Shown here one piece after another: positions 1 to 64,000 of a stretch of 64,000 nucleotides of DNA. The notes under the pieces are model-generated. The model did no database searches and had not been told where the DNA came from. It saw only the letters and a program-made list of their open reading frames with translations. This DNA is from Spizellomyces punctatus DAOM BR117 (lineage: Eukaryota). The stretch lies in the NCBI GenBank assembly GCA_000182565.2, contig KQ257451.1; one strand, 5' to 3'. The translations under genes were made by a program, and so were the position numbers. Positions within the stretch are counted from its first letter, which is position 1; the number at the start of each line of letters is the position of its first letter.

Positions 1-874
1 CGATCGGTTGTCACAGCTCTGATAATGTCAATATAAAAGGGCAACACGCAAAGAAAGTCGAGGAGTCGGGAAAAGTTGAATATAGCACGGAGGTTCGGTG
101 CTGAGATGATATGCAACAGTAATTCGAGTGTGAACTAGAAATGATACACATACGGAGCTAAGAAAAAAAACATGGTCATGCTACAGAGAACCAATATGTC
201 AACATACCACAACCAGACAGGCAGCTTCAACCCCATACACTGCTCGAATAGCTGTCGTATCTTTCAAAATCGCATCCACAGTCCCCAAACACATGGTCAC
301 CACCGAAATCAGCAGCGCACCAGTAAAGATCCTTCTCAACGTCCGTCCAATCAACGAATGCTTTCGATCATGCAATATATGCTGAATCTTTTGACGCCAA
401 GTCATATGAGACATGCTAGAATTCGACGAAGTCGACGACGTTGACGTCGGTGACCTCGTTATAGGTATGGCTACAGCCGATAGTCTACGTCGTACTGGAG
501 GGTCGCTTGCATGCGCATTCTCTCGCTCATCTGATGAATCCGAGTCCTCCATAAGATCATCATCATAGTCGTCAAGTTCAGGGTTAAATTGGTAGTCGGA
601 TGGATGTGGGCTAGGCGGATTGGAAAGTCTGCGGTTCCTCGTGGTAGTGACATTGGCGGTGGAAATGGATGGTGGCTTGGGAACATCAACCCTGTACGGT
701 GACATGAATGTTAGCAAACAGCTGTCTTATAAACAGAAAGCATAAACCCGCTATTCGCTGTGGTTTGACTGACTTTTCTAATTTCCAGTTCCGCCCATCC
801 TGTAAACTCCCCAATGACGCACTGCGCCCTAAGCTCACGCTATTATGACGTTGATTAGAACGCAGTAGAACCAT
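1..874 (-). CDS. Voltage-gated K+ channel-like ion transport protein, N-terminal part (continues beyond the window start)
   Basis: Splicing intron 135-207 (GTG|GTATGT...CTAG|TTC) joins S1 'IFTGALLISVVTMCLGTV' and S2 'VEAACLVV-FTLELLLHI' to S3 'LLDFLCVLPFYIDII', a Kv-type S2/S3 signature. A probable first exon starts at ATG 874 and uses donor AA|GTCAGT with acceptor TACAG near 692. S4 and the pore lie outside the window. Confidence 0.8.
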
Positions 875-1340
875 GATGCCTCATAGCACCAACAATAAGG
901 CTGTATATGTTGATTCAGCAAACAAAAAGTATGCTAGAAACTACAATTCGACAATGGACAAAAAAAAAAACGACGAACGACCCAACTGCCATGGGTTCTC
1001 AAACAGAAAGTTTTAAAGTTCCTATTGAATGATTTTACCAGTTCCCTGGTCTTTTGGGCTTAGTCAGGCGTCAAAAACGTGCCCCGCTGGATGATGAAAA
1101 CACTTGCTGGATTTTTGGTCATTTAGATTCTTTCAACTGAGAATACTTTAAATAAACCGACACACTATCACTGGAAATAAGCTGTATCAGATGTATTGAG
1201 GCCACTATCCATTTCATATCATTAACATATTCCGCAACTCTATGCTGTACTACAGTTTACATACCCATCATTCTATACTGTACACGAATTGAGTTCTGCC
1301 CAAAATACAAATACCATGTATATCCACAAAAACTAGCCTC

Positions 1341-4300
1341 CTATTCACTAGGCGATGGCTCACTTTCCACCTTTGTCGCAGACGACTCACTACTTGATCT
1401 TGGAGCATCAGAACGTGGGTCTTGACTTGGTGCATTGGACGATCCGCCCGATGTCGATGGTTTCCGTTGGTGAACAAGCTGTGGAGGAGGGGCATAGTAT
1501 CCGGGAGGGAGAGGCATGCCAGATGGCATAGCGGACATGTGAGGATTCATGGAAAAATGAGGGAAACCTGGGGCCATCATCAGAGTTCCACGTCCATCAG
1601 GTACCATCATGACGCTCCCTCTTGCATCAGGCATTAGCATAACGCTCGCTCTCCCATCTGGTACCATCATAACACTCGCCCTTGCATCAAAAGGAACACT
1701 GTTCAAGGGCGGTAACGTAAGTGCACCGGGCGGCGGTAGCAACCCTGGTGGCATCGTGGTCCCAGGAGGCAAGGGCATTCCCGTCGGGGGCATTGCAGAC
1801 ATCCGATATCCAATTGTCTGACCCATAGCAGGCGTAAAAGGTGTCGGTGGAGCAAAAGTCGACATGGGTCGCACCATCATGTGCGCTCGGAGTGGCATCT
1901 CTGGGACCCGTCGTCGACGCTCCTCGGTCAGTGCTCGTTCCTGTACCCACTCACTCCATCTCTTCATATTGATCCCGCTATGATCAAACTCTCCATCCTT
2001 TCGACTGTGATCCTCGGCTTTGATCTCGCCGCTGACTTTACGTGTCTCTCCCCATGAGAAATCATCAAAATGCCAAAAGGCGTATAGTGGAAGCACAACC
2101 TGCCACAGCGGAAGAGCGACCAAGAAGACCAGGAACCAAAAGATGTAAATCAAACGCTTGACAGTCAACAATATGAGGACTGCTGGTAGTCCAAGAATTG
2201 CTGCAAGCATCACGAGGGGAATGATTTGTGGGTCGCTCGACACAAAAGTTTGCACAATTAAATAGATCGTGAAGCCTGTCGCTGCCGGTAAAACCACCGA
2301 CCCGACCAGTTCCATGAAGATGACAAACTACAACGATAAACACTAGGTTAACAAATCACGATGAGGCAACGAGCATGGAATGTATGATAGCTCACCTGCA
2401 TACTGAAGCAAAAAGTTCCACAAAGGTCCCGCACCAACACTAATTCCAAGAGGTTATGGATTGTACTGTTAATCCATCGCCTCCTTTGACTCAACAATAC
2501 AGGGAACGAGTCTGGAACAACAGTCTTGCAGATCGCACGCGGGACAAACACATTTCGTCGTTTTGGGAAGGCCTTCAACATGAGAGTTGTCAAGTACCGA
2601 TCTTCGCCAAGGAGAAGTAGATTCTTCATATGCAGAGTGTCGACAATATTTTCAGAATACGCTTCCACTACGTCCGGATTTGCTAGAATCGGGACCCATT
2701 GACCAGATCGACCCTTGGGAGCTTTGATTCTGTACGCCGAGAAACATCCAGGGAGACATGTTACACCACCAAAGACAGACTCGAATGCCTTTGATAGATG
2801 GTGCGAGATGTAGTATTCGTAAACTTGAATCATCGTCACCCAGCTTTGCCACTTGTTATGAATCTTGGTCTCTCCGCACACACCCATGATTTTTGGATCT
2901 CGGACCATGCATGCCACAAGGTGCGTAATGGAGTCAGGATAGATTCGAGTATCAGCGTCAACCATAAGGACCGCTTCGTACTTGTCAGGATGCAGGCCGG
3001 TAATAGTCCATAGCTTGTGGAAAATATCAAACTCAAGCTCCGTCATCCGATCGTCAAACATGACTTTGGTCAGAAACTGCATTAGCAGCACTTGAGAGTC
3101 ACGTTTGCCACGGTTGCCGGGCTTCATGACGCCACTGTCGGGGTTCCGTTCCTCTTCGTTACCCACTTTGACCACCAAGATCATAGGGACTTTCCCGTCT
3201 TTGCGATTCTTCACTGTCCTCGACATGCTTCGAGAAAGCTTTTGCTGCTTCTCAGAATCTCCGTCAACCCCAGCCTTGTCATCGGGATAGGATACTGACA
3301 CTGCTCTTTCTCCTTTCTTTCCACCCTTCTGCTTTCCCTCCTTTATGGCATACCGGTACCATCCCGCGTAAACTCGTGCATAATTCTTTCTCTTTGTTCC
3401 ATTGGCAATCGCAACGTAGCTATAAGCCTCCGGTATTCCTCCCCACCTAGGATCATCATCGCGGAACCGTTCATCAATTTCCATCATATCGATCAAGTAC
3501 TCGGGGGTAGGTTTCGCTTCTCCAGATCCCTGAACGATTCCGTCTGCAATCACGAACAGAGTCTTATGCGTGGAAGGGTAGTACGCATGGGCGAGGGAGT
3601 CAAGAGTGGCGCGTATAGAAGCATACCCTTCCGAATAACAAGGAATCATGACCAATGTGTGCATCAAGGTGGGGTCATTCAAGGCTGGGTCAGCATGGGT
3701 GTACGGCGCCGACAGTTGCAGATCCTTGTAGCGATTCCGAATTGCCATGTCGATCTCTGGTACATCCACATCAGGGAGGGTCGGTTGCATCATTGTCCCA
3801 TTGGGCCCAACAACCGGTTCTCCAACAGTAGAGCGCCGAATGGATGAGTCGGAAGCTTTACGCGCGGGTTGGGTGGGCGCAAATGAACCGACCGAAGATT
3901 TTCGTCTCTCCATCGCATTGTGCATATTGTCCATTTGGATAGCGTCCTGGGGTGACGGCGACCTGTTCTCTGCCCCAGCAGCAGCCAATTCCTGTCGACG
4001 CCGTCGCAAATCTGCTGCGACTCGTGAGTCCTTATCCCGTTCGCCCAGCTTCCAGCCGATCAAATACTGAAATATGACGGCCAGAATAAAGCGTGCTCCG
4101 ACTGTCCCCATAATGAATACTAGCGAAATGTACACAAGAACGTCGGATACAACACATCCGAATGTCGTAGAGTCAACTCTCGCAATCCGGAAAATTTCGT
4201 CCAGGCAATCGGCTCTATCCTTCAAGCCATTTTTTGATGTGAATACCTTGGTGGCATCTCTTCCTCGGTTCTTTTGTACAATCTGATAAAATTTATCTCC

Positions 4301-5719
4301 TGCAACCAAATTAAGGTAAGTGCATCAATACCATTCGCGAAAACATATGAGTTACTATACCAAAAAGTTCAGGGGTTTCAGCCAATCGAGAGATATTCAG
4401 TACGTTGCTGGATGTCTATCATCAACATACCAATCATGACAGAAGCGCGACAGAAGACTGCATACCCATTATATACAAGTAAATCGGTGCTTGCCTTGAC
4501 TACATCATAGTCCAAAAAGTAATCCGCTTGCGGTCGGATAGCGGCCAAAGGATTGAAAGGAAGGCCAGCGAAAGGGCATCCAGTGACCTGCCTGTAAAAC
4601 TGTTACAGAGGGATCTTCACATCGACAGATCAGTAAAGACCCACTGCTTACCCTGCTGCTGGTGGCCACACTCCAGTGAGAGTGCACGGGAACGGTTGTG
4701 CGTCTCCGAAAAGCTTTCTACATTTGCCATTGCTGACAGGAAATAAAACACTGAGGTCTTCCCCAGCAACCTTAGAGTTCAAAGAATGTAAAACGATTAA
4801 GACATAGCCAAAAAAAAGATGATTTGTCCGCTAGCTTTACCTGAACATAATCTAATACTGGCTGTCGATTACCGTTCAGGATTTCGAGAGCCTTACTCGC
4901 ATCATACATCTTCCCACGGATGGCAAATGAACTACTCCCCACCAGTTGCTTATAGTTGACATTTTGTCCTATATGTCTACAAGCGACTGCGTTGAAGCCG
5001 AATGTCAAAAACCCCACAAAAAGCATACAGAAGCCAATGATGATGCAAAGGGCAATCTTCTCACGGAATGCCATTTGAATCAGTGGGTCCTTGATTCCAC
5101 TGAATTTCAACAAGGGAGCAGGTAGATAACATGTCAACATCTTCACAGCGACGGTCCAGCAAGTTGTTCTTTGTTTGATTTCCGCTTTGTTACGCCCAAG
5201 CGACCGACGGTGGAGTGTGTCATTGCGAGTCAATGTCGAGTGTGCTGATATTCTGCGTTCCAGGTCTCGCCCGGCTCCGTTCTTTCCATGACCACGACTT
5301 TGACGAACGAGTGATTTCTTCCGTCGAAGGTCTCCTTCTGACGTATTCGTTCGTGGGACTTGGGTAGATTGCCTTGACGGAGCGGTGTTTGAAGCACGAC
5401 CTGTTCCTATTGGAGGCCCAAAGGAATTCGGTGGAAGGGGCATCCCAGCAGGATAGGATCCCGGGTCTGCCGTCCGGCTTTTCCTAGTTTTCCCTATGGA
5501 CGAGAGTTCGGGCAAGTCAGCAAGAGTATATAACCAACCACCTGTTCCCGGGCGGGGTGCGACCAAATTCCGTCCACATGCATCCACATTACCATTGGAC
5601 GCAATAACTCGTGGACCATGACTTTCCGTATAGCGCACCGGTGCAACTAGCCCCTCCCTTGACTCACTCCGACAAACATTGTGCTCACCATCTTGGCCAT
5701 TGTCCGGATGCGAAGGCAT
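1341..5719 (-). CDS. CHS: Chitin synthase, division 2, class IV-like (GT2), multi-exon
   Basis: Motifs present: FREKIALC, KPGNRGKRDSQ, MVDADT, VTCLPGCF, LGEDRYLTTL, QRRRWINST, CFSMQ|FVIFMELVG (spliced) and YAFWHFDDFSWGETR. There is no N-terminal myosin motor, which favours class IV over V/VII. Confidence 0.95.
1569..1688 (-). repeat. 4 x 30-nt coding tandem repeat in the chitin synthase C-terminal tail
   Basis: Translates as DARASVMMVP / DGRASVMLMP / DARGSVMMVP / DGRGTLMMAP. Confidence 0.9.
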
Positions 5720-7592
5720 GTTTCACACGAGAGTAGCTTGGCCCGCTGACAGGCCTGCTGTTTTCTATAGAGAACATGTCAGTAAGGTTGAGTTTTGTGC
5801 GGGCAGTCGACATAACCACAATGGAATGCGTACCAGCGAGATCACCAAAACTACCGCGAACCTACCGCGGAATGCCCTATTGGGGGACACAGGGTCAAGG
5901 GCGCGGGAGAAGGGATACGCAAGCTGGCCAAACGCAACGGATAACGAAAACAACGCAGGAAAGATGACAATGCTCAGCTACGAAATGTGGATAAAAAAAA
6001 AACTGCGAAATCTCCCAAGCGGTTCTGCAGATACAAAAAACTTTAGTCCTTTGCCTCTTTCCGCTCCCAGTGCTAAAAAGCGGTCAATTCCCGACGGTTT
6101 GGCTCACGTTTCAAAGCCACCTCTCCCCAACACGTGGTTGAAAATAAACAAAGAACACTTGCGAGTTTTCCAATAGAATACTTGTCAACGTTTGTGAGTT
6201 GGGAATATAGGACATTCCACACACTGTATGGGTTTCCAGCTGAGACGGGTTGGTCGATCCCCCCCGTCCGTCTCTGGGCACGCCGGGACTGGCATATGAA
6301 TTGCTTGACCATCCTTGGATGAAGGAACAAGAGAAACAGAAGTGTGACATGAAACATACATGCCAAAACAGCGCAAAGACAGTGTTGAAGCCCCCCCATT
6401 CTCTGTACAAGACTCACAGGAACCGCCGACAAATGTTTAAACATCATCCAAGTCATTTCCATGTAACCGTCTCCGCTCGCTTTATAGGTTACGGTTGAGA
6501 CACGGCCAACTGTGACATCCCAGGAACCTGTGGATACGAGTGAATGTTTACCGCATCCTTGCGATCAGGCGTCTTGGTGGTCAATACAAGACCGCGGTGC
6601 GTTTCCCCAAGGCCATTTTCACGAGAGTACTGAACGAGAGATGTAACCCTATCCCTAACAAAGAGGGGTTGGCTCTCTTTATAACCCTGCTATGGGCAAG
6701 CCCCACTGAACTAAGATGACAAGTGATGTACACTACAGGTATCAAGAATGTTGCATGATGTCTTTGGACCTTTTTGATGTGGAGACAGCGAATGGTGCCT
6801 GTGATCAAAAGGAGAATGTTGGATTAAGAACCTGTGCATAAGTACTACTTAGAAGGAACCACGTAATGGTTTCTCTGGCTAGGGAACTTTTTTTTCTGTC
6901 GAAAATGCTCTTGCGTAGCCCTTACCCTGAGATGCTGGAATTCTCTTTTGAACATGAAAAAAAAAAAAAAATCCACTCAGAGATATTAAGCAATTGATCT
7001 TCCCCCAGTATAATCCCACAGTAGGTGTATCTTATCTTGACCTTACTCTTGCCCAAAACACGGTCGAAAACAAGCGCCGCGGTACGCACAGCCAATAAGG
7101 CACTTAACAAGCTCTCAGCATATCCTAGCTCGATTACGCAACCGATGCAAGCAATAGTGGTCTTTGATCAATCTTAAACTAGTGACCATGCGTGCCTTTG
7201 TTTGCCTGACCTAACTCAGGGTGTTCCCCAGATAAATATTACTGTAGTAAGCAATCATCTTTAAAAGTATCGCCCAAATAACTTGACGTCATGCAAGAAG
7301 GGCACGATTGCAAGCCTGATGGACATTCAGGTGAGCGTGCAATTCCTGCTTATGTCATGTCACTTGCTCGCGTCCTTTCATGTGCGCAGCAGGGAATCGA
7401 TACGGAAAGAGAACACTTCCGTCACCTGTACACAGGCTTTTAAAGTTGAGCCAAAAAAAAAGATGGAGATTGCGAGTATTTGAGCTTTATATTTCTTCCC
7501 GATTCCTCTTGACGTCTCTGCCCTACTGTTCTTGCCAGCCGGCGAAAGAGTTTGCATTGTCGTCAACGTACATCTAATTCGTCCCATCCGCA

Positions 7593-8420
7593 ATGGCATC
7601 GCTCCAGTTTTGGCTTCAATTGGCTGCGCTTTGCACTCTTCATGTTGTTCAGCTGGTATGTCTGATAACTTTGGTCATCGCGATACAAGCAACCGTCTGG
7701 CTAAAGGGCGTCACGCTATGAGATTTCCGCCGCTATTTTCGTTGGAGGGATTGTGGACCAAGCAGAATACGGGCCCAGAATATGGTAAGCTAGAAAGGAT
7801 CCTTTCAAGTCCAAAACAACATATAAGCTGCTTCCGCAAGGATCCTAAAGCTAAATATATTCGCGTCCATAGCTTGCTCTTTGTTTCAAACTACCGGAAT
7901 GAAGGCACAGAGTTTATTTTCGAAGCCGAGTCGGGTGCTTGCCATTTTGCGGTCGGGTAGGTCCTTGCACTCTCCCTATATGAACTGTTGAGAGCTCCTG
8001 ACTAACCCGTATATGGCGGCAAGGGTTGGCTCCATCGGTATCGTTTTGGCCCTTATTGCACTCGCATCAACACTTTATTACAATCTAAACCCTACGAGGA
8101 CCGTACGCACCAAGACCGTTGCTCTCATCTCCGCCATTGTATCATCGCTTTACGCCATCTTGCTGCTGATTACTGTCTCAATAGTCTCCGTCGGTCTAAC
8201 CAACACCTGCCGGCAATTTGAGAACGTCCAGAGACACTCTTGCACGGACGTGTTTGCCACCGGATTCTTCTACGAAGGCATTGTCGATAGGCTCTACAGG
8301 AAAAGCTTGAACGTTGTCTGGATTGCTGTCTCCGCTGGTTGGATTTCAGTGGGGACCTGGGTATTGTACGCAATTGTGGAATGGTGGACTTGGAAATTTA
8401 GGATGAACAAGTGGTGGTGA
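7593..8420 (+). CDS. Four-TM membrane protein, TMEM179/MARVEL-like, 4 exons
   Basis: Hand-spliced: MASLQFWLQLAALCTLHVVQL | ISAAIFVGGIVDQAEYGPRI | CLLFVSNYRNEG...SGACHFAVG | VGSIGIVLAL...IVSVGLTNTCRQFENVQRHSC...AGWISVGTWVLY. The pattern CLLF...ACxF...IVSVGxxxC...SC...W matches my recollection of TMEM179. The first acceptor (GAG) is weak. Confidence 0.7.
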
Positions 8421-8625
8421 GATCTGCGGAAATTAACATCAGAATGTCCATATTTTGTACGTATGTAGTTGTGAAAATATGCCTTTTGTCTAACATGTCT
8501 GTTCCATATTTCATTCATTATCCGGGCAATACAATAGTCAGTGCTTATTGTCTTCTTGCATTCCCTTTTGCTGTCTAATTTGTTTAACCCAACGTCCCCG
8601 AGGTTTGTTTTCCAACTTTACACGA

Positions 8626-11600
8626 CTATTTTCTCTTTCTCGCACCCTCTTCGGTAAACATCCCACCGCTTTCAACGAACTTTTTAATCTCGGGAATACT
8701 TTGCACAACAGGTTCGGGAATAGCAAATAGAAGCGTGACTGTTGATTCCATTTCCTGAAGTCGGGCTTGCGCCGTTGCACGCATACTCGCGAGGTAAACC
8801 AGCAGCGTACTGGCTACCGATATAGCAAAAAGGACAATAATAGCTGTTTTTGCAACGCTATTGCTGTGGCGGGAAACGGATCGTACATATTAGCTTTCGG
8901 TAGCTGCACATGGAATCCAAATCCCCACCCACCCGCTAATGATAATGTTTTGAAAAATAGTGTCGACTTTGTTCAGGTTTGTATTAAGGCTTGCCGATAG
9001 TGTAGAAATAAAGTTGAAAGCGGAATCGCTCGTGGTGACATTGCTAACTTTGACTCTGTTAAGAAAATCCGTCGCTTCATTAATGAACCATTCAATCTGC
9101 GCGTCGAGTCCAATAGTCAGATTTCCGCATGCAGGTTGGCAGGGGGCAGAGGTAAGGGTAAAGGTCTGTAGATCCGGGATTGTCGTCGTCGCAATGCAGT
9201 TCACGCCTGTTACAGAGTCGTGATGAAGGTTGATCAACTTGGTCAGACGATCGTCTAGCCACATGATTGGAGCGTTTGGCAACCAAGTAGTAGGGTCGAA
9301 GTAGATACACTGAAGAATTTTAAGGTTGGAATGATCTTCATTTTCCTCATTATCGAGCACGGTAACATACCTCTGCTGCAAGCATGACAACCGCTTGCAT
9401 TAAGTATCTTCTGCTGTTTGTGTAATTCATTGTCGCTGCATACGAAATAGACATCATCGCTCGATACTGTGGGGAAAAATCAGTTCCCATAGTAGGAGGA
9501 ACAAACTTGATAATACTCACGATTGGAACGATCAACAACGCAGTCGCTGGCAAGCCTAATAGAATTAAGCCCGCTAAATACCGAATGAAATGCTTCTTGA
9601 TTGGACTCTTATTCACCACGTCTTCATCAACAGTCATGTTCATCAATTGCCTAGCGGCGAAGTTGCCGTTATTGCCCTGTTGCTCATCGTTATTCTTTCC
9701 ATCTTCTTTATTGCCTGCAGTTGTTGTCATTTCGTCGGCAATGCTCTCAATCTGAAATGAAAAATTAGAAACAACAGTATCGTGAATGGCCGATAATCGC
9801 TAATTACCTGCTCTTCAACATCTGTCAGCATATGCATGAGGGGTTTTTTGGGCAGCAGAGCGAACATTTTCAGAGTTCGGATTTGCTCGTCACTTGTCTG
9901 ATTCATCATCGGAAGTAAAACGACATAGGCCCACCCCAACATTGTCACAACCAGCAGACCGCACAAACTGTAGAGCACATACTAGAGTAATATTTTGGGG
10001 TGAATATTACAGCTCTATTTTGAGACTTTGAATTCAAGGTACATACCACACTCTGCATGGTTCCATTTATCCACTTTTGCTGGCCCCCGCTACTCGCACT
10101 CTCAAAGGCAGGACCGACAACGATAGCATTATCAAGAAAGAATCGAACACGATTGTCCTCCAGCTGACTCGTATTGTAAAAATTCCAGCCTTGTGGATGC
10201 CATCTTGGTTGGTCAATGTGCAGAGCGAAAGCACGAACATCCATACGTACTCTGTTGACCCAGTTCCACGCCGTATTGGTATACAAGTTTCACAAGTTGG
10301 TAGGCATTCATATACTGAATCTTTTTAATCGAAATAGGTAGCTGCGACATCTAGAGCCACAAGATGTCAATCACTGTTTCATCCTCCCTCTATTCGCTTG
10401 TCTTACCGTCACCGCAATCGTTGCCGGGTCGTTATAGAATCCTGCAAGATAGGAAACGTAATACGTTGTGAAGTTTCTCATTAACGACGCGATAGAAGTC
10501 TGTGCGTCAGCAAAACGAGTACGCAGTTGCGGTACACCTTCAGGCGCAACAAAGGCTGGCTGTACGAAGGTGCGAACATTTTGCACAGCCAATGTTGCAG
10601 CACGGGAGAGCCGAGTGACGCGAGCGAAACCGGAGATGTTGTCTTCAGCAGATTGAAAGGACCAGATTCCGACGGCAATTGTGGTAATCACGATGAAGAG
10701 GTAGATTGCTAGGCCTAATTTCTGTCGGCGATCCAGGATGTAGACTGGCGCTTTGAGCCGGGATTGGAGCTGGGCTCTGTGGTAGGCCTGAGCGGATATC
10801 ACAAAAATGTGAGCACCTGCTGCCACAAGAAGAACTTCAAACCTCGGTTCTAGCCCTCTCACCTTTTTTCTCTCCTCTCTTTCTGACGACTGATAAAGTA
10901 GAAAACACGCAGAAGTGTTAACACTTATGGAATTCTGCAACTCACCAAAGAAGAATATTTACCCTTGTGCTGGGAACTGATTCACTGGGAGCCGGCATTT
11001 TATCGGCCCTTGCAGCGGCTTCAGCTATCTCATCTTCTTCTTTGAACGTTCCGTGAAATCCAACCCCTTTGGTGACTTCCTCGTCGTCATCATCGTCGTC
11101 ATCAACCTGAGTCTTGTCAACGTTCGAGTATCGACGCCGTAGATACGTCTCGGGTTCGATGTTTTCAATTTCAGGGAAGACAATCTCCCTAACAATAGGT
11201 TCATCCATATTGGATTCGTCTTGTATTGGCGCATCCGTGGGTTCACTGCCATCCATCATCTTGCTCATGGTTTCCTCCATGACGACGCTGATGTTTGGAT
11301 CCATCGCCAACGGTCGGGTCCTGTCTCGAAGGCTTGCCTTACGACTAACAGTAGTTTGAGAATTGTATACGGTGTTGGCGCTGCGATGCTGCAAAGAGCT
11401 GCGACGAAGGGAGCCAGCCATGGATCCTCGACGAGACTCATTCCGATAGCTGGTGGTAGCCATGCGTGTCTCGAGCTCTTCGATCTCTTCGGCAGCATTT
11501 GTGAATTTCGCTGCACCTTCTTTGTCGTTCTTCAGGACCAAAATCAAAAGGCGCGACAATTAGGTAACAGTGTTTTCTGCTCAGAGGATTGACGAGGACA

Positions 11601-13867
11601 AGTGAAACGAAAGCTTACCTTAATTTGCATCAAAAAGGCGGCATACATCCTCAAAAGCACCTTACTCTTGGGCCATCTCGAAATCAACTTTTTGTAATAG
11701 TCAGTAGCCTTCTGTTCCGCTTCACTGATACGCTGGAGGAAGATGGGATACGTCTTCGGGTCCCTTCCGCGTTGGTGCGTGCGAACGTGCGTTAAGAATG
11801 CACGTATTTCCAGAAGGGTTGCAAGGTGATTCCGTCTTGCACCATTTTGCATCGTCTGAAACTCGACGTAAGAGGAACTTTTTGACGTAGTTGAATAAGG
11901 GTAAGGGTTGCTCATGCAAGGCCTGGACCTGAGGTACACAGTACTTACATGTTCAATGTCGAGGAGTTGAGACCTTCGGTTCGCTTGGACTGCTCAATGA
12001 TATGATCCTAACAAGATTCCAGTTATTGTTGTGCTTCATCTATCACCTCAGATCGAAATTTCCAAACCTGCATAAAAATAAAGAAGCGAGCATCAAAAGC
12101 TGGTTTCAAAGTTTTCGCCTTCTGGATAAAATAGGCGGGCTCTTCATTTCCTGGCGGAGTGTAGTTCTCAAGATACTCGGCGTATCTGGATTCAACACCG
12201 GATAGATTAGCGAACGACTGATTTTCGAGGAGGAAACCCATCGAACATACACAAGATTTAACATTGCATCCTTTGGGTACTGACGAAACCCCTCTGCGAA
12301 AATCTCATCCATGATAAACAAAGCCTCGTCTGATCGGTTGTTATGGACGAAACGACACGCGATTTCCACTTCAGGTACATTGTTAAATACGCGAATGTCC
12401 TATTTACATGTCATGAATCAGCAGAAGATCCTGAACAGTCCGTCAAGTAGTTGAACAATCACCTTTGGCCGAGTCCGTAGTGTAGTAATCGTTTGCAGAT
12501 TTTCCAACCAATCGCTCTGGCTGTTCTCGGAATCTCCAATAGCCGCCGTTTTGATAATCCGCACCCCACCTTCTTCAGCAAGCTTGCCCATTTGGGGAAG
12601 CATTTTCTGCTTCAGTTGCAGCTTTCTATACACTCTGCTGGTAATGCTTTTGAAGGCACTACGACAGGCCAAAACTCCAACGACGAACCCAATAGGCACG
12701 GTAATGACCGCGACTATGGGAAGGGCGATGGAGTCTGATCCGATGGCATATGAGATGGCGGCGATAATCCCACTCAAAAAAGCGGCGGAGAAGATTCCGG
12801 CCCGCAGTTGGTTGACGGCAGACTTGTAAAAAGGTTGGTAGGCTATCATGAGATACGAAAGAATGGCCGTAATGGGTATCAGCACAGCAAGGCTGAAGCG
12901 TGGATCACGCGCGAGTGTGAAAACAGAGGTTAGGATAATACGAAGTACGACATCTGCGACGGTAATAAAGATCAGATATGTTGTAACAGATACAGAACTC
13001 TACATGAACTTACATATCGTATCCACCCTAAGAAGAAGAGACCATCATTAGACCGTGGACCAGACTAGTACATGAGCTTAACATGCGACCCACCTTCCGA
13101 TCGGGACTCGTGCCATGGCCGATTTTCGATTGGGGGTGGTTTCCAGATAAATTGACGACATAACAATGTTGTACGGTACAAAAATGATCATCAGAAGGAT
13201 AGCAATGACAGTTTCAGCTGTGTATGCTCCCGAAAAGCATTGAACGCTCGGATATTCTATCAACGAGTTATCTGGCCCAAAGCACGTCACTGCAACGAGA
13301 AGGACCTCCAGAAACGGCATGAACAAAACGGTGCCGAGGAGTTTGGTGACGAGACGGAGGGTTTTGAGTGCCAGCAATGAAATACCCGCAAACTGCTTGA
13401 ATAGTTACCAACTGCCACATCAAAAACGGCTTCAAGCTCATCTCGTTGGGCATCTTACCTTGCCACTTTCGAAAGAAACAGCAACCTGTGCGGCGGCTGC
13501 AATCGCCACGACAACAAATCCGACCACAATTCCTAACAAGATCAGGTATTGTCCATACTCATGCGGTCGATACGAAAGCGGATTGGTCACATATTGCGCC
13601 CATGTTGGCATTCGGCCATAAAACGATGGGTTGTGCGCAAAGGCAATGAGCTACAATGATGATGTTGGTGAGTTGTTGGAACTTGACCTTGAACTCTAGC
13701 AGAGATAGTTTTTGTTGCATCTTTGATTTTACCTGGATATCTTCCGTGAACATGATGATGTATGACAACAAATTGTTCACATCGTTGTCTTTCACCATGC
13801 TGTACAGCACGGAAAACATGACCTTCTCCATGGCATTCTGGGGTGATGAAGAGCGATTTTCGTCCAT
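8626..13867 (-). CDS. TmcB/TmcC (tiny macrocysts)-like polytopic membrane protein, many exons
   Basis: N-terminus MEKVMFSVLYSM...FTEDIQ, then a multi-TM block with LFMPFLEVL, GRVDTIY and YQPFY...NQLRAG. A TPR-like region follows (YKKLISRWPKSKVLLRMYAAFL...NDKEGA), then a disordered linker and two TM-loop-TM modules ending in FALLPKK and LLFAIPEPVVQSIPEIKKFVESGG. Last exon stops at 8626-8628. Confidence 0.8.
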
Positions 13868-14902
13868 TAGCAATATTTCAAATGATGGTTGAGGAGATAG
13901 CCTCCAGCTTTCGCTTGTGCCGTGGCAAACAAGTTTCGGTAACTTAACAAATCCCTACATACCCCCAAATACATTCGGCCATCTTTCTCAGCCAGCCCAG
14001 AATCGCTCATTGTATTGACTCGGTCGTAGGAAACAATAACCGAAACAAAAATGTCACTTTATCCGACCGTAGCTAAGATAGCATAAGGAAGAAATAATCC
14101 TTTAGTGTGGTAACAGGATAGCCAACTCTGTTGAAATAAGTACCGGTCCATCCGAAAAGAACAATGCGACATTTGAGGCGGGACACATATCTCGTAATCC
14201 GTCCCATGTCGTATGGGACCCTTCGATTGTGCAGTTGCCACTACAAGGATGGGCACATGCACGTTGACCTGGGTATCAGTTTCCTGAATGCTGAGAAACG
14301 ATGTCGAACAATAGGAAGGCAGCATTTTCAGATGAGACACTGATGTATGGGGCTCGTCTTTTGTGGCCTCTCGGCTTATCGAACTCGATTGGGGGACATT
14401 AAGGTAATGATCTAATTTCTCGGTATTGTTTGGGGCTTCGTAAGTGTCGGTCATTAATCACGGCAAAACGATGGAGGTTATGACAATACATGCCAGAAGA
14501 AAGGAACCCTTGGGGTAGACAAGACACGATTAGCTAATCGAACAAGCCACGTACCTGGTAAGTTTGCTTACGTACAGCTCAGCTGTTAGATTGGAAGTAA
14601 GCAACATTCAACATGATAATCAATATGAATGTAGGACGCACAGCTGAAAGCGCAAAACCAGGTCTAAAAAGTTATTGGTAAAACAAGAAATCAAGATGTT
14701 AGAAGCTACTTTCCAAGCCCATATCGGCTCGGCCCTTAACACGCGAAAGCGCCCCCATGCTCAAGGCCCTGCACTGCCGCTTGTTCAAAGGGTTGGCGAG
14801 CTTGAGTCCAAATGACACCATGTTATATCAGCCTCAGACGCCAAAAATAAAAAGACCTGGTGAGACTTAAATTGCTTCACTTCACTTGCCGTAGTAGCAA
14901 CA

Positions 14903-17900
14903 ATGATGCATACAACTGCCCGCCTTGTCGTAATCACATTGCTCCTACCATGGACTCTTGTCTTTGCCCAAGTTAATGGCCAACAGAAGCCCACAGGCAT
15001 CGGTGTAGAAGGCCAACCCCAATTTTCCTCGCAAACACTGCCGGATCCGAGCACTTACCAGCATTCAGTCTCTCTGGCGAATGTCGGGAGTGGAAACTAT
15101 TCTATGGCTTTTGCATTGGAAAATGGGGCGAAGAGCGTGAGGTTTTTGATGATGTTGAGCGGAGTACAATTGAATCGGGTTCGTTTGACATGCATGCCTT
15201 GTCATCACCTTTATTAGCGTACCTGACTACTAGTTTGAAACATGGCGATAACACAGGCATGGATGGGCATTGGGTTTGGTTCCTCCATGCTCTCCTCGGG
15301 ATTCATTATTACACATCTACTCGCAAATGGAAGCGTTGAAATGCACGAGCACACTCATAGAAATCAATATGCTCCGCCAACCAGCCACGAGGATCCTAAG
15401 AACTGGGTAATGGAACCGCTGAACGGGGGATACGTCAATGGCATAATGTTCAGTGAATTTCGTCGACCAGTCGATCCGCCGCCGCCGGTCGAATACCCGC
15501 ACGTCACTTTGTCCTTCATGAGTCCTCAGCATATGATTTGGGCGTATAATCCAGCTTCGAAAATAAACACATTAGGGCATTATTTTACATATCACATGCC
15601 CAATGATGGTAAGTATTGCATTCATGGCAATTGTCGTTTTCGGCAGTAAAGATGATTTGGAACCCGCTCAGATAACGGAAATGGCTTGCCCCACCTTCCT
15701 AACCAAACCCACGGCGCCCTCCTGGTAGACTACACCCGGGCGACCGTCGAACCCATCCCTCTTAATCCGTACCCTCCCAAAGTGGCTCACGGGTCACTCA
15801 TGTTCATTGCATGGCTCGTCATACTGCCAATGGGTGCCTTCATCTCCCGATATCTCCGCTTCATTCCGAATTGGATCTATTTCCACCTCACCGCTCAGCT
15901 TCTCGGGGTCCTGATCATCATAACATCGTTCGTGGTCATCCTGGCAACCTACATTAATTACAATTATCCCCATGCAATTCTGGGGACGACCATGATTGGG
16001 TTGCTGTGCTTACAGCTGTTACTGGGATTAGGGAACCGGAAAATGTTGCGAAGTGTCTTACCGTACTCCCCTCGTCGCCAGTTTATACGCATATTCCATC
16101 GAACGTTGGGGTACACTCTACTTCTCGCCGCGATCGCACAAGTAGCTCTTGGATTGCGCATCCTCTTTCCCTTCGAAGAGCGGCGTGGGCTTGCATTCTG
16201 GATCGTGTACATTATCGTCGCAGGATTGTGGATCCTTTTGTTTCTTGGGACCGAATTGTACCGCCGACTCTTTTTATCCGTTAAGGATAAGACTGTTCCA
16301 GCTCCGGAGGTGGAACAAGGGAACAAGTTCCTTGAAGCAGGAAAGCCCGTTCCGAAAGGGATGACAGAATTGGCAAAGGTGCAGGATGAAAAAGTCTACC
16401 CTGATTTACTTTCGTATGATTGGAGATCTCTGGATAAGGCCGTGTCGGATGGGTGCGTTCGAGGTCTTTTCCTTTTGAGTTTGCTAGCGCATTGTTGTGA
16501 CTTGCTTTCAATGACGAGCAGGGCGATCCTTGTAGTAGCGAACGGACGCTACGTCTACGACGCTTCCCAGTGGCTCCGGTAAGGTCATGCTGTTGTATCG
16601 TCCTCTGTATGATCTGGTCTCAAGCAAGCATGATTTTCATCTATTCAATGCAGCTCTCATCCAGGTGGTCAGGTAAAAAGTCCCACAGTTCCACAGCATT
16701 ATTGGTTCGTCGAGCAATAGCAGTGATATTTTCCATTCTAGATCATCCTCTTGGCAGTCGCGGGAACCGATATATCCAGTGATTATTTTCATGAAGGTTC
16801 GTACCTAATCACATTTGGGAGTCCCATTAAGAACGAAAGCAAGTAACAGTCATCAATTTTCAAATATAAAGCCGGATACGATGCAGCGGAATTTACCCCA
16901 CCTCGTCGCATACCATTACAAAGGGCAGAACGACAAGATGTGACGACTCTGCACGAAAGTATCCCGTCCACCACGCCTTCCAATCTCGCTCCTGATAGTT
17001 TGACGTCAATGAGCGGTACAACAGAGTTCATGGAGACATCACACTACTTGACTGAGGAGGACTGGTCCAAAATCGTACGAGCACGTCGAACGCATGTGCA
17101 TACAAAAGTCGCTATCATGCGCTTGTCGAATTTGCTAGTGGGGGAGTTACATCCTTCTCATAAACGGTGGCAGAAGGCGTTGAACCAGGGGAGCGAGCCT
17201 ACCCTTGTAAATCAAGATGTTGGGGATGGCAATGACGATGCACAAAACAGATTATTCGATCCAGAGGAGTATCGTCGGTATGCTTTAACATCAAAGACAC
17301 TCGTCAACCCCAACACTCCTGGCCACCCAATCTTCCGCCTGAGATTCTGTCTTTTGTATCCTTACGAGCGCAGACAAGGCGAGCCAGAAATTATCTATCC
17401 TGGGCAAGCAATGGAGATTCAGATTCGCCCACATGCCGATCGAATCCCTTTATCGAGGTACTATTCGCCTGTTCATGGAAATATGATGGCTCTTGAAGTC
17501 TTGGTAAAAATGTACCCTGGGGACGGAGTATCCGGATATTTGGGAAAACAGCGACTTGGGGAAAGACAGTTCAAGATTCGCGGCCCGCTTGGGGATCCAT
17601 TGGTTGGGCCGGAACGCCCGCTGGGGTTTGGCGGGACTGGGGCGGATTGGGTGCCGGAAGATATGCTATTCGTGTGTAAGTATAGAGAGACAACTCTACG
17701 GCTAGTAGGCTGGTAGTTGTCAGGAATATCTGTTTGCGAGAGCTCTTGCTAATCCATCTTAAACAGCGGCGGGAACAGGTATAACCCCGTTCCTTCAACT
17801 TCTTCAATATCTCTTCCTACCCACATCCGTTCCCCTCCTTGTAAGCCTTCATTTACAAATCCCAGCGTCCGTCCCCAAGGATCTAACTCGCAACTTTTAT

Positions 17901-18602
17901 ATCGCAGGCAAATGGTGACTACACCCCCGCAATGTCCGATGAAATTGCTCTTCACGAGGGGGACACTATCGTAGTGCAACATCATTATCTGGACGGATGG
18001 GCTCTAGGACGGAACATAACCACGGGTACGGAACTGCATCGACCATCAGTGATAATCAGTATAGAGCTCATTTCCCAATCCCAATGATAAATAGGCGAAG
18101 AAGGAGCATTTCCTCTCCCAAAAACGCATCCCCGCACCTCAACGAAATTAACGTTACTCAACGCTGTGCATGCCCCACAAGACATTATTGGAACAGACCT
18201 CATCGATGCGGTTCTTCTATCTTACCCTCGGCACCTTCAAGTTCACCACGTTATATCATTGCGCGAGGGTAGTGTGGAGAATGTCAGCGGATTCGTATAC
18301 AGGGGGCATGTATGTGAGGCTGTCTTGGCACAGGCTGTTTCGAATGAAAGCATGGGGGATGAGGAAAATGAGAGAAGGTCTGGGAGGCATGCAGTCGTGT
18401 GTGGACCGCCGCAATTTAACTCGGCGATGGTGGATCAGGTGGGTTCAGGAAATTATTTGGGACAATCTGTTTGTTTATACTGATGCCTTGCTCTCGGAAT
18501 ATGCAGCTCATTTACAAGTTTGGATACCAAAGCACCGATGTCACCATGCTGACCAGCGATTCGCCGTATTGGTATCATCATCTTGAAACTTGTAATGGGT
18601 GA
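14903..18602 (+). CDS. Signal peptide-DOMON-cytochrome b561-cytochrome b5-FAD/NAD(P)H reductase fusion with an internal SH3 domain (about 991 aa, 11 exons)
   Basis: Exons 14903-15178, 15257-15608, 15672-16452, 16522-16578, 16654-16672, 16742-16796, 16872-17675, 17767-17840, 17908-18025, 18095-18438 and 18507-18602 are all GT-AG bounded and sum to 2976 nt in one open frame. Motifs: DOMON WMGIGFGSSM...IWAY...YH; b561 AHG, FH, PH, FHR; b5 VYDASQWLRSHPGG; FAD RYYSP, GVSGYL, RGPLG; NAD(P) AGTGITP, CGPPQF; SH3 DY..DEIAL..GD...GW..G..G.FP. Confidence 0.9.
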
Positions 18603-18923
18603 GCACTGTCCTTGGAACTGTCGATGTTGGCATCTCTTTTGCGATCTTGGTGACGCGGGCTTGGGACATTCTCAGCACCCCTATGTATATTTTTGCTTTT
18701 GTCTACGCCTCATGTACATACTGTAAACAGGTTCTGACCATGTTGGTAAATTGCAATTAGGAGATTTACTGGCAGCTTTCTCTATGCATATTCATATGTG
18801 CAGACCCAGGTATATTCGGTATATTTATTATGCAACTCAGTCTTGGATTACCGAGTGGTCTCAGAAAAAAAAAGAGGTTCCTGCCCTCTCAACAGCCAGT
18901 ATATAAACTTCGCTCAGAAACCC

Positions 18924-21244
18924 TCACACCTCTTCGGCAATCTTAGAGCTTAATATCCCTCTACAATATTCCCCAAAACAATCCACAACACTTGGTTTTG
19001 ACATCGAGTTTCCTGTTCGCAGTTTATCAAGTTCATCAAAGAACATTGCGTGAATGCTTGAGAGGGCAGCCTGGACGGGTTGGAAGGAAACGTCCCAGAT
19101 GTTGTATGCTGAGTGTGCTTTTGGACGTATTTCCTGTGATTGAGTTAGACCAATGTGCCTCTGTGACTCAAATATGAACGAATGACCTACAATTAGGTGG
19201 CTGTGCTGATCCTTTCGCCATGACATGCGACTGTCGTCCACAATAAGCGGCTCCAATCCGAATCCATAACCATATCCTTCTCCCTCCTCCTTCGGTAGCG
19301 CACCCTTTTGTTCCTCCTCCCACAAGTGCCAAAATCCATACAGACTAGCCAAATCTTTTGGAGGTGGGAGAGCGCCCTTGTCTCGTGACGATGGTTCCGC
19401 AGATTTCCTGCCCTGCATTTGTTTCAAATGCTCATATTCGCTTCGTGCAGAGTATGCCGTTCCAGTAATACGCAGTGCAGAACCGGCTGGTACGTCGTTC
19501 AGAATCTCACAGACTTGTTGGACGTACTCTTGGTCTCCTATTGAACAAAGGCTGATTTCAAATCTTTCCTTGGCCCAATCAAGGAAAGCAATGACGGACG
19601 AAGAGAGTACGACTTGCATTCCGCGACGCAAGGTTACCACACGGGATTCCGGAACTGTTTGAATGAGATATTAACTTGTGATCATCAAAAAATGTATCTT
19701 GCTAATGCGTACTTAATGGTACTTGTTCTCGTGGTAAAGCTTTTGGCTCAGGGCCCACAGCCCGGAGAATAGTATCGTCAATGTCAAGGACGAGGGGGAG
19801 CTTGCGATCGAACAGCATTTTATCAACCTGCTGCCGTAGCGCCTTGCGAATGGCACCGGCCGGTATAAAGTAAGCAAAGATCCTAGGTGACGGAAGGAAA
19901 TAGCATAAGTTTCTAACGGCTTAGTAAAGTCACAATCCAGCCGATCAGACTTACTTTCTATTCAACTTGTCTCGTGAAGGCTTCAGGTGCATCTCCCATT
20001 CCCTGTCAGTTCCCTTCTCCTTGATATTTACATGAACAGTCTTTCTCAATCCGGCCAAATCCTTCCAAAAGTCACTATCTGGTTCCGGCCACTTGAAGAC
20101 AAGCCGATGCTGGCTACCGTAATGACCAAGTTGACCAAAGCTGCTGAAAAACGAACGCGGGAGGGGTTTTTGAACTTGGAATGTAGAAGCTAGCAGAAAT
20201 GTTTCGTTGAATGATATCGTGCTGACTTCGTGCAAGGTTAATGTACATGGTGTGTTATATGGTGCGGGTAATATGAGAGTTGGTGAATAGGGCGGAAGTC
20301 GGGATTGAGAGGAAAACTCGATATACGTGGGAACAGGAGTTGGAACCACCGGTTGCTCATCAACGGCTGGAAGATGCCAATGAGGTTAATGCAAACAAGA
20401 TTAAGGGACCCAGCGGAACTCTGAAGGATTGGTGTACCTGGTGTAAGAGTAGACTGGGTTATCGGTGCCATAAGGCCATCCAACCCTCCTGGAACTTGGT
20501 GATTCTGTATCGTGGCATTTATAGCTTGTTGTGGTTGCATGTATGTTTGCAAACATGATACCAGGCTACACACATACTGTTGAAAAATGGAGAATAAACT
20601 GGTAAGGCAATGAAGACACTGATGGGACTGATGTCTTGCATGCACATGGCTATGACTGGAGATGGACGATCATGTCCATCTTTCGACAGTACACTGCCAA
20701 GATATGTCGACGTAGGGAGTGGATACGACTCCCAATGTTTGGGTATGTAAAGTCAATCCAGCGCGTTTTCTCCCCAAGTATTGGATATGCTGCTCCAATC
20801 CAATTGCAATGGCAAGGCTCCTTCATTTTGTGCATCAAGATATGTAAAGCGCAAACTCACCTCCAGTTGACGTTGTGCGTCGTCGGGCGACACAACTGGG
20901 GACAAAAGAGGCAAGTTGGTCGTCGGCGACATGGCTTGACCTTTCTCTGCCGTACCATCTATATTCAGCGGAGTGCCAATTTTTCCCGAAGCTGCATGAC
21001 GGACAGTTGGAACATGCGGGTAATGTTCATGGCGTGGTGAAATCGCTCTGTATGGTTTGAAATGCTTTTTGCGTGATGACCCAGTAGTGGCTTGTTGCGC
21101 TTGAGCATGCGTGCGAGCGGCGAGCTGCCGTCGATCTGAAGGTGGTCGTTGGTGTAGGTGAACGGTGCCGTTGGGAAGAGCTCCCCGATGCGACCGTGGT
21201 TGGTGACCGACGGGTCCCGCAGCCCAACCGCGTCGATGATCCAT
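18924..21244 (-). CDS. Fcp1/CPL-like HAD-family CTD phosphatase; 5' exon structure uncertain
   Basis: An exon near 19720-19880 (not in the ORF track) reads KMLFDRKLPLVLDIDDTILRA, with the DxDxT motif at 19771-19785. Downstream: VTLRRG, FEISLCSIGDQEYVQQVCEIL, LIVDD and ALSSIHAMFFDELD, which are FCPH-domain hallmarks. The start at 21244 (MDHRRG...QLE|GTGAGT) is tentative. Confidence 0.75.
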
Positions 21245-22225
21245 GGCGTGTAAAATGGGTAAAGGGCCAAAAGGACGGGGCCAAGACGAAAGAAACAAAG
21301 AGTGCAGGGAAAGACGCCTCAGCACCGACCTCGCTCGGCGAAGCAGACCAAATATGCCTTTTGTAGTGTTCACCGCTGTTTGGGCTGCCGAAAAGTTTGC
21401 GGCTCCAAAGGAATACGGCACAGGTGGGGCTCGTATCAAAAAATGCCAAGAGGGGATGTAGAGTGCCTTACACTCAAAGGCAGCAACAACAGGCTGCGCG
21501 CAGTCAATGAGAAGCTACTGCAGCGCCTACTTGACAGCTTACTGAACGCCCACAAGTTCTCTCAACAGAGACCTCGAATATCAAATCTGCTGTCAAGCAA
21601 ATATACGCCAGAAAGCTTTTTGTAGAGTCCCGGATTGCACACGCAGAGAGTCCAACCCTCCTTTTTCACCTTTTTGCTTAAAAAACAAACACGGTAATTT
21701 GGGATGCTCTTGCTCCCCCTAGTCTTTTTACTTTTGAGCACTTGTATATTCCTTTTGGGACCACAGCAAACCGTTGGGTCAGAAAGGAGAGAAAGGCCGA
21801 AACCCAAAAGACTTTATAAATGCTCAGTTTACACACGTGATAAACCAATGGATGCATCAAATGCATTCCAATGCTTTGAACACTTATGTCATCCGTTGGC
21901 ACACCTTTTTTTACTTTTTGTTCTTCAATAATGGCCTATTCAACTACTAGCCATGTGGAAACAATAAAATAAAAGGCAGGTTGAAGCAAACGACCATAAA
22001 AAGAACAAGTCAAACAAAAAAAGGCCTAAAAGAAATCTTTTTGTTTTTCACGGCTTTCTTCAGCCCCCAATTGCCCCAACATCCACAAAAGCTCTTCACG
22101 CAAAATAACAGAGTCAAAAGCTGTGAAAACGGCCCCTAGGGGTTTAAACTAAACTGCATAGGAAAACCACTTGTCTAGCTGTTTCTTTTGTTAGCCGAGG
22201 GGTGGCTTGCCGGGGAAGGGGGTGA

Positions 22226-23536
22226 ATGGACTCATCGATGGGCATCCCCAACGAAAAGCATGAATTTGTCTTTCGTGGCAAAATGGCATCCACGAACACA
22301 CCAACGCGAAATAGGTGTAAACATGGGGAGAGCGAAAAAACGCTTTCTGAACGTGGCTGCCGACGGGGGTTCCCCAGCCCAAGAATCATCGCCGATCCTC
22401 CGTCCAGCAAAGAAGCTCTTTGCCGAGAACATATGTCATCCCTCCCGCCCGCCGAGACCACTATTTTCCACCTTCCCGCCTCCCATCCCTTTGATTCTTC
22501 ACATACACAATACATGCTCCTAAAATCTATAAAAAAGTTTTGTAAAAAGCTTCGTAAGAACGGGAAAGCACCTGTTACTGCTGGCAGTGTTCGTCCAGAC
22601 AGCGTTGTCATTCACGAAGATGCAGCCACTGCGTCGTATCGTCCGTCGTTTCTTTGGGAGTCCGATGACGATGTGCGCCACTCGATACAGGACAAGACGA
22701 AAGCAATACCAGGACAGGGCACTTCCAGACAAGAACCCAGAGGGAGCAACCGGACCAGTGACATGTTGAAATCCTCCTCTCAGACTGGCCGTTCGCATGA
22801 CTCTGTCAGACCCTCGTATTATGCGACACGCCCATCCATCGACTCTACCCGGTCAGCCACAGGACCTGGATTTTCGTTTTCAACGTTTACCCCAACTCCT
22901 ATTGACGCCCGTTGGACACGACGTTCCGCCGATATGCCGCGCGAGGTCCACCATCCCTTCCCTCCCCTGCCCCCATCAAAGCTGTCACCGCGACCCTCCT
23001 CCGTTACCTCCTCCACACACTCTTCATCCGTTTCCGCCCACCTTGACGCACAGATGCAAGCACTCAATGGCGTCTTTTCACGCATACGAGCCGCACAGGA
23101 TCTCAAAAAGGAGAACCTACAACGACGAGAACGCTCATCCTTTGATTTTCCCCGGCCCGGTGCCCTCACAGCATCGGTCCATGGAGCAGGCCGTGGATCA
23201 CAGGACACGTATGGATCCCTCAAAACGCAGACGGGGAGAATCTCCCAGGACACTCTATCAGCAACCCCATCGCGGTACGATGCCCCAAAAAGGTCCTTTG
23301 ATCAACCAAGACTGCAAGCACCGTACCTTCCTCCACCGACTCCCAAGAGTAGACCCATCATTGTCATTACACCAACACCGCCAGATCATGACGCTCGATC
23401 GACCGTGTCGCATTGTACGCATAAATCCAATCGGACAGATTCAGGCTTCCATCGAAGCGAATTGGAGTCTTTATACATAGATTTGAAGGATTTATCCTTG
23501 GATCAGTTGGTAGAAAAGTATGCGACCGTAACCTGA
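22226..23536 (+). CDS. Hypothetical Ser/Pro/Arg-rich disordered protein, single exon; the true start may be a downstream ATG (about 22430 or 22514)
   Basis: 436-codon ORF rich in RxS motifs (RRSAD, RSSFD, RPSID, KRSFD) with an ordered-looking C-terminus (IDLKDLSLDQLVEKY). Confidence 0.7.
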   Translation: MDSSMGIPNEKHEFVFRGKMASTNTPTRNRCKHGESEKTLSERGCRRGFPSPRIIADPPSSKEALCREHMSSLPPAETTIFHLPASHPFDSSHTQYMLLKSIKKFCKKLRKNGKAPVTAGSVRPDSVVIHEDAATASYRPSFLWESDDDVRHSIQDKTKAIPGQGTSRQEPRGSNRTSDMLKSSSQTGRSHDSVRPSYYATRPSIDSTRSATGPGFSFSTFTPTPIDARWTRRSADMPREVHHPFPPLPPSKLSPRPSSVTSSTHSSSVSAHLDAQMQALNGVFSRIRAAQDLKKENLQRRERSSFDFPRPGALTASVHGAGRGSQDTYGSLKTQTGRISQDTLSATPSRYDAPKRSFDQPRLQAPYLPPPTPKSRPIIVITPTPPDHDARSTVSHCTHKSNRTDSGFHRSELESLYIDLKDLSLDQLVEKYATVT

Positions 23537-25359
23537 ATTGATGAGCTGATCAGCAGTATCTTGCGTGGACGTAGAGTCCAAGCATACATGTTCGTAAAAG
23601 GAAGATAGACTGAGTCAATGGGCTTGGGATCCTTCTCTGCCGTTTTATCTTTTCCCTGTACATTTTATACTTGATTGTAATTGATATTTGGAATATGTCA
23701 CGGAGACCTTGGACTTTTTTTTTCATGACTATCGAAATGCCCAAGTGATCTATTACGATTGGCTTCTGTTACCCGTTTCCATACAGGATGAGAGTGGGAT
23801 CCACGTCGAGCATCCTGCAGAACACATATCTGGAAAAAGCAACACCAATATTTATATTTGGACGGTTTTGATGGCATGCCCTGTACAAGCCCGCCGTTGC
23901 CGTTCTCCCCTTTGAAAGCAATAACCTCATGTTGGTGAAACGCAAAGTGGAGAGCATTTGATAATGACTGAACGTCTCATACGGAACGAGCCATAGAGTA
24001 ACGCTTCAACAGGATGACCTCATCTCTGAAGAAATAAGTCATGACTTTCTCAACCTGGTTATTTCATGCTCGTAGCTGCTCATTCTCGCGCATAGCTAGC
24101 GCGCACAAACCACATCTCTCGAGGGGGATTTGAATACTGCCAATTACAGGGACTGCCAGACTTGTAGCTCTTAATTTCTTGATGGAAGTATCGACAGCAA
24201 TACAAAGGCTGTTCTGACATAGACTTGTAATCACAGTCGTTTGTTTATAGCAGTCATCCGTCATAGCGAGTTTCTGTTCCGCTGCGCCGACGGACCGCTC
24301 AAGTTGTCTCTGTGATTTCTGGTATCCTGCATCCTTGCGACAAGGGTGAGTCCAAATTTTGCTCTATGGTGACAAGTTCCACCTGATGCTTTATTCCATT
24401 GTTCAGCATTGAATTGACTCGGTGATCATGGACTGAAGATACAGCAATAGAACTCAAATAGTTGCTCCATCCCAGCTGGTCAATTCGTCTAATCCGAGAC
24501 ATCAAACTGATGGATAGCCCTTACTCGACCCGGACTCGCCATCTTACATCCTGGAAAAGGAAAACCAAAATCTTTCTAAAATCCCCCTTGACATTGTCTT
24601 CTTCTCTAATGGATGTGACAGTTGCTCGCATGCAAGGTAAAGTACTGGAAAATGGTCATCCACTTCATACCCGCATCGAACGAATATGTGCTCGCAGAGA
24701 GACGCAAGTGTCTTCCAAAAGGATTGATGCCTCCAGGTCCGAACCCAGACGTCCTCGTGTCGAGTACATAATAACAAGGAATAATGTGTGATACCTCTTA
24801 TGTACATTCATATGTTCTCGCAATTAAAACCTTTCTTATCATACTTGACTAGCAGCAAATAAACTGTAGGGTTTCTTGAACCATTGTTAGTACATTAACA
24901 AAATATATTAATCGGATGTGAACTTCAAGTGGGTCAATTCCCGCTTCTCCATCCTTGCCGGAACGATTCTGATGAGCAGCTTTATCAAGACATGACCCAG
25001 TAGATGCAGCTGAAAAACACTGACTCAATATAAGGGAGCGCTGCTAAAATACAAACATGCTTGACCTTGATTAGATTGCAATAAACATATCCGCTGTTGA
25101 GCAACAAAACGACCAGCAAACGCTTCTTCAGTCGACCAAATCTGTGGCGCATGTGGCGGATGATACGCGTACGTAAGGATCGTATCGCTCCTGCTTTTTT
25201 CCTTCCTTTCCCCCCATCAAGTTAGCGCTTTAACTTTTAGCGAACACGGAGATATAAAAACCCCTCGTCTCTACAACATACCAAAAGAGTCTACACCCCC
25301 ATTACCACACCAAATTATCTAACCCTACGGACAAGCAAAAGCCTATTACCAGTGCTACT

Positions 25360-25542
25360 ATGAGGATTTTGCTTCCCTTTGCTCCATTCGGATCTCTTAC
25401 ACGAGTACCTATTACCCCACGCATTGTACCAATACCTAAAAGAAATGAGCAGAGTGTCGGGAGGGTATGGAGGGGGTGGGGTGTAGCGGCGTTGATCGTT
25501 GGGTGTGGGATGGGGGTAAAGTACTATAGGGAGATGGAATAG
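25360..25542 (+). CDS. Candidate 60-aa single-TM microprotein
   Basis: TATAAAAA at about 25253, then an ATG ORF with a basic, acid-free N-terminus and a hydrophobic segment WGVAALIVGCGMGV. It shows the C-rich 5' to G/T-rich 3' skew seen in neighbouring real genes. Confidence 0.4.
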   Translation: MRILLPFAPFGSLTRVPITPRIVPIPKRNEQSVGRVWRGWGVAALIVGCGMGVKYYREME

Positions 25543-26610
25543 ATACGGCGATGATTGTTGGGTATGGTGATCTGGCAGGTGGTGGGATTGTAAATTGATA
25601 GGATAGCGTTGGGGGAGTGTGTGGCAAATAGGAATGAAATGGATTATAGGGGGATGATTTTGTAACTTTTGCAAATCGTAAATAGAAAAGTGGATAGGTT
25701 GCTCTAGTACGACATCACTATGGGTGGCCCGTCATCACAAATGTGATAATACATTGGCACCAACAAGGCAAAACACAAAAAGAACTACTTTGGCCAAAAT
25801 CAATGTGAAAAAATCCGATTTCATTGTTAGTGAAAAACGTATACCACATAACATTGAGAAGCGCCCAACAAGACAAAAAGGAGCTGGAGCACTGTCAAAA
25901 TACTACAGCGCAAGTCCGAGTCCAATTCAAATGCTTCATCTTAATGATATTGAACAATATCTTAAAGGATCCGTCTGATAAGCATATTATCCATCCCATG
26001 CAAGAAAATGGCGAGGCACTTCAAATGGTACTATCCATTATACGGAATATTTGGTGGGGTGTGATAGATTTTCCAAAATGCAATATCCCAAAGAATCTCA
26101 ATCCCGTTACGAATTAAAAGACTAAGCAAAAGGTGTATGGTTGTCATTCATGGCAAGGTTATGATCGGGTCCATAGATGCGTATCCAAAAATGTAAGAGA
26201 AAAGGAAAAAAGCAATGCAAGCTAGACCCCCATCCGAAATACATCAATTTCTCCATATACTCTTAGCCCAGTAGTTTAACTTTTTATCACATCCATAAAA
26301 GAATGTGCGTACTGCAACATCCAAAAAAGTTCTTATCGTACACAAGTCTAAAAGATATGCATGCGGGAATATACCATCATTGAAAAAGCCAAGATACAGA
26401 CACATACGACTACATACAACCACCATACATACGTACATACAAGAAAAAAATATACCACCGATATCCTCATCTAAAAGAAGAAAAAAACATGCACATACAC
26501 AAACAATCAAAAAAAATGCGACACCAAAAAAAACAACTAAAAAATACTAAAATGCAAAAAACCGACCCACTTTTGCAAAAAACTAAACCCTTCTATCATA
26601 CTCTACGCTT

Positions 26611-29411
26611 TCATCCCCAAACCCTCTTGACCCCTTTCAAAATCCTCTCACCATCAACAGTAACAACTTGCTCACACCTCAAAATATGCAAGATAGCCTC
26701 CCGCCCATAAGACATTAACAAACTCTCAAGCCCCATGAGCACACCCACAGAGATTTTAGAGAGCCCCTCAGAGCCTCCCAACGCAACAAAATCCCAAATC
26801 CTGCACACGGTACCGAAATCAAGGACGCCTTCCCAGCGTTTATGCGGGCCTATTGAGTCGGATCGGTGCCGGCGGATAGGAGGGTCCATGGAACATTGAC
26901 TGAGAAAGAGGGTACGGTACCATTGTGGGAGATAATCGCTCGTCTCGATGCCTAATTGACGGAAATGAGTCCAGAGTTTCGGGAGGTGTGTTCGAAAGAG
27001 GTGATCGTGGGCGGTTGTCAGTGGGGTTGTTGTGTAGTTTAGACGGAGGTTGTAGTGTGCGGTGGGGGCGGTGTGGAAGAGGTGAATGAGGGTAATAAAC
27101 GCCCGCTGCACAAAAAGTTCAATACCCAATTCAGAGAGACACAAAATCGACGTGGATGAAAACTGTACCTCTTCTTCCATGACTGTCAACAACATGGCAC
27201 ACACGCAGTTGATACCTTCCACAAACCCAAGTTCGGGATCATAGAGTGAATAAGCTTTCAATAATCTAGTTAAAGCCGTTTGTCTGGAACACACATAGAA
27301 TGGATAAATACCCAACATCGAGGAAACAAATGTAAAACAAATTTGAGAGCCGTACCCAGGTCCTTGTCGCTGCATAAACCATATATGGTTCCCAAAGGTT
27401 TTGGAAACAGATAAAAGAATATCTGTGTCGTGGGCTGAGGGTTGGGTTTGGAATTCCTAAAGGAAGATCCAATCAGTACAAACTGCATCCAACCAACAAA
27501 AATATGGTCGAGAAGGGATGGTTAGAGGTGGTAACCAACTTACATGGTACTTTTCAATGAAATCCGCTTCAGCCATGCCAATCTGGTCGGGCGTCATGCG
27601 ATCGTAAAGTCCACTCGTCCCCGTAATAAGATGGTACCAGACATGACCACGCCAGAGTTGGGGCACGCCCTTGAAAAGTCGAGAAAAAAACTGTATACTA
27701 CAATCAATACCCACACAATAACAATACCGCAAAAGCAGTCACAAAAACCCACCTTTCCATTCTTGTTGAACGAAAACAATGGGGAAATGGCCACCTTGTT
27801 TGGTACACTCGCTCCTTCAGCAGACAACATCCTCGGCGTTCCACTCGCCTCCCTGGCCCTTTTATCCGCCTCCATAACAGCAGGATGAACAGAAACCTCA
27901 ATAGCCATTCCCCGCCACTTGCGACACCGCTGCTTTTCCGTTTTCAAAAAAGCCGCTTCGGAGAGTTTATCACCTCGTGTCTTATCATCATTGAACACGA
28001 CGAATCCGTACATATCCGCTCTAGAGTACAACTCATCAACAAATTCGAAAAACATGTCGCTGGATTTACGAGAGGAGGCCTCGAGGGATTTACGAGGACG
28101 GTCGCGGCTCGGAGATCGGAATCGGCTTGAAAAGTGTGAACTGGAGCGACCGGAGCGTTGGCTCTTGCTTCGGGTGGGTGGGCGGTCTAAGACGTCAATG
28201 GATTTACGTGGGGGGGAGGGTGAAGAAGGCGGTGTGAGATGATCGCGGAATCGGTATTTGACAGACGGGGTCAGGGATGACCGCGTCGAGCCAGTTGACA
28301 AGGATCCAGTACTCGTCTGACGAGCAAATTGGGAAAAGATCGGTGGCTGCCCTTCAGCGGCGGGTGCGGCCGCTTCGGTGCGCACTGGTGTACGCGGAAA
28401 GGTATGTAGCGGAGTCGGTACGGTAGTAGTGGTGGGTGAGGTCGGCACATGCAGACTCCGGGTATTCCCTCGTGATTGTACAGGCTTTTCATTTGATGAC
28501 GATGACTCGGGTATTGAAAAAGATAGAGGTTTAGGAGATCGACTGGGAGAAGTTTGGAGTATCCCGGTGGATTCAACGGGTCGGGTAGGTTGCGTTGGAG
28601 ATTTCCAAAGACCCGGCATGACACGTCCAAAGAACCCTGGCTTCCCTCCTCCTTCCAAGGTTTTCCGGGGTGGCAGAGTCTTTTTGTCTTGATTTCCATC
28701 AAAGGACGGTCCTGTCTCATCAAATCGCGGTAATGGGCGCCCTTGTCTCGTTGACGGCCCCGTTCTGTCCAACCCACCTCCCATGACCCGCCCACCACTC
28801 GATGGAGACCCCCCTCGATCCCATTCCACACTTCCAAACACCTTTTCAGCAAACTTGCGCCCAGCAGTATCCGGATCATCCGAAAAATCTGAAAACTGAA
28901 CTTTATCTATACGCGATATTATATCATCAAATCCCAATCCAGCCGTCAAGGACCCCAACGTCAACCGATGGTCCTCCAACTCTTGTTTTCGTGTCGCTTT
29001 AACCTGTGGAAGGGATGAGCTACCTTCATACGACCGCCATTGTCTTGGGCCAGTAGCCTTCGTCGGAGGCCGTCGCCCAAACCCAACCGTCTCACCCCTC
29101 TCAAAAGGTTTGAACTCGGTAGACGCTATGCCCCTTACACCCGAATCCGTCCGTTTGCGTGACGCATCATCGTCCTTGTGGTCCACCTCCACCGACCGTA
29201 AAGACGGAACCGTTGATTTCCATTCCTCAATCTTGTCCACCAGGGCAGGCGACGGGAGTGGTATACGACCCATGGTGTCAGTGTCTTGAATGTGAATGGG
29301 GATACGGGGACTGCGTTGGTATTGGCTGGCTCTGGTATGTTCTTGAAGACGTTGTTCGGGGAGGGACGCCGTTCGAGAGGGTGCAGATGGGAGAACGGCG
29401 CCGTTTGTCAT
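26611..29411 (-). CDS. Rab-GAP TBC-domain protein with a long disordered N-terminus, multi-exon
   Basis: Motifs DMYGF, EKQRCRKW, RLFKGVPQLWRGHVWYHL, LLKAYSLYDPELGFVEGINCVCAMLL, YLPQWYRTLF and VCRIWD. Confidence 0.9.
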
Positions 29412-30999
29412 GAGACGTCAAAAAAGAAATGAAAAAAAAAGGTTGGGCGCTTTCTATGTGAACGGGAGGCGAAAGAACTTTCTGCGATACAAGTCTGTCA
29501 GTGTTTATCGAGTTGCAACTTGCCAACCTTGATTGCATGCTGCTAGTAATTCCAACACAAAAAGAGCGCCGCCAAACTCACCTTCGCCTCTAGCCTTTAA
29601 GCACTGAATGCCCAGTGGTAAACAGCTTCCCTACACCGTCCCACTCTTGTAAAGAATAAAGGAAAATATAGACCAAGCGAAGAGCAAGTCCAAGAAGAGA
29701 TTGCGGATGGAAATGAAAATAATAATGTCCAAAAGAAATACCGCCGCCGAGCCGTTAACTTTCAAACCCGCATGGGGGGTTGTTCGCGGTGCAACAAAAA
29801 CTAAAATCAAGTCTTGCTTTTGCTGTCTTGCTTTACAAGAAACAACACACACACAAGTAAGGCACATACGCAAGCCAAAGCAAGCAAGGAAACCCCCAAA
29901 AAGCTGTTGAAAAGCGCAAATAAAAAAAAAAAAAAAAGAACACTATAAAGTGTGCTCAAGAACACTTGCGAGACGCGAACGGTTGAAACTGCCCAAAGGG
30001 AGTGATAAACGCTCTCTTTGTTACAGCCCTCTTAACAAACAAAAGGAACCTACTTTTTAAGCAAAAAAGAAACCCAACTCTTTACAGCACACACTTTTGG
30101 CGACCGATGCACCAGCAAATCATTCAGTTTATCCGTTTTGAACGGCTTTATGTTTATTGTTTCATCGTCATCCAACCATCCTGATCATCCAGGAGACTCC
30201 ATGAGCCGCCTACTACGGGAGGGCTGAGGAAAAAGCTGTCAGAGAACTTTGTACTGGATGGTTGTTGGTAAAAAAGACGTAGTTGTCACAAGTTGGCGGG
30301 CATATCCATCAGTGAAAAACGCCTTTGGCAAATCCTCCACAGAAAACCACCTTTTGTTTATCTCATGCGAGAGCATAACGCTACCGCTTTCGGGAGTAAT
30401 CTGCTAGAATGTGAGCTCTAAAGGAATGAAAAACGCTTGCTTCGGGCCACCAACAACCGCAACATTCACAAATGCCAGCCTCTCAGCACAAGGATGTCCG
30501 CCACTGACCATTCCTACAAACATAAACCAAATGGTTTCATACTCTATCTTGAATGTAAGGTAAACAAACGGTTATCATCGCCCAAAAGTGGTCCTACATA
30601 TCGACATCTGGCTGAAATAACAACATTTCTCAGCATTTCATAGAATCGCTCATTAACATTGCAGGCAAAAAACATGGTCATCAAAGAAAAGCATGTCTGC
30701 CCACGTCATGCACAACAAGCATAAACCTCTATAAGACCATGAAAAACAGCACACAATCAAACAAACATTAAAGGCCAAAACATCAAGACACATTCTACAC
30801 ATGTCCCCAATTTTCATTTTCCAAAAAAAAAAAAAAAAAAAAAGATATACCGTCATCATCATCAACATCATGACACTACAAATGACATGGACAAATAAAA
30901 TGCAAGAAAAAAAAACGAACCCAAATCACATACACCTCTCTATACAAAAGACACATCTAACCTCCCACAACATCACACAAAAGACCAAGAACCACCAAC

Positions 31000-32795
31000 C
31001 TAACAGGTTCCAACGCGAAACACCTCCCACCGCTCAAAAAACTCTTTTTTTTCCTCCTCAGTAATCACAAACTCACTCTCATCGACTCCTTCATCATAGT
31101 AATCTCGTTTATCCCATCCAAGTGTCCGAAGAAACTGTTCCTCCTTCTCAAGAGACGCAGAATACTGGAACGTGGACGAGTAGACATCGTCTTTGGCGGA
31201 ATAAGTGGGCGTCGAGGGGATCGAGGTCGGTGTCGTGCTGCGAGAAGAGGGGGTAGAGAGGGGTGGGAGAGTCGAGGGGATAGGATCGAGAGGGAAAATA
31301 TCATCATCATGGTCGTCGACAGGGTTGGACGTGTCCGAGAAATCTTCATCGGCAACCAGACTCGTGCGACGGGAACTGGAGGTACTGGATCCGCTACTGT
31401 CGTCCACGGGTTGGGGAAAGGAGCCCTTGGTCCGCGGAGAGGCTTTCATACTGCTGCGGAGTTTTGGGCGGTTGGAAATCATGACAGGCGGAGAGGTAAA
31501 ATTGGGTTTCGCCACTGAACGTGTGGGCATGGCCTTGGAGTAAGTGGCGGCACGTGCAATGGGGGGAATCTTGCCAACAGACTTGGACCGTTCGCGGAGG
31601 GAAATGGATTTGCCGTGGAGCTTGGGTTTATCGAGTTTGGGAATGAGAGCTTTGAGGCGGGCAATTTCGGCAGCTTCATCGTCGTCAGGGATTTCATTGT
31701 CTCCTTCGCTTCTGGATCCATTGTTTTGAGGAGGAGCAGCGACAATGGAGACAACGTCCGGTTTGCCCCATGCAACGCGCGGCTTGGAGGGGGCGACAAC
31801 GGGAGCGTTCTTGACGGCGGGCCCCGGTGCATTTCCAAGAGAAGGCTAAAACAAAAAAAAATGTCAATATGATAAACATATACTCGGGACGTCATCAAAA
31901 GTGAATAATTGTTGGTATCACGGCAAAGACTTACAAAGTTGTTCTCAAACGACACAGGTTCGACAATTTCTGTTTCCGCCGGTTCGGGGAACGTGGGTCG
32001 ACCTTCAGACGACGGAGATGTGACCAAGGGCTTAAAAGCTCCAAGTGTGGATGAATTCAACTGAGGCCAGGGTTGCTGGCGTGCGGGTGCCGGTGCCGGT
32101 GCAGGAGCAGGCACTGAAGCAGGAGCACGCCAGGCTGGCGCCACGATCCCATTTTGAGACGTGTGCCGCTCACGACGTTCACCGCGGCGTCCCTGGTGAA
32201 AGCCCGGATGGGCGGCCGAAGCCGACGGATGGGCAGGCGCAGCACCCCATACATTTCCATTGCCGTTCGTTCCCTGAACGGGGGATCCACCCCAAGCACC
32301 CGAGGTGCCATTCGTTCCGTTAGTCGTTCCCGAATTCGTCCCCTGAAGGATTCCCTGATGGGATCCCTGTAGACTTGAACCTCCCCACGCACTCGCATTT
32401 CCATTGCCGTTGGTTCCTGTTACCGGCCCCCAAACATTCGAACTCGAGTGACCATTCCCCCACGCAGATGAATTTCCATTGCTAGTAGGCAAATATCCAT
32501 TGCCGTTTGTACCTGCAGTCTGCCCATTTGTCATTGTCGTAGTCGTCGTAGTGCTAGTAACTCGTCCCATGGCACCGCCGGGACCCAACACCAGGTCCTT
32601 TGTCCCAAATGAACCCAGAGCCGAGGAAGCGCTAGCTGTCCTCGGCCGCGCCTGACTATTGTGATGCGAGCGTAGTTGCTGTTGTTGTTGGATTCCGCTC
32701 CCACCACTGTGGGTAGCTGTGCGCGGTCGAGGTCCCTGCATCAGAGATGGCTGGGTGTTTGAGGACGACCACCTCGGGACAAAGGCCTTGTCCAT
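31000..32795 (-). CDS. Vasculin/GPBP1-like protein, 2 exons (intron 31846-31934)
   Basis: N-terminal AFVPRW, spliced FENNF|PSL, and C-terminal SASLEKEEQFLRTLGWD...ITEEEKKEF match the three conserved vasculin blocks as I recall them (DFVPAW, DFPSL, SLEAEHRLLKxMGW...LTEDE). Confidence 0.75.
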
Positions 32796-33245
32796 GCTTT
32801 TGCGTTTGACACACACACACAACCACCACAGGCTCGCGAGCGGAGGGGTGGTTCACCGAGGTCCCTAACGGCGTGCCGAGGAAAAGGTGAGGGGAACCGC
32901 ACGCAAGCCAAAAGTGCCCCACTGTCCAAAAAAGTCCCAAAAGTGCACCAACAGCGTTCGAACGGTTTCAAAGGGGTATAACGAGGTATGTGAGAGGTAG
33001 CGGTTATACTAGTGTCCTTTCCAGTAGAGAGTTGCAAGGCAAACGAGCGGGCAAACAAGGGACACACGCAGAGAGAAAGGACAGGAGACCGCAACAAAGT
33101 AAGAGAGCGCAAGTGAGACCGAGAGAGGATACAATGTGATGGGCGCAGGGAAAGGCGAGAGTCCAAGGGAAGCTCCTCCAAAAGCTCAAGCAGAAAGGCG
33201 AGGAGGATAAAGTGTGCGTAAGACCGTTCAAAGCAAGCAAACAAA

Positions 33246-33272
<27 letters not shown>
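33246..33272. repeat. (GT)n microsatellite
   Basis: About 13 uninterrupted GT units. Confidence 0.95.
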
Positions 33273-33276
<4 letters not shown>

Positions 33277-35250
33277 AAGGGAACTTGTCCAACTGTCAAG
33301 AGGTGGCAGGAAACAGGGCTGTTTCGCAGTTACGAGTGCGCAGTTGCGGGGTGTGGTAACGTTTGTTGCAAACGTGGAATGTACTCGAGGGTTGAAAGAA
33401 AGCTAAAGTGTCAATTGCAGAGAGGTGTAAAAGGACGACGACGACGACAATAAAAAAAAAAAAAGGGACAACGACGACGAACAACTCAAAAGAAGAAGAA
33501 GACGGAAGAAGGGCAGAACACGTGTGTGGCAAGACGGAAGGCGTCACTCCAAAAAAGAAACAAAAAAAAAAAATAGTAAGAGAATTCAACAACGGAGCGA
33601 TAATGGGAATGAAGGGCGAGAGCGATGAATGAAAAAAGCGAGGTAGCCAAAAGAAGATGTCGTCGTCGGTTGAAATGCAAGTAAGTCGTTCAGTTCTCGT
33701 TGAGCCTGATACCACACACAAAGACGAGTTGGCAAGTTCTTTCTGCAAGTGTGTGATATCTTGTTCTTGTTGCGCTCTTTTTTCAATGGGAGGGATTCCA
33801 AGTCCTTTTTCACAAACTTGCTCTTGTAAAAAACGTGAAATGAATTGCCAAAATGCTTGTAAACCCCGTAGGAAATGTCCTTGTCCCCACCAACTCTTTT
33901 TCCCCACTATTTTGTCTCACTTACAAAGTCACAACGCCTCTTGTCTTGTCACGTGAATGCTATGGGGATTTCACACTTTCAAGGCTTTTCAACGAGAGAT
34001 GATTTATGCAAGAGATATTGGAGACAAAGAACAATGTATAGTGATGGGACATGAAGGAGCGTTTTGCTATGTGCATTGCAACTGGCGAGGAAAGAGAGCG
34101 TTGACTATTGGATTACCCACTTGGAGCAAGAAATTCTTTGTCTCATGAGATGCAACTCTTTTTTACTGGTATGATCCACATTATGCATTAAAGAGTCGTA
34201 ATGCAAATGCATCAAAAGAGCAGAATTCGGCATGTGCCGGGTATACGTCTAGGAGCCAGAGCGGAATGGCAACTCTACGAATCGTAAACTGTACCCTGCT
34301 TCCAATTCCAAGTGTGCGCACATCAAAAGTGTTCAAAATCATCCCTTTTGCCTTGTAGCCCCCACTCCCTCCAACTCTTTGCAAAACGCTCTACAAAAAA
34401 GGTTCCTTGGAGGGCAAAACACACACACACACTCAAAGAAAGGAGACAAAAAACCCCGGAAACTCTCCCCCAAATGCACTAATTAACGCTTGTTTCTCCG
34501 TTCGCTTAGCTGCGTGCCTCTCCTCCTTTTAATCCCTTCTTGTTCGGACACTCTCGGACAACAATCATGAACACCTTTTCTCCTCCGTTTTTTTTTTTTT
34601 ATAAAACTCCTTGCAATTGATAACACTGCAACTCCCCCATAAAAAAGACCCCCAATTTTCAGCCTTGAACTCTCCAAGCGCGCTTATATCCCTCGTTTAT
34701 TTTCTTTGCCAGGTGATCGAGGTCTTTCTTAAAAGTAAACGCAAAACGTCATTGAGGATTGTTTGGCCCGCGTCTCTCTTGTATTATATAAAGGGCTCCC
34801 TTCTTGACGAGGACGCTTAGAGTCGCATATATTTTATTTTTTTTTTTGTGTTGAAAGGTGAGTGTTGGATGAAAACAAAGAGTAACAGCTTGGGTTGGGC
34901 AAAAGTGGTCATAGCGGTTATGGCGCCCGCCCATACAATCGTGTAGACTCGCCCGTGTACGCGGGGTGTTTGCAAGGGCAGGCGGGCAAGGACAAGCGCA
35001 GCAACGCTGGGTGGGCCGACTCGTCGTCCCTTCCTTTGGAGGAGGGAGATAGGACGGGAATCATATGGAAAGGCTATCAGTTAAAGTCCTGCTGTGCCCG
35101 CTACTTTCGACAGCCTTGCGTGTCGACCAACAGCGTTTGTTCCTCACACAACCCTTTTGCCTTGCAGATACCAACTACGTAAAATACACACACACACACA
35201 GAGATCCGACTAGCCCACTGGCGCCCTAATATCCCTAAACACGCAAGAAA

Positions 35251-36728
35251 ATGCCGATATCCACTGGCCCAGCGACTACCGGCGGCAGCACGACCGGGTA
35301 CCCCTACTGCACGCTCCTCACTTCCGATTCCTACCTCCCAGGCGCTCTCGTCCTGGCCTCCTCCCTCCGCGCCACTATTACGCGGCACCCGCTCGTCTGC
35401 CTCGTCCCCACCAACGCCCTCTCCCCGTCCGCAAACGCCGCTCTCCAGCAGGCTTATGATAGAGTCGTGGAAGTTCCCCTCTTGCGCTCAGCAAATACAG
35501 AGAACCTGACGTTATTGGGGAGGTTGGATCTCGACATTACGTTGACAAAACTCCATGTATTCAATCCAGATGTGGTGGGATATGAACGTGTCGTGTTCAT
35601 GGATGCCGATGTGATGGTGACGCGGAATGTGGATACCCTGTTTACGTACTTGGACGGTGATGTGGTCTTTGCAGCTGCACCCGATATTGGCTGGCCAGAT
35701 TGTTTCAATTCCGGTGTGTTTTGTCTCAAGCCTTCTCGGAACCTGTTTGAAGGCTTGGTCCGAATGGCGACGACAGGTGGTAGTTTTGATGGAGGTGATC
35801 AGGGTGTGCTGAACCAGTTTTTTTCGTCGTGGGCTTCGGGCGTCCCGCGGCCTGGTTCGGCGTTTCATCGAACGGGGAGGTTACCTTTCACGTTCAATGT
35901 CACGCCCACTTCGTTTTACTCGTACCTGCCAGCATTGGTCCATTTCTACAATGATATTTCGGCTGTGCATTTTATCGGGGCTCAAAAACCATGGCAGATG
36001 TCTAGGAATGGGGAAGGAAGTGTTGATGCGTAAGTAAACGTACTCACTTTTTTGACTTTTTTGCATCCCGTAATTCAAAGAGTACGCCTTCACACAGAAG
36101 CGGAAAACAAAATGGACCCATGAAAGAATTCATCACCAGGTGGTGGCAATTCTACGATGCCGTCAAGCACGTTTACAACGTCGCCACCAAATCCGTTTCC
36201 TCCTCTGCTCATCCCACGGTGCATCATCCCACCCCGGTCTACCATAACCTCCACGCAACCACTCATACGCAAAACGCGTCTAGCACAGCGTACACGAACC
36301 CGGTGACCGACTTTTCCAACTACCGGGTCGCATGGGATGAACGTGAAGCGTCCCCTGTCCGCACGACCTTTGTAGATGACCTTGACCCCGTCTTTTCCCC
36401 GACGGAACCTGAAGCCCTCTACCCAGACATGATATCCACCCTTGAATCCCCTATTACCGGCCCTTCCAAAGCTGGTCCTTCCAAGGCACCCTCTAAACCC
36501 ACTCCCAAACCCATTTCCCCTGATACCACGAAATCTGCCGACCTGGGCACCTACCGCGTCGGCTGGAACCCCACTGAACTCGGCCTCCGCGTCGTTGATT
36601 CTTCGACCGCCAGTCTCCCCCCTCAAGAAGATGAGGCTTTTGACGAAGAAAACCAAGAAGCCTTCATGGCAAGACTCAAGAGGCCTAAAAGTGCTATTGC
36701 GGCTGCGCATGATGAGTTGGGTATGTAG
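35251..36728 (+). CDS. GYG: Glycogenin (GT8), 2 exons
   Basis: Motifs YLPGALVL, TKLH, VFMDAD, AAAPDIGWPDCFNSGVF, SFDGGDQGVLN, FYSYLPA (autoglucosylated Tyr region) and VHFIGAQKPW. The intron starts at 36030 (GC|GTAAGT...CACAG|A). Confidence 0.95.
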
Positions 36729-37725
36729 ACGTAATTTGATTATTGGTTTGGGAGTATCAACTCAGGTGGGATTGCATAGGGAAACTAAAGGGAAAAAGCT
36801 TTGCGAGGTAGAGTTTGTGTGTGTGTGTGGGAGGGAATAGATGAGATTATTTACAAAAAAAAAAAAAAGTGAGGAAAGAAAACAATAAATGGTTATTTTT
36901 TTATTGAGCTTTTTTTTTTTTTGGTTAGTATCTATGCATTTTTATATTTTTGAACTCTACTGTAGATCCCATGGCGAAACTTGGCTTTAATTTGCCTATA
37001 CCACCATCTTTTTAAACGTATTTCGTTGGAATATCCGTCAGAACAGAGTTGAGCGACCAATATAGAACCTGTGATAACCTTGGTTTTTACAGGTATTTTG
37101 ACAACACAAAAACAACGCATTAGCAAAAGAACTATGAAATGTCCCCATTTTTATGGGTTGAGCTTGACACCCTTGGGATCCAATATTTGAAATAACCATA
37201 TTAGTAAACACCAAACAGCCGCAAAAACTAACATACGGAAATAACATGATCAATAGAAATAGTGCATGTTTGCATCCCTCGGATATGTCCCTTTGAGATT
37301 CTTGCCGGTTTATGCAAATGCGATAGCCAAAAAAAAAAACAGGCATGTAAAAGTTTTTTGGATCGCATTGCATACATTTAAGCGCCATGTCAAAACCAAA
37401 ACTTCCAAAACATTATCAACAAATCGCAAAACTGTTGCTTGGGTTGCTCTCTCAGATCGATACAGACATCATCCACATGTCCGATCTCTAAAAAACATGC
37501 AACAGCTCGGAACGACACCAAGCAAAAACATTAAGACGCAATCTATTTACACCACAAAACCCATACAATATTACAACATGAAAAGAATAAAAAAAAAGTT
37601 TCCTGTCCATACACCGGTCCCACCACTCTATCCAACCCAAACAAAACAAGAAAGAATGTACATTTTAAAAAAAGTCCATACCATAGAACCGTTCCTTGCG
37701 ATGGGGGGTATCCAAAATGTATAAA

Positions 37726-39441
37726 CTACATATTCAACCAAACATGTGCCGCAACATCATGAATCGAAGCCCGTCGGGAGGGCCTTTTTTCCAACATACA
37801 GTCCAAAAGATCCATACATTGCGGTGACAAGCGGTGTTTGGGGAACGTGTAAGCGTGTTGAGCAGCTTGAGCAGGGGTCGTAAAGGGGACTTCGCCGTTG
37901 AGCATAATGTAGAGACAACATCCTAAAGCCCAAATCTCGGCTTCAGGACCCCGGTATTTTTCACCGCGGAGGATTTCAGGGGATGCGTATTGGATAGTTC
38001 TAATGGATTCAATAAGTCATTTTTGCATAATGGTCAAATAAAACGCAGTTTGAATAACGAACCCCAAGAACCGATCAAAAAGCTTTCCGGTAGGTTGAGG
38101 GACAAAAGCCGCTGACCCAAAGTCAATCAATTTGACACAAAAGTGTTCGTCAACGAGGATATTCTCGTCCTTGATATCCCGATGCACGATCCCGAGGGAA
38201 TGCAAGTGCTTGATGGCGGAAATGATTTGACGAAACACAAAGCGGGCTTGGGATTCCGTTAAACGGTCATGTTGTTCAATACATCTAGATTTTTAATCAG
38301 TACCAGCGGTCAAAAAAAACAAAATAAAACAGTCGTTGTACGTACTCAAAGAGGTCCATAGAAGGCCGTCTTGTCAATTTCGGAATCATCATGGGCGACA
38401 AGGGAGGTGAAGCCGGTGCGCTGCCTGACGAAACCATCCCACCCGACGCCCGCTCGCCAGGAAAAAACGAGGTAGGTGTAATGGGAGTAAGAGTTTGCGT
38501 CGGTGGTGGTGCAGATGATTCTCCAGACGGGTCAGATCGCGTAGAAGTCCAAGGTGCACCATGAAGTTCAGTAATGAGATAGAAAAAGGTCATGTCTTCA
38601 AAGAAATCAAGGTATGTAATGATATTGTCGTGTTGGATCTAATAACACAAATACTTTGTTATTATCCATTGCCTGCAAGCGTTCAAGGGCAAAATAGAAA
38701 CGGCAAACTTACATTTTTCAACATGAAAACTTCCATGGGTACAACGCCCAACTCTGCATCCCGAGCCCATCCTTGCGCAGGCACCTTGCTCTTTACGATA
38801 AACTTGCAAGCAACTTCCCGCTCATCACACTTTCGCACCGCCGAACAAACAAATCCAAACCCGCCACTCCCAAGTTCTTGACCAAGGGTATACATACTCA
38901 CAAACGCAGCATTCAACTGATGTCGGTTCAAGTACCGTTCCGCCATCGAGTCGGCTGGAGTAGGTGGGTCTGGAGATGGGTAGGCTTGCTGTGCTTTTGT
39001 TTTCGGAGGAGGGAGTTGTTGGGCGACATGTTGCGGGTAGGGGTATCGCTGCAATGGTACAGCTACCGGCCGTGGTGGCAAGGGCTTGTTGGGCGGTGGA
39101 CACGCAGGAGGAAGATTGGCAGTCGATACGGCGAGTTTGGAGGGTTTGGCACGCGATGAGATGGGAACCCGCGGTGGGATCGACGCGTTTGTTGCTTTTC
39201 GCGCAGACGAGGACGTTAATGTGTAGTGCGAATGGCTATCATGCGTCGAGAACGAATGTTGTTGTTGTTGTTGTTGGTGTTGTTGTTGTTGTGGATGCTG
39301 ATGATGAAGAAGGTGGTGGTGATGTTGAGGAGCTTCTGTAAAGAGCCGGCGAGCTTGAAGTGGCTCACGCTTTGCTTGCTGATGTTGGGGAAACGGCAGA
39401 GGCATCGAAGACGATACATACGGAACGTGTAGGTCAAACAT
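37726..39441 (-). CDS. Ser/Thr kinase with a PAS-kinase/PIM-like catalytic domain and a Q/H/P-rich N-terminus, 4 coding exons
   Basis: Motifs [74 protein letters not shown]. Stop at 37726-37728. Confidence 0.92.
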
Positions 39442-40554
39442 GTCTGTCGTCTTTTGTATTGTAATGGAGGTGGGGTATATTCCAGTTTGCTGCGCACGAG
39501 AACCGCCTTTGTTGGCGGGGCGAACTGGGCAAAGGGCGAGATCCAGGCGTGGGAAAAAAAACACGTATCAATGGGTATAATCGCGTGTAAAGGAACTAGT
39601 TGGTAGATCTGTCGACCGACGACGACCACGCCGAGAACGATGTGTGTGTGTTGCTGCCTTGTTTTGTTTCGGGGGTCGAGCCCGGGGCAGATAAGTACAG
39701 ATCTTGAGCAGGATAACCGTGGTAATAATCAACTCCTCCAAGTATTAAAAAAAAAGAACGAGGCGACAAAGAGGAAAAACACACTCGAGCGTGTTGTTTT
39801 ATAAGCGCGCAAGGATGTCCTAGGACGACGACATGCAGCGGAAGGGGGGGGATGGGAGGGGGAAAAGGTCCTCAAAGGACAATAACACACAAAGGAGTGA
39901 GACAAAGATCGGAAGTCTAGCAAGCGTCTCTTCCCAATATGTTCTTGTCCGAGTCTGGCTTTTTTTTTTGAGAGTCCTTTTTCGAAACTTGAAGTTTGTT
40001 GTTGGGAGGATTTTCAAAAAGGAAAAGGGCGTAAGAAGGAGGAGGGCCCAAAAGGAACCGTTTTTTAAAGGAGCTCACAAAATCAAGGGCCTTTGTTAAA
40101 CGACAGATGATGCCTGCCAAAATAATAAAAAGGTCGTGGCGAGAAGAAGAAGAAGACAACGAAGAAGGAATGGAAGAGGAGCGCGCGCAGTACACAAAGT
40201 GTTTTTTCTTGTGTGTTTGTGTGTTTTGTTTACCCTACTTTCATAATTTTGGGCCCGACAAGGTCAATCTCCCAACCCTTTAGCCTTCCCACTTTAACAG
40301 AGCCTCTCGCCAGCTCTCAAGGCGAGGTCCAAGGGGGGGGACAGAAAACAACAATCAAAAAGAAGGGCCTATTTTCTCCTCCTCCGTCCACCCCCAAGCG
40401 CCAACCACAAGGGAAGGAAGGAGGAGGGGGGGAAATATTGCAAAAAAAAAAACGTAAACGTTTGATATTGTGTGTGTGTGTATAGATGGGTGTGTGTGTG
40501 TGCAATGTGCTTCAATGATGCCATGTCATTCGTCTCCTTTGCTTTCCCTCCCAT

Positions 40555-40583
40555 CCCCCCACCCACCCACCCACCCACCCACC
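40555..40583. repeat. (CCCA)n microsatellite; (TGGG)n on the minus strand can form a G-quadruplex
   Basis: CCCCCCACCCACCCACCCACCCACCCACC upstream of the kinase gene. Confidence 0.85.
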
Positions 40584-42212
40584 AGACAACATAATAAAGA
40601 ATAAGTACGAGGTGCAGGGTTCAAAAAAAGATCTGGCGCAAACCCAACAACCAGATATAACAAATCAAATACGAAATACAACACAAAAAAGGGCATTTTA
40701 ATCATGTCCCCAGATCACACAAAGGAGAAGTGTGAAATGTAGCAAAAAGGCACAAGGGGGGCCAAGGGCAGCCAAGGGCGGGCAACAAAAATAACCATCA
40801 ACTATGAAGCAAACAAGAAAAAACCCAAACCAGGGCCTTGTGTGTGTTCGTGTCTACACTAACATGGGCGTAGTGTGTGCATCTGAACAAAAAGATCCAT
40901 ACACAGACTCTCAACTACGTGTGTGCTCGCTTGGAACTGCAAAAGGACATGGCAGGCCAGCTACAGAATCTCTTGCGCCTTTTGGCCATTTGGTCATGTT
41001 TGCAACCTTTGGTAATAACGTGCGCGCTAAAACAGGACTCGAAGGGCTGCAAGGGACAAGAGAAGGGCTCGCTCGCCAGTTGAAACGCCCGTTCTACTTG
41101 CTGCGCATTCGATCCTTTTGCATCAAATCTTGAAAGTCCACATGCTTTGATGCTCAAAGCTTATTAGTGATCTCAATCACCGGCATTGTTCATCGTCATC
41201 ATCATCGTCGTCGTTCCTTGTCGTTGTCGTCGTGATCGTATTCAACAAAAGTATTCATCGACAAGTCGAAAAAAAGAACACCTTCTTCTTGATCAACAGC
41301 GCATGGAGGACAAGGATTACCAAAAATGGTTAAATGAGCCATGCCACACTCCCGGGTCACGGCCAGAACCGATAGGCTGGCCACAGAATTTGATTACGCA
41401 AGGCGTATGTCCCTACGAGCTTACAACGATTTCACACTTCTAGTTTGCTTTGGGGCAATGCACACAGATGGACAGTTTACGGGAAGCGTCTTGGGATGGA
41501 CAGTTGCACACGTACGAAGGTCATGCAGTCCCTTCAGCCACCTCAACCACTAGCACCTCCACCACAACTTGAACGTTTAGAATTAAAGAGAGCAACCGGT
41601 AAACACTTTCAAGGGGCGAAATTGAAATTACTCGGAGAAAAACACAACTAGGATGCGGTAAAGGCAATCCCATCATGATGACCATATTAGTACAACCCGT
41701 ACGAGTCGGACAAAGTAGAGCAGACACGCACACAGGACGATTGAGGCCACCCAACCCGATATATCGGGAAGCCCTTGTAGGGCCCAGGAGTCAAAGAAGG
41801 GAACCATATGACGTTTTGCAACCTTCTTTGGACATACCATGGCCATTCTTTTTGGGTGATTTGCATGCCGGATGCGCGCAAGTTCCATTGAATTATTCCT
41901 GGCTCCATCACTGTCAAATTCTTTTTATCCAGAAGTTGCACAGGAAACCTGCATCTCTCCTTCGCCTTTGTTCATGATGGGTGGGTGGTGATCAGCAGAC
42001 GTTAGACTCTGGATATTATTGCAGGAGCGGTGAGGGGAGCAATTAGATCGAGTTGGCATTGGGAACACTCGAGATAAGATGAATGGGCTTGACAAACCCG
42101 ACAATCCGAAGCTGATCGTCAAGCCTATTTGAAAATCATGACGACAATGCAAGGTCAAAAATAAAGACAAGGAAACGAGGTTTGGTAGAGTCCTTTTAAT
42201 GCTCGGAGAATA

Positions 42213-42307
42213 GCTTTCCTCCGACGGATTTTACACTAGGGCAGCAATGACCGGAGGATGGCTTGCTCCGATGGTTTTTGCACTAGGGCAGCCATCAAAA
42301 GGATTGC
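42213..42307. repeat. Imperfect two-copy direct repeat, period about 47 nt, intergenic
   Basis: CTCCGACGGATTTTACACTAGGGCAGCAAT (42219) versus CTCCGATGGTTTTTGCACTAGGGCAGCCAT (42266). Confidence 0.8.
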
Positions 42308-44163
42308 ATGTTGATGAAGGGCCCTTGTTCACAAAATCGGTGCAGAGCCATAGCATAGAGCAAAGTGTCGAAATTCCAACGTCTTGCATTTACATCTCTT
42401 ACATATACACAGTTATTCAATAGTGCCATGTCTGATTATGAGACTCATCTTATTTACTTTGACCAGCACACAACACAGGATCGAAAGAGACATGCCGCAT
42501 TGTCCTAACCCATGGCAAACAACACCGTCATCCTTCCGCTCAAAACGCCCACTTCTGCTGCAATAAGCCTCGTACCCTCTCCCTTTGGGTACTGTTGAAA
42601 ACGCCCACCCTATATCTCCCTTTTATTTTTTACGCCGAGGTAGCCCCCGTCGTACCCGCCGAGATGGGAGTGTTCCACCTGACGTTGATCTGACGTTTTT
42701 CAATGTGGGTCCTAAACCCTTCTTCAAGGGCTTTAATTCCAAAGGGAGACACGTCCAACACCACGGCACGCTCTTTGCTAAAGTAAGCCTAAATTCCGCG
42801 CCTGGAATTGGACTGTGAAAAATGGCTATGGCCCCGCGTCCGCATTCTTTTATTAACACTGGTGTTGTTTGTTTTTGTACAGTAGGGTCTCGATCATGAG
42901 TCCTCGCCTTTTAATAAAGCTATTCACAGCTTTATGGATCTGCGTGCCCTTGACTAATGGATTTGATGGGATCTTTTGTCTTACCCAGGACATCTCTCCT
43001 TTAGCGTTCCAAACACCTCCCCAGCTGACACTTTGCGGGCGCCCTCTCTGATGGACATGCATTTAGGGCCTGCATAGCTTGGCTCATGGATGTGGATGTG
43101 ATTGCTCTGTGGCATTGTCCTGACCTTTCCCGCGCGTCTTATCAGATGGACATGGGTCTAGAGCCTGCATCGCTTGGCTGATGGATGTGGATGGGATTCT
43201 AGCATTTTTGAGCCTCGGCCTTGTTTACTAGCTTTTACAGGACATCCCTTTACACAGAGTTCCGATCCACGACAATGTACGCGCTCGCCAATGGATTGTT
43301 TACTCAGCGTGTCGCGTTCGTGTTTGTTTTTGTTTTTCTTCCTTTGATCAGGTTCTTTGTAGACTCTCCACGCGTACACAAGAACAACGCTTGCAGTTGC
43401 GTTGCTTTTGCTGCGGCAGTCAATCCAGCTGTCACGGCAAAGTACGGGCATGTGCGCGAGCGGGCAGACCCAGCATTGTTCTCCTCCATATCGGTACATG
43501 TTTACGAAAAGCAGATATATTGATCCATTTGATGACTTTTTGGGTAGTGGACAAGATGCAAGTCACGCAGAGGCAAAACACACACACACGTCCCAAAACC
43601 GCTCTGTGTACTTGTCACGCGTGCATTGAATGACACTCTCATATTATCCAAGTACTAAAGTGGATTTTCACCCCATCATTGATATATCCATTGCATTTCT
43701 TGTCTTGTGCGTGAGATATCCAAAAAGAAAAAAAAACCCCCCAAATGTCCCAAATATCAACAGCCATCTAGTCTTCGAAAAGGTGTTCAAAATCCAAAAC
43801 GGCGGTAGCGACGGCCGCAAAAAAAAAAAAACGGCCCGTGCCACTCGAGGCGAATTCGGAGCCGGTTACCGTAAATTGTGCCTTGAAGCCCCGTGTGTTT
43901 CAGCTTGGATCGGTACGGGGTCATTTGCGTTTCAGACTGTCCAAAGATGAGACACAAACGACGACGACGACGACGAACGACTCTTAATCAATCCAAAGAC
44001 TTTGGACTTGCGAAAACAGTTACCAGTCTTGTAAAACATTTTACGACAACGAGGTTGATTCACTGGTCAACACGAGCGAGCAAGCGAGGACGTAACGTAG
44101 AAAGACGCAAGACAAGATTCTGGCCCATGTGCGAAACTCTAGCGTAGTTCTTACCGACGAACC

Positions 44164-47100
44164 ATGCCCCCGCGACTACCATCTCTAGGTTTGGGGGCAT
44201 TCTTGCTCCCCATTCTCTCTATCCTCCTCGTATTCCCTGGCCCAACATTTACTGCCACTGGCCGGTTTTCAACGCCAGGAATTTGTCAAACCTTTCTAAC
44301 CACTCTTCCACCCGTTCTAGACATTTTTGCGATAGAGGACCCAGATGCCTCTGTCCAATCATGCGCAAACCAATGCGTATCACAGAACCCACCGGTCAAC
44401 AGGATTGCTATGGGCGCTGGGACGCAAGACGGTCGAGTCTTTATCTCGTGCGCTTGTTTCCCAGCAGATCAAGCTCCACCTTCGACAAACCCACCTCCGC
44501 AGTCTTGCTCAACGGTCTGTGTGCGGGACGGATTCTCCTGTGGGAGTTCGGTAGATCCTAGGACCTGGACGGTGTATACAGTCTCTATTCAATTGGATTC
44601 GCCGGCCGTGACTGGGCCGACAAAGGGAACTGCCGTGGGAGCAGGGAATAAAGTGGATGGAGGCAGCCGACAAGGTGTGAATCTCGCTCCAATCATCTTT
44701 GGCGTTGCGGTGGGATTGGTGGTGATCGGAGCGGGAGCTGGGTTCTTGATGTACCGGCGTCGTAAAAGGGCAAACATCAGTCCATTCCGTGAGCGAAAAG
44801 TCGGGACGATTAATAAAGGAGACTCTACCGGACCAGATGGAAACGGTGGGGACATGGAACGAGGATATCGAGCGCAAACAGAGTATACAAACACTGCGGG
44901 GGGTGTCCTGGCGATGCCGAATGCTGAAATGCAAATGACCGAGCTGGACTCGCGCATGAGGCTGCCGAATGGTGGAGCTGGTTTACCTCCACCCGTAGGC
45001 CCAGTCAGTGACCGCAGCATGTTGGTGGCAGGAGCCGGACCAGTAGCAGCTGTTCGCGCAGACATTCCCCAAGGATCGCAGCAAGGATCATTGGAAAGAA
45101 CGGTTCTCGCGACAGGAAATACCACTGTCCCACCAATTCAGGCCTTTGATCCTCCTAAACCCATAAACCAATCCCAACCTAATGCCCCACAACGCGCGGC
45201 CCCCTTCCCCCTATCCGTGGATCAAATGGGTTCCCTCGAACGAGCCGTATTGACAGCGGCCAGTTCGGTCGCTGAACCACTTGCCGAGAATCCTACGGCG
45301 CCTGCAAGACCAGCCCTCGTAAATTCTGCCAATGTCATAACAGCCAATATGGCCATCATCCCATCCATTCCCCTCTCCGTCTTATCGTCAGGAAAGAAAT
45401 CCGATACATATACACTGCCTCCGCAGCTCCGTCAAGAGAATTTTGAGGAATTTGAGAGATCGAATGTAGTCCAAAATCAACAAAAGTCGCGTGACAAGCG
45501 CCCGGATTCGGGTCTGGGTGGTTCGTTGGAACGCTCCTCTATTCTTGGTTTGGTTCCCGACGTCATGCCTACCCCGCCACCCCGTGCGCAATCGGTCAGG
45601 CCGGGCACGACGGAGCCAAAGAACGCACAGTCCAGTGTTATTCCCGATTTTGGACAGCAGCAGCAGCAGCAAAAGCAGGTAGGACCCATGAGTAAGAATC
45701 CCGCCACCAATGCCCCACGGACAACGACGACTGTTTCCCAGCGGAGTGAGAAATCAGAGACCCAAAAGGCAGATAAACCAGTGACTGCACCAGCTGCTGA
45801 ACCCAATATACAAAAGAGGGGCCCTGTTCCGATATTGCAGGCTCCACCGAGGAAAGTCAAGAAAAATGGCCAAAATTCCGCTTCCCAGCAGCCCCAAAAC
45901 CCGACGCTGACAACCACACCTTTCACTCCACCCCAAGGCCCGCCGCCTACAGAGGAGCTCCCCATTCCTGCATCGGCAAACGTACCACTCTCAAGTCTCG
46001 ATCGTTCCCTACCGCCGCATTCACTACCCCCTACCGCATCCCGTCCGCCTGCTTTCGAAATCCCTCCACCAACCCGCCCAGCGCCAACTCAGCCTCCCAG
46101 CCAGCAAACCTCTGCGAACTCCAATCCCCGCAAAAGTACAGCAGGCACACTGCAGAACGGACAGCCCAAAACCATCAAAATCGATGACCAAATCATGAAG
46201 GATGCTTCTTCACGCGTCGTTTCGGTGCGAGTGAGCTCGTTACCAGAGACTCGCATACGTGAGGATGAAAAGATGCTTATGGGCCGGCTTTTGAAGCAAG
46301 GTGAAGCCACAATGACTGAGCAGAGTCAATCGTCGGGAATGCCAACGGTGCCCACGCCATCGCAAAAGGATGTTTCTACACCTGGATCTGGTCGGACGGA
46401 TGACGCTAAACCAGTACACAACCCGCAAGCGGCTCTCGAAGCTCTTTTGAAGATTGAGCTCCCCAAACGGGTGGAAAGGCGACTATCAAGCCCAGCAAGG
46501 AAGACGAATAAAGGTTCAGTCAGTAAAGTGGATGAACCAGATGCACGAGCGCCACAAGACCAACTTGGTCCACCTGGCCGCTCTGATACTCTAACCAATG
46601 CACCCCAACGCGACGTGAGCGCTCTCCCAAAATCATCAGACCCATCCACATCCCAACCCACAGTCAAACCCGAAACGATGCAGCGCGCCATTGACCGATT
46701 CCGCGACATTGCACGCGCGTCAGCAGAACTCAAGAACCCCGTGCCAATGCAACGCGCCGTGGATCGCTTCAAAGAAGTCCAGGGGACATTGGAGAGGAAG
46801 CGCGAAAGGGCGAACCAAAAAGAAGCAACGCAAGTAACGGAACCCGTTGAGGACAATTCGTCAAACGTTCCCGTCAACCCATCCAAACCCCTCCTTCCAT
46901 CCTTGGTCCCCCGTTCAGATAGTACTAGTATGGGATCCGTCCGTCCAACAGAACGATCAGTACAAATATCAAGTACACTCCCACCGGCCGTGAAAGCTGT
47001 ATCAGGAGGATCATTGGATCGGCCAGTAGGTGGTCCTACCCCATCTTCAGTTCGTACAGTTTTGGGTCCTCCCCCTTCTACCGTACCCGTACCACCCACG

Positions 47101-50100
47101 AGGAATGCCGTACCATTGCCTCCTCCCATTCGCGGGGAACCCAGCCTTGAGCGGGCGTCATCGGTACGCACGATTGGACCTTCCATGGGGTCTTTACCGG
47201 CGCTAGGGGATGTGATGCCTCCTCCCTTGGCTCGGACTGAAGGTCCTCCGGCATCCTCGGTACGAAGTTTTCCTCCTCCGCCACCTGTGGCGCCGGGACC
47301 GCAAAGAGTGAAGAGCGAGTTGCCCCCTCCTATTGGATCATTGCCGCCATCTATGGGGAGCGATCTACCGCCTCCAGTGGAGCGTAACCTAGAGCCGACG
47401 GGACCAATGGTTCGGTCCCTCCAATCGGAGAGCTCGATGAGGACCGTCTTGCCACCTCCTATTGCCCGTGCACCACCAAGTACATCTGACCTTTTGCCTC
47501 CGGTTCGAGCAACAGGGGCAATGCAGCGGGCGTTACCGCCTCCTACGGCTGACCTTCCACCTCCTCCTCCTTCTATTCGACCAACAAGGCCAATGGAGGG
47601 GGGTCCTGCTGACGTTCCTCCCGCTGTCCAAGCAACCGGCTCCTTTTACAAGGCATCTCCACCTTCGCCAAACTCTCCACCGAGAAGCGCCTCACCACCG
47701 CAGCCAAGAGCAAGCACCATAGTCCCCGCCGCACCCCTCCGCTCCACCCTCAAACGTTCTGACCAAAAATCCAAAGTCACCAAATCAGTCCGATTCGAAA
47801 TTCCCGCTCCGAACCGCGATTCTCGTCCCATTTCTGTACGGCAGAGTTCTCTTATTAATGCTCAACGCATGCGTGCAGCATTTACTACAAATGATCCACG
47901 CGGACAGCGTGTGAGCAGCTTGGCGAATCAGCGGGGTCCGGTATTGAATGCCTATGCTATTGGGCGTCAGGCGGCGGTACCCAGACAACTTGGTGCTGGT
48001 AGAGACAGTGTGAGAGGATCCGGTATGGTGGAATACGACGGTGGAGCAAACAGGGATAGTCTCAGGACAAGAAGCGTGAATCTATCTGCGCCTCCTGCAT
48101 GGATCAAAATGAGACGGGAATCCAATATGCCGAGTCCTATGCTGGCTGGCCCTGAAGATACGCAGAGTTTGGTGAAAGAAGCACCCAAAGCGCGTCTTGC
48201 ACAGCCTGAACCCGTCCGTCCTCCCACACCAGTAAAGAAGGACGAAAGCGAGCCTCAACGTGGTCCAGCCACACCTGTCCCAACATTCTCACCGGAACCA
48301 CCCTCCGTACCCAGCGATGAAATGGAAAATGTATCTTCTCCAATTGTGCAAGTCTTACCGCCTTTGGGCCGCATCACATCCACTGAACCATCACCGAATG
48401 TTCAGTCCAAGGACGCTTTCACAAGAGGGTACGCGTCAAGTAACTCTGTATCATCAGAAGACGAGCTAGAGTCACCGTCGTCAGCTGCGTCGGAACTTAG
48501 TGTCAGTCTCAACCATCCAGCCCCTCCCTCTCCTGTTCAAGAACTGGACGACGCAGAGCCGGTTTCTTCCGAGATGGAACAACCAGGTCTTGAAATACCC
48601 AGTTACTCTACCGCAGAAGAACCTGAAGACATTCCCTCGACAATGCCATCTACCCTTCCTACACCTTCCCAAACAAGCTCCACCACTAGCTCTCAAGCGT
48701 CACCCGACGCGCGCATGTCCTTTGCTATATCCGAAACTCAAGGCAGCGAACGCACCTCCAACTTCTTTGACGCATTCTACCGTCCTACGTCTTCTCTTGT
48801 TAGTGACGAATACCTTCGAGGGACAGGCCTGCAATCAAATATGGATATGATTGACGGGGATGCAGATGACGAGCGCGAAGATGATCAAGTGCGCCGCGGT
48901 CCTTTGGTGGAGGTGGAGTTACCTGAGCGGATTCCAGTCGTTGAAACAGATCATGTTGAGGCGCATTTCAATGATGCGGAACCGCCGTTCCTGATGAATG
49001 GTTTGGCGGTCGCGTCGGAGGTATCTGCTTCGTCGTCGATGGCACATGACGAGGATAACCTGATGAGGCGTTCGGAATATTCGCAAGAGTCGGATATGGA
49101 GAGCCATGTGACGGATATGTCATTGACGGCTCCCGATGAACAGGATGAACCAGAAGAGACTGTCATCCAGGTGGTTCAAGGGGATCTTTCAACTACCCAT
49201 TCCTCAGTGCTGATATCTATTATCGATGATGAGAACATGGGGTACTCTCAAGCGGAGTCGTCATTCTTGGAGGACGTAAAGGCAGCTCTTCCTTTCTATG
49301 AGGAGGCAGAGATGTCACCGCCCATCATTACGGTCCGCGTGGGCGATACAGAGGATACAGACGAGGATGAGGACGAGTTGAATGACACACAGATGAGCTC
49401 TAGCCGGTCATCCTCTCCCAAAACGGTTGATGAAGAGGACGACACGGACACTGCATCGCCTGCAGACCTTCCTCATGCCCAGGATACCAACAGAGAAGAT
49501 GACACTGATGCTGAAATACAAGAACAGGGACACACGACCCCTCCAACTTCCGTTACGGAGAGTGCGAATGCGTCCGTGAACCCCTCCTTTGATATGCTAG
49601 AGTACGACATGACACTCCCTACATCAGCAACAACTGATCCAAGTAGTGACAATTCTGGGAAAAATTTGGAAAGCAACTTGATAGATGAGGGTTTACTCTG
49701 GGTTGAATCCGTCAAGGATGAGGATATGGATATCCTATCTCCGGAAATTGAATTTAGCGAGCAGGATACGGACGAAGAGGATGCGATCGCTTCTGTTCCA
49801 GACACCACCAGCGAGAAGCAGTTCTGGGCAGAAGATCAAGTGACACAGTCTGGCGACCTTCCTAGACAAGTGCCAAGCATCGAAGAAGCACAGCACATTG
49901 AAATGGCTCTTCCTGTTGTGCAAGTACAACGCCCAGAAATATATATGGAGACCAACATCGCATGGTCGGATGCACGCTCCGCATCTCAGCCGACCGCTCT
50001 CGCAGATCACGACACTGACGAAGAGCCTGCAAGAAGGGTTACATCGACTTCAGAACAGGTCGCCGAGTTCACCGAAACATCTAATGAGCACGACGCGGAA

Positions 50101-53016
50101 GCATGGGGCCCCAGCTCCGCCACCGTCAAGAGAACAAGGACTTTACTAAATATGTTTGCAAAAGGAGGCAAAACCTCCAATCAACTGTCAAAAGAAGCTG
50201 CACTCTCTCAGGAGCTAAATGAAGTTGACACCCTCCCTGTTCCCCCTACTCACCATCACGAACCGGATATCAACTACGCACTTTCCCCCATCTTTTCGTT
50301 ACAGGACGGATATACCGGTAACGACATGCTCGCAGACAATCCAGCCACCTCCCCCGTCGACAACATGCCATCCGACACGCAAGATTATCTATTCCAGAAA
50401 TCATTTGCACAAATCGATGATGGAATGGACACGGATGTAGAAAGCGCCAATGATTCGTTGCAGAGCCCAAGTCCAGCCACCAAACATGGAACTGATGTAG
50501 TGGAACGGGTTCCATCTCCTGTTGCGGATATCGCTGTCCAAGAAGCAGAGCAAGCAGCTCCGGTGTCTCCTCTTAAGGAACAAGGTCCCACTGCGACGCA
50601 TCCTCTATCCCCTTCTTTCTCCTTGGATGGAAACGCACAAGGTACGCTTGAGTCCCCTTCCCCAGTCCCATCCTTCCACCTCGACGAAGCAGTAGACGAA
50701 CAAGATGAAGACGTCGAGTCTCCCCTTGCTTCTCCCATCGTTGCGACAGGAGAGTTCAACATGTGGCCTGCGGTTGATGCCAATGAGAATCAAGACGTGC
50801 AGGAAGGTGTATCGGAACTAGATGAGCATGCGGTGCTTGTCAAAGAATCTGTTGGGCAGGATGAACCTGTTGATATGCCCGTAGAGAAACAGAATGTGGA
50901 TGTGAATGAGGTACGGGATTTCCAAGAGGATGCAGACTTGAGGGTACCGGTTGAGCAAGTACTTGCGAATGAAACCGTTGTTGCACCGGCTGAAAATATC
51001 GACATGGCTGTATCAAAAGACCAACCTGTGGTCACTGAGGAAACCGTCGTGCAGAATGGTATGGAGGACTGGCCGATGCTAGTGGAACCAACTGTAGCTG
51101 AGAATGTGCAAGCTGAACGTCATGACAACGACTTGTCGGTACATGAACATCAAAATGCAGATGTGATTGCAGAAATCGTTCCGCAAGATATCTTGGATGA
51201 TGTGATAGTGCCAGAGGAGCAAGTTGTACCACCTACTGTACAAGACCACAGTATCGACTTGGCCGTAGAGGACTCAACTGTCGATGTGATTGAGGAATCT
51301 GTCGTGCAGAGTGACATGGTGGATTGGCCGTTACCAGAGGAACCTTGTATGGATGAGATTGTGCTATCTGAACCGCATGACAACCACTTGTCGGTACATG
51401 AACATCAAATCGCGGAAAGCGTTGCGCACAGCGACATGGAGGAAGTTGTACCACTCACCGTACAAGACCACAGTATCGACTTGGTGGTAGAGGACTCAAC
51501 TGTTGATGTGATTGAAGAATCCGTCGTGCAGAATGATGTGGTGAACTGGCCGTTACTAGAGGAACCTACTATGGATGAGAATGTACTAGCTGAACCGCAT
51601 GACAACCATTTGTCTGTTCATGAACGTCAAATCGCGGAAAGCGTTGCACAGGCCAGCATGGATGATGTGACAGAGCTACGGGAGGAAGTTGTACCGCTCC
51701 CTGTACAAGACCGCAGTATCGACTTGGCTGTAGAGGACGCAACTGTCGATGTCACTAAGGAATCCGCCGTGCAGACTCACATCGTGGATTCGACAGTGCC
51801 CAAAGAGCTAATTGTGGATGCGCAAGAATTGGCGCAAGGTGACATGCTAGATTCAATATTCCTCGAAACGCCATTCATGGATGACGTTGAGGAGGATTTG
51901 GTAGAAGATGACTCGATGGATTTGATAGTGTCTGACGAGACAGTAGCCGAAACGCCAAGTATGGATGAAAACGAAAATAAGGTCACAGCAGATGACGTGA
52001 TGGATGGAGCAGGAGAAGATCAAGTGCAAATCGTGCATGAACAAGAGAATGAGGAGCAGGTCAAGGATGACGTTGCCGAGACGTTCCAAGTTTCCACAAT
52101 AGAGACGGACCTATTACCATTACCTGCTTTCGAACGTGCCGTGGATGAACACACATCACCGGAGAACATACATGAGCATCAATCCGATAATTCCAACGTT
52201 CCAGTTACCGTATCCGTCGCAGTGCACAATGAGATACCATCCCAGCCCGACCAAGACATCAAGGAACAAAAAGAACGTCAAGCACGCCCGATTCGAGTCG
52301 GTTCCAAAATCCCCTTGCCAAGGCGCTCCATTGATATGCACACGGCACCCACATTAACGTTAACTGTTCCTACCTTGCCCAAACAAGAGGAAGAAGATGA
52401 AGAAGAGCATGCAAGTAGTGGGGCGAACCACACTGTCGAACCAAAGTCGCCTATTTCTTCTCTTGTTGTTGAGGAGCCCACTGTCTCATCCCCCCCTATC
52501 CCTCTCGAACCCAATAACGAAATCACCGTGGTGGACAATGACACGGAAAAAACAAACGAAATTATCGACACTGAAACCTCTACATCATCCCCCGACCCAA
52601 CCACCCCCGCAACCACAGCATCCTCAGGTTGGGGTACCCGCATGCGTTCCTACTGGTGGGGCTCACCCAAACCCAATGACTCTGAACCCATCCAACAACA
52701 ACAACAACAAGAACACCAAAAGCAAGACCAACAACCCACACCAACTGATTCAACCCCCTCCGAATCCCCATTACCCCTCACAACACCCTCCCTCCTCAAA
52801 ACCCTCGAAACAACCCTAACAACCTCCCAAACCCTCCGCACAAAACCCCCCATCTCAACCCCCTCAGCCGAATCCCTTATCCAAACCCTTCGATCGCATA
52901 TTCAGGCGATTGATAAGTTGATGAGAGAGGATACGGAGGGTTTGATGGAGTTGATGGAAGCTAAAGTCCGTGTACGGGCTGAATTGGAAGAGTTGGAGGA
53001 TGTGTTGGGTTTGTAG
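44164..53016 (+). CDS. 2950-aa type I membrane protein: signal peptide, WSC-like domain, one TM and a very long disordered cytoplasmic tail
   Basis: Uninterrupted 8.85-kb ORF. Hydrophobic leader, then an 8-Cys WSC-like pattern (GIC...SCANQC...IAM...SCAC...CSTVC...SCGS...WTVY), TM APIIFGVAVGLVVIGAGAGFLMY and stop-transfer RRRKR. The tail is Pro-rich, then acidic, and ends in a helical C-terminus. Confidence 0.88.
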   Translation: MPPRLPSLGLGAFLLPILSILLVFPGPTFTATGRFSTPGICQTFLTTLPPVLDIFAIEDPDASVQSCANQCVSQNPPVNRIAMGAGTQDGRVFISCACFPADQAPPSTNPPPQSCSTVCVRDGFSCGSSVDPRTWTVYTVSIQLDSPAVTGPTKGTAVGAGNKVDGGSRQGVNLAPIIFGVAVGLVVIGAGAGFLMYRRRKRANISPFRERKVGTINKGDSTGPDGNGGDMERGYRAQTEYTNTAGGVLAMPNAEMQMTELDSRMRLPNGGAGLPPPVGPVSDRSMLVAGAGPVAAVRADIPQGSQQGSLERTVLATGNTTVPPIQAFDPPKPINQSQPNAPQRAAPFPLSVDQMGSLERAVLTAASSVAEPLAENPTAPARPALVNSANVITANMAIIPSIPLSVLSSGKKSDTYTLPPQLRQENFEEFERSNVVQNQQKSRDKRPDSGLGGSLERSSILGLVPDVMPTPPPRAQSVRPGTTEPKNAQSSVIPDFGQQQQQQKQVGPMSKNPATNAPRTTTTVSQRSEKSETQKADKPVTAPAAEPNIQKRGPVPILQAPPRKVKKNGQNSASQQPQNPTLTTTPFTPPQGPPPTEELPIPASANVPLSSLDRSLPPHSLPPTASRPPAFEIPPPTRPAPTQPPSQQTSANSNPRKSTAGTLQNGQPKTIKIDDQIMKDASSRVVSVRVSSLPETRIREDEKMLMGRLLKQGEATMTEQSQSSGMPTVPTPSQKDVSTPGSGRTDDAKPVHNPQAALEALLKIELPKRVERRLSSPARKTNKGSVSKVDEPDARAPQDQLGPPGRSDTLTNAPQRDVSALPKSSDPSTSQPTVKPETMQRAIDRFRDIARASAELKNPVPMQRAVDRFKEVQGTLERKRERANQKEATQVTEPVEDNSSNVPVNPSKPLLPSLVPRSDSTSMGSVRPTERSVQISSTLPPAVKAVSGGSLDRPVGGPTPSSVRTVLGPPPSTVPVPPTRNAVPLPPPIRGEPSLERASSVRTIGPSMGSLPALGDVMPPPLARTEGPPASSVRSFPPPPPVAPGPQRVKSELPPPIGSLPPSMGSDLPPPVERNLEPTGPMVRSLQSESSMRTVLPPPIARAPPSTSDLLPPVRATGAMQRALPPPTADLPPPPPSIRPTRPMEGGPADVPPAVQATGSFYKASPPSPNSPPRSASPPQPRASTIVPAAPLRSTLKRSDQKSKVTKSVRFEIPAPNRDSRPISVRQSSLINAQRMRAAFTTNDPRGQRVSSLANQRGPVLNAYAIGRQAAVPRQLGAGRDSVRGSGMVEYDGGANRDSLRTRSVNLSAPPAWIKMRRESNMPSPMLAGPEDTQSLVKEAPKARLAQPEPVRPPTPVKKDESEPQRGPATPVPTFSPEPPSVPSDEMENVSSPIVQVLPPLGRITSTEPSPNVQSKDAFTRGYASSNSVSSEDELESPSSAASELSVSLNHPAPPSPVQELDDAEPVSSEMEQPGLEIPSYSTAEEPEDIPSTMPSTLPTPSQTSSTTSSQASPDARMSFAISETQGSERTSNFFDAFYRPTSSLVSDEYLRGTGLQSNMDMIDGDADDEREDDQVRRGPLVEVELPERIPVVETDHVEAHFNDAEPPFLMNGLAVASEVSASSSMAHDEDNLMRRSEYSQESDMESHVTDMSLTAPDEQDEPEETVIQVVQGDLSTTHSSVLISIIDDENMGYSQAESSFLEDVKAALPFYEEAEMSPPIITVRVGDTEDTDEDEDELNDTQMSSSRSSSPKTVDEEDDTDTASPADLPHAQDTNREDDTDAEIQEQGHTTPPTSVTESANASVNPSFDMLEYDMTLPTSATTDPSSDNSGKNLESNLIDEGLLWVESVKDEDMDILSPEIEFSEQDTDEEDAIASVPDTTSEKQFWAEDQVTQSGDLPRQVPSIEEAQHIEMALPVVQVQRPEIYMETNIAWSDARSASQPTALADHDTDEEPARRVTSTSEQVAEFTETSNEHDAEAWGPSSATVKRTRTLLNMFAKGGKTSNQLSKEAALSQELNEVDTLPVPPTHHHEPDINYALSPIFSLQDGYTGNDMLADNPATSPVDNMPSDTQDYLFQKSFAQIDDGMDTDVESANDSLQSPSPATKHGTDVVERVPSPVADIAVQEAEQAAPVSPLKEQGPTATHPLSPSFSLDGNAQGTLESPSPVPSFHLDEAVDEQDEDVESPLASPIVATGEFNMWPAVDANENQDVQEGVSELDEHAVLVKESVGQDEPVDMPVEKQNVDVNEVRDFQEDADLRVPVEQVLANETVVAPAENIDMAVSKDQPVVTEETVVQNGMEDWPMLVEPTVAENVQAERHDNDLSVHEHQNADVIAEIVPQDILDDVIVPEEQVVPPTVQDHSIDLAVEDSTVDVIEESVVQSDMVDWPLPEEPCMDEIVLSEPHDNHLSVHEHQIAESVAHSDMEEVVPLTVQDHSIDLVVEDSTVDVIEESVVQNDVVNWPLLEEPTMDENVLAEPHDNHLSVHERQIAESVAQASMDDVTELREEVVPLPVQDRSIDLAVEDATVDVTKESAVQTHIVDSTVPKELIVDAQELAQGDMLDSIFLETPFMDDVEEDLVEDDSMDLIVSDETVAETPSMDENENKVTADDVMDGAGEDQVQIVHEQENEEQVKDDVAETFQVSTIETDLLPLPAFERAVDEHTSPENIHEHQSDNSNVPVTVSVAVHNEIPSQPDQDIKEQKERQARPIRVGSKIPLPRRSIDMHTAPTLTLTVPTLPKQEEEDEEEHASSGANHTVEPKSPISSLVVEEPTVSSPPIPLEPNNEITVVDNDTEKTNEIIDTETSTSSPDPTTPATTASSGWGTRMRSYWWGSPKPNDSEPIQQQQQQEHQKQDQQPTPTDSTPSESPLPLTTPSLLKTLETTLTTSQTLRTKPPISTPSAESLIQTLRSHIQAIDKLMREDTEGLMELMEAKVRVRAELEELEDVLGL
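50995..51790 (+). repeat. About 3.3 copies of a 222-255-nt coding tandem repeat
   Basis: GTACAAGACC(A/G)CAGTATCGACTTGG recurs at about 51238, 51460 and 51703; CATGACAAC recurs at 51121, 51376 and 51598. Peptide unit: VQDHSIDLAVEDSTVDVIEESVVQ...DWP...EPHDNHLSVHEHQ. Confidence 0.92.
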
Positions 53017-54047
53017 ATAGTCTATAAGTAGTTTTTCTTTTTTTTTATTGTTTTTTGTGCAGTTGTAGTTTGGTTAGGTTAGGTTTTTTTTTTTTTTCTG
53101 GTTCTGCTTTTTTTATTTTGTTTGATGTGTGTATGTATGTATGCTTTGTTTTTTGAATATGAGATTACCTTGTGCGATTTGATTGTCTTTTTTTCTTTTC
53201 TGGGTTGCTGTTGTCGGACCATGAGCGTACTGTTACGACTATCAACGCTAGACGCCGTCACCTCTCTATTCTTGAACAACCTAGTTGCTGCAAAGATGTC
53301 TAGGACCGGACGGACTATGAAACTAAACCTGCATTTAGCTCCTTGACATTTGCGGTTCGATTGCAGTTTTTGTTGATACACTGGCACATCATCACACACA
53401 GTAATAGAAATAAAAGGCATGCAAACTCCGGGACGATATGCGCCGTTTCGTTAAAGGAGACTATTCCGTTAGCAACATATATCGAAAACGTTATGATAAG
53501 AATTCTCAGCTCCTTCTGACCTTGATTAGGTAGACAGATTTTTGAGATACAGATAGCTCATCACATCCAAAAACGTTCCAGCAAAGGCGCTGGGTTTACC
53601 TTGATGGTACGTTTTAATAGGCTGTATAGGCATCGGTCACTCAATACTTTATAGTGAAAAAGGGATGATGATGTCTTTTGTTTCTCTGAACGGGTTACGG
53701 TGCTTTATTCGGAAGTGTTCCATTTACGACAATTACGAGTTTGAGAAATCAGGTTTTCCTCCATCTCAGTGAACAAGTGATGTAAAAGTACACCTTGCAG
53801 TTGGACGTTCTGTGCACTCCTGTGGGATACACGCAAGGCGAGAGATTCGACGGTCCACCCCGACTTTGCGCCATGACGCCACAAAAAGTTCAGGAACGAT
53901 TTCCCCTGCATGGACAAATATTGCACATTGCTCAATCCACACGATCATTTGTTGCAGATTCCACACACATTCGCTTCATCATATTACGATGCATAACAAC
54001 ACGTACACACAATTCCCTATGCTACTTCAAGTGTCTATCCTTTTCTA

Positions 54048-55264
54048 TCATCTTCGAACCCGTTTTGACAAATGTCCCTCTTCCGCTCCCGGGCTAGGAA
54101 GGAAATCAGGAGTCAAGCCACGTTTCAAGGATACAGCAACGGGGGAGCACGTCCATGTTTCTTGAGGTGGAGTGAGCAAGAAGGTGGCTGTTGGTGCATT
54201 TGTTGATGCCGTTGTGGTAGAGATGTTGGTGTGTGATGGTCGCAGGGTATCCTTTTCTTCATGATCGAGCCTGCAAAAGATATCTCGCCCCAACACTGAT
54301 GTTTGGTCCATGTGCGAGCATTTCCCTTCCAAACTCTCCAGCCACCGACCAACAACCTCCTTGCTTCGCTTTTCTCGCTCTTCCATCAATTGACGTTCCT
54401 TGTTCCACTGTTCCCTGACAGTCGCGGCACGACGGTGAACAGCGCGAGACCAGTTGATCCACGTCTTGTTAGCAACAAAGAGATTCCATTCAACAGCTTC
54501 AAGAAAGGTCGCCTCGTTTTTACACAATTCGCTAGCGGTCAAACCGCAGATTTTTGCCCAGGCCTTGTTGGAGTAATTTTTATCTTGGAGGTATTTGTTG
54601 GCGAGGATGAGTGCAGAAAGAAACATGCGACGGCCGCAGCGGAGGGGAGAGGTCGCGGGAGGGATTAAAGGTGAATCAGCCGGAAGGGTTCGGCGGGAGA
54701 TTATAGAGTTTCGTAGACGAATTAAATAAAATAGGGCGAGTTGGAGAGTGGAGCAGGATGTGCGGGAGCGCCGCAAGAGTTCTTGAATAACTCGGGAGAG
54801 TGGAGCCAATTTGGGTGAGTTGGATGCGTTTGCTGTTACTGAGTGTGCCGTCGCACGGGGAGGCCAAATGGATTCCACGAGAGATGCGGCTGTGCAGACG
54901 AGACTTTCAACAAAGTCTGGTTTGCTTGCGAGATACAAGTCTTCCGACGGCAATGTAGGAATGCTCAGTCCTGAAAACACAAATCAAACGTCAACACGCT
55001 TGATCGGCTGACACATCATCAAATCACGTGAATCAGGCACATACCTGGCTGAGGTGGGGCTAGAACCGCCTGATGCTTCTGCTGCTGCTGCTGCTGCTGG
55101 TGACAGTGGTGGTGGGCGATATGGGCGAGGCGTGTCGTCTCGAGCACGTCTTGTTCAAGGCTTGGCTGATGCTGTGTGTGATGCTGGTGAAACTGTTGAT
55201 GGTGGTGAATCGAGTGCACATTGTCAATGACAGTTGGTTGAAGTAAAACTCGTGCGGTCGACAT
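54048..55264 (-). CDS. Pho85-type cyclin (Pcl1/2 subfamily, Pcl5-like), 2 exons
   Basis: Motifs IQELLRRSRTSCSTLQLALFYLIRL, CGRRMFLSALILANKYLQDKNYSNKAWAKICGL and NEATFLEAVEWNL. Exon 1 reads MSTARV...PPQP|GTATGT. Confidence 0.92.
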
Positions 55265-55487
55265 ATTGGTCGGTAGCGTACTGGGAAGGGCGTGAACGGC
55301 AAGAGAAGGGAATGGGCGAGAGAAAAAGGCGAGAAAGGAAAAGACCGAGAGAGGTTTAAAAGAGCGAGTCCAAAAAGGCTGTGGAAGACACAGCCCAATA
55401 GACACGGAGAGGGTGCCAAGGAAGTAACTAGTTGGAAAGGGATGAACAAAATCTCTTGCAAGCGATCGAACAAGACTCTAGCCAGTC

Positions 55488-55553
55488 TTAAAAAGGCCGT
55501 GGAAGGACGGCGACTGCGGCGTTCATGGTGACTGCGACTCGAGACACCTGCAT
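55488..55553 (-). promoter_or_regulatory. Candidate uORF in the cyclin 5' leader (MQVSRVAVTMNAAVAVLPRPF*)
   Basis: Two in-frame ATGs (55553, and 55526 in CACCATG context) with a stop at 55488-55490. It lies between a TATA-like TTATATA (about 55590) and the main ATG at 55264. Confidence 0.45.
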
Positions 55554-57720
55554 CGTCCAAAGTCGGGAAGAAAGGTGTGAAATGGCCAATATATAATCTC
55601 GATGGATGATGAAGAAGGGTCAGTCACGATCCCCACCCAACAATGGCACAGTCACGTCAGACGCAATCAATTCAGCCATGAAGTTTCCCCACTTTTAGAA
55701 ATTTTTTGCCAAAATGATTCATCATTTGAGAGGCTCTGATGGACTGTGCCACTCAGATCCATCCAATCAACGTCTACCTGACTCTTCATTATTACTATAT
55801 ATAGACATACTATATCTATTTATATCCAAATGAGTGGAATTAACCAAGTCCGCCTTTTGCAAAGATTTTGGTCAACATTTCAGGCAAAAATACATCCAGC
55901 CGGTCCGGACCTTTTGCGGATATTTGTTTTTTTTTTATTTTTGGCTGTGTTGAAGCTGCATGTGTGATATTTTTTTTTTTGTTTTATAGAGTGTGAGTTC
56001 CGGAACAAGGCCAAAGAATGTTGCAGAGCCATGCTATTGTGTGATATCTACAAATTGTTGCCATGTAGGGGGAACATTGTGGGATGGAACTGGGGGAATA
56101 TCCAAAGTACACAAAACTGGGGGAATATCGTTTGTTTTGCGGGGCCGGGCAGCCAAAAATTCCTGGGCGGGTCATCCAGACGGACATCAGCCGGGCCATC
56201 AGCCGGCGGTTATTAGTAAAACAAAAGAAAAGGTACTGCTATACATGTAGGCCAGGGCCGAAAAATTCAAGATAGCCGTCAGCCAAGGCATGTCATCTGC
56301 CTCCAATCAAGTATTTGGAGCGGAATTTGAAAAAAGGTGTGCACATTGGGTTCCTATCTCTGCAACATTCTCAGCCAGGCGTTGTGTGTTTTTGCCTGAA
56401 AATTGCCTGGTATTTTCGCTGGATATCATGACAAGGCTTGTTGCCCAGTTGGTGAAGCAAGCACACGGGCGACAATCGGCCACGCGAACAATGGCATTTC
56501 ACACTTTTGGACCCAAAATCCGCGCGCGGTCATCAGGCAGTCAGACTGAATGAAAGGTTGATGGATGATCAGCAAACCTGACATGAAAACTGTAATCTCG
56601 CAAGGAGAAAGCTCCCTTAAATTAATTATAGGGTTTGTTTAAACTTTCTGTTCTTTGACCAACCTACAAGGCAACCAATCACTCTGCCCTTTGTCACTCA
56701 TCCTTCCAAGCAAAAGTGCTATGCTACTTGTAAAACTACTTTTTTTTGTTGTGCTGGTGTTTTTTTTGTTACTTTTCCATCTAACATGCACGCTGCCAAG
56801 TCCGGGCTCGCTTAAATGTATCCATCCCACTACCGAATGATGCTGTCCGCACTTTCTGCAGCATTTTGCTTCCAGTTGATTTTTTTTACCTTGGCTCTTA
56901 AAATGGAGGCTCAGTACCAAATATTTAAAGGAAAAATACAAACAGTTGGCATAGCTGGATGAAGGGCTAAGGCATCGGATTTACACGTGGCCGTGGAATG
57001 AGTTTTGCTCTGCTCATCGGGCACCCAACGCTTCGGCAAGAGTCGGCTTGTACAGTTTTTCTCTTCTTTACAGTTGTTGCATGGCAGGGATCGTCGCTAT
57101 CCAAGAGTAGGTTAGGACTCAGCCAATTGGTGCACCCAGTTGCTTCCAGCAAGTTCGGCGCGAGATTCCATCTGGGCGAGAGGAGGGATTGTGTACTCTT
57201 TCTGCTCGGTACATTCCACAAGTTTCTTAGCGATGCTGCTTGGTAAGGATCACTCCGAATACACGGGTTCGTTTTGATGATTTTTGGATGTGGATGCTCC
57301 AGCTAGCGCTGTACCGGCCTTCTTTCAGTGAGAATCTCCCTGCTGTGCTTTTAAGGATAGGTGAGGAGCCCCGCCCATACAATAGTCCGCTCCCGTACTG
57401 TATGAGAGGTTGCCTTGCTGAGCCTAACTAGTGCGACAGGGAGTTTTTTTTTTTAATATGCTCCTTGTCCTCCTTTGCCGCGCATTGCTGGAGATGTTCC
57501 GGCCGTCGTATTGTTCATGACAAATCACTCAGCCGTGTGTGCTTGAACGGTCCCTTGGAGTCGGAAACGAGCGCCCTATATGACTACGGAGTGTACTACT
57601 AGTAATATCTGCAAGTCTCCCAATGTCATCCTTTTCATTCCGGAAAGGAACCCCCTTTCATTCCAGCTCAGTACAAGCAGGAGGTATCAATTAATTGTGA
57701 CAATATCTTAACAAGTCATG

Positions 57721-59152
57721 TCAATTTTCATTTATCATCACACCAGACGCACACAAATGGGATGGCCCTCCGGCTTCCGGACCTGGATTAACACACACTA
57801 TTTCTACTTCATCTTTACCCGCCGAAATCTCCTCAACGACCGGGTAGTGCGGTCTGAACCATAGCGATAAATACACCAATCCAAGCAAAACAGGTACTTC
57901 TATCAGTGGACCAATCACTGTTGCAAGAGCCTCTGGCGAATCGATGCCAAAAGTCGCAACGGCCACAGCAATGGCAAGTTCAAAGTTATTACTCGCCGCC
58001 GTGAATGACTGCGTGACAGCTGTGGGATAAGGCATGCGGAAATATGCACAAGCAAGAAAGGCGAGCGCAAATATGATGCAAAAGTATAGTATGAGTGGCA
58101 CGGCCACACGCAGGACTCCGTTTATATCGTCAATAATGCGGTGCCCCTGGAAATAACGTGAACCTGTTAGCAGGAAGGCAGTGAAAAGACATCTTGGTCT
58201 TCAGCGTACCTGAAGAGCAAACATGACCACAATAGTAAACAGTAAGCCAAGCAGACTGGTGGGACCAATCCACTTGAGAAACTTGCGTTGGTACCAAGTT
58301 TCACCGAGAAGCCCTCGGCATAAATGACACAGTACAAATCGGGTAAGAAATCCAGCAAGGAGGGGAATCCCGAGGAAGATCAGAACGCTCCTTGTCACTA
58401 CGTCGAAAGAATGTTCACAAGATTGTAGTAACCTGTCAACCAAAATCAACAAAGACTCTTACCTAGCCACATATCAATGTCAATCGAAGAGCCTTTACCA
58501 ACGATGACCGTGTAGAAGTATGCCAATGGGCCATATAAAAGAACTTGCAAGATGGAATTTAAGGCAACCAGGACGGCACACCATTCCCGATCCCCGCCAG
58601 CAAGCTCATTCCAGATTAACACCATCGCAATACATCGTGCAACTCCCACCAAGATCACACCAGTACGGTATGCGGACAAATCGGGTAGAGTTGCCCAAGC
58701 CAGCGCAGCCATCAAAAGAGGAGCCAAGAGCCAGTTGAACAGCACCGACAAGGCCAGGTTGCGGAAAACGCCCGTAGTTTGAAAGATTTTGGAAAGTTTC
58801 TCATATTGTACTTTGCTAAAAGGCAAAAGAACGGTCTCAGAAACTCCCAATTGATAACATTAACCGCTGCCGCTCCAAAATCTACCAAAAAACTGGGTAC
58901 ATCATCCAAAGAAGTCCAAGTGCAATAGGTAGGGAAACGTCCGCAATAGTACTCGAGTTCAGAACAGTCCTAACGGAAGGAACAAAATAACCCAAAAGAA
59001 CTCCGAGGGCCATTGCTGTAGCAGAGCGTGTCAGAATGTCAGAGCAATAATCATTTGGCAATCCACAGAGGGTACAAACAGAGAATAATCCATATCGGTA
59101 AGAGCCGATCAAGCCAAGAGAGTTGGGATAGGACTGTTTGATTTTCTAACAT
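57721..59152 (-). CDS. ACR3: Arsenite/antimonite efflux transporter, ACR3 family, multi-exon
   Basis: Hand-spliced start MLENQTVLSQLSWLDRLLPIWIIL|SMALG, then MMYP, GVARCIAMVLIWN (essential Cys), ALNSILQ, FLGIPL, SNNFELAIAVAVATFG and IGPLIEVPVL. Confidence 0.95.
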
Positions 59153-59553
59153 GCTGCTTAACGTTGGCTGGTTTGACAAGAAGAGAACTCAGTGTCGAAG
59201 AAACGAATTCACCGTATAAAAAATCCCAGCACAATCATACGCAGCTGTGATGTGAGCAGCAAAACAAGATGATTGGCTAGCGGGACTGCTTACGGCATGG
59301 ACAAAATGTCGTTCCTACGCGTTACATGTTCTGTCCTGGACAGAAGCAAAAAAACGGGTTTGATTGCAAAAGGGTTAGTGTTTGGAAAATGGTAGAGCTA
59401 AATCCAGATCTCATCCGTGAATTGCTATAGAAAATAAGAAAATAACCCATCCACCTGGCTTTGGTCATACTTGACTGCCATATATTATGGTTGGATAAAA
59501 AACCATGGCCCTTTTTCTCAAAGGGGAATGAAATTGAGAGCCTATATATAGCG

Positions 59554-61787
59554 TCAGAGCAACATGAACCATCCCAGAGCAACGACTGCCATCAAAGGGA
59601 TGTTGATCATCAATCGACCACTGCCAGACACAGAACCAGGCGGCAATTTGGTACCTTCTTCGAACGATCCAGGTACCGTCGTGGTCGGCTTGGTCGATGA
59701 TCCAGATGAGGTGGCAGTAGAGGAAGGGGTGGTGGACGCTGGCGGAGTAGAAGAGGCTGGAGCGGTAGAAGATGCCGGTTTACTGGTGCTGGCGGTACCT
59801 CCGGGGGTTGACGTCGGAATAGCCTGGCCTGGATAACTCAAAATCATTAAAAACACTACCACACTTCCACACAGCATCATACACAAGTCTCAACTCACCA
59901 GGACATAAAAACATTTTGTTTACATAGTCGTACGATTTAACAATGGTACAAGCTCCAGTAGCATCCGGGCAAAATCCATTCCTTGATACATCATCACCAC
60001 CAATGCACTGACATTTACAGTTTTGCCAAGTGCCTTGTACACAGCCTCCTGATGGGGGCGCATTATCGCAACCTGTCCCTGGAAGAGTTTGGTTTGTTGA
60101 AGCTGGAACGGGGTTGGATGGGGAAGGGTTCTCGACTGGACAAAAGAAGCAAGTATCGGACGAGTACAAGCCGAGGTTGCAGCGGATGGTGAGACCTTCG
60201 TCTGTTTGACCATCTAGATACCCGGCGACAAGAAATGAGTACCCTGCTTCATACCCCAATAGCATTCTTTACACGTACTCTGATTATCATCTCGCCCATT
60301 GCATGTTTCCTTTGTCACTGGGCCAACAGTTTGTTCCGGACATTGGACAGCGGGAGAAGTTCCAATCTTATCCAATCCCACCGGGTTCTGCATCCATGTC
60401 AGTAGCTCTTCAACTGTAATGTACCACACTTGGTTGTTGGTGTAATCCCGTGTCCATTGGATAAAATTATTGAGAAGGGCAACACGGTCATTATCGGGAT
60501 CCTGAAGAAACCAGGCGGGGTGCATCCTAGAAAGAGTTTAAAATCCAAGTATTTGATATGAAAATCATTCTCAATAGCGCTGCTTACCATAACCCCATAG
60601 GCGTTCTCGTACTCTCCCAATGTAATTTAAAGTTGTATTGAAGGAGCTGCATCAAAAAGGCTGGTGTTCCAGGCGGATCCATGACAGTGTATTCCATCCC
60701 TGTACTCTGGTCTACCAGTGAGTACATAGGGACTTCCCACAAACCCGGAAACTTTCTGGTATAATCGCAATCGCCAGTTTCGCTATGTCAAACAAACAAA
60801 TCAGTAACCCTTCAAAAAACCCAAACTCATTAGCACGGCCTACCAAACATAGGGAAACCCGTTATCGTAAGTAAATGGCCACGGAGCCGTTCTAGGATCG
60901 GCTGGATTTGAACAATCGTAAAGGATTTTTAAATCTTGAAGAACTTGATAGGTGCTCATGTTGTATTGCAGATACGGCGCGCGAAAACCTGTTATGCCAT
61001 CGACGCCAGAGAATGCTCTGAGTGCCTTTCGGCATCCGTCAATTTCGTCCAAGCCGGCGTTTCCGGGATGCGTCATGGTATGAATCGCAATCTGTTAAAG
61101 CTTAATCGTCAATATGCGCGGTTTTTTGTCACCCTAATGGCATGTCCTATAAACCTCATGTCCCGCGGCCTTTAACATTTGCACTAGATGATAGTCCGTA
61201 TACATGGTCGAAACATAGTAGGTGGCATCCATTCTACACCCGTTTGGGTTTTTGGAGGTTGTCACGGCCGTGGAGAGAGGGTATGTAACGGTATTCACAG
61301 CATCATCAAAAGTGAGCAATACAAATTGAGGGGTACTGATATGGACATAATTGGTTAAAAAGCAAAGACTCAACAGAGTGACAAGCATTCAAAGTCTTAC
61401 TTGGAAACCGAAAGGCCACCTGGGGGCATTCGACTCGGACAAAAGCAATTCGGCAGTTTGCATACTGTTGGATCGCAGGTATATCCGACCGTCCCTCCAT
61501 CCCTCCTCACCGGAGTAACAGCACGTCGCTGTCGAACGGTTGGAGCACGACTGGGTGTAAAGTACTGGTAAGCGGCAATAATAGCTATCATTCACACACT
61601 CGTTAGGAACGCTTAACGTGCAACAATGCTCTTCCTGTTCACTTGGTTTACATATACCTGTGATACTCAATCCAGCCAATACAATCTTGGACCTCCATGA
61701 GGACTGCCGAGTAGGTTGGTTGGCAGGGACTGATGCCGCGGTTGATGTCCCGGGAACAGTTTTACGACGTCGAATCGCTGTATCCAT
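59554..61787 (-). CDS. CE4 polysaccharide (chitin) deacetylase, arthropod-CDA-like subtype, with Cys-rich module, S/T stalk and GPI-type C-terminus, multi-exon
   Basis: Motifs CDPTVCKLPNCFC...PPGGL, PQFVLLTFDDAVN, GHE|IAIHTMTHP, GFRAPYL, PWPFTYDNG and FPGLWEVPMY. The C-terminus GSVSGSGRLMINIPLMAVVALGWFMLL follows an S/T/P-rich linker. Confidence 0.9.
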
Positions 61788-62620
61788 TATTTTCTTCCTA
61801 GTATTGGGCAATGTACGAGGCAGAACATCCAACACTTTTCAGCTTTTTATAAACCAGCTTATCTAACCAGTGTGCAGGACCACGCGCTCCTTCCCTCAAG
61901 CGGTTGTTACATCATTCAGAGCTATTGTTTTTTGTGGGGAATAGTCCATGAACTGAGAGAAAATAGGATAAATGCCTTTCCAAGGGGTCAATGCCTACAC
62001 ACCCCCAGTACAAGTTTCCTCGTTTTCCGTAAACCCCTTTCTCCCTGCTACTAAATATTGGAGACGGTTGCTTCGTTAAAGTTTTGAAAGTTTGGCAACA
62101 AGCACCGGAAGAGTATACTAGTGTATCCGTCATCTAATGATTTTGTCAGAGTCACAATGTTTGTTCATTAATCCAACTTTTGTGAAAAAGATTTCTCGAA
62201 TGTTTGCAAACATGCAGTGTATGTGATGCTTGGGCCAACATTGACCCACTGGGCTTTAATTTCACGAGTCTCAATACTTTGTACTTCTTCTCACTTGACA
62301 ATGCGGTCTAATGGAAAGGGCCATGAGGTTCCCCAATGTGTTGAGGGAGGAGCATAATCCAAAACTGTTCGGGCACGTCGATCATTCAAGTCTTTTCTCT
62401 GGCGGTAACACTTGGATTGCCAGCTGCGATCAACACTTTTTCATGCAGTATATGGTTGCCAGAATGGAAAACTCACATCCTATTAACCATTCTCTGACTC
62501 TTTGTAAAATCATACATGTAGCGTGCTGGAACGTCAGAAGAGCAGCCTTCAGCAGCACTGCGGAGTTGTTTCAAGTCACGCTGACCAAAGCTATTTCATT
62601 CGAACCGGCGGCAGACAGGC

Positions 62621-62630
62621 TTATAAAAGG
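62621..62630 (+). promoter_or_regulatory. TATA box candidate for the last gene
   Basis: TTATAAAAGG followed by a pyrimidine-rich leader, about 200 nt upstream of ATG 62828. Confidence 0.45.
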
Positions 62631-62827
62631 AGGTCCGACCTCTCGCTTTCTCGCCTTTTTTCTTTTACTCCCCCACTTTTCCGCATTCACTACATCATGC
62701 AGAAACACATTCTTGGTTTATACACTCCCGTTGTTGTTTTTGCCGCTGTCTGTACTGGGTGGATACTAGCTGAACGTGGTAAACAATCTTTTCCTACAAC
62801 TTGAATATATATCGAACTACCAGAACA

Positions 62828-64000
62828 ATGTACGAGGATAGTGATTATGACGACCGAGGAAATAGAGGGGACTGGCGATTTCCTTCTCCCCCGCCTTCTC
62901 CACCATACGAGCCGAATTGTTTAGTCGCTACGGATGTCACTAGACAAGTGACAGAGGATTCGACGGGAACATCCGTATCCGACCAAAACGCACCCCCATC
63001 GCCCCCGTCTTCGCCATGCTCGTTTATTTCACACTCTCGATGCTCGCGAAGGAACTCGGACCTCCCTCTTTGTCGGCTCCCGTCTCCAATCTCCCTAACT
63101 TGTCTAATAGACGGTATGGACATCAGTGACGATGAACCTCCATCCAACTCTGCCCATACCTCCTCCAAGGCCTGTTGGCCTGCGAATATGCCCGCCCTTT
63201 GCCTATATACAATTTGCAACTACCTTTCTCTATCGGATCTATCACAATTTTATTGCACCTCCCGGACCATGCACAACTCGCTCTCATCTCTGCGTCCCAG
63301 TATCCTTTCACAGCGATTACTCCAAGGTCGGCATTTATCCGCGGACCTATTTGCTGCATTTATTTCGGGACATTCACCATATAGTCATGTCGCAAGGGAT
63401 CCACAATCTTTTGGAGGTCGTAGCAAAGTGTACGCACGTCTACGTCGTGATCAACACGTGGTGGATGCCTTTGTTGGGGCGCTAGTAGGTTGTGTGTCTA
63501 TGGCTAGGGCAGATGGAACGTGGACATTGGGACGTAGGAAGGCACAGCTTGATTCCGGAGGTGGCGCGTTAGTCGATCTTTGGGACGAAAGTGTGGCACG
63601 CATGGACGCCGTCCGAGCACTCCTCCTTCTCTGGCCCATTGTTGACGCCGTCAAGCGCGCCGCAGAATCCATAGTCCCACCATCCTTGCCTCAACCCACA
63701 AGCACCCTTGATCGTGACCCAACATCCCCGTCTCACTCGCTACTCTTACCTCAAACCCTTCTCAACACCGCTCATCTCGGTCTCGCCGCTTTCCCTACCG
63801 ACGCACTTCAACTCACTTGGTACATCTCCTACCACGCAGCTCGACAAGTCGTCTCGCGCTTTCAATTGGCTGGATGGACGTCTCCCAACTATCACGAAGG
63901 CATGATTGGCCCACTATTATTCTCAGGACGGGACAAGTTGACAGATATGCTTGGTTCAGAAGATGATGCACTAGTGTGGGACTGTGTCGGGGAGTTTGAA
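62828..64000 (+). CDS. F-box-like protein, 5' part (open to the window end; absent from the ORF track)
   Basis: 391 codons with no stop from ATG 62828 (MYEDSDYDDRG...). Contains WPANMPALCLYTICNYLSLSDLSQFYCTSRTMHNSL, which has F-box spacing (xP...I..YL...DL......R). Confidence 0.7.
   Translation, partial: MYEDSDYDDRGNRGDWRFPSPPPSPPYEPNCLVATDVTRQVTEDSTGTSVSDQNAPPSPPSSPCSFISHSRCSRRNSDLPLCRLPSPISLTCLIDGMDISDDEPPSNSAHTSSKACWPANMPALCLYTICNYLSLSDLSQFYCTSRTMHNSLSSLRPSILSQRLLQGRHLSADLFAAFISGHSPYSHVARDPQSFGGRSKVYARLRRDQHVVDAFVGALVGCVSMARADGTWTLGRRKAQLDSGGGALVDLWDESVARMDAVRALLLLWPIVDAVKRAAESIVPPSLPQPTSTLDRDPTSPSHSLLLPQTLLNTAHLGLAAFPTDALQLTWYISYHAARQVVSRFQLAGWTSPNYHEGMIGPLLFSGRDKLTDMLGSEDDALVWDCVGEFE

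What the first reader, a model, noticed from the sequence alone, without database searches (positions are those of the whole stretch)
14903..18602. One-polypeptide trans-membrane electron wire: DOMON-b561-b5-flavoreductase
Seen in sequence: an 11-exon frame orders signal peptide, DOMON (candidate Met/His heme ligands SSM and YH), cytochrome b561 with all four His, an extra TM, cytochrome b5 (HPGG) and a complete FNR-type FAD/NAD(P)H module. Established: DOMON-b561 proteins (CYBDOM, FRRS1/SDR2) move electrons across membranes from a separate cytosolic donor, usually ascorbate, while b5/b5-reductase fusions are cytosolic. Inference: this protein carries its own donor (NAD(P)H to FAD to b5 heme to two b561 hemes to external DOMON heme). 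That would make it a functional analogue of NOX/FRE built from a different membrane module, for extracellular iron or copper reduction, ROS production, or feeding secreted redox enzymes. I know of no characterised protein with this architecture but could not run a search.
Basis: partly seen in the sequence, partly recalled or inferred. Interest (0 to 1): 0.88.

Follow-up and report, generated by a model that had tools for sequence, protein, structure and literature searches.

The report
Chytrid self-powered transmembrane haem wire
This chytrid-fungus gene encodes one membrane protein that appears to carry electrons from NAD(P)H inside the cell through four haems to the outside. It belongs to a conserved but unstudied family that would be a second way, besides NADPH oxidases, to build such a machine.

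Summary
Window 14903-18602 (+) holds an 11-exon, 991-aa gene whose product is letter-for-letter the annotated but uncharacterised SPPG_00880 of Spizellomyces punctatus.

- signal peptide
- DOMON (Met103/His205)
- five-helix cytochrome b561 (His249/281/310/352)
- cytochrome b5
- cytochrome-b5-reductase-type FAD/NAD module

Two features were missed:
- An SH3 domain is inserted in the NAD subdomain.
- The b5 fold is split by a 55-85-aa insert, so the second haem ligand is probably invariant His590, not His512.

The full layout is conserved in dozens of relatives. All 49 named ones are zoosporic fungi and none has a functional name. S. punctatus has at least four paralogues. In 8 of 16 long relatives, one of them from S. 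punctatus, an animal-type haem peroxidase precedes the DOMON, a DUOX-like layout.

Topology puts DOMON outside and b5 and reductase inside. The best reading is a self-sufficient NAD(P)H-to-outside electron wire: a CYBDOM with a built-in donor that works like NOX/FRE but is not one. The acceptor is unknown and no biochemistry exists. Ten literature searches found no description.

The parts
14903..18602 (+). Whole coding region, 11 exons, 991 aa (SPPG_00880). Exons: 14903-15178, 15257-15608, 15672-16452, 16522-16578, 16654-16672, 16742-16796, 16872-17675, 17767-17840, 17908-18025, 18095-18438, 18507-18602.
   Evidence: splice model, all introns GT..AG, 63-91 nt. (identical to P0001).
14903..14968 (+). 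Signal peptide, aa 1-22. The cleavage site after VFA is an inference.
   Evidence: Hydrophobic segment 4-27. Helix 2-21 in the model.
15035..15757 (+). DOMON beta-sandwich, aa about 45-238 (spans introns 1 and 2). Candidate haem ligands Met103 (15287-15289) and His205 (15593-15595).
   Evidence: Pfam DOMON E 4.8e-6, 27.2 bits, below the cut-off of 32.7. 25 of 40 relatives hit DOMON at E<=1e-3. All-strand region in the model. In the Atlas structure search all 10 rows are DOMON-containing clusters, TM by query 0.61-0.68. M103 39/40, H205 40/40.
15773..16276 (+). Cytochrome b561 core, five TM helices (aa 244-270, 277-302, 309-336, 343-374, 383-411). His249 (15788-15790) and His310 (15971-15973) would hold the outer haem. 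His281 (15884-15886) and His352 (16097-16099) would hold the inner haem.
   Evidence: Pfam b561 23.5 bits. Dcytb 5zlg_A Z 15.0 and Arabidopsis b561 4o6y_A Z 14.9. His conservation. The pairing rule H1/H3 outside, H2/H4 inside comes from passages of PMC10691727 and PMC10784544.
16406..16882 (+). Cytochrome b5, N-terminal half, aa 455-517 (spans introns 3-6). HPGG at 491-494, first axial His491 (16658-16660).
   Evidence: Pfam Cyt-b5 33.7 bits, profile positions 3-50 of 74 only. H491 40/40. The most conserved part of the protein, 0.63 mean identity.
16883..17050 (+). Low-confidence insert inside the b5 fold, aa 518-573.
   Evidence: pLDDT below 50 over 514-525 and 539-570. An insert of 55-85 aa is present in 40 of 40 relatives. 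PxxP lies in its first 25 residues in 21 of 40, but not in this protein.
17051..17185 (+). Cytochrome b5, C-terminal half, aa 574-618. Conserved motif RARRTHVHT..A...LS.LLVGEL. Proposed second axial ligand His590 (17099-17101).
   Evidence: H590 40/40, H588 37/40, against H512 22/40. A model of relative P0146 superposes on whole bovine b5 across the insert: 1f03_A, 80 of 82 residues, rmsd 2.4 A, Z 7.6. Foldseek TM by target is 0.71-0.74 when the alignment spans the insert and 0.55-0.60 when it does not.
17252..17641 (+). FAD-binding beta-barrel of b5-reductase type, aa 641-770. R709-Y-Y-S712 at 17456-17467.
   Evidence: Pfam FAD_binding_6 20.5 bits, cut-off 21.1; 34 of 40 relatives hit. Profile against PDB: Physarum b5R 2eix E 3.4e-14. 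Cbr1 Z 20.8. R709 37/40.
17642..17828 (+). NAD(P)H-binding subdomain, first part, aa 771-802 (spans intron 7). G784-T-G-I-T-P789 at 17772-17789.
   Evidence: G784 39/40, G786 37/40.
17829..18132 (+). SH3 domain inserted in the NAD-binding subdomain, aa 803-858 (spans introns 8 and 9).
   Evidence: Pfam SH3_1 34.3 bits. Profile against PDB: vinexin SH3 E 1.8e-11. D817, D835, G836, W837, G849 and P852 are invariant in 40 sequences. 34 of 40 relatives hit SH3_1.
18133..18599 (+). NAD(P)H-binding subdomain, second part, aa 859-991 (spans intron 10). C948-G-P-P951 at 18400-18411.
   Evidence: Pfam NAD_binding_1 32.4 bits, 860-956. Alignment to b5R and Cbr1.
18603..18756 (+). 3' UTR up to the poly(A) site.
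   Evidence: RNA run X7: depth 67.6 in bin 18536-18672, and a poly(A) loose end at 18756 in 10 reads.

Best explanation
SPPG_00880 is a self-sufficient trans-membrane oxidoreductase: a CYBDOM-type haem conduit whose usual soluble donor, ascorbate, has been replaced by a covalently attached cytochrome b5 and NADH-cytochrome-b5-reductase module.

Proposed path:
1. NAD(P)H, more likely NADH because the module is b5R-like, reduces FAD in the C-terminal reductase.
2. FAD reduces the b5 haem (His491/His590).
3. The b5 haem reduces the inner b561 haem (His281/His352).
4. That haem reduces the outer b561 haem (His249/His310).
5. That haem reduces the solvent-exposed DOMON haem (Met103/His205) on the non-cytoplasmic face.
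6. The DOMON haem reduces an external one-electron acceptor.

Shown here: the gene model, the domain order, the folds, conservation of the ligands and nucleotide/flavin motifs, an odd number (5) of TM helices, and the charge pattern that puts DOMON out and b5/reductase in.

Inferred: cofactor loading, direction and continuity of electron flow, the donor, and the acceptor. My preferred acceptor class is ferric or cupric chelates, or a secreted or wall-bound redox protein. The second option is suggested by paralogues that carry a haem peroxidase fused to the DOMON.

The SH3 domain inserted in the NAD subdomain is most simply a docking or regulatory handle for a proline-rich partner. That partner is unknown.
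For: Gene model and family:
- The gene model equals the annotated protein.
- The full architecture is conserved: 171 representatives at E<=1e-30, many aligning over about 90-980.
- 49 of the 55 relatives I looked up carry an organism name, and all 49 are Chytridiomycota or Blastocladiomycota. I checked three lineages.
- On 40 full-length members Pfam finds Cyt-b5 in 40, FAD_binding_6 in 34, SH3_1 in 34, b561 in 31 and DOMON in 25.

Ligands and motifs:
- M103 39/40, H205 40/40, H249 40/40, H281 34/40, H310 40/40, H352 39/40, H491 40/40, H590 40/40, R709 37/40, G784 39/40.

Folds:
- Yeast Cbr1 Z 20.8 (rmsd 2.5, 237 aligned), human CYB5R3 Z 20.7, Dcytb Z 15.0.
- Whole bovine b5 aligns at 80 of 82 residues across the insert. 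TM by target is 0.71-0.74 when the alignment spans the insert.
- In the DOMON structure search all 10 rows are DOMON-containing clusters.

Topology:
- Five helices, hydrophobic in 37-40 of 40 members.
- Only 2 of 40 members have a further TM-like segment after TM5.
- K+R counts are 2, 7 and 4 in the predicted cytosolic loops, against 0 and 3 (the latter with 2 acidic residues) in the outer loops.

Context:
- CYBDOM HYP1 conducts electrons from cytosolic ascorbate over three haems to ferric and cupric acceptors. The same passages call ascorbate the specific donor of the b561 proteins characterised to date (PMC10784544, passages).
- 8 of 16 long relatives carry An_peroxidase (E 1e-87 to 1e-118) directly before the DOMON. 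One is S. punctatus SPPG_06812 and two are Blastocladiomycota. On a tree built without the peroxidase columns these eight form one split with support 100.
- The gene is transcribed on the + strand, polyadenylated at 18756, and intron 10 is removed.
Against: - There is no biochemical or genetic evidence of any kind.
- The whole-protein model has pTM 0.54, and I have no coordinates or PAE. Haem-to-haem and FAD-to-haem distances, and the docking of b5 on b561, are therefore untested.
- For this protein itself, DOMON (27.2 against 32.7 bits) and FAD_binding_6 (20.5 against 21.1) fall below Pfam's curated cut-offs.
- The inner-haem ligand His281 is Lys in 5 of 40 relatives.
- The assignment of His590 rests on conservation and on a model of a relative (P0146), not on this protein's own structure. 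In this protein's model residues 589-591 have pLDDT below 50.
- RNA reads are 3'-biased. Only the last junction is seen, depth over the upstream exons is 0.72 or less per bin, and no read joins the DOMON-b561 half to the b5-reductase half.
- The acceptor is a guess.
- The membrane could be internal rather than the plasma membrane.
- NADH versus NADPH was not tested.
Confidence: 0.6

Rival explanations
1. It is an oxidase: a NOX/DUOX analogue that reduces O2 at the outer face to superoxide or H2O2. The peroxidase-fused paralogues would use that H2O2, as DUOX does. The wire would be the same but the acceptor would be oxygen.
For: - 8 of 16 long relatives have a DUOX-like order: haem peroxidase outside, TM haem module, NAD(P)H flavoprotein inside.
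- The peroxidase domain of SPPG_06812 matches the DUOX1 peroxidase-homology domain at E 1.1e-40, although lactoperoxidase-like 8s6c (6.9e-62) and Dictyostelium peroxinectin A (2e-54) match better.
- A built-in SH3 recalls the SH3-bearing phox regulators. p47phox SH3 matches the family profile at E 6.3e-6, well behind vinexin at 1.8e-11.
Against: - Chytrids already have classical NOXA, NOXB and a further unclassified NOX (PMC9421330, passages).
- From my own knowledge, not tested here: b561 and Met/His DOMON haems are high-potential and b5 sits near 0 mV. NOX haems lie below -200 mV, which is what allows O2 reduction. A DOMON haem should therefore be a poor O2 reductant.
- The flavin module is closer to b5 reductases (Z 20.7-20.8) than to NOX dehydrogenase domains (SpNOX DH 17.3, NOX5 DH 15.7, NOX2 14.4).
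Confidence: 0.2
2. The mechanism is the same, but the protein sits in an internal membrane (secretory vesicle, vacuole, ER/Golgi). There it would feed electrons into the lumen for a lumenal enzyme, as chromaffin-granule b561 does for copper monooxygenases. It would not act at the cell surface.
For: - A signal peptide plus TM helices fix only the topology (DOMON on the non-cytoplasmic side), not the compartment.
- DOMON domains accompany lumenal copper monooxygenases. Four of the 10 Atlas structure rows (rows 2, 3, 5 and 8) are DBH/MOXD1-like clusters.
Against: - Characterised CYBDOMs in the passages read act at the plasma membrane (HYP1; PMC10784544).
- No sorting signal was tested.
- The peroxidase-fused paralogues begin with hydrophobic N-termini, like secreted ectodomains. 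That is equally compatible with either location.
Confidence: 0.12
3. The fusion is an annotation artefact, or two independent activities share one chain. A DOMON-b561 ascorbate-dependent reductase and a separate b5/b5-reductase would merely be read as one gene, with no electron transfer between the halves.
For: - RNA reads do not bridge the b561/b5 boundary.
- The 412-454 linker is unconserved (0.11 identity) and low-confidence.
- The docking job for b561 with b5 gave no verdict and counts neither way.
Against: - The boundary lies inside one exon. Exon 3, 15672-16452, encodes TM1-TM5, the linker and the start of b5 in a single open frame of 308 codons.
- The same collinear order is predicted independently in dozens of genomes from more than 20 genera.
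- Five TM helices put the C-terminus in the cytosol. Animal CYBDOMs are described as having an even number of helices (PMC10691727, passages).
- The b5 halves are among the most conserved parts of the protein: N-half 0.63 (the highest of all regions) and C-half 0.47.
Confidence: 0.03

Closest known systems
CYBDOM proteins (cytochrome b561 + DOMON): Arabidopsis HYP1 and CRR, human FRRS1/SDR2, Drosophila CG8399
   Same: - Signal peptide, then an extracellular DOMON with a conserved Met/His pair, then a b561 core with four His on four consecutive helices.
- The 'redox bridge' idea: three haems carrying electrons outward to ferric or cupric acceptors (PMC10784544 and PMC10691727, passages).
   Different: - Known CYBDOMs end after the membrane domain and take electrons from free cytosolic ascorbate. 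This protein continues for about 580 residues with b5, an FAD/NAD reductase and an SH3 domain.
- It has five helices, so the C-terminus is inside. Animal CYBDOMs are described as having an even number.
NADH-cytochrome b5 reductase and its natural b5 fusions: Cbr1/CYB5R3, Ncb5or (CYB5R4), and the b5-b5R module of nitrate reductase
   Same: - Best fold and sequence matches of residues 641-991: Cbr1 Z 20.8, CYB5R3 Z 20.7, Physarum b5R E 3.4e-14, nitrate-reductase b5R domain, Ncb5or CS-b5R.
- The order b5 then reductase is the same as in Ncb5or.
   Different: - Those proteins are soluble or tail-anchored and reduce cytosolic or ER partners. Here the module is tethered to a b561 conduit.
- The b5 fold carries a 55-85-aa insert before the second His.
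- The NAD subdomain carries an SH3 insert.
- No CS domain was detected between b5 and the reductase.
NOX / FRE / DUOX (ferric-reductase-domain superfamily)
   Same: - The overall logic is the same: an NAD(P)H flavoprotein inside and bis-His haems stacked across the membrane, reducing an acceptor outside.
- Paralogues with an N-terminal animal haem peroxidase copy the DUOX order.
   Different: - The membrane module has a different fold. It is b561 with one His on each of four helices, not the FRD with two His on each of two helices (the FRD rule is recalled). There is no Pfam Ferric_reduct, FAD_binding_8 or NAD_binding_6 hit.
- There are two extra haem stations, b5 and DOMON.
- The flavin module is nearer to b5R than to NOX DH domains.
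Cellobiose dehydrogenase (flavin domain plus a DOMON-like cytochrome domain that reduces LPMOs)
   Same: - A Met/His b-haem in a DOMON-like beta-sandwich serves as the mobile, solvent-exposed exit station of a flavin-fed chain.
- CDH-cyt Pfam hits occur in 3 of 40 members and in two peroxidase-fused relatives.
   Different: CDH is secreted and fed by sugar oxidation outside the cell. Here the reducing power would come from cytosolic NAD(P)H across a membrane.

Membership tests
CYBDOM (DOMON + cytochrome b561) | N-terminal secreted DOMON domain | tested here: met
   Pfam DOMON E 4.8e-6. The score of 27.2 bits is below the cut-off of 32.7 in this protein. 25 of 40 relatives hit at E<=1e-3, and some long relatives score above the cut-off. 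In the Atlas structure search all 10 rows are DOMON-containing clusters, TM by query 0.61-0.68.
CYBDOM (DOMON + cytochrome b561) | Conserved Met/His pair for the DOMON b-haem | tested here: met
   M103 39/40 and H205 40/40. The ligand rule comes from passages of PMC10784544 (M90/H174 in HYP1) and PMC10691727. Haem binding itself was not tested.
CYBDOM (DOMON + cytochrome b561) | b561 core with four His on four consecutive TM helices | tested here: met
   Pfam b561 23.5 bits, cut-off 23. Dcytb Z 15.0 and Arabidopsis b561 Z 14.9. H249 40/40, H281 34/40, H310 40/40, H352 39/40.
CYBDOM (DOMON + cytochrome b561) | Cytosolic ascorbate as electron donor | not testable with these tools
   The rule is from PMC10784544 passages. 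The fused b5/reductase suggests another donor, but ascorbate use is not excluded.
Cytochrome b5 | Complete b5 fold with HPGG and two axial His | tested here: met
   Pfam covers only profile positions 3-50 of 74. In a model of relative P0146, 80 of 82 residues of bovine b5 superpose across the insert (rmsd 2.4 A, Z 7.6), and all 12 hits with Z>=5 are b5 domains. H491 and H590 are 40/40; H512 is 22/40. The exact second ligand is an inference.
NADH-cytochrome b5 reductase / FNR-type flavoprotein | FAD barrel with RxY(S/T), and NAD(P)H subdomain with GxGxxP and CGPP | tested here: met
   RYYS 709-712, GTGITP 784-789 and CGPP 948-951 (the motif definitions are recalled). Cbr1 Z 20.8 and CYB5R3 Z 20.7. 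b5R 2eix E 3.4e-14. FAD_binding_6 scores 20.5 bits in this protein, just below the cut-off of 21.1.
NADH-cytochrome b5 reductase / FNR-type flavoprotein | NADH rather than NADPH specificity | not tested
   The only hint is the closer likeness to b5 reductases than to NADPH enzymes.
NOX / FRE / DUOX (ferric reductase domain superfamily) | Six-helix ferric-reductase TM domain with two His pairs on two helices, plus FAD_binding_8 and NAD_binding_6 | tested here: not met
   No Pfam Ferric_reduct, FAD_binding_8 or NAD_binding_6 hit in this protein or in the family tally. The TM domain is a b561 fold. NOX DH domains match, but less well than b5R (Z 14.4-17.3 against 20.8). It is therefore not a member, although it may work like one.
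SH3 domain | SH3 fold and signature residues | tested here: met
   SH3_1 34.3 bits, cut-off 22.9. Vinexin SH3 E 1.8e-11 with the family profile. D817, D835, G836, W837, G849 and P852 are invariant. The ligand is unknown.

The most novel reading that the evidence does not exclude
Zoosporic fungi own a second, independently assembled NOX/DUOX-type system built on cytochrome b561 rather than on the ferric-reductase domain. It would be a four-haem, one-flavin, NADH-driven wire gated through a built-in SH3 domain. Its plain forms (this gene) would reduce metals or wall proteins. Its peroxidase-fused forms (SPPG_06812 and relatives) would be true functional counterparts of dual oxidases. They would either make the H2O2 that their own peroxidase uses, or drive an extracellular peroxidase directly with cytosolic NADH. 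The second case would be a trans-membrane 'NADH peroxidase', for which no precedent is known to me.
Probability: 0.25. Interest if true: 0.9.

Novelty: new variant of a known kind. Interest (0 to 1): 0.75.

Why it matters
In the passages I read, the cytochrome b561 proteins characterised so far depend on free cytosolic ascorbate. The only well-known enzymes that push NAD(P)H electrons across a membrane to the outside are the NOX/FRE/DUOX family.

A natural b561 conduit hard-wired to NADH through b5 and b5-reductase would be a second, convergent solution to the same problem. It has four haem stations in a row, which makes it a compact model for long-range biological electron transfer.

It also raises the question of what early-diverging fungi do with it. 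That group includes the amphibian pathogens Batrachochytrium, which have orthologues. Candidate uses are iron or copper uptake, wall cross-linking, feeding secreted redox enzymes, and peroxide handling.

The peroxidase-fused paralogues suggest that a DUOX-like layout arose independently of the metazoan one. The SH3 insert offers a built-in regulatory handle to test.

S. punctatus is transformable (PMC7213984, search listing and abstract only), so the questions are experimentally reachable.

Tried and rejected
- First homologue search with exon 3, 'longer': it found only the protein itself because candidates were crowded out. The exhaustive search replaced it.
- No whole genome is held for this window. 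NOX/FRE content and paralogues could not be searched in the genome itself. The paralogues come from protein databases instead.
- The look-up of sequencing runs: no listed holder of the stretch is on record as RNA. X1-X3 proved to be DNA contigs collinear with the introns. Only X7, raw RNA reads of 60 nt and 3'-biased, was informative. No 'joints' rows were returned.
- A 46-residue stretch around His590 searched alone against PDB sequences gave no hit at E<=10.
- The 'shorter' homologue search, meant to fetch canonical b5 proteins for a profile test of the split b5, returned only fragments of this same family. I used a fold test on fragment P0146 instead.
- A recalled distal-His motif of animal peroxidases (GQ.xxHD) matched none of the eight fused relatives. 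The alignment shows that the canonical His position is T/M/Q/L/G in 9 of 10 sequences (His only in P0070), while a Ser/Thr/Ala-His pair follows four residues later in 9 of 10. REHN and the proximal His are kept in 10 of 10. Whether these peroxidase domains are active is left open.
- Intramolecular SH3 ligand: PxxP lies in the first 25 residues of the b5 insert in only 21 of 40 members and not in this protein. The idea was dropped.
- A profile of DOMON-b561 fragments (A3) against PDB sequences listed only b5 and FNR-type chains among the 60 rows shown of 130 hits. It gives no sequence-level test of DOMON or b561 against solved structures.
- Complex prediction with b561 (238-414), three haems and b5 (452-612): no verdict, score 0.00 in both runs, alignment not used, controls not run. 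It is not evidence either way.
- Neighbouring ORFs gave no Pfam hit, except a weak NIF-phosphatase-like match downstream. There are no tRNA genes in the window. In a eukaryote the neighbours were not pursued further.
- Supplements of the papers were not opened. The reference lists and supplements of the CYBDOM and NOX evolution papers might list fungal architectures that I did not see.

Full report
THE OBSERVATION

I read window 14500-19000 and listed its open frames. A script then joined the frames through canonical splice sites. The result is 11 exons between 14903 and 18602 on the + strand. The ten introns are 63-91 nt and all are GT..AG. The CDS is 2976 nt and encodes 991 residues.

A database search with exon 3 returned one protein of 991 residues at 100% identity, NCBI 'uncharacterized protein SPPG_00880 [Spizellomyces punctatus DAOM BR117]'. 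It is letter-for-letter my spliced translation. The organism is a chytrid fungus.

DOMAINS

Pfam on the whole protein gives:
- DOMON, residues 81-166, 27.2 bits (cut-off 32.7).
- Cytochrom_B561, 249-371, 23.5 bits (cut-off 23).
- Cyt-b5, 461-509, 33.7 bits.
- FAD_binding_6, 689-754, 20.5 bits (cut-off 21.1).
- NAD_binding_1, 860-956, 32.4 bits.
- SH3_1, 810-852, 34.3 bits.

The SH3 lies between the GTGITP helix (784-797) and the next strand of the NAD subdomain. A family profile aligned to Physarum b5 reductase and yeast Cbr1 shows the reductase sequence resuming after the SH3.

An AlphaFold2 model built on 40 family members has mean pLDDT 79.9 and pTM 0.54. The domains are confident but their mutual arrangement is not.
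- Residues 643-975 match yeast Cbr1 (Z 20.8, rmsd 2.5 A, 237 residues) and human CYB5R3 (Z 20.7) best. Matches to NOX dehydrogenase domains are lower, at Z 14.4-17.3. Foldseek agrees on the b5-reductase type.
- Residues 241-407 match human Dcytb (Z 15.0, rmsd 2.9 A, 162 residues, chain 42-224) and Arabidopsis b561 (Z 14.9).
- For residues about 40-240, all ten rows of the Atlas structure search are DOMON-containing clusters, with TM by query 0.61-0.68.

THE SPLIT CYTOCHROME b5

Pfam covers only the first two thirds of the b5 profile. About 70 residues downstream lies a strongly conserved block, RARRTHVHT..A...LS.LLVGEL. In it His590 is invariant (40/40) and His588 nearly so (37/40). From memory, this block resembles the ..GHS..A..L....IGEL end of canonical b5.

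I tested the idea by fold. Fragment P0146, a relative that has Met at the His512 position, was modelled with a 52-row alignment.
- All 12 solved chains with Z>=5 are b5 domains.
- Bovine b5 1f03_A superposes with 80 of its 82 residues (rmsd 2.4 A, Z 7.6) over model residues 54-208, that is across the insert.
- Foldseek alignments that span the insert reach TM by target 0.71-0.74. Those that stop before it reach 0.55-0.60.

The insert is present in 40 of 40 members, at 55-85 residues. In the model of this protein it is low-confidence. I conclude that the b5 fold is complete and that His491 and His590 are the likely axial ligands. The ligand assignment remains an inference.

CONSERVATION AND SPREAD

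An exhaustive HMMER search of 1.84 billion representatives found 1514 hits at E<=1e-3 and 171 at E<=1e-30. Dozens of 850-1100-residue proteins align over about 90-980 at 33-50% identity.

I looked up 55 relatives for names.
- 49 carry an organism name and 6 are metagenomic.
- All 49 are zoosporic fungi. Most are Chytridiomycota from more than 20 genera, including Batrachochytrium dendrobatidis and B. salamandrivorans.
- Three are Blastocladiomycota: Sorochytrium and Blastocladiella (lineages checked) and Catenaria (phylum recalled). The Catenaria hit aligned only over the reductase part, residues 640-956.
- For the other genera I rely on recall of their classification.

Most of the 49 are named only 'hypothetical' or 'uncharacterized'. 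Two carry an unrelated enzyme name, S-methyl-5-thioribose-1-phosphate isomerase. A few peroxidase-fused relatives are called 'heme peroxidase' or 'DOMON domain-containing protein frrs1L'. None has a name that describes the whole protein's function.

S. punctatus has at least four paralogues: SPPG_00880, SPPG_02277, SPPG_04966 and SPPG_06812.

On 40 full-length members Pfam finds Cyt-b5 in 40, FAD_binding_6 in 34, SH3_1 in 34, b561 in 31, DOMON in 25 and NAD_binding_1 in 10.

Candidate cofactor residues are conserved: M103 39/40, H205 40/40, H249 40/40, H281 34/40 (Lys in 5), H310 40/40, H352 39/40, H491 40/40, R709 37/40, G784 39/40, G786 37/40.

The b5 N-half is the most conserved region (0.63 mean identity to this protein). 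The linkers are the least conserved (0.04-0.18).

TOPOLOGY

- The five helices are hydrophobic in 37-40 of 40 members.
- Only 2 of 40 members have another TM-like stretch after TM5.
- Loops predicted cytosolic hold 2, 7 and 4 Lys+Arg. The two outer loops hold 0 and 3, the latter balanced by 2 acidic residues.

With a signal peptide, DOMON is therefore on the non-cytoplasmic side and b5, the reductase and the SH3 are cytosolic. This is the orientation the wire needs.

By the rule quoted in the CYBDOM papers, the first and third His hold the outer haem and the second and fourth hold the inner one (PMC10691727 and PMC10784544, passages only). That gives His249/His310 outside and His281/His352 inside.

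PEROXIDASE-FUSED RELATIVES

Of 16 relatives longer than 1300 residues, 8 carry an animal-type haem peroxidase domain (E 1e-87 to 1e-118) directly before the DOMON. They come from Spizellomyces (SPPG_06812), Geranomyces, Borealophlyctis, Quaeritorhiza, Nowakowskiella, Cladochytrium, and the Blastocladiomycota Sorochytrium and Blastocladiella.

On a FastTree of 42 rows, built on 929 shared columns with the peroxidase columns dropped, they form one split with support 100. SPPG_00880 sits in a Spizellomycetales clade of six rows, also with support 100. I left fragments and the other long relatives out of that tree.

The peroxidase domain of SPPG_06812 matches a lactoperoxidase-like chain (6.9e-62), Dictyostelium peroxinectin A (2e-54) and the DUOX1 peroxidase-homology domain (1.1e-40). 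Its canonical distal-His position is not His in 9 of 10 sequences, while the proximal His and REHN are kept. I leave its activity open.

The Atlas lists a 179-member cluster with An_peroxidase, Cyt-b5 and DOMON. It also lists a Mucoromycota cluster of An_peroxidase with DOMON. The pairing of a peroxidase with a DOMON haem is therefore recurrent in fungi.

EXPRESSION

Six runs that hold the stretch were listed, and the three laid (X1-X3) turned out to be DNA contigs. One RNA run of the same species label (X7, 60-nt reads, about 6% read) laid 371 reads, 364 of them first mates. Depth lies almost wholly on the + strand (table 2).
- Depth is 67.6 in bin 18536-18672.
- Ten reads have a poly(A) loose end at 18756.
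- Five reads break at 18438 and continue with the first 15 letters of exon 11. Eleven reads break at 18504 from the other side.
- Depth is 0.72 or less over exons 1, 2, 7, 9 and 10.

The gene is thus transcribed and polyadenylated, and intron 10 is removed. The other junctions rest on the frame, the splice signals and homology. The b561/b5 boundary lies within a single exon (exon 3), which argues against two genes.

HOW IT MOST LIKELY WORKS

NAD(P)H would reduce FAD. FAD would reduce the b5 haem. The b5 haem, on a 22-133-residue tether, would reduce the inner b561 haem. Electrons would then pass to the outer b561 haem and to the DOMON haem, which would reduce an external acceptor.

The architecture and topology are shown. 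Electron flow is inferred from what each module does elsewhere.

In the passages read, HYP1 carries current from cytosolic ascorbate to ferricyanide, ferric and cupric acceptors over three haems, and ascorbate is called the specific donor of the b561 proteins characterised to date. Here a b5-reductase/b5 pair takes that place.

From my own knowledge of typical midpoint potentials (FAD in b5R well below b5 near 0 mV, b561 and Met/His DOMON haems positive), the chain would run downhill to a fairly high-potential exit. That favours metal chelates or protein partners such as a peroxidase or a copper enzyme over O2. Chytrids also already have NOXA, NOXB and an unclassified NOX (PMC9421330, passages). 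I therefore rank 'reductase' above 'oxidase', but the DUOX-like paralogues keep the oxidase reading alive.

The SH3 partner is unknown. A self-ligand in the b5 insert is not supported.

COMPARISON AND NOVELTY

The protein meets the tested features of CYBDOM, b5, b5-reductase and SH3. It does not meet those of NOX/FRE, having neither the ferric-reductase TM domain nor FAD_binding_8/NAD_binding_6. It is a CYBDOM variant that works like a NOX/FRE.

Ten full-text searches found no paper on this architecture, on the locus tags, or linking DOMON with chytrids. Hits for 'cytochrome b5' include 'b561' by word-start matching. Subscription journals and supplements were not seen. The sequences are in public databases under automatic names, so the family is unstudied rather than undiscovered.

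A docking job for b561 with b5 gave no verdict. It is listed only among the things tried.

VERDICT

This is a real, conserved and uncharacterised family. Biochemistry is needed for donor, acceptor and direction.

Noticed in passing
window 17829-18132 (aa 803-858): An SH3 domain is inserted in the NAD-binding subdomain of a b5-reductase-type flavoprotein. Six of its residues are invariant in 40 relatives.
   Followed up: partly
relatives P0050 (SPPG_06812, same species), P0043, P0066, P0067, P0068, P0070, P0077, P0093: These paralogues and relatives have an animal-type haem peroxidase fused in front of DOMON-b561-b5-reductase, a DUOX-like order. They occur in Chytridiomycota and Blastocladiomycota. 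The canonical distal-His position is not His in 9 of 10 sequences.
   Followed up: partly
window 18400: RNA run X7 reads G instead of T in 3 of 9 reads. None of the DNA contigs X1-X3 shows it. The base is the first of the Cys948 codon in the CGPP motif. It could be a strain difference, an error or editing. The evidence is too thin to say.
   Followed up: no
ESM Atlas cluster of P0001: The protein's own 54-member cluster is labelled 'commonest Ciliophora' (phylum known for 28 members), yet every named relative I looked up is a zoosporic fungus. Either the metagenome labels are wrong or the family extends beyond fungi.
   Followed up: no
relatives P0154 (Geranomyces michiganensis) and P0009 (Borealophlyctis nickersoniae): Two full-length family members carry the NCBI name 'S-methyl-5-thioribose-1-phosphate isomerase', which fits none of their Pfam domains. 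This looks like an annotation error.
   Followed up: no
Atlas structure row 1: A 75-member cluster, commonest in Mucoromycota, combines An_peroxidase (100% of members) with DOMON (69%) in proteins of about 750 aa. This looks like a peroxidase-DOMON pair without the membrane wire.
   Followed up: no
window 18924-19670 (- strand): The downstream convergent ORF of 248 codons has a weak match to NLI-interacting-factor-like phosphatase (E 9.3e-4, below the cut-off). Other large ORFs nearby (10374-12999 on the - strand, 20756-21514 on the - strand, 22226-23536 on the + strand) had no Pfam hit.
   Followed up: no

What the first reader, a model, noticed from the sequence alone, without database searches (positions are those of the whole stretch)
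17825..18130. SH3 domain inserted inside the NAD(P)H-binding Rossmann fold
Seen in sequence: directly after AGTGITPFLQLLQYLFLP the spliced frame reads SVPLL|ANGDYTPAMSDEIALHEGDTIVVQHHYLDGWALGRNITT|GEEGAFPLPK and then resumes the fold at KLTLLNAV. The SH3 core is nearly its own exon (17908-18025) and is missing from the ORF track. The usual terminal PxNY is replaced by PLPK, so the ligand pocket may be altered. Established: NOX enzymes are switched on by separate SH3-containing subunits. Inference: a built-in localisation or activation switch ties electron export to proline-rich partners such as polarity or actin sites.
Basis: partly seen in the sequence, partly recalled or inferred. Interest (0 to 1): 0.78.

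Follow-up and report, generated by a model that had tools for sequence, protein, structure and literature searches.

The report
SH3 domain built into chytrid flavoreductase
A chytrid fungus gene for a membrane-spanning electron-export enzyme carries a genuine, anciently conserved SH3 docking domain spliced into the middle of its NAD(P)H-binding fold, but the enzyme is not a NOX and the SH3 pocket is atypical.

Summary
Window 17829-18132 (three exon pieces; core exon 17908-18025) encodes a real SH3 domain. It scores Pfam SH3_1 34.3 bits against a cut-off of 22.9. An AlphaFold2 model has pLDDT 95, and all 50 top structural matches are SH3 domains.

The SH3 sits between helix A (GTGITP) and strand 2 of the NAD(P)H-binding domain of Spizellomyces punctatus SPPG_00880 (991 aa). 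Skipping the 118-nt exon breaks the reading frame. Of 103 homologues that span the site, 101 carry the insert, in Chytridiomycota and Blastocladiomycota. The insert is as conserved as the FAD domain.

The host is not a NOX. It is a single-chain signal peptide-DOMON-cytochrome b561-cytochrome b5-b5-reductase fusion, probably passing electrons from NAD(P)H to an extracellular acceptor.

Two canonical pocket tyrosines are replaced family-wide, so the ligand is probably not plain PxxP. The function is inferred, not shown: a docking, regulatory or localisation module.

There is a printed precedent: Naegleria gruberi NOX homologues carry an SH3 inside their NADPH-binding domain (PMC3591440). I found no paper on the chytrid family. 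RNA reads did not cover the exon, and the complex prediction never ran.

Verdict: a new variant of a known kind, of moderate interest.

The parts
14903..18602 (+). Whole gene (11 exons, 10 introns of 63-91 nt) = Spizellomyces punctatus SPPG_00880, 991 aa. Architecture: signal peptide, DOMON, 5-TM cytochrome b561, cytochrome b5, b5-reductase-type FAD/NAD(P)H module with inserted SH3.
   Evidence: Gene model is identical to P0001. Pfam. AF2 pLDDT 86.2. VIA matches: DBH DOMON Z 14.1 (residues 51..235), b561 4o6y Z 15.9 (239..405), CYB5R3 Z 20.7 (642..975).
17767..17840 (+). Exon 8: strand 1 and helix A of the NAD(P)H-binding domain with the GxGxxP motif (G784-T-G-I-T-P789 = 17772-17789). Its last 12 nt (17829-17840, V803-L806) start the SH3 domain.
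   Evidence: AF2 strand E777-783 and helix H784-797. G784 in 80/82, G786 in 76/82, P789 in 65/82 homologues.
17841..17907 (+). Intron 8 (67 nt, GTAAGC..TCGCAG, phase 0).
17908..18025 (+). SH3 core exon (118 nt; residues A807-T845 plus the first base of G846). It covers the RT loop, the n-Src loop, the distal loop and strands a to d.
   Evidence: SH3_1 29.6 bits against cut-off 22.9 on this exon alone. Skipping it gives a frameshift. pLDDT 94-97.
18026..18094 (+). Intron 9 (69 nt, GTACGG..AAATAG, phase 1).
18095..18132 (+). Start of exon 10: last SH3 strand and 3-10 turn (G846-P858, GEEGAFPLPKTHP).
   Evidence: SH3_1 match runs to residue 852. AF2 of the 58-residue domain gives pLDDT 95.4. All 50 top VIA rows are SH3 domains, Z 9.6-12.9.
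18133..18438 (+). Rest of exon 10: strand 2 onward of the NAD(P)H-binding domain, including CGPP (C948).
   Evidence: NAD_binding_1 covers residues 860-956, profile positions 24-106. AF2 strands E863-870, E893-899, E943-948.
18507..18602 (+). Exon 11: C-terminal tail and stop codon (18600-18602).
   Evidence: Loose ends of RNA reads at 18438 and 18504 match the exon 10/11 junction. A poly(A) loose end lies at 18756.

Best explanation
SHOWN.
- Residues 803-858 of SPPG_00880 form a complete, well-folded SH3 domain.
- It is permanently inserted in the loop between helix A (which follows the GxGxxP NAD(P)H pyrophosphate motif) and strand 2 of the NAD(P)H-binding sub-domain.
- That sub-domain belongs to a cytochrome-b5-reductase-type flavoprotein module.
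- The host is a single polypeptide: an N-terminal signal peptide and DOMON domain (outside), a 5-helix cytochrome b561, then cytosolic cytochrome b5 and the FAD/NAD(P)H module.
- The insert is ancient. It is present in both fungal phyla that hold the family, and in both Spizellomycetales paralogues.
- It is under purifying selection as strong as on the FAD domain.

INFERRED.
- The enzyme passes electrons from NAD(P)H to FAD, to the b5 haem, to the two b561 haems, to the DOMON haem, and then to an extracellular acceptor such as Fe(III). It would be a self-sufficient relative of ascorbate-fed CYBDOM ferric reductases.
- The helix A to strand 2 loop lies on the edge of the Rossmann sheet opposite the nucleotide and FAD cleft. 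The SH3 therefore does not gate NAD(P)H access. It projects as a docking module that binds a peptide or protein partner, placing or regulating the enzyme.
- Its pocket keeps Y811, D817/E818, W837 and P852. It has lost the first ALYDY tyrosine and the SNY tyrosine family-wide, and has gained a near-invariant His832. The ligand is therefore probably non-canonical rather than plain PxxP.
For: SH3 identity:
- Pfam SH3_1 34.3 bits (cut-off 22.9) in the full protein and 29.6 bits on the exon alone.
- AF2 of the domain gives pLDDT 95.4. All 50 top VIA rows are SH3 domains, the best being FUT8 SH3 at Z 12.9, rmsd 0.9 A over 58 residues.
- In the full-length AF2 model the region 801-860 has pLDDT 94-97.
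- PDB profile search: vinexin SH3 E 1.8e-13.

Position:
- GTGITP lies at residues 784-789.
- NAD_binding_1 resumes at profile position 24 at residue 860.
- The secondary-structure order is E777-783, H784-797, the SH3 strands, then E863-870.

Constitutive inclusion:
- Skipping the 118-nt exon shifts the frame.
- The public model is identical to mine.
- Contig L001 encodes an orthologue (residues 1-974 of P0003) in one frame without introns, running straight through FAD, GTGITP, SH3 and the NAD domain.

Conservation:
- 101 of 103 homologues spanning the site carry the SH3.
- Mean identity to P0001 over 70 homologues is SH3 0.43, FAD 0.46, rest of NAD domain 0.27, b561 0.35, DOMON 0.28.
- Named members are all Chytridiomycota or Blastocladiomycota.
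- Both paralogue clades keep the insert.

Host enzyme:
- CYB5R3 and Cbr1 Z 20.7, b561 Z 15.9, DBH DOMON Z 14.1. Foldseek best hit 2eix, a b5 reductase.
- Cofactor residues are conserved: DOMON M103 in 66/71 and H205 in 73/75; b561 H249 in 76/76, H310 in 77/80, H352 in 76/77; b5 H491 in 81/81; R709-x-Y-T/S-P; C948 in 60/71.

Pocket (mapped on vinexin):
- Position 809 is Q/A/S/T.
- Position 855 is V/C/I/K.
- Y811 is aromatic in 73/78, W837 in 71/76, P852 in 70/71, H832 in 62/76.
Against: - No RNA read joins the SH3 exon to its neighbours. Depth was about 0.1 in a 3'-biased run of which about 6% was read.
- No partner is known, and no binding was tested.
The distal-edge placement rests on the known topology of FNR and Rossmann folds, not on measured contacts.
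- In the full model the hinge segment 521-530 (FTPPRRIPLQ) has pLDDT 85 between disordered stretches. That could mean it docks somewhere, possibly on the SH3 (rival 1).
- The second axial His of the b5 domain (H512) is kept in only 37/81 homologues, and b561 H281 is Lys in 22/78. The haem chain may therefore not be canonical in every member.
- DOMON scores below Pfam's cut-off in P0001 (27.2 against 32.7), and FAD_binding_6 is just below (20.5 against 21.1).
Confidence: 0.62

Rival explanations
1. Intramolecular clamp. The SH3 binds the enzyme's own proline-rich hinge just after the b5 domain (consensus F-x-P-[KR]-x-x-x-P, residues 521-528) or a basic-Ser motif further along the b5-FAD linker. 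That would fix or release the mobile b5 domain relative to FAD, as an autoregulatory latch that phosphorylation could control.
For: - Hinge columns are moderately conserved: F521 in 61/83, P523 in 63/82, K/R524 in 44/82, P528 in 51/82.
- Segment 521-530 has pLDDT 85, flanked by 57-64.
- PxxP occurs in the first 25 linker residues of 29/82 homologues, against a shuffled mean of 16.7 (max 27).
- [RK]x1-2S[ILVM] occurs in 37/82, against 19.0 (max 32).
Against: - P0001 itself has no PxxP there.
- Related sequences inflate counts over shuffles.
- The strict RxSS[IL]Y-like motif is not enriched: 1/82 against 0.6.
- The pLDDT of 521-530 may simply be the tail of the b5 fold.
Confidence: 0.18
2. Structural or oligomerisation element. 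The SH3 binds no linear motif. It would either mediate dimerisation, or pack against another part of the enzyme or the membrane face to hold the cytosolic domains in place.
For: - Among the best structural matches are FUT8's enzyme-embedded SH3 (Z 12.9) and the IB1/JIP1 SH3 dimer (Z 12.1).
- Two canonical pocket tyrosines are lost family-wide.
- The flanks are conserved (L805, T856, P858).
- pTM of 0.71 for the whole chain suggests a defined domain arrangement.
Against: - The residues that usually contact ligands (Y811, D817/E818, W837, P852) stay nearly invariant. That is unexpected if the groove were unused.
- No contact data are available.
Confidence: 0.13
3. One reading: a NOX enzyme with a built-in p47phox-like SH3 switch that ties superoxide or electron export to proline-rich polarity or actin proteins.
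For: - With the single exon as query, the six best PDB sequence hits are p47phox (NCF1) SH3-B, E 6.8e-6.
- Naegleria NOX homologues are reported to carry an SH3 within the NADPH-binding domain (PMC3591440, passages read).
Against: - There is no ferric-reductase (NOX/FRE) membrane domain. The membrane part is cytochrome b561 (Z 15.9 to 4o6y).
- The flavoprotein is of b5-reductase type.
- With a family profile, vinexin and sorbin SH3 domains (E 1.8e-13) outrank p47phox (7e-10), so no specific kinship to p47phox is shown.
- The first xP pocket is dismantled.
Confidence: 0.05
4. Annotation or splicing artefact: the SH3-like exon is not part of the mature protein.
For: No RNA read spans its junctions in the one run laid.
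Against: - Skipping the exon shifts the frame and retaining either intron gives stops.
- 101/103 homologues have the insert.
- The intron-free orthologous contig L001 carries it in frame.
- Conservation equals that of the FAD domain.
Confidence: 0.02

Closest known systems
Naegleria gruberi NOX homologues with an SH3 domain inside the C-terminal NADPH-binding domain (Zhang et al. 2013, PMC3591440; passages read)
   Same: Both have an SH3 (PF00018) embedded in cis within the NAD(P)H-binding domain of a haem-containing transmembrane electron exporter. In both, the authors or I infer that it recruits an unknown partner.
   Different: - The membrane module differs: ferric-reductase/NOX domain there, DOMON plus cytochrome b561 plus cytochrome b5 here.
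- The flavoprotein subtype differs: NOX dehydrogenase there, b5 reductase here.
- The lineage differs: Heterolobosea there, zoosporic fungi here.
- I could not fetch the Naegleria sequences, so whether the insertion site is the same is not tested.
- I did not open the paper's supplements.
CYBDOM proteins (DOMON plus cytochrome b561: plant CRR and HYP1; animal SDR2/FRRS1)
   Same: - An N-terminal extracellular DOMON is followed by a b561 membrane core.
- The DOMON Met/His pair and the b561 His residues are conserved.
- The plant members are ferric reductases (abstracts of PMC10784552 and PMC10784544 in the listings).
   Different: From my recollection, no call here tested it: the described members take electrons from cytosolic ascorbate and have no flavoprotein. 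This family adds b5, a b5-reductase module and an SH3 on the same chain.
Ncb5or / CYB5R4 and nitrate-reductase-type b5 plus b5-reductase fusions
   Same: - Cytochrome b5 is fused to a b5-reductase FAD/NADH module.
- Structural matches: 6mv1/6mv2 (Foldseek E 1.5e-12; VIA Z 16.6) and nitrate reductase 5yly (E 1.7e-13).
   Different: Those proteins are soluble, have no membrane haem domains and have no SH3. Ncb5or carries a CS domain between b5 and b5R, not an insert inside the NAD domain.
Phagocyte NOX2 system (p47phox, p67phox, NOXO1/NOXA1 SH3 domains acting in trans)
   Same: SH3-mediated assembly controls a transmembrane NAD(P)H-driven electron exporter. p47phox SH3-B is the best single-sequence PDB hit.
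   Different: There the SH3 domains sit on separate cytosolic subunits and bind the p22phox proline-rich region. Here the SH3 is part of the catalytic chain, and no p22phox-like partner is known.
Vinexin / sorbin (SoHo family) C-terminal SH3 and chytrid multi-SH3 membrane proteins
   Same: These are the closest SH3 sequences. They share the signature DE-L-L..GD...(D)DGW..G.N..T...G.FP.
   Different: - Vinexin and sorbin keep both pocket tyrosines (MYQY, PGNY), whereas this family does not.
- The chytrid multi-SH3 proteins carry 9-10 tandem copies, each followed by RxSS[IL]Y.
- That motif is not found in the reductase (1/82).
Yeast Fus1 SH3 (non-PxxP, binds R[ST][ST]SL)
   Same: In Fus1, non-aromatic residues (Cys) occupy position 37 (after the Trp) and position 54 (the SNY Tyr) (PMC5823434, passages). 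Here the corresponding positions are 838 (A/C) and 855 (V/C/I/K).
   Different: This is an analogy of pocket changes only, and the ligand is untested.

Membership tests
SH3 domain (Pfam PF00018 / clan SH3) | Profile score above the curated cut-off | tested here: met
   SH3_1 scores 34.3 bits against 22.9 over residues 810-852. On the exon alone it scores 29.6 bits. SH3_2 scores 26.1 against 21.8. SH3_9 is below its cut-off (26.7 against 30).
SH3 domain (Pfam PF00018 / clan SH3) | Five-stranded beta-barrel with RT, n-Src and distal loops and a 3-10 turn | tested here: met
   AF2 pLDDT is 95.4, with strands 3-5, 24-30, 35-40, 46-50 and 54-56 and a 3-10 turn at 51-53. All 50 top VIA rows are SH3 domains, Z 9.6-12.9, rmsd 0.9-1.9 A.
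SH3 domain (canonical PxxP-binding type) | Conserved pocket residues: both Tyr of ALYDY, acidic RT loop, first Trp of WW, Pro and Tyr of P-x-N-Y | tested here: not met
   Kept: Y811, D817/E818, W837, P852. Lost family-wide: the first Tyr (position 809, Q/A/S/T; G in P0001) and the SNY Tyr (position 855, V/C/I/K; K in P0001) (mapping by the vinexin alignment).
SH3 domain (canonical PxxP-binding type) | Binds proline-rich peptides | not testable with these tools
   No binding assay was possible. The complex prediction of SH3 with the hinge never ran.
Cytochrome b5 reductase / FNR-type flavoprotein | R-x-Y-(S/T) FAD motif, GxGxxP and CGPP NAD(P)H motifs | tested here: met
   R709-Y-Y-S-P is present, with R in 75/81. 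G784-T-G-I-T-P789 is present, with G784 in 80/82. C948-G-P-P is present, with C in 60/71.
Cytochrome b5 reductase / FNR-type flavoprotein | Two-domain FAD barrel plus NAD Rossmann-like fold matching solved b5 reductases | tested here: met
   VIA gives CYB5R3 7w3o at Z 20.7 with 240 residues aligned over 642..975, and Cbr1 at Z 20.7. Foldseek gives 2eix at E 5.8e-14, TM 0.81. The PDB profile search gives 2eix at E 3.1e-18. Pfam FAD_binding_6 is just below its cut-off in P0001 (20.5 against 21.1), but 18/24 members match at E<=0.001.
NADPH oxidase (NOX) / ferric reductase (FRE) | Ferric-reductase transmembrane domain (PF01794) with FAD_binding_8 and NAD_binding_6 | tested here: not met
   For P0001, Pfam lists none of PF01794, FAD_binding_8 or NAD_binding_6 at E<=0.001. 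Among the 24 members, NAD_binding_6 is hit in 1, and PF01794 and FAD_binding_8 appear in none. The membrane part matches cytochrome b561 (23.5 bits against cut-off 23; Z 15.9).
CYBDOM (DOMON plus cytochrome b561) | Extracellular DOMON with Met/His haem ligands followed by b561 with four haem His | tested here: inconclusive
   DOMON scores 27.2 bits, below the 32.7 cut-off, in P0001. It is matched in 11/24 members, best E 4.3e-11, and gives Z 14.1 to the DBH DOMON. M103 is in 66/71 and H205 in 73/75. H249, H310 and H352 are at or above 96%, but H281 is His in only 55/78 and Lys in 22. Haem binding is not testable here.
Naegleria-type NOX with SH3 in the NADPH-binding domain | Same insertion site (helix A to strand 2 loop) and homologous SH3 | not tested
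   No Naegleria sequence could be fetched. It was not among the 28 hits of the SH3-profile search. The site is not stated in the passages read.

The most novel reading that the evidence does not exclude
Zoosporic fungi (Chytridiomycota and Blastocladiomycota) possess an undescribed class of self-sufficient transmembrane oxidoreductase. A single chain would carry electrons from cytosolic NAD(P)H through FAD and four haems (b5, two b561, DOMON) to an extracellular acceptor. Its cis-embedded, non-PxxP SH3 domain would do the job that separate SH3 organiser subunits do for animal NOX, switching or positioning electron export. This would be a solution reached independently of, or shared anciently with, the SH3-bearing NOX of Naegleria.
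Probability: 0.3. Interest if true: 0.78.

Novelty: new variant of a known kind. Interest (0 to 1): 0.56.

Why it matters
Domain insertions of a signalling module into the core fold of a redox enzyme are rare. Here the insertion has been kept since before two fungal phyla split, so it very probably does something.

If the SH3 regulates or positions the enzyme, it is a compact, genetically tractable model of how SH3-mediated assembly controls transmembrane electron export. Spizellomyces can be transformed (my recollection; no call checked this). That question is usually studied in the multi-subunit phagocyte oxidase.

The host protein also suggests that CYBDOM-type ferric reductases can be wired directly to NAD(P)H instead of ascorbate. 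That bears on iron or copper acquisition and extracellular redox chemistry in chytrids, a group that includes amphibian and algal pathogens.

The atypical pocket, together with the related tandem SH3 arrays with RxSS[IL]Y linkers, offers a lead to a non-PxxP SH3 recognition code in early-diverging fungi.

Tried and rejected
Complex prediction.
- I asked for SH3 (residues 798-862) against the b5-FAD hinge (512-560), both from alignment A2.
One search gave no usable answer.
- The intramolecular-clamp idea is therefore untested.

RNA support.
- One raw-read RNA run (X9, about 6% read, 3'-biased) gave no joints over the SH3 exon.
- X3, X4 and X5 proved to be genomic contigs with introns.

Own genome. 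None is held, so the paralogue's intron positions could not be compared.

Related loci in metagenome contigs.
- The A3 profile had no usable conserved stretch.
- P0001 found nothing.
- P0003 found one intron-free contig.

Naegleria NOX. It was not retrievable. The SH3-profile search for longer proteins returned 28 hits: only chytrid proteins, animal sorbin/vinexin/CD2AP and one Mortierella protein.

ESM Atlas on residues 640-991. It gave only ordinary b5-reductase-type clusters, none with an SH3, and feature scores of 0.80, which is lead level.

Other searches.
- Single-sequence PDB search with the whole protein found only one b5 hit.
- Earlier-findings look-ups returned nothing.

Literature.
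- Searches for the chytrid family or for the DOMON-b561-b5-reductase fusion found no paper describing it.
- The library lacks most subscription journals.

Rejected ideas.
- A Fus1-like R[ST][ST]SL ligand inside the reductase: the strict motif occurs in 1/82 linkers against 0.6 expected.
- Specific kinship with p47phox: it is outranked by vinexin and sorbin once a profile is used.

Unfinished. The careful tree search did not finish, so only the quick tree was used.


Full report
WHAT IS THERE. The window comes from the chytrid fungus Spizellomyces punctatus DAOM BR117. A search with the translation of exon 16874-17674 returned a 100% identical 991-aa protein, SPPG_00880 (P0001). I built an 11-exon model on the + strand (CDS 14903-18602, introns of 63-91 nt with GT..AG ends) from the sequence. 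It translates letter for letter to P0001.

THE READING FRAME. Exon 8 (17767-17840) gives ...SAGTGITPFLQLLQYLFLPTSVPLL. Exon 9 (17908-18025, 118 nt) gives ANGDYTPAMSDEIALHEGDTIVVQHHYLDGWALGRNITT. Exon 10 (from 18095) goes on with GEEGAFPLPKTHPRTSTKLTLLNAV. Exon 9 is entered in phase 0 and left in phase 1. Skipping it shifts the frame into a stop, and keeping either intron also gives stops.

IS IT AN SH3 DOMAIN?
- The 39 residues of exon 9 alone pass Pfam's curated cut-off for SH3_1 (29.6 against 22.9 bits, E 5.3e-7).
- In the full protein SH3_1 scores 34.3 bits over residues 810-852.
- A 58-residue model built from 25 family members has pLDDT 95.4 and the five-strand plus 3-10-turn pattern.
- All 50 listed structural matches, from a search of 48,161 chains, are SH3 domains. 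Z runs from 9.6 to 12.9, and the best is FUT8 SH3 at rmsd 0.9 A over 58 residues.
- In the full-length model (pLDDT 86.2, pTM 0.71) residues 801-860 have pLDDT 94-97.

WHERE IT SITS.
- GTGITP (784-789) is the GxGxxP nucleotide motif.
- The AF2 order is strand 777-783, helix 784-797, the SH3, then strand 863-870.
- Pfam NAD_binding_1 resumes at profile position 24 of 109 at residue 860.
- The SH3 therefore replaces the short helix A to strand 2 loop of the NAD(P)H-binding sub-domain.
- By the known topology of FNR and Rossmann folds, that loop is on the sheet edge opposite the nucleotide and FAD cleft. This is an inference, because I had no coordinates.

WHAT THE HOST IS. It is not a NOX. Pfam finds DOMON, Cytochrom_B561, Cyt-b5, FAD_binding_6 and NAD_binding_1. 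No ferric-reductase membrane domain appears in any of the 24 members.

Structural matches:
- human CYB5R3 and yeast Cbr1, Z 20.7 (residues 642..975);
- cytochrome b561 4o6y, Z 15.9 (239..405);
- Dcytb, Z 15.7;
- the DOMON of dopamine beta-hydroxylase, Z 14.1 (51..235);
- NOX dehydrogenase domains score lower, Z 15.7-17.4.

Foldseek and a PDB profile search agree: 2eix b5 reductase, nitrate reductase and Ncb5or. Five predicted helices (244-411) put the DOMON outside and the b5, flavoprotein and SH3 in the cytosol.

Cofactor residues are conserved:
- DOMON M103 in 66/71 and H205 in 73/75;
- b561 H249 in 76/76, H310 in 77/80, H352 in 76/77, and H281 in 55/78 (Lys in 22);
- b5 H491 in 81/81;
- R709-x-Y-T/S-P;
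- C948-G-P.

The likely chain is NAD(P)H, FAD, b5 haem, two b561 haems, DOMON haem, then an external acceptor. It would be a self-sufficient relative of the ascorbate-fed CYBDOM ferric reductases. This is inferred. One caveat is that the usual second b5 His (H512) is kept in only 37/81 homologues.

CONSERVATION.
- A HMMER search of 1.84 billion representatives gave 1,514 hits at E<=0.001 and 171 at E<=1e-30.
- I fetched 164 proteins. HMMs built from my alignment show that 103 span the insertion point, and 101 of these carry the SH3.
- The two exceptions are P0046 (Chytridium lagenaria), whose model looks as if the exon was lost, and P0112 (Phlyctochytrium), which has a degenerate SH3-like stretch.
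- In the first set of 24, 17 rows show the whole insert. The other 7 end or break soon after GxGxxP.
- Every named member is from Chytridiomycota or Blastocladiomycota (Allomyces, Blastocladiella, Catenaria, Sorochytrium).
- A quick tree of 71 rows shows two Spizellomycetales paralogue clades, both with the SH3, and a well-supported blastoclad clade (the careful search did not finish).
- Mean identity to P0001 over 70 homologues is 0.43 for the SH3. It is 0.46 for the FAD domain, 0.27 for the rest of the NAD domain, 0.35 for b561 and 0.28 for DOMON.

IS THE EXON IN THE mRNA? Direct evidence is lacking. The one raw-read RNA run was 3'-biased, and about 6% of it was read. Depth over the exon was about 0.1 and no joint was listed. 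Loose ends do support the last intron, and there is a poly(A) end near 18756.

Indirect evidence is strong:
- the frame argument;
- the identical public model;
- the homologues;
- contig L001 (3,126 nt), which encodes residues 1-974 of orthologue P0003 in one frame without any intron, straight through the SH3. It has one in-frame stop at codon 686 and one other difference from P0003. It is either a transcript or an intron-less gene. Either way, no splicing assumption is needed.

THE POCKET. I mapped the family on vinexin SH3, the best PDB profile hit at E 1.8e-13.
- Kept: the second ALYDY Tyr (Y811, aromatic in 73/78), the acidic RT-loop pair D817/E818, W837 (71/76) and P852 (70/71).
- Lost: the first ALYDY Tyr is Q/A/S/T (G809 here), and the SNY Tyr is V/C/I/K (K855 here).
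- Gained: His832 is nearly invariant, at 62/76.

Yeast Fus1 SH3 binds R[ST][ST]SL instead of PxxP and has non-aromatic residues at two comparable positions (passages of PMC5823434 and PMC5417721). That is an analogy only.

MECHANISM AND RIVALS. Best reading (0.62): a constitutive docking module on the distal face of the NAD(P)H domain. It would bind a non-canonical peptide or protein and so place or regulate the exporter.

Rival 1 (0.18): it clamps the enzyme's own hinge after b5.
- For: F521, P523, K/R524 and P528 are moderately conserved. Segment 521-530 has pLDDT 85 amid disorder. PxxP occurs in 29/82 linkers against 16.7 in shuffles.
- Against: P0001 itself lacks PxxP there. The complex prediction that would test this never ran.

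Rival 2 (0.13): a structural or dimerising element, as in FUT8 or JIP1 SH3, which are top structural matches.

The NOX reading (0.05) fails on domain content. An artefact (0.02) is very unlikely.

WHAT IS KNOWN.
- Zhang et al. 2013 (PMC3591440, passages read) report that two Naegleria gruberi NOX homologues carry an SH3 within the NADPH-binding domain, and they propose an unknown proline-rich partner. The kind of arrangement is therefore in print.
- I could not fetch those sequences to compare insertion sites, and I did not open the supplements.
- Six searches of the held library found no paper on the chytrid family or on a DOMON-b561-b5-reductase fusion. Databases carry only automatic labels such as 'Cytochrome b5 heme-binding domain-containing protein'.
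- With the single exon as query, the six best PDB hits are p47phox SH3-B (E 6.8e-6). With the family profile, vinexin and sorbin outrank it. No special kinship to the oxidase organiser is shown.

VERDICT. The finding is a real, ancient, unstudied SH3 insertion in a b5-reductase fold of an undescribed single-chain transmembrane redox protein of zoosporic fungi. It is a new variant of a known kind. Interest is 0.56.

Noticed in passing
window 14903-18602 (+): The host gene is itself unusual. It is a single chain of signal peptide, DOMON, 5-TM cytochrome b561, cytochrome b5 and a b5-reductase module, which amounts to a CYBDOM wired to NAD(P)H. Six library searches found no description of it.
   Followed up: partly
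P0105, P0119, P0124, P0126, P0137 (also P0165, P0166); Chytriomyces, Siphonaria, Entophlyctis: These are membrane proteins with 9-10 tandem SH3 domains of the same subtype (DDGWA.G.N..T..EG.FPLDCL). In 42 of 47 copies a [RK]x0-2[ST]S[ILVM][YFQ] motif (RxSS[IL]Y) follows in the linker, against 0.27 expected (max 3) in 1,000 shuffles. The motif resembles the yeast Fus1 SH3 ligand R[ST][ST]SL, so this may be a self-binding array.
   Followed up: partly
P0001 residues 512 and 585-591 (window about 16797-16873 and 17090-17110): The expected second axial His of the b5 domain (H512) is kept in only 37/81 homologues. By contrast, H590 in the motif RARRTHVHT, about 80 residues downstream, is kept in 81/83. 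It may be an alternative haem ligand or an interface residue.
   Followed up: no
window 18924-19920 (-): The convergent downstream gene has a weak NIF/FCP1-like phosphatase match (PF03031, 19.3 bits, below cut-off). A Nowakowskiella gene model (P0170, 1,337 aa) carries PF03031 together with b561, SH3 and b5. The neighbourhood may be conserved, or that model may be fused.
   Followed up: no
window 18756 and 18791: RNA loose ends show poly(A) after 18756 on the + strand and poly(T) before 18791. The 3' ends of the two convergent transcripts therefore lie about 35 nt apart.
   Followed up: no
window 18400: T is read as G in 3 of 9 RNA reads of run X9. This could be a strain difference or an error. 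No DNA run of the same strain was compared.
   Followed up: no
P0002 (Boothiomyces sp., 1,433 aa): This one gene model holds two GxGxxP-plus-SH3 modules, with SH3 at 428-479 and at 1282-1335. It is either a tandem duplication or two merged genes.
   Followed up: no
L001:203-3124: The intron-free orthologous contig has an in-frame stop at codon 686, where P0003 has Glu, and one further difference at residue 962. This could be a variant, an error or a pseudogene copy.
   Followed up: no
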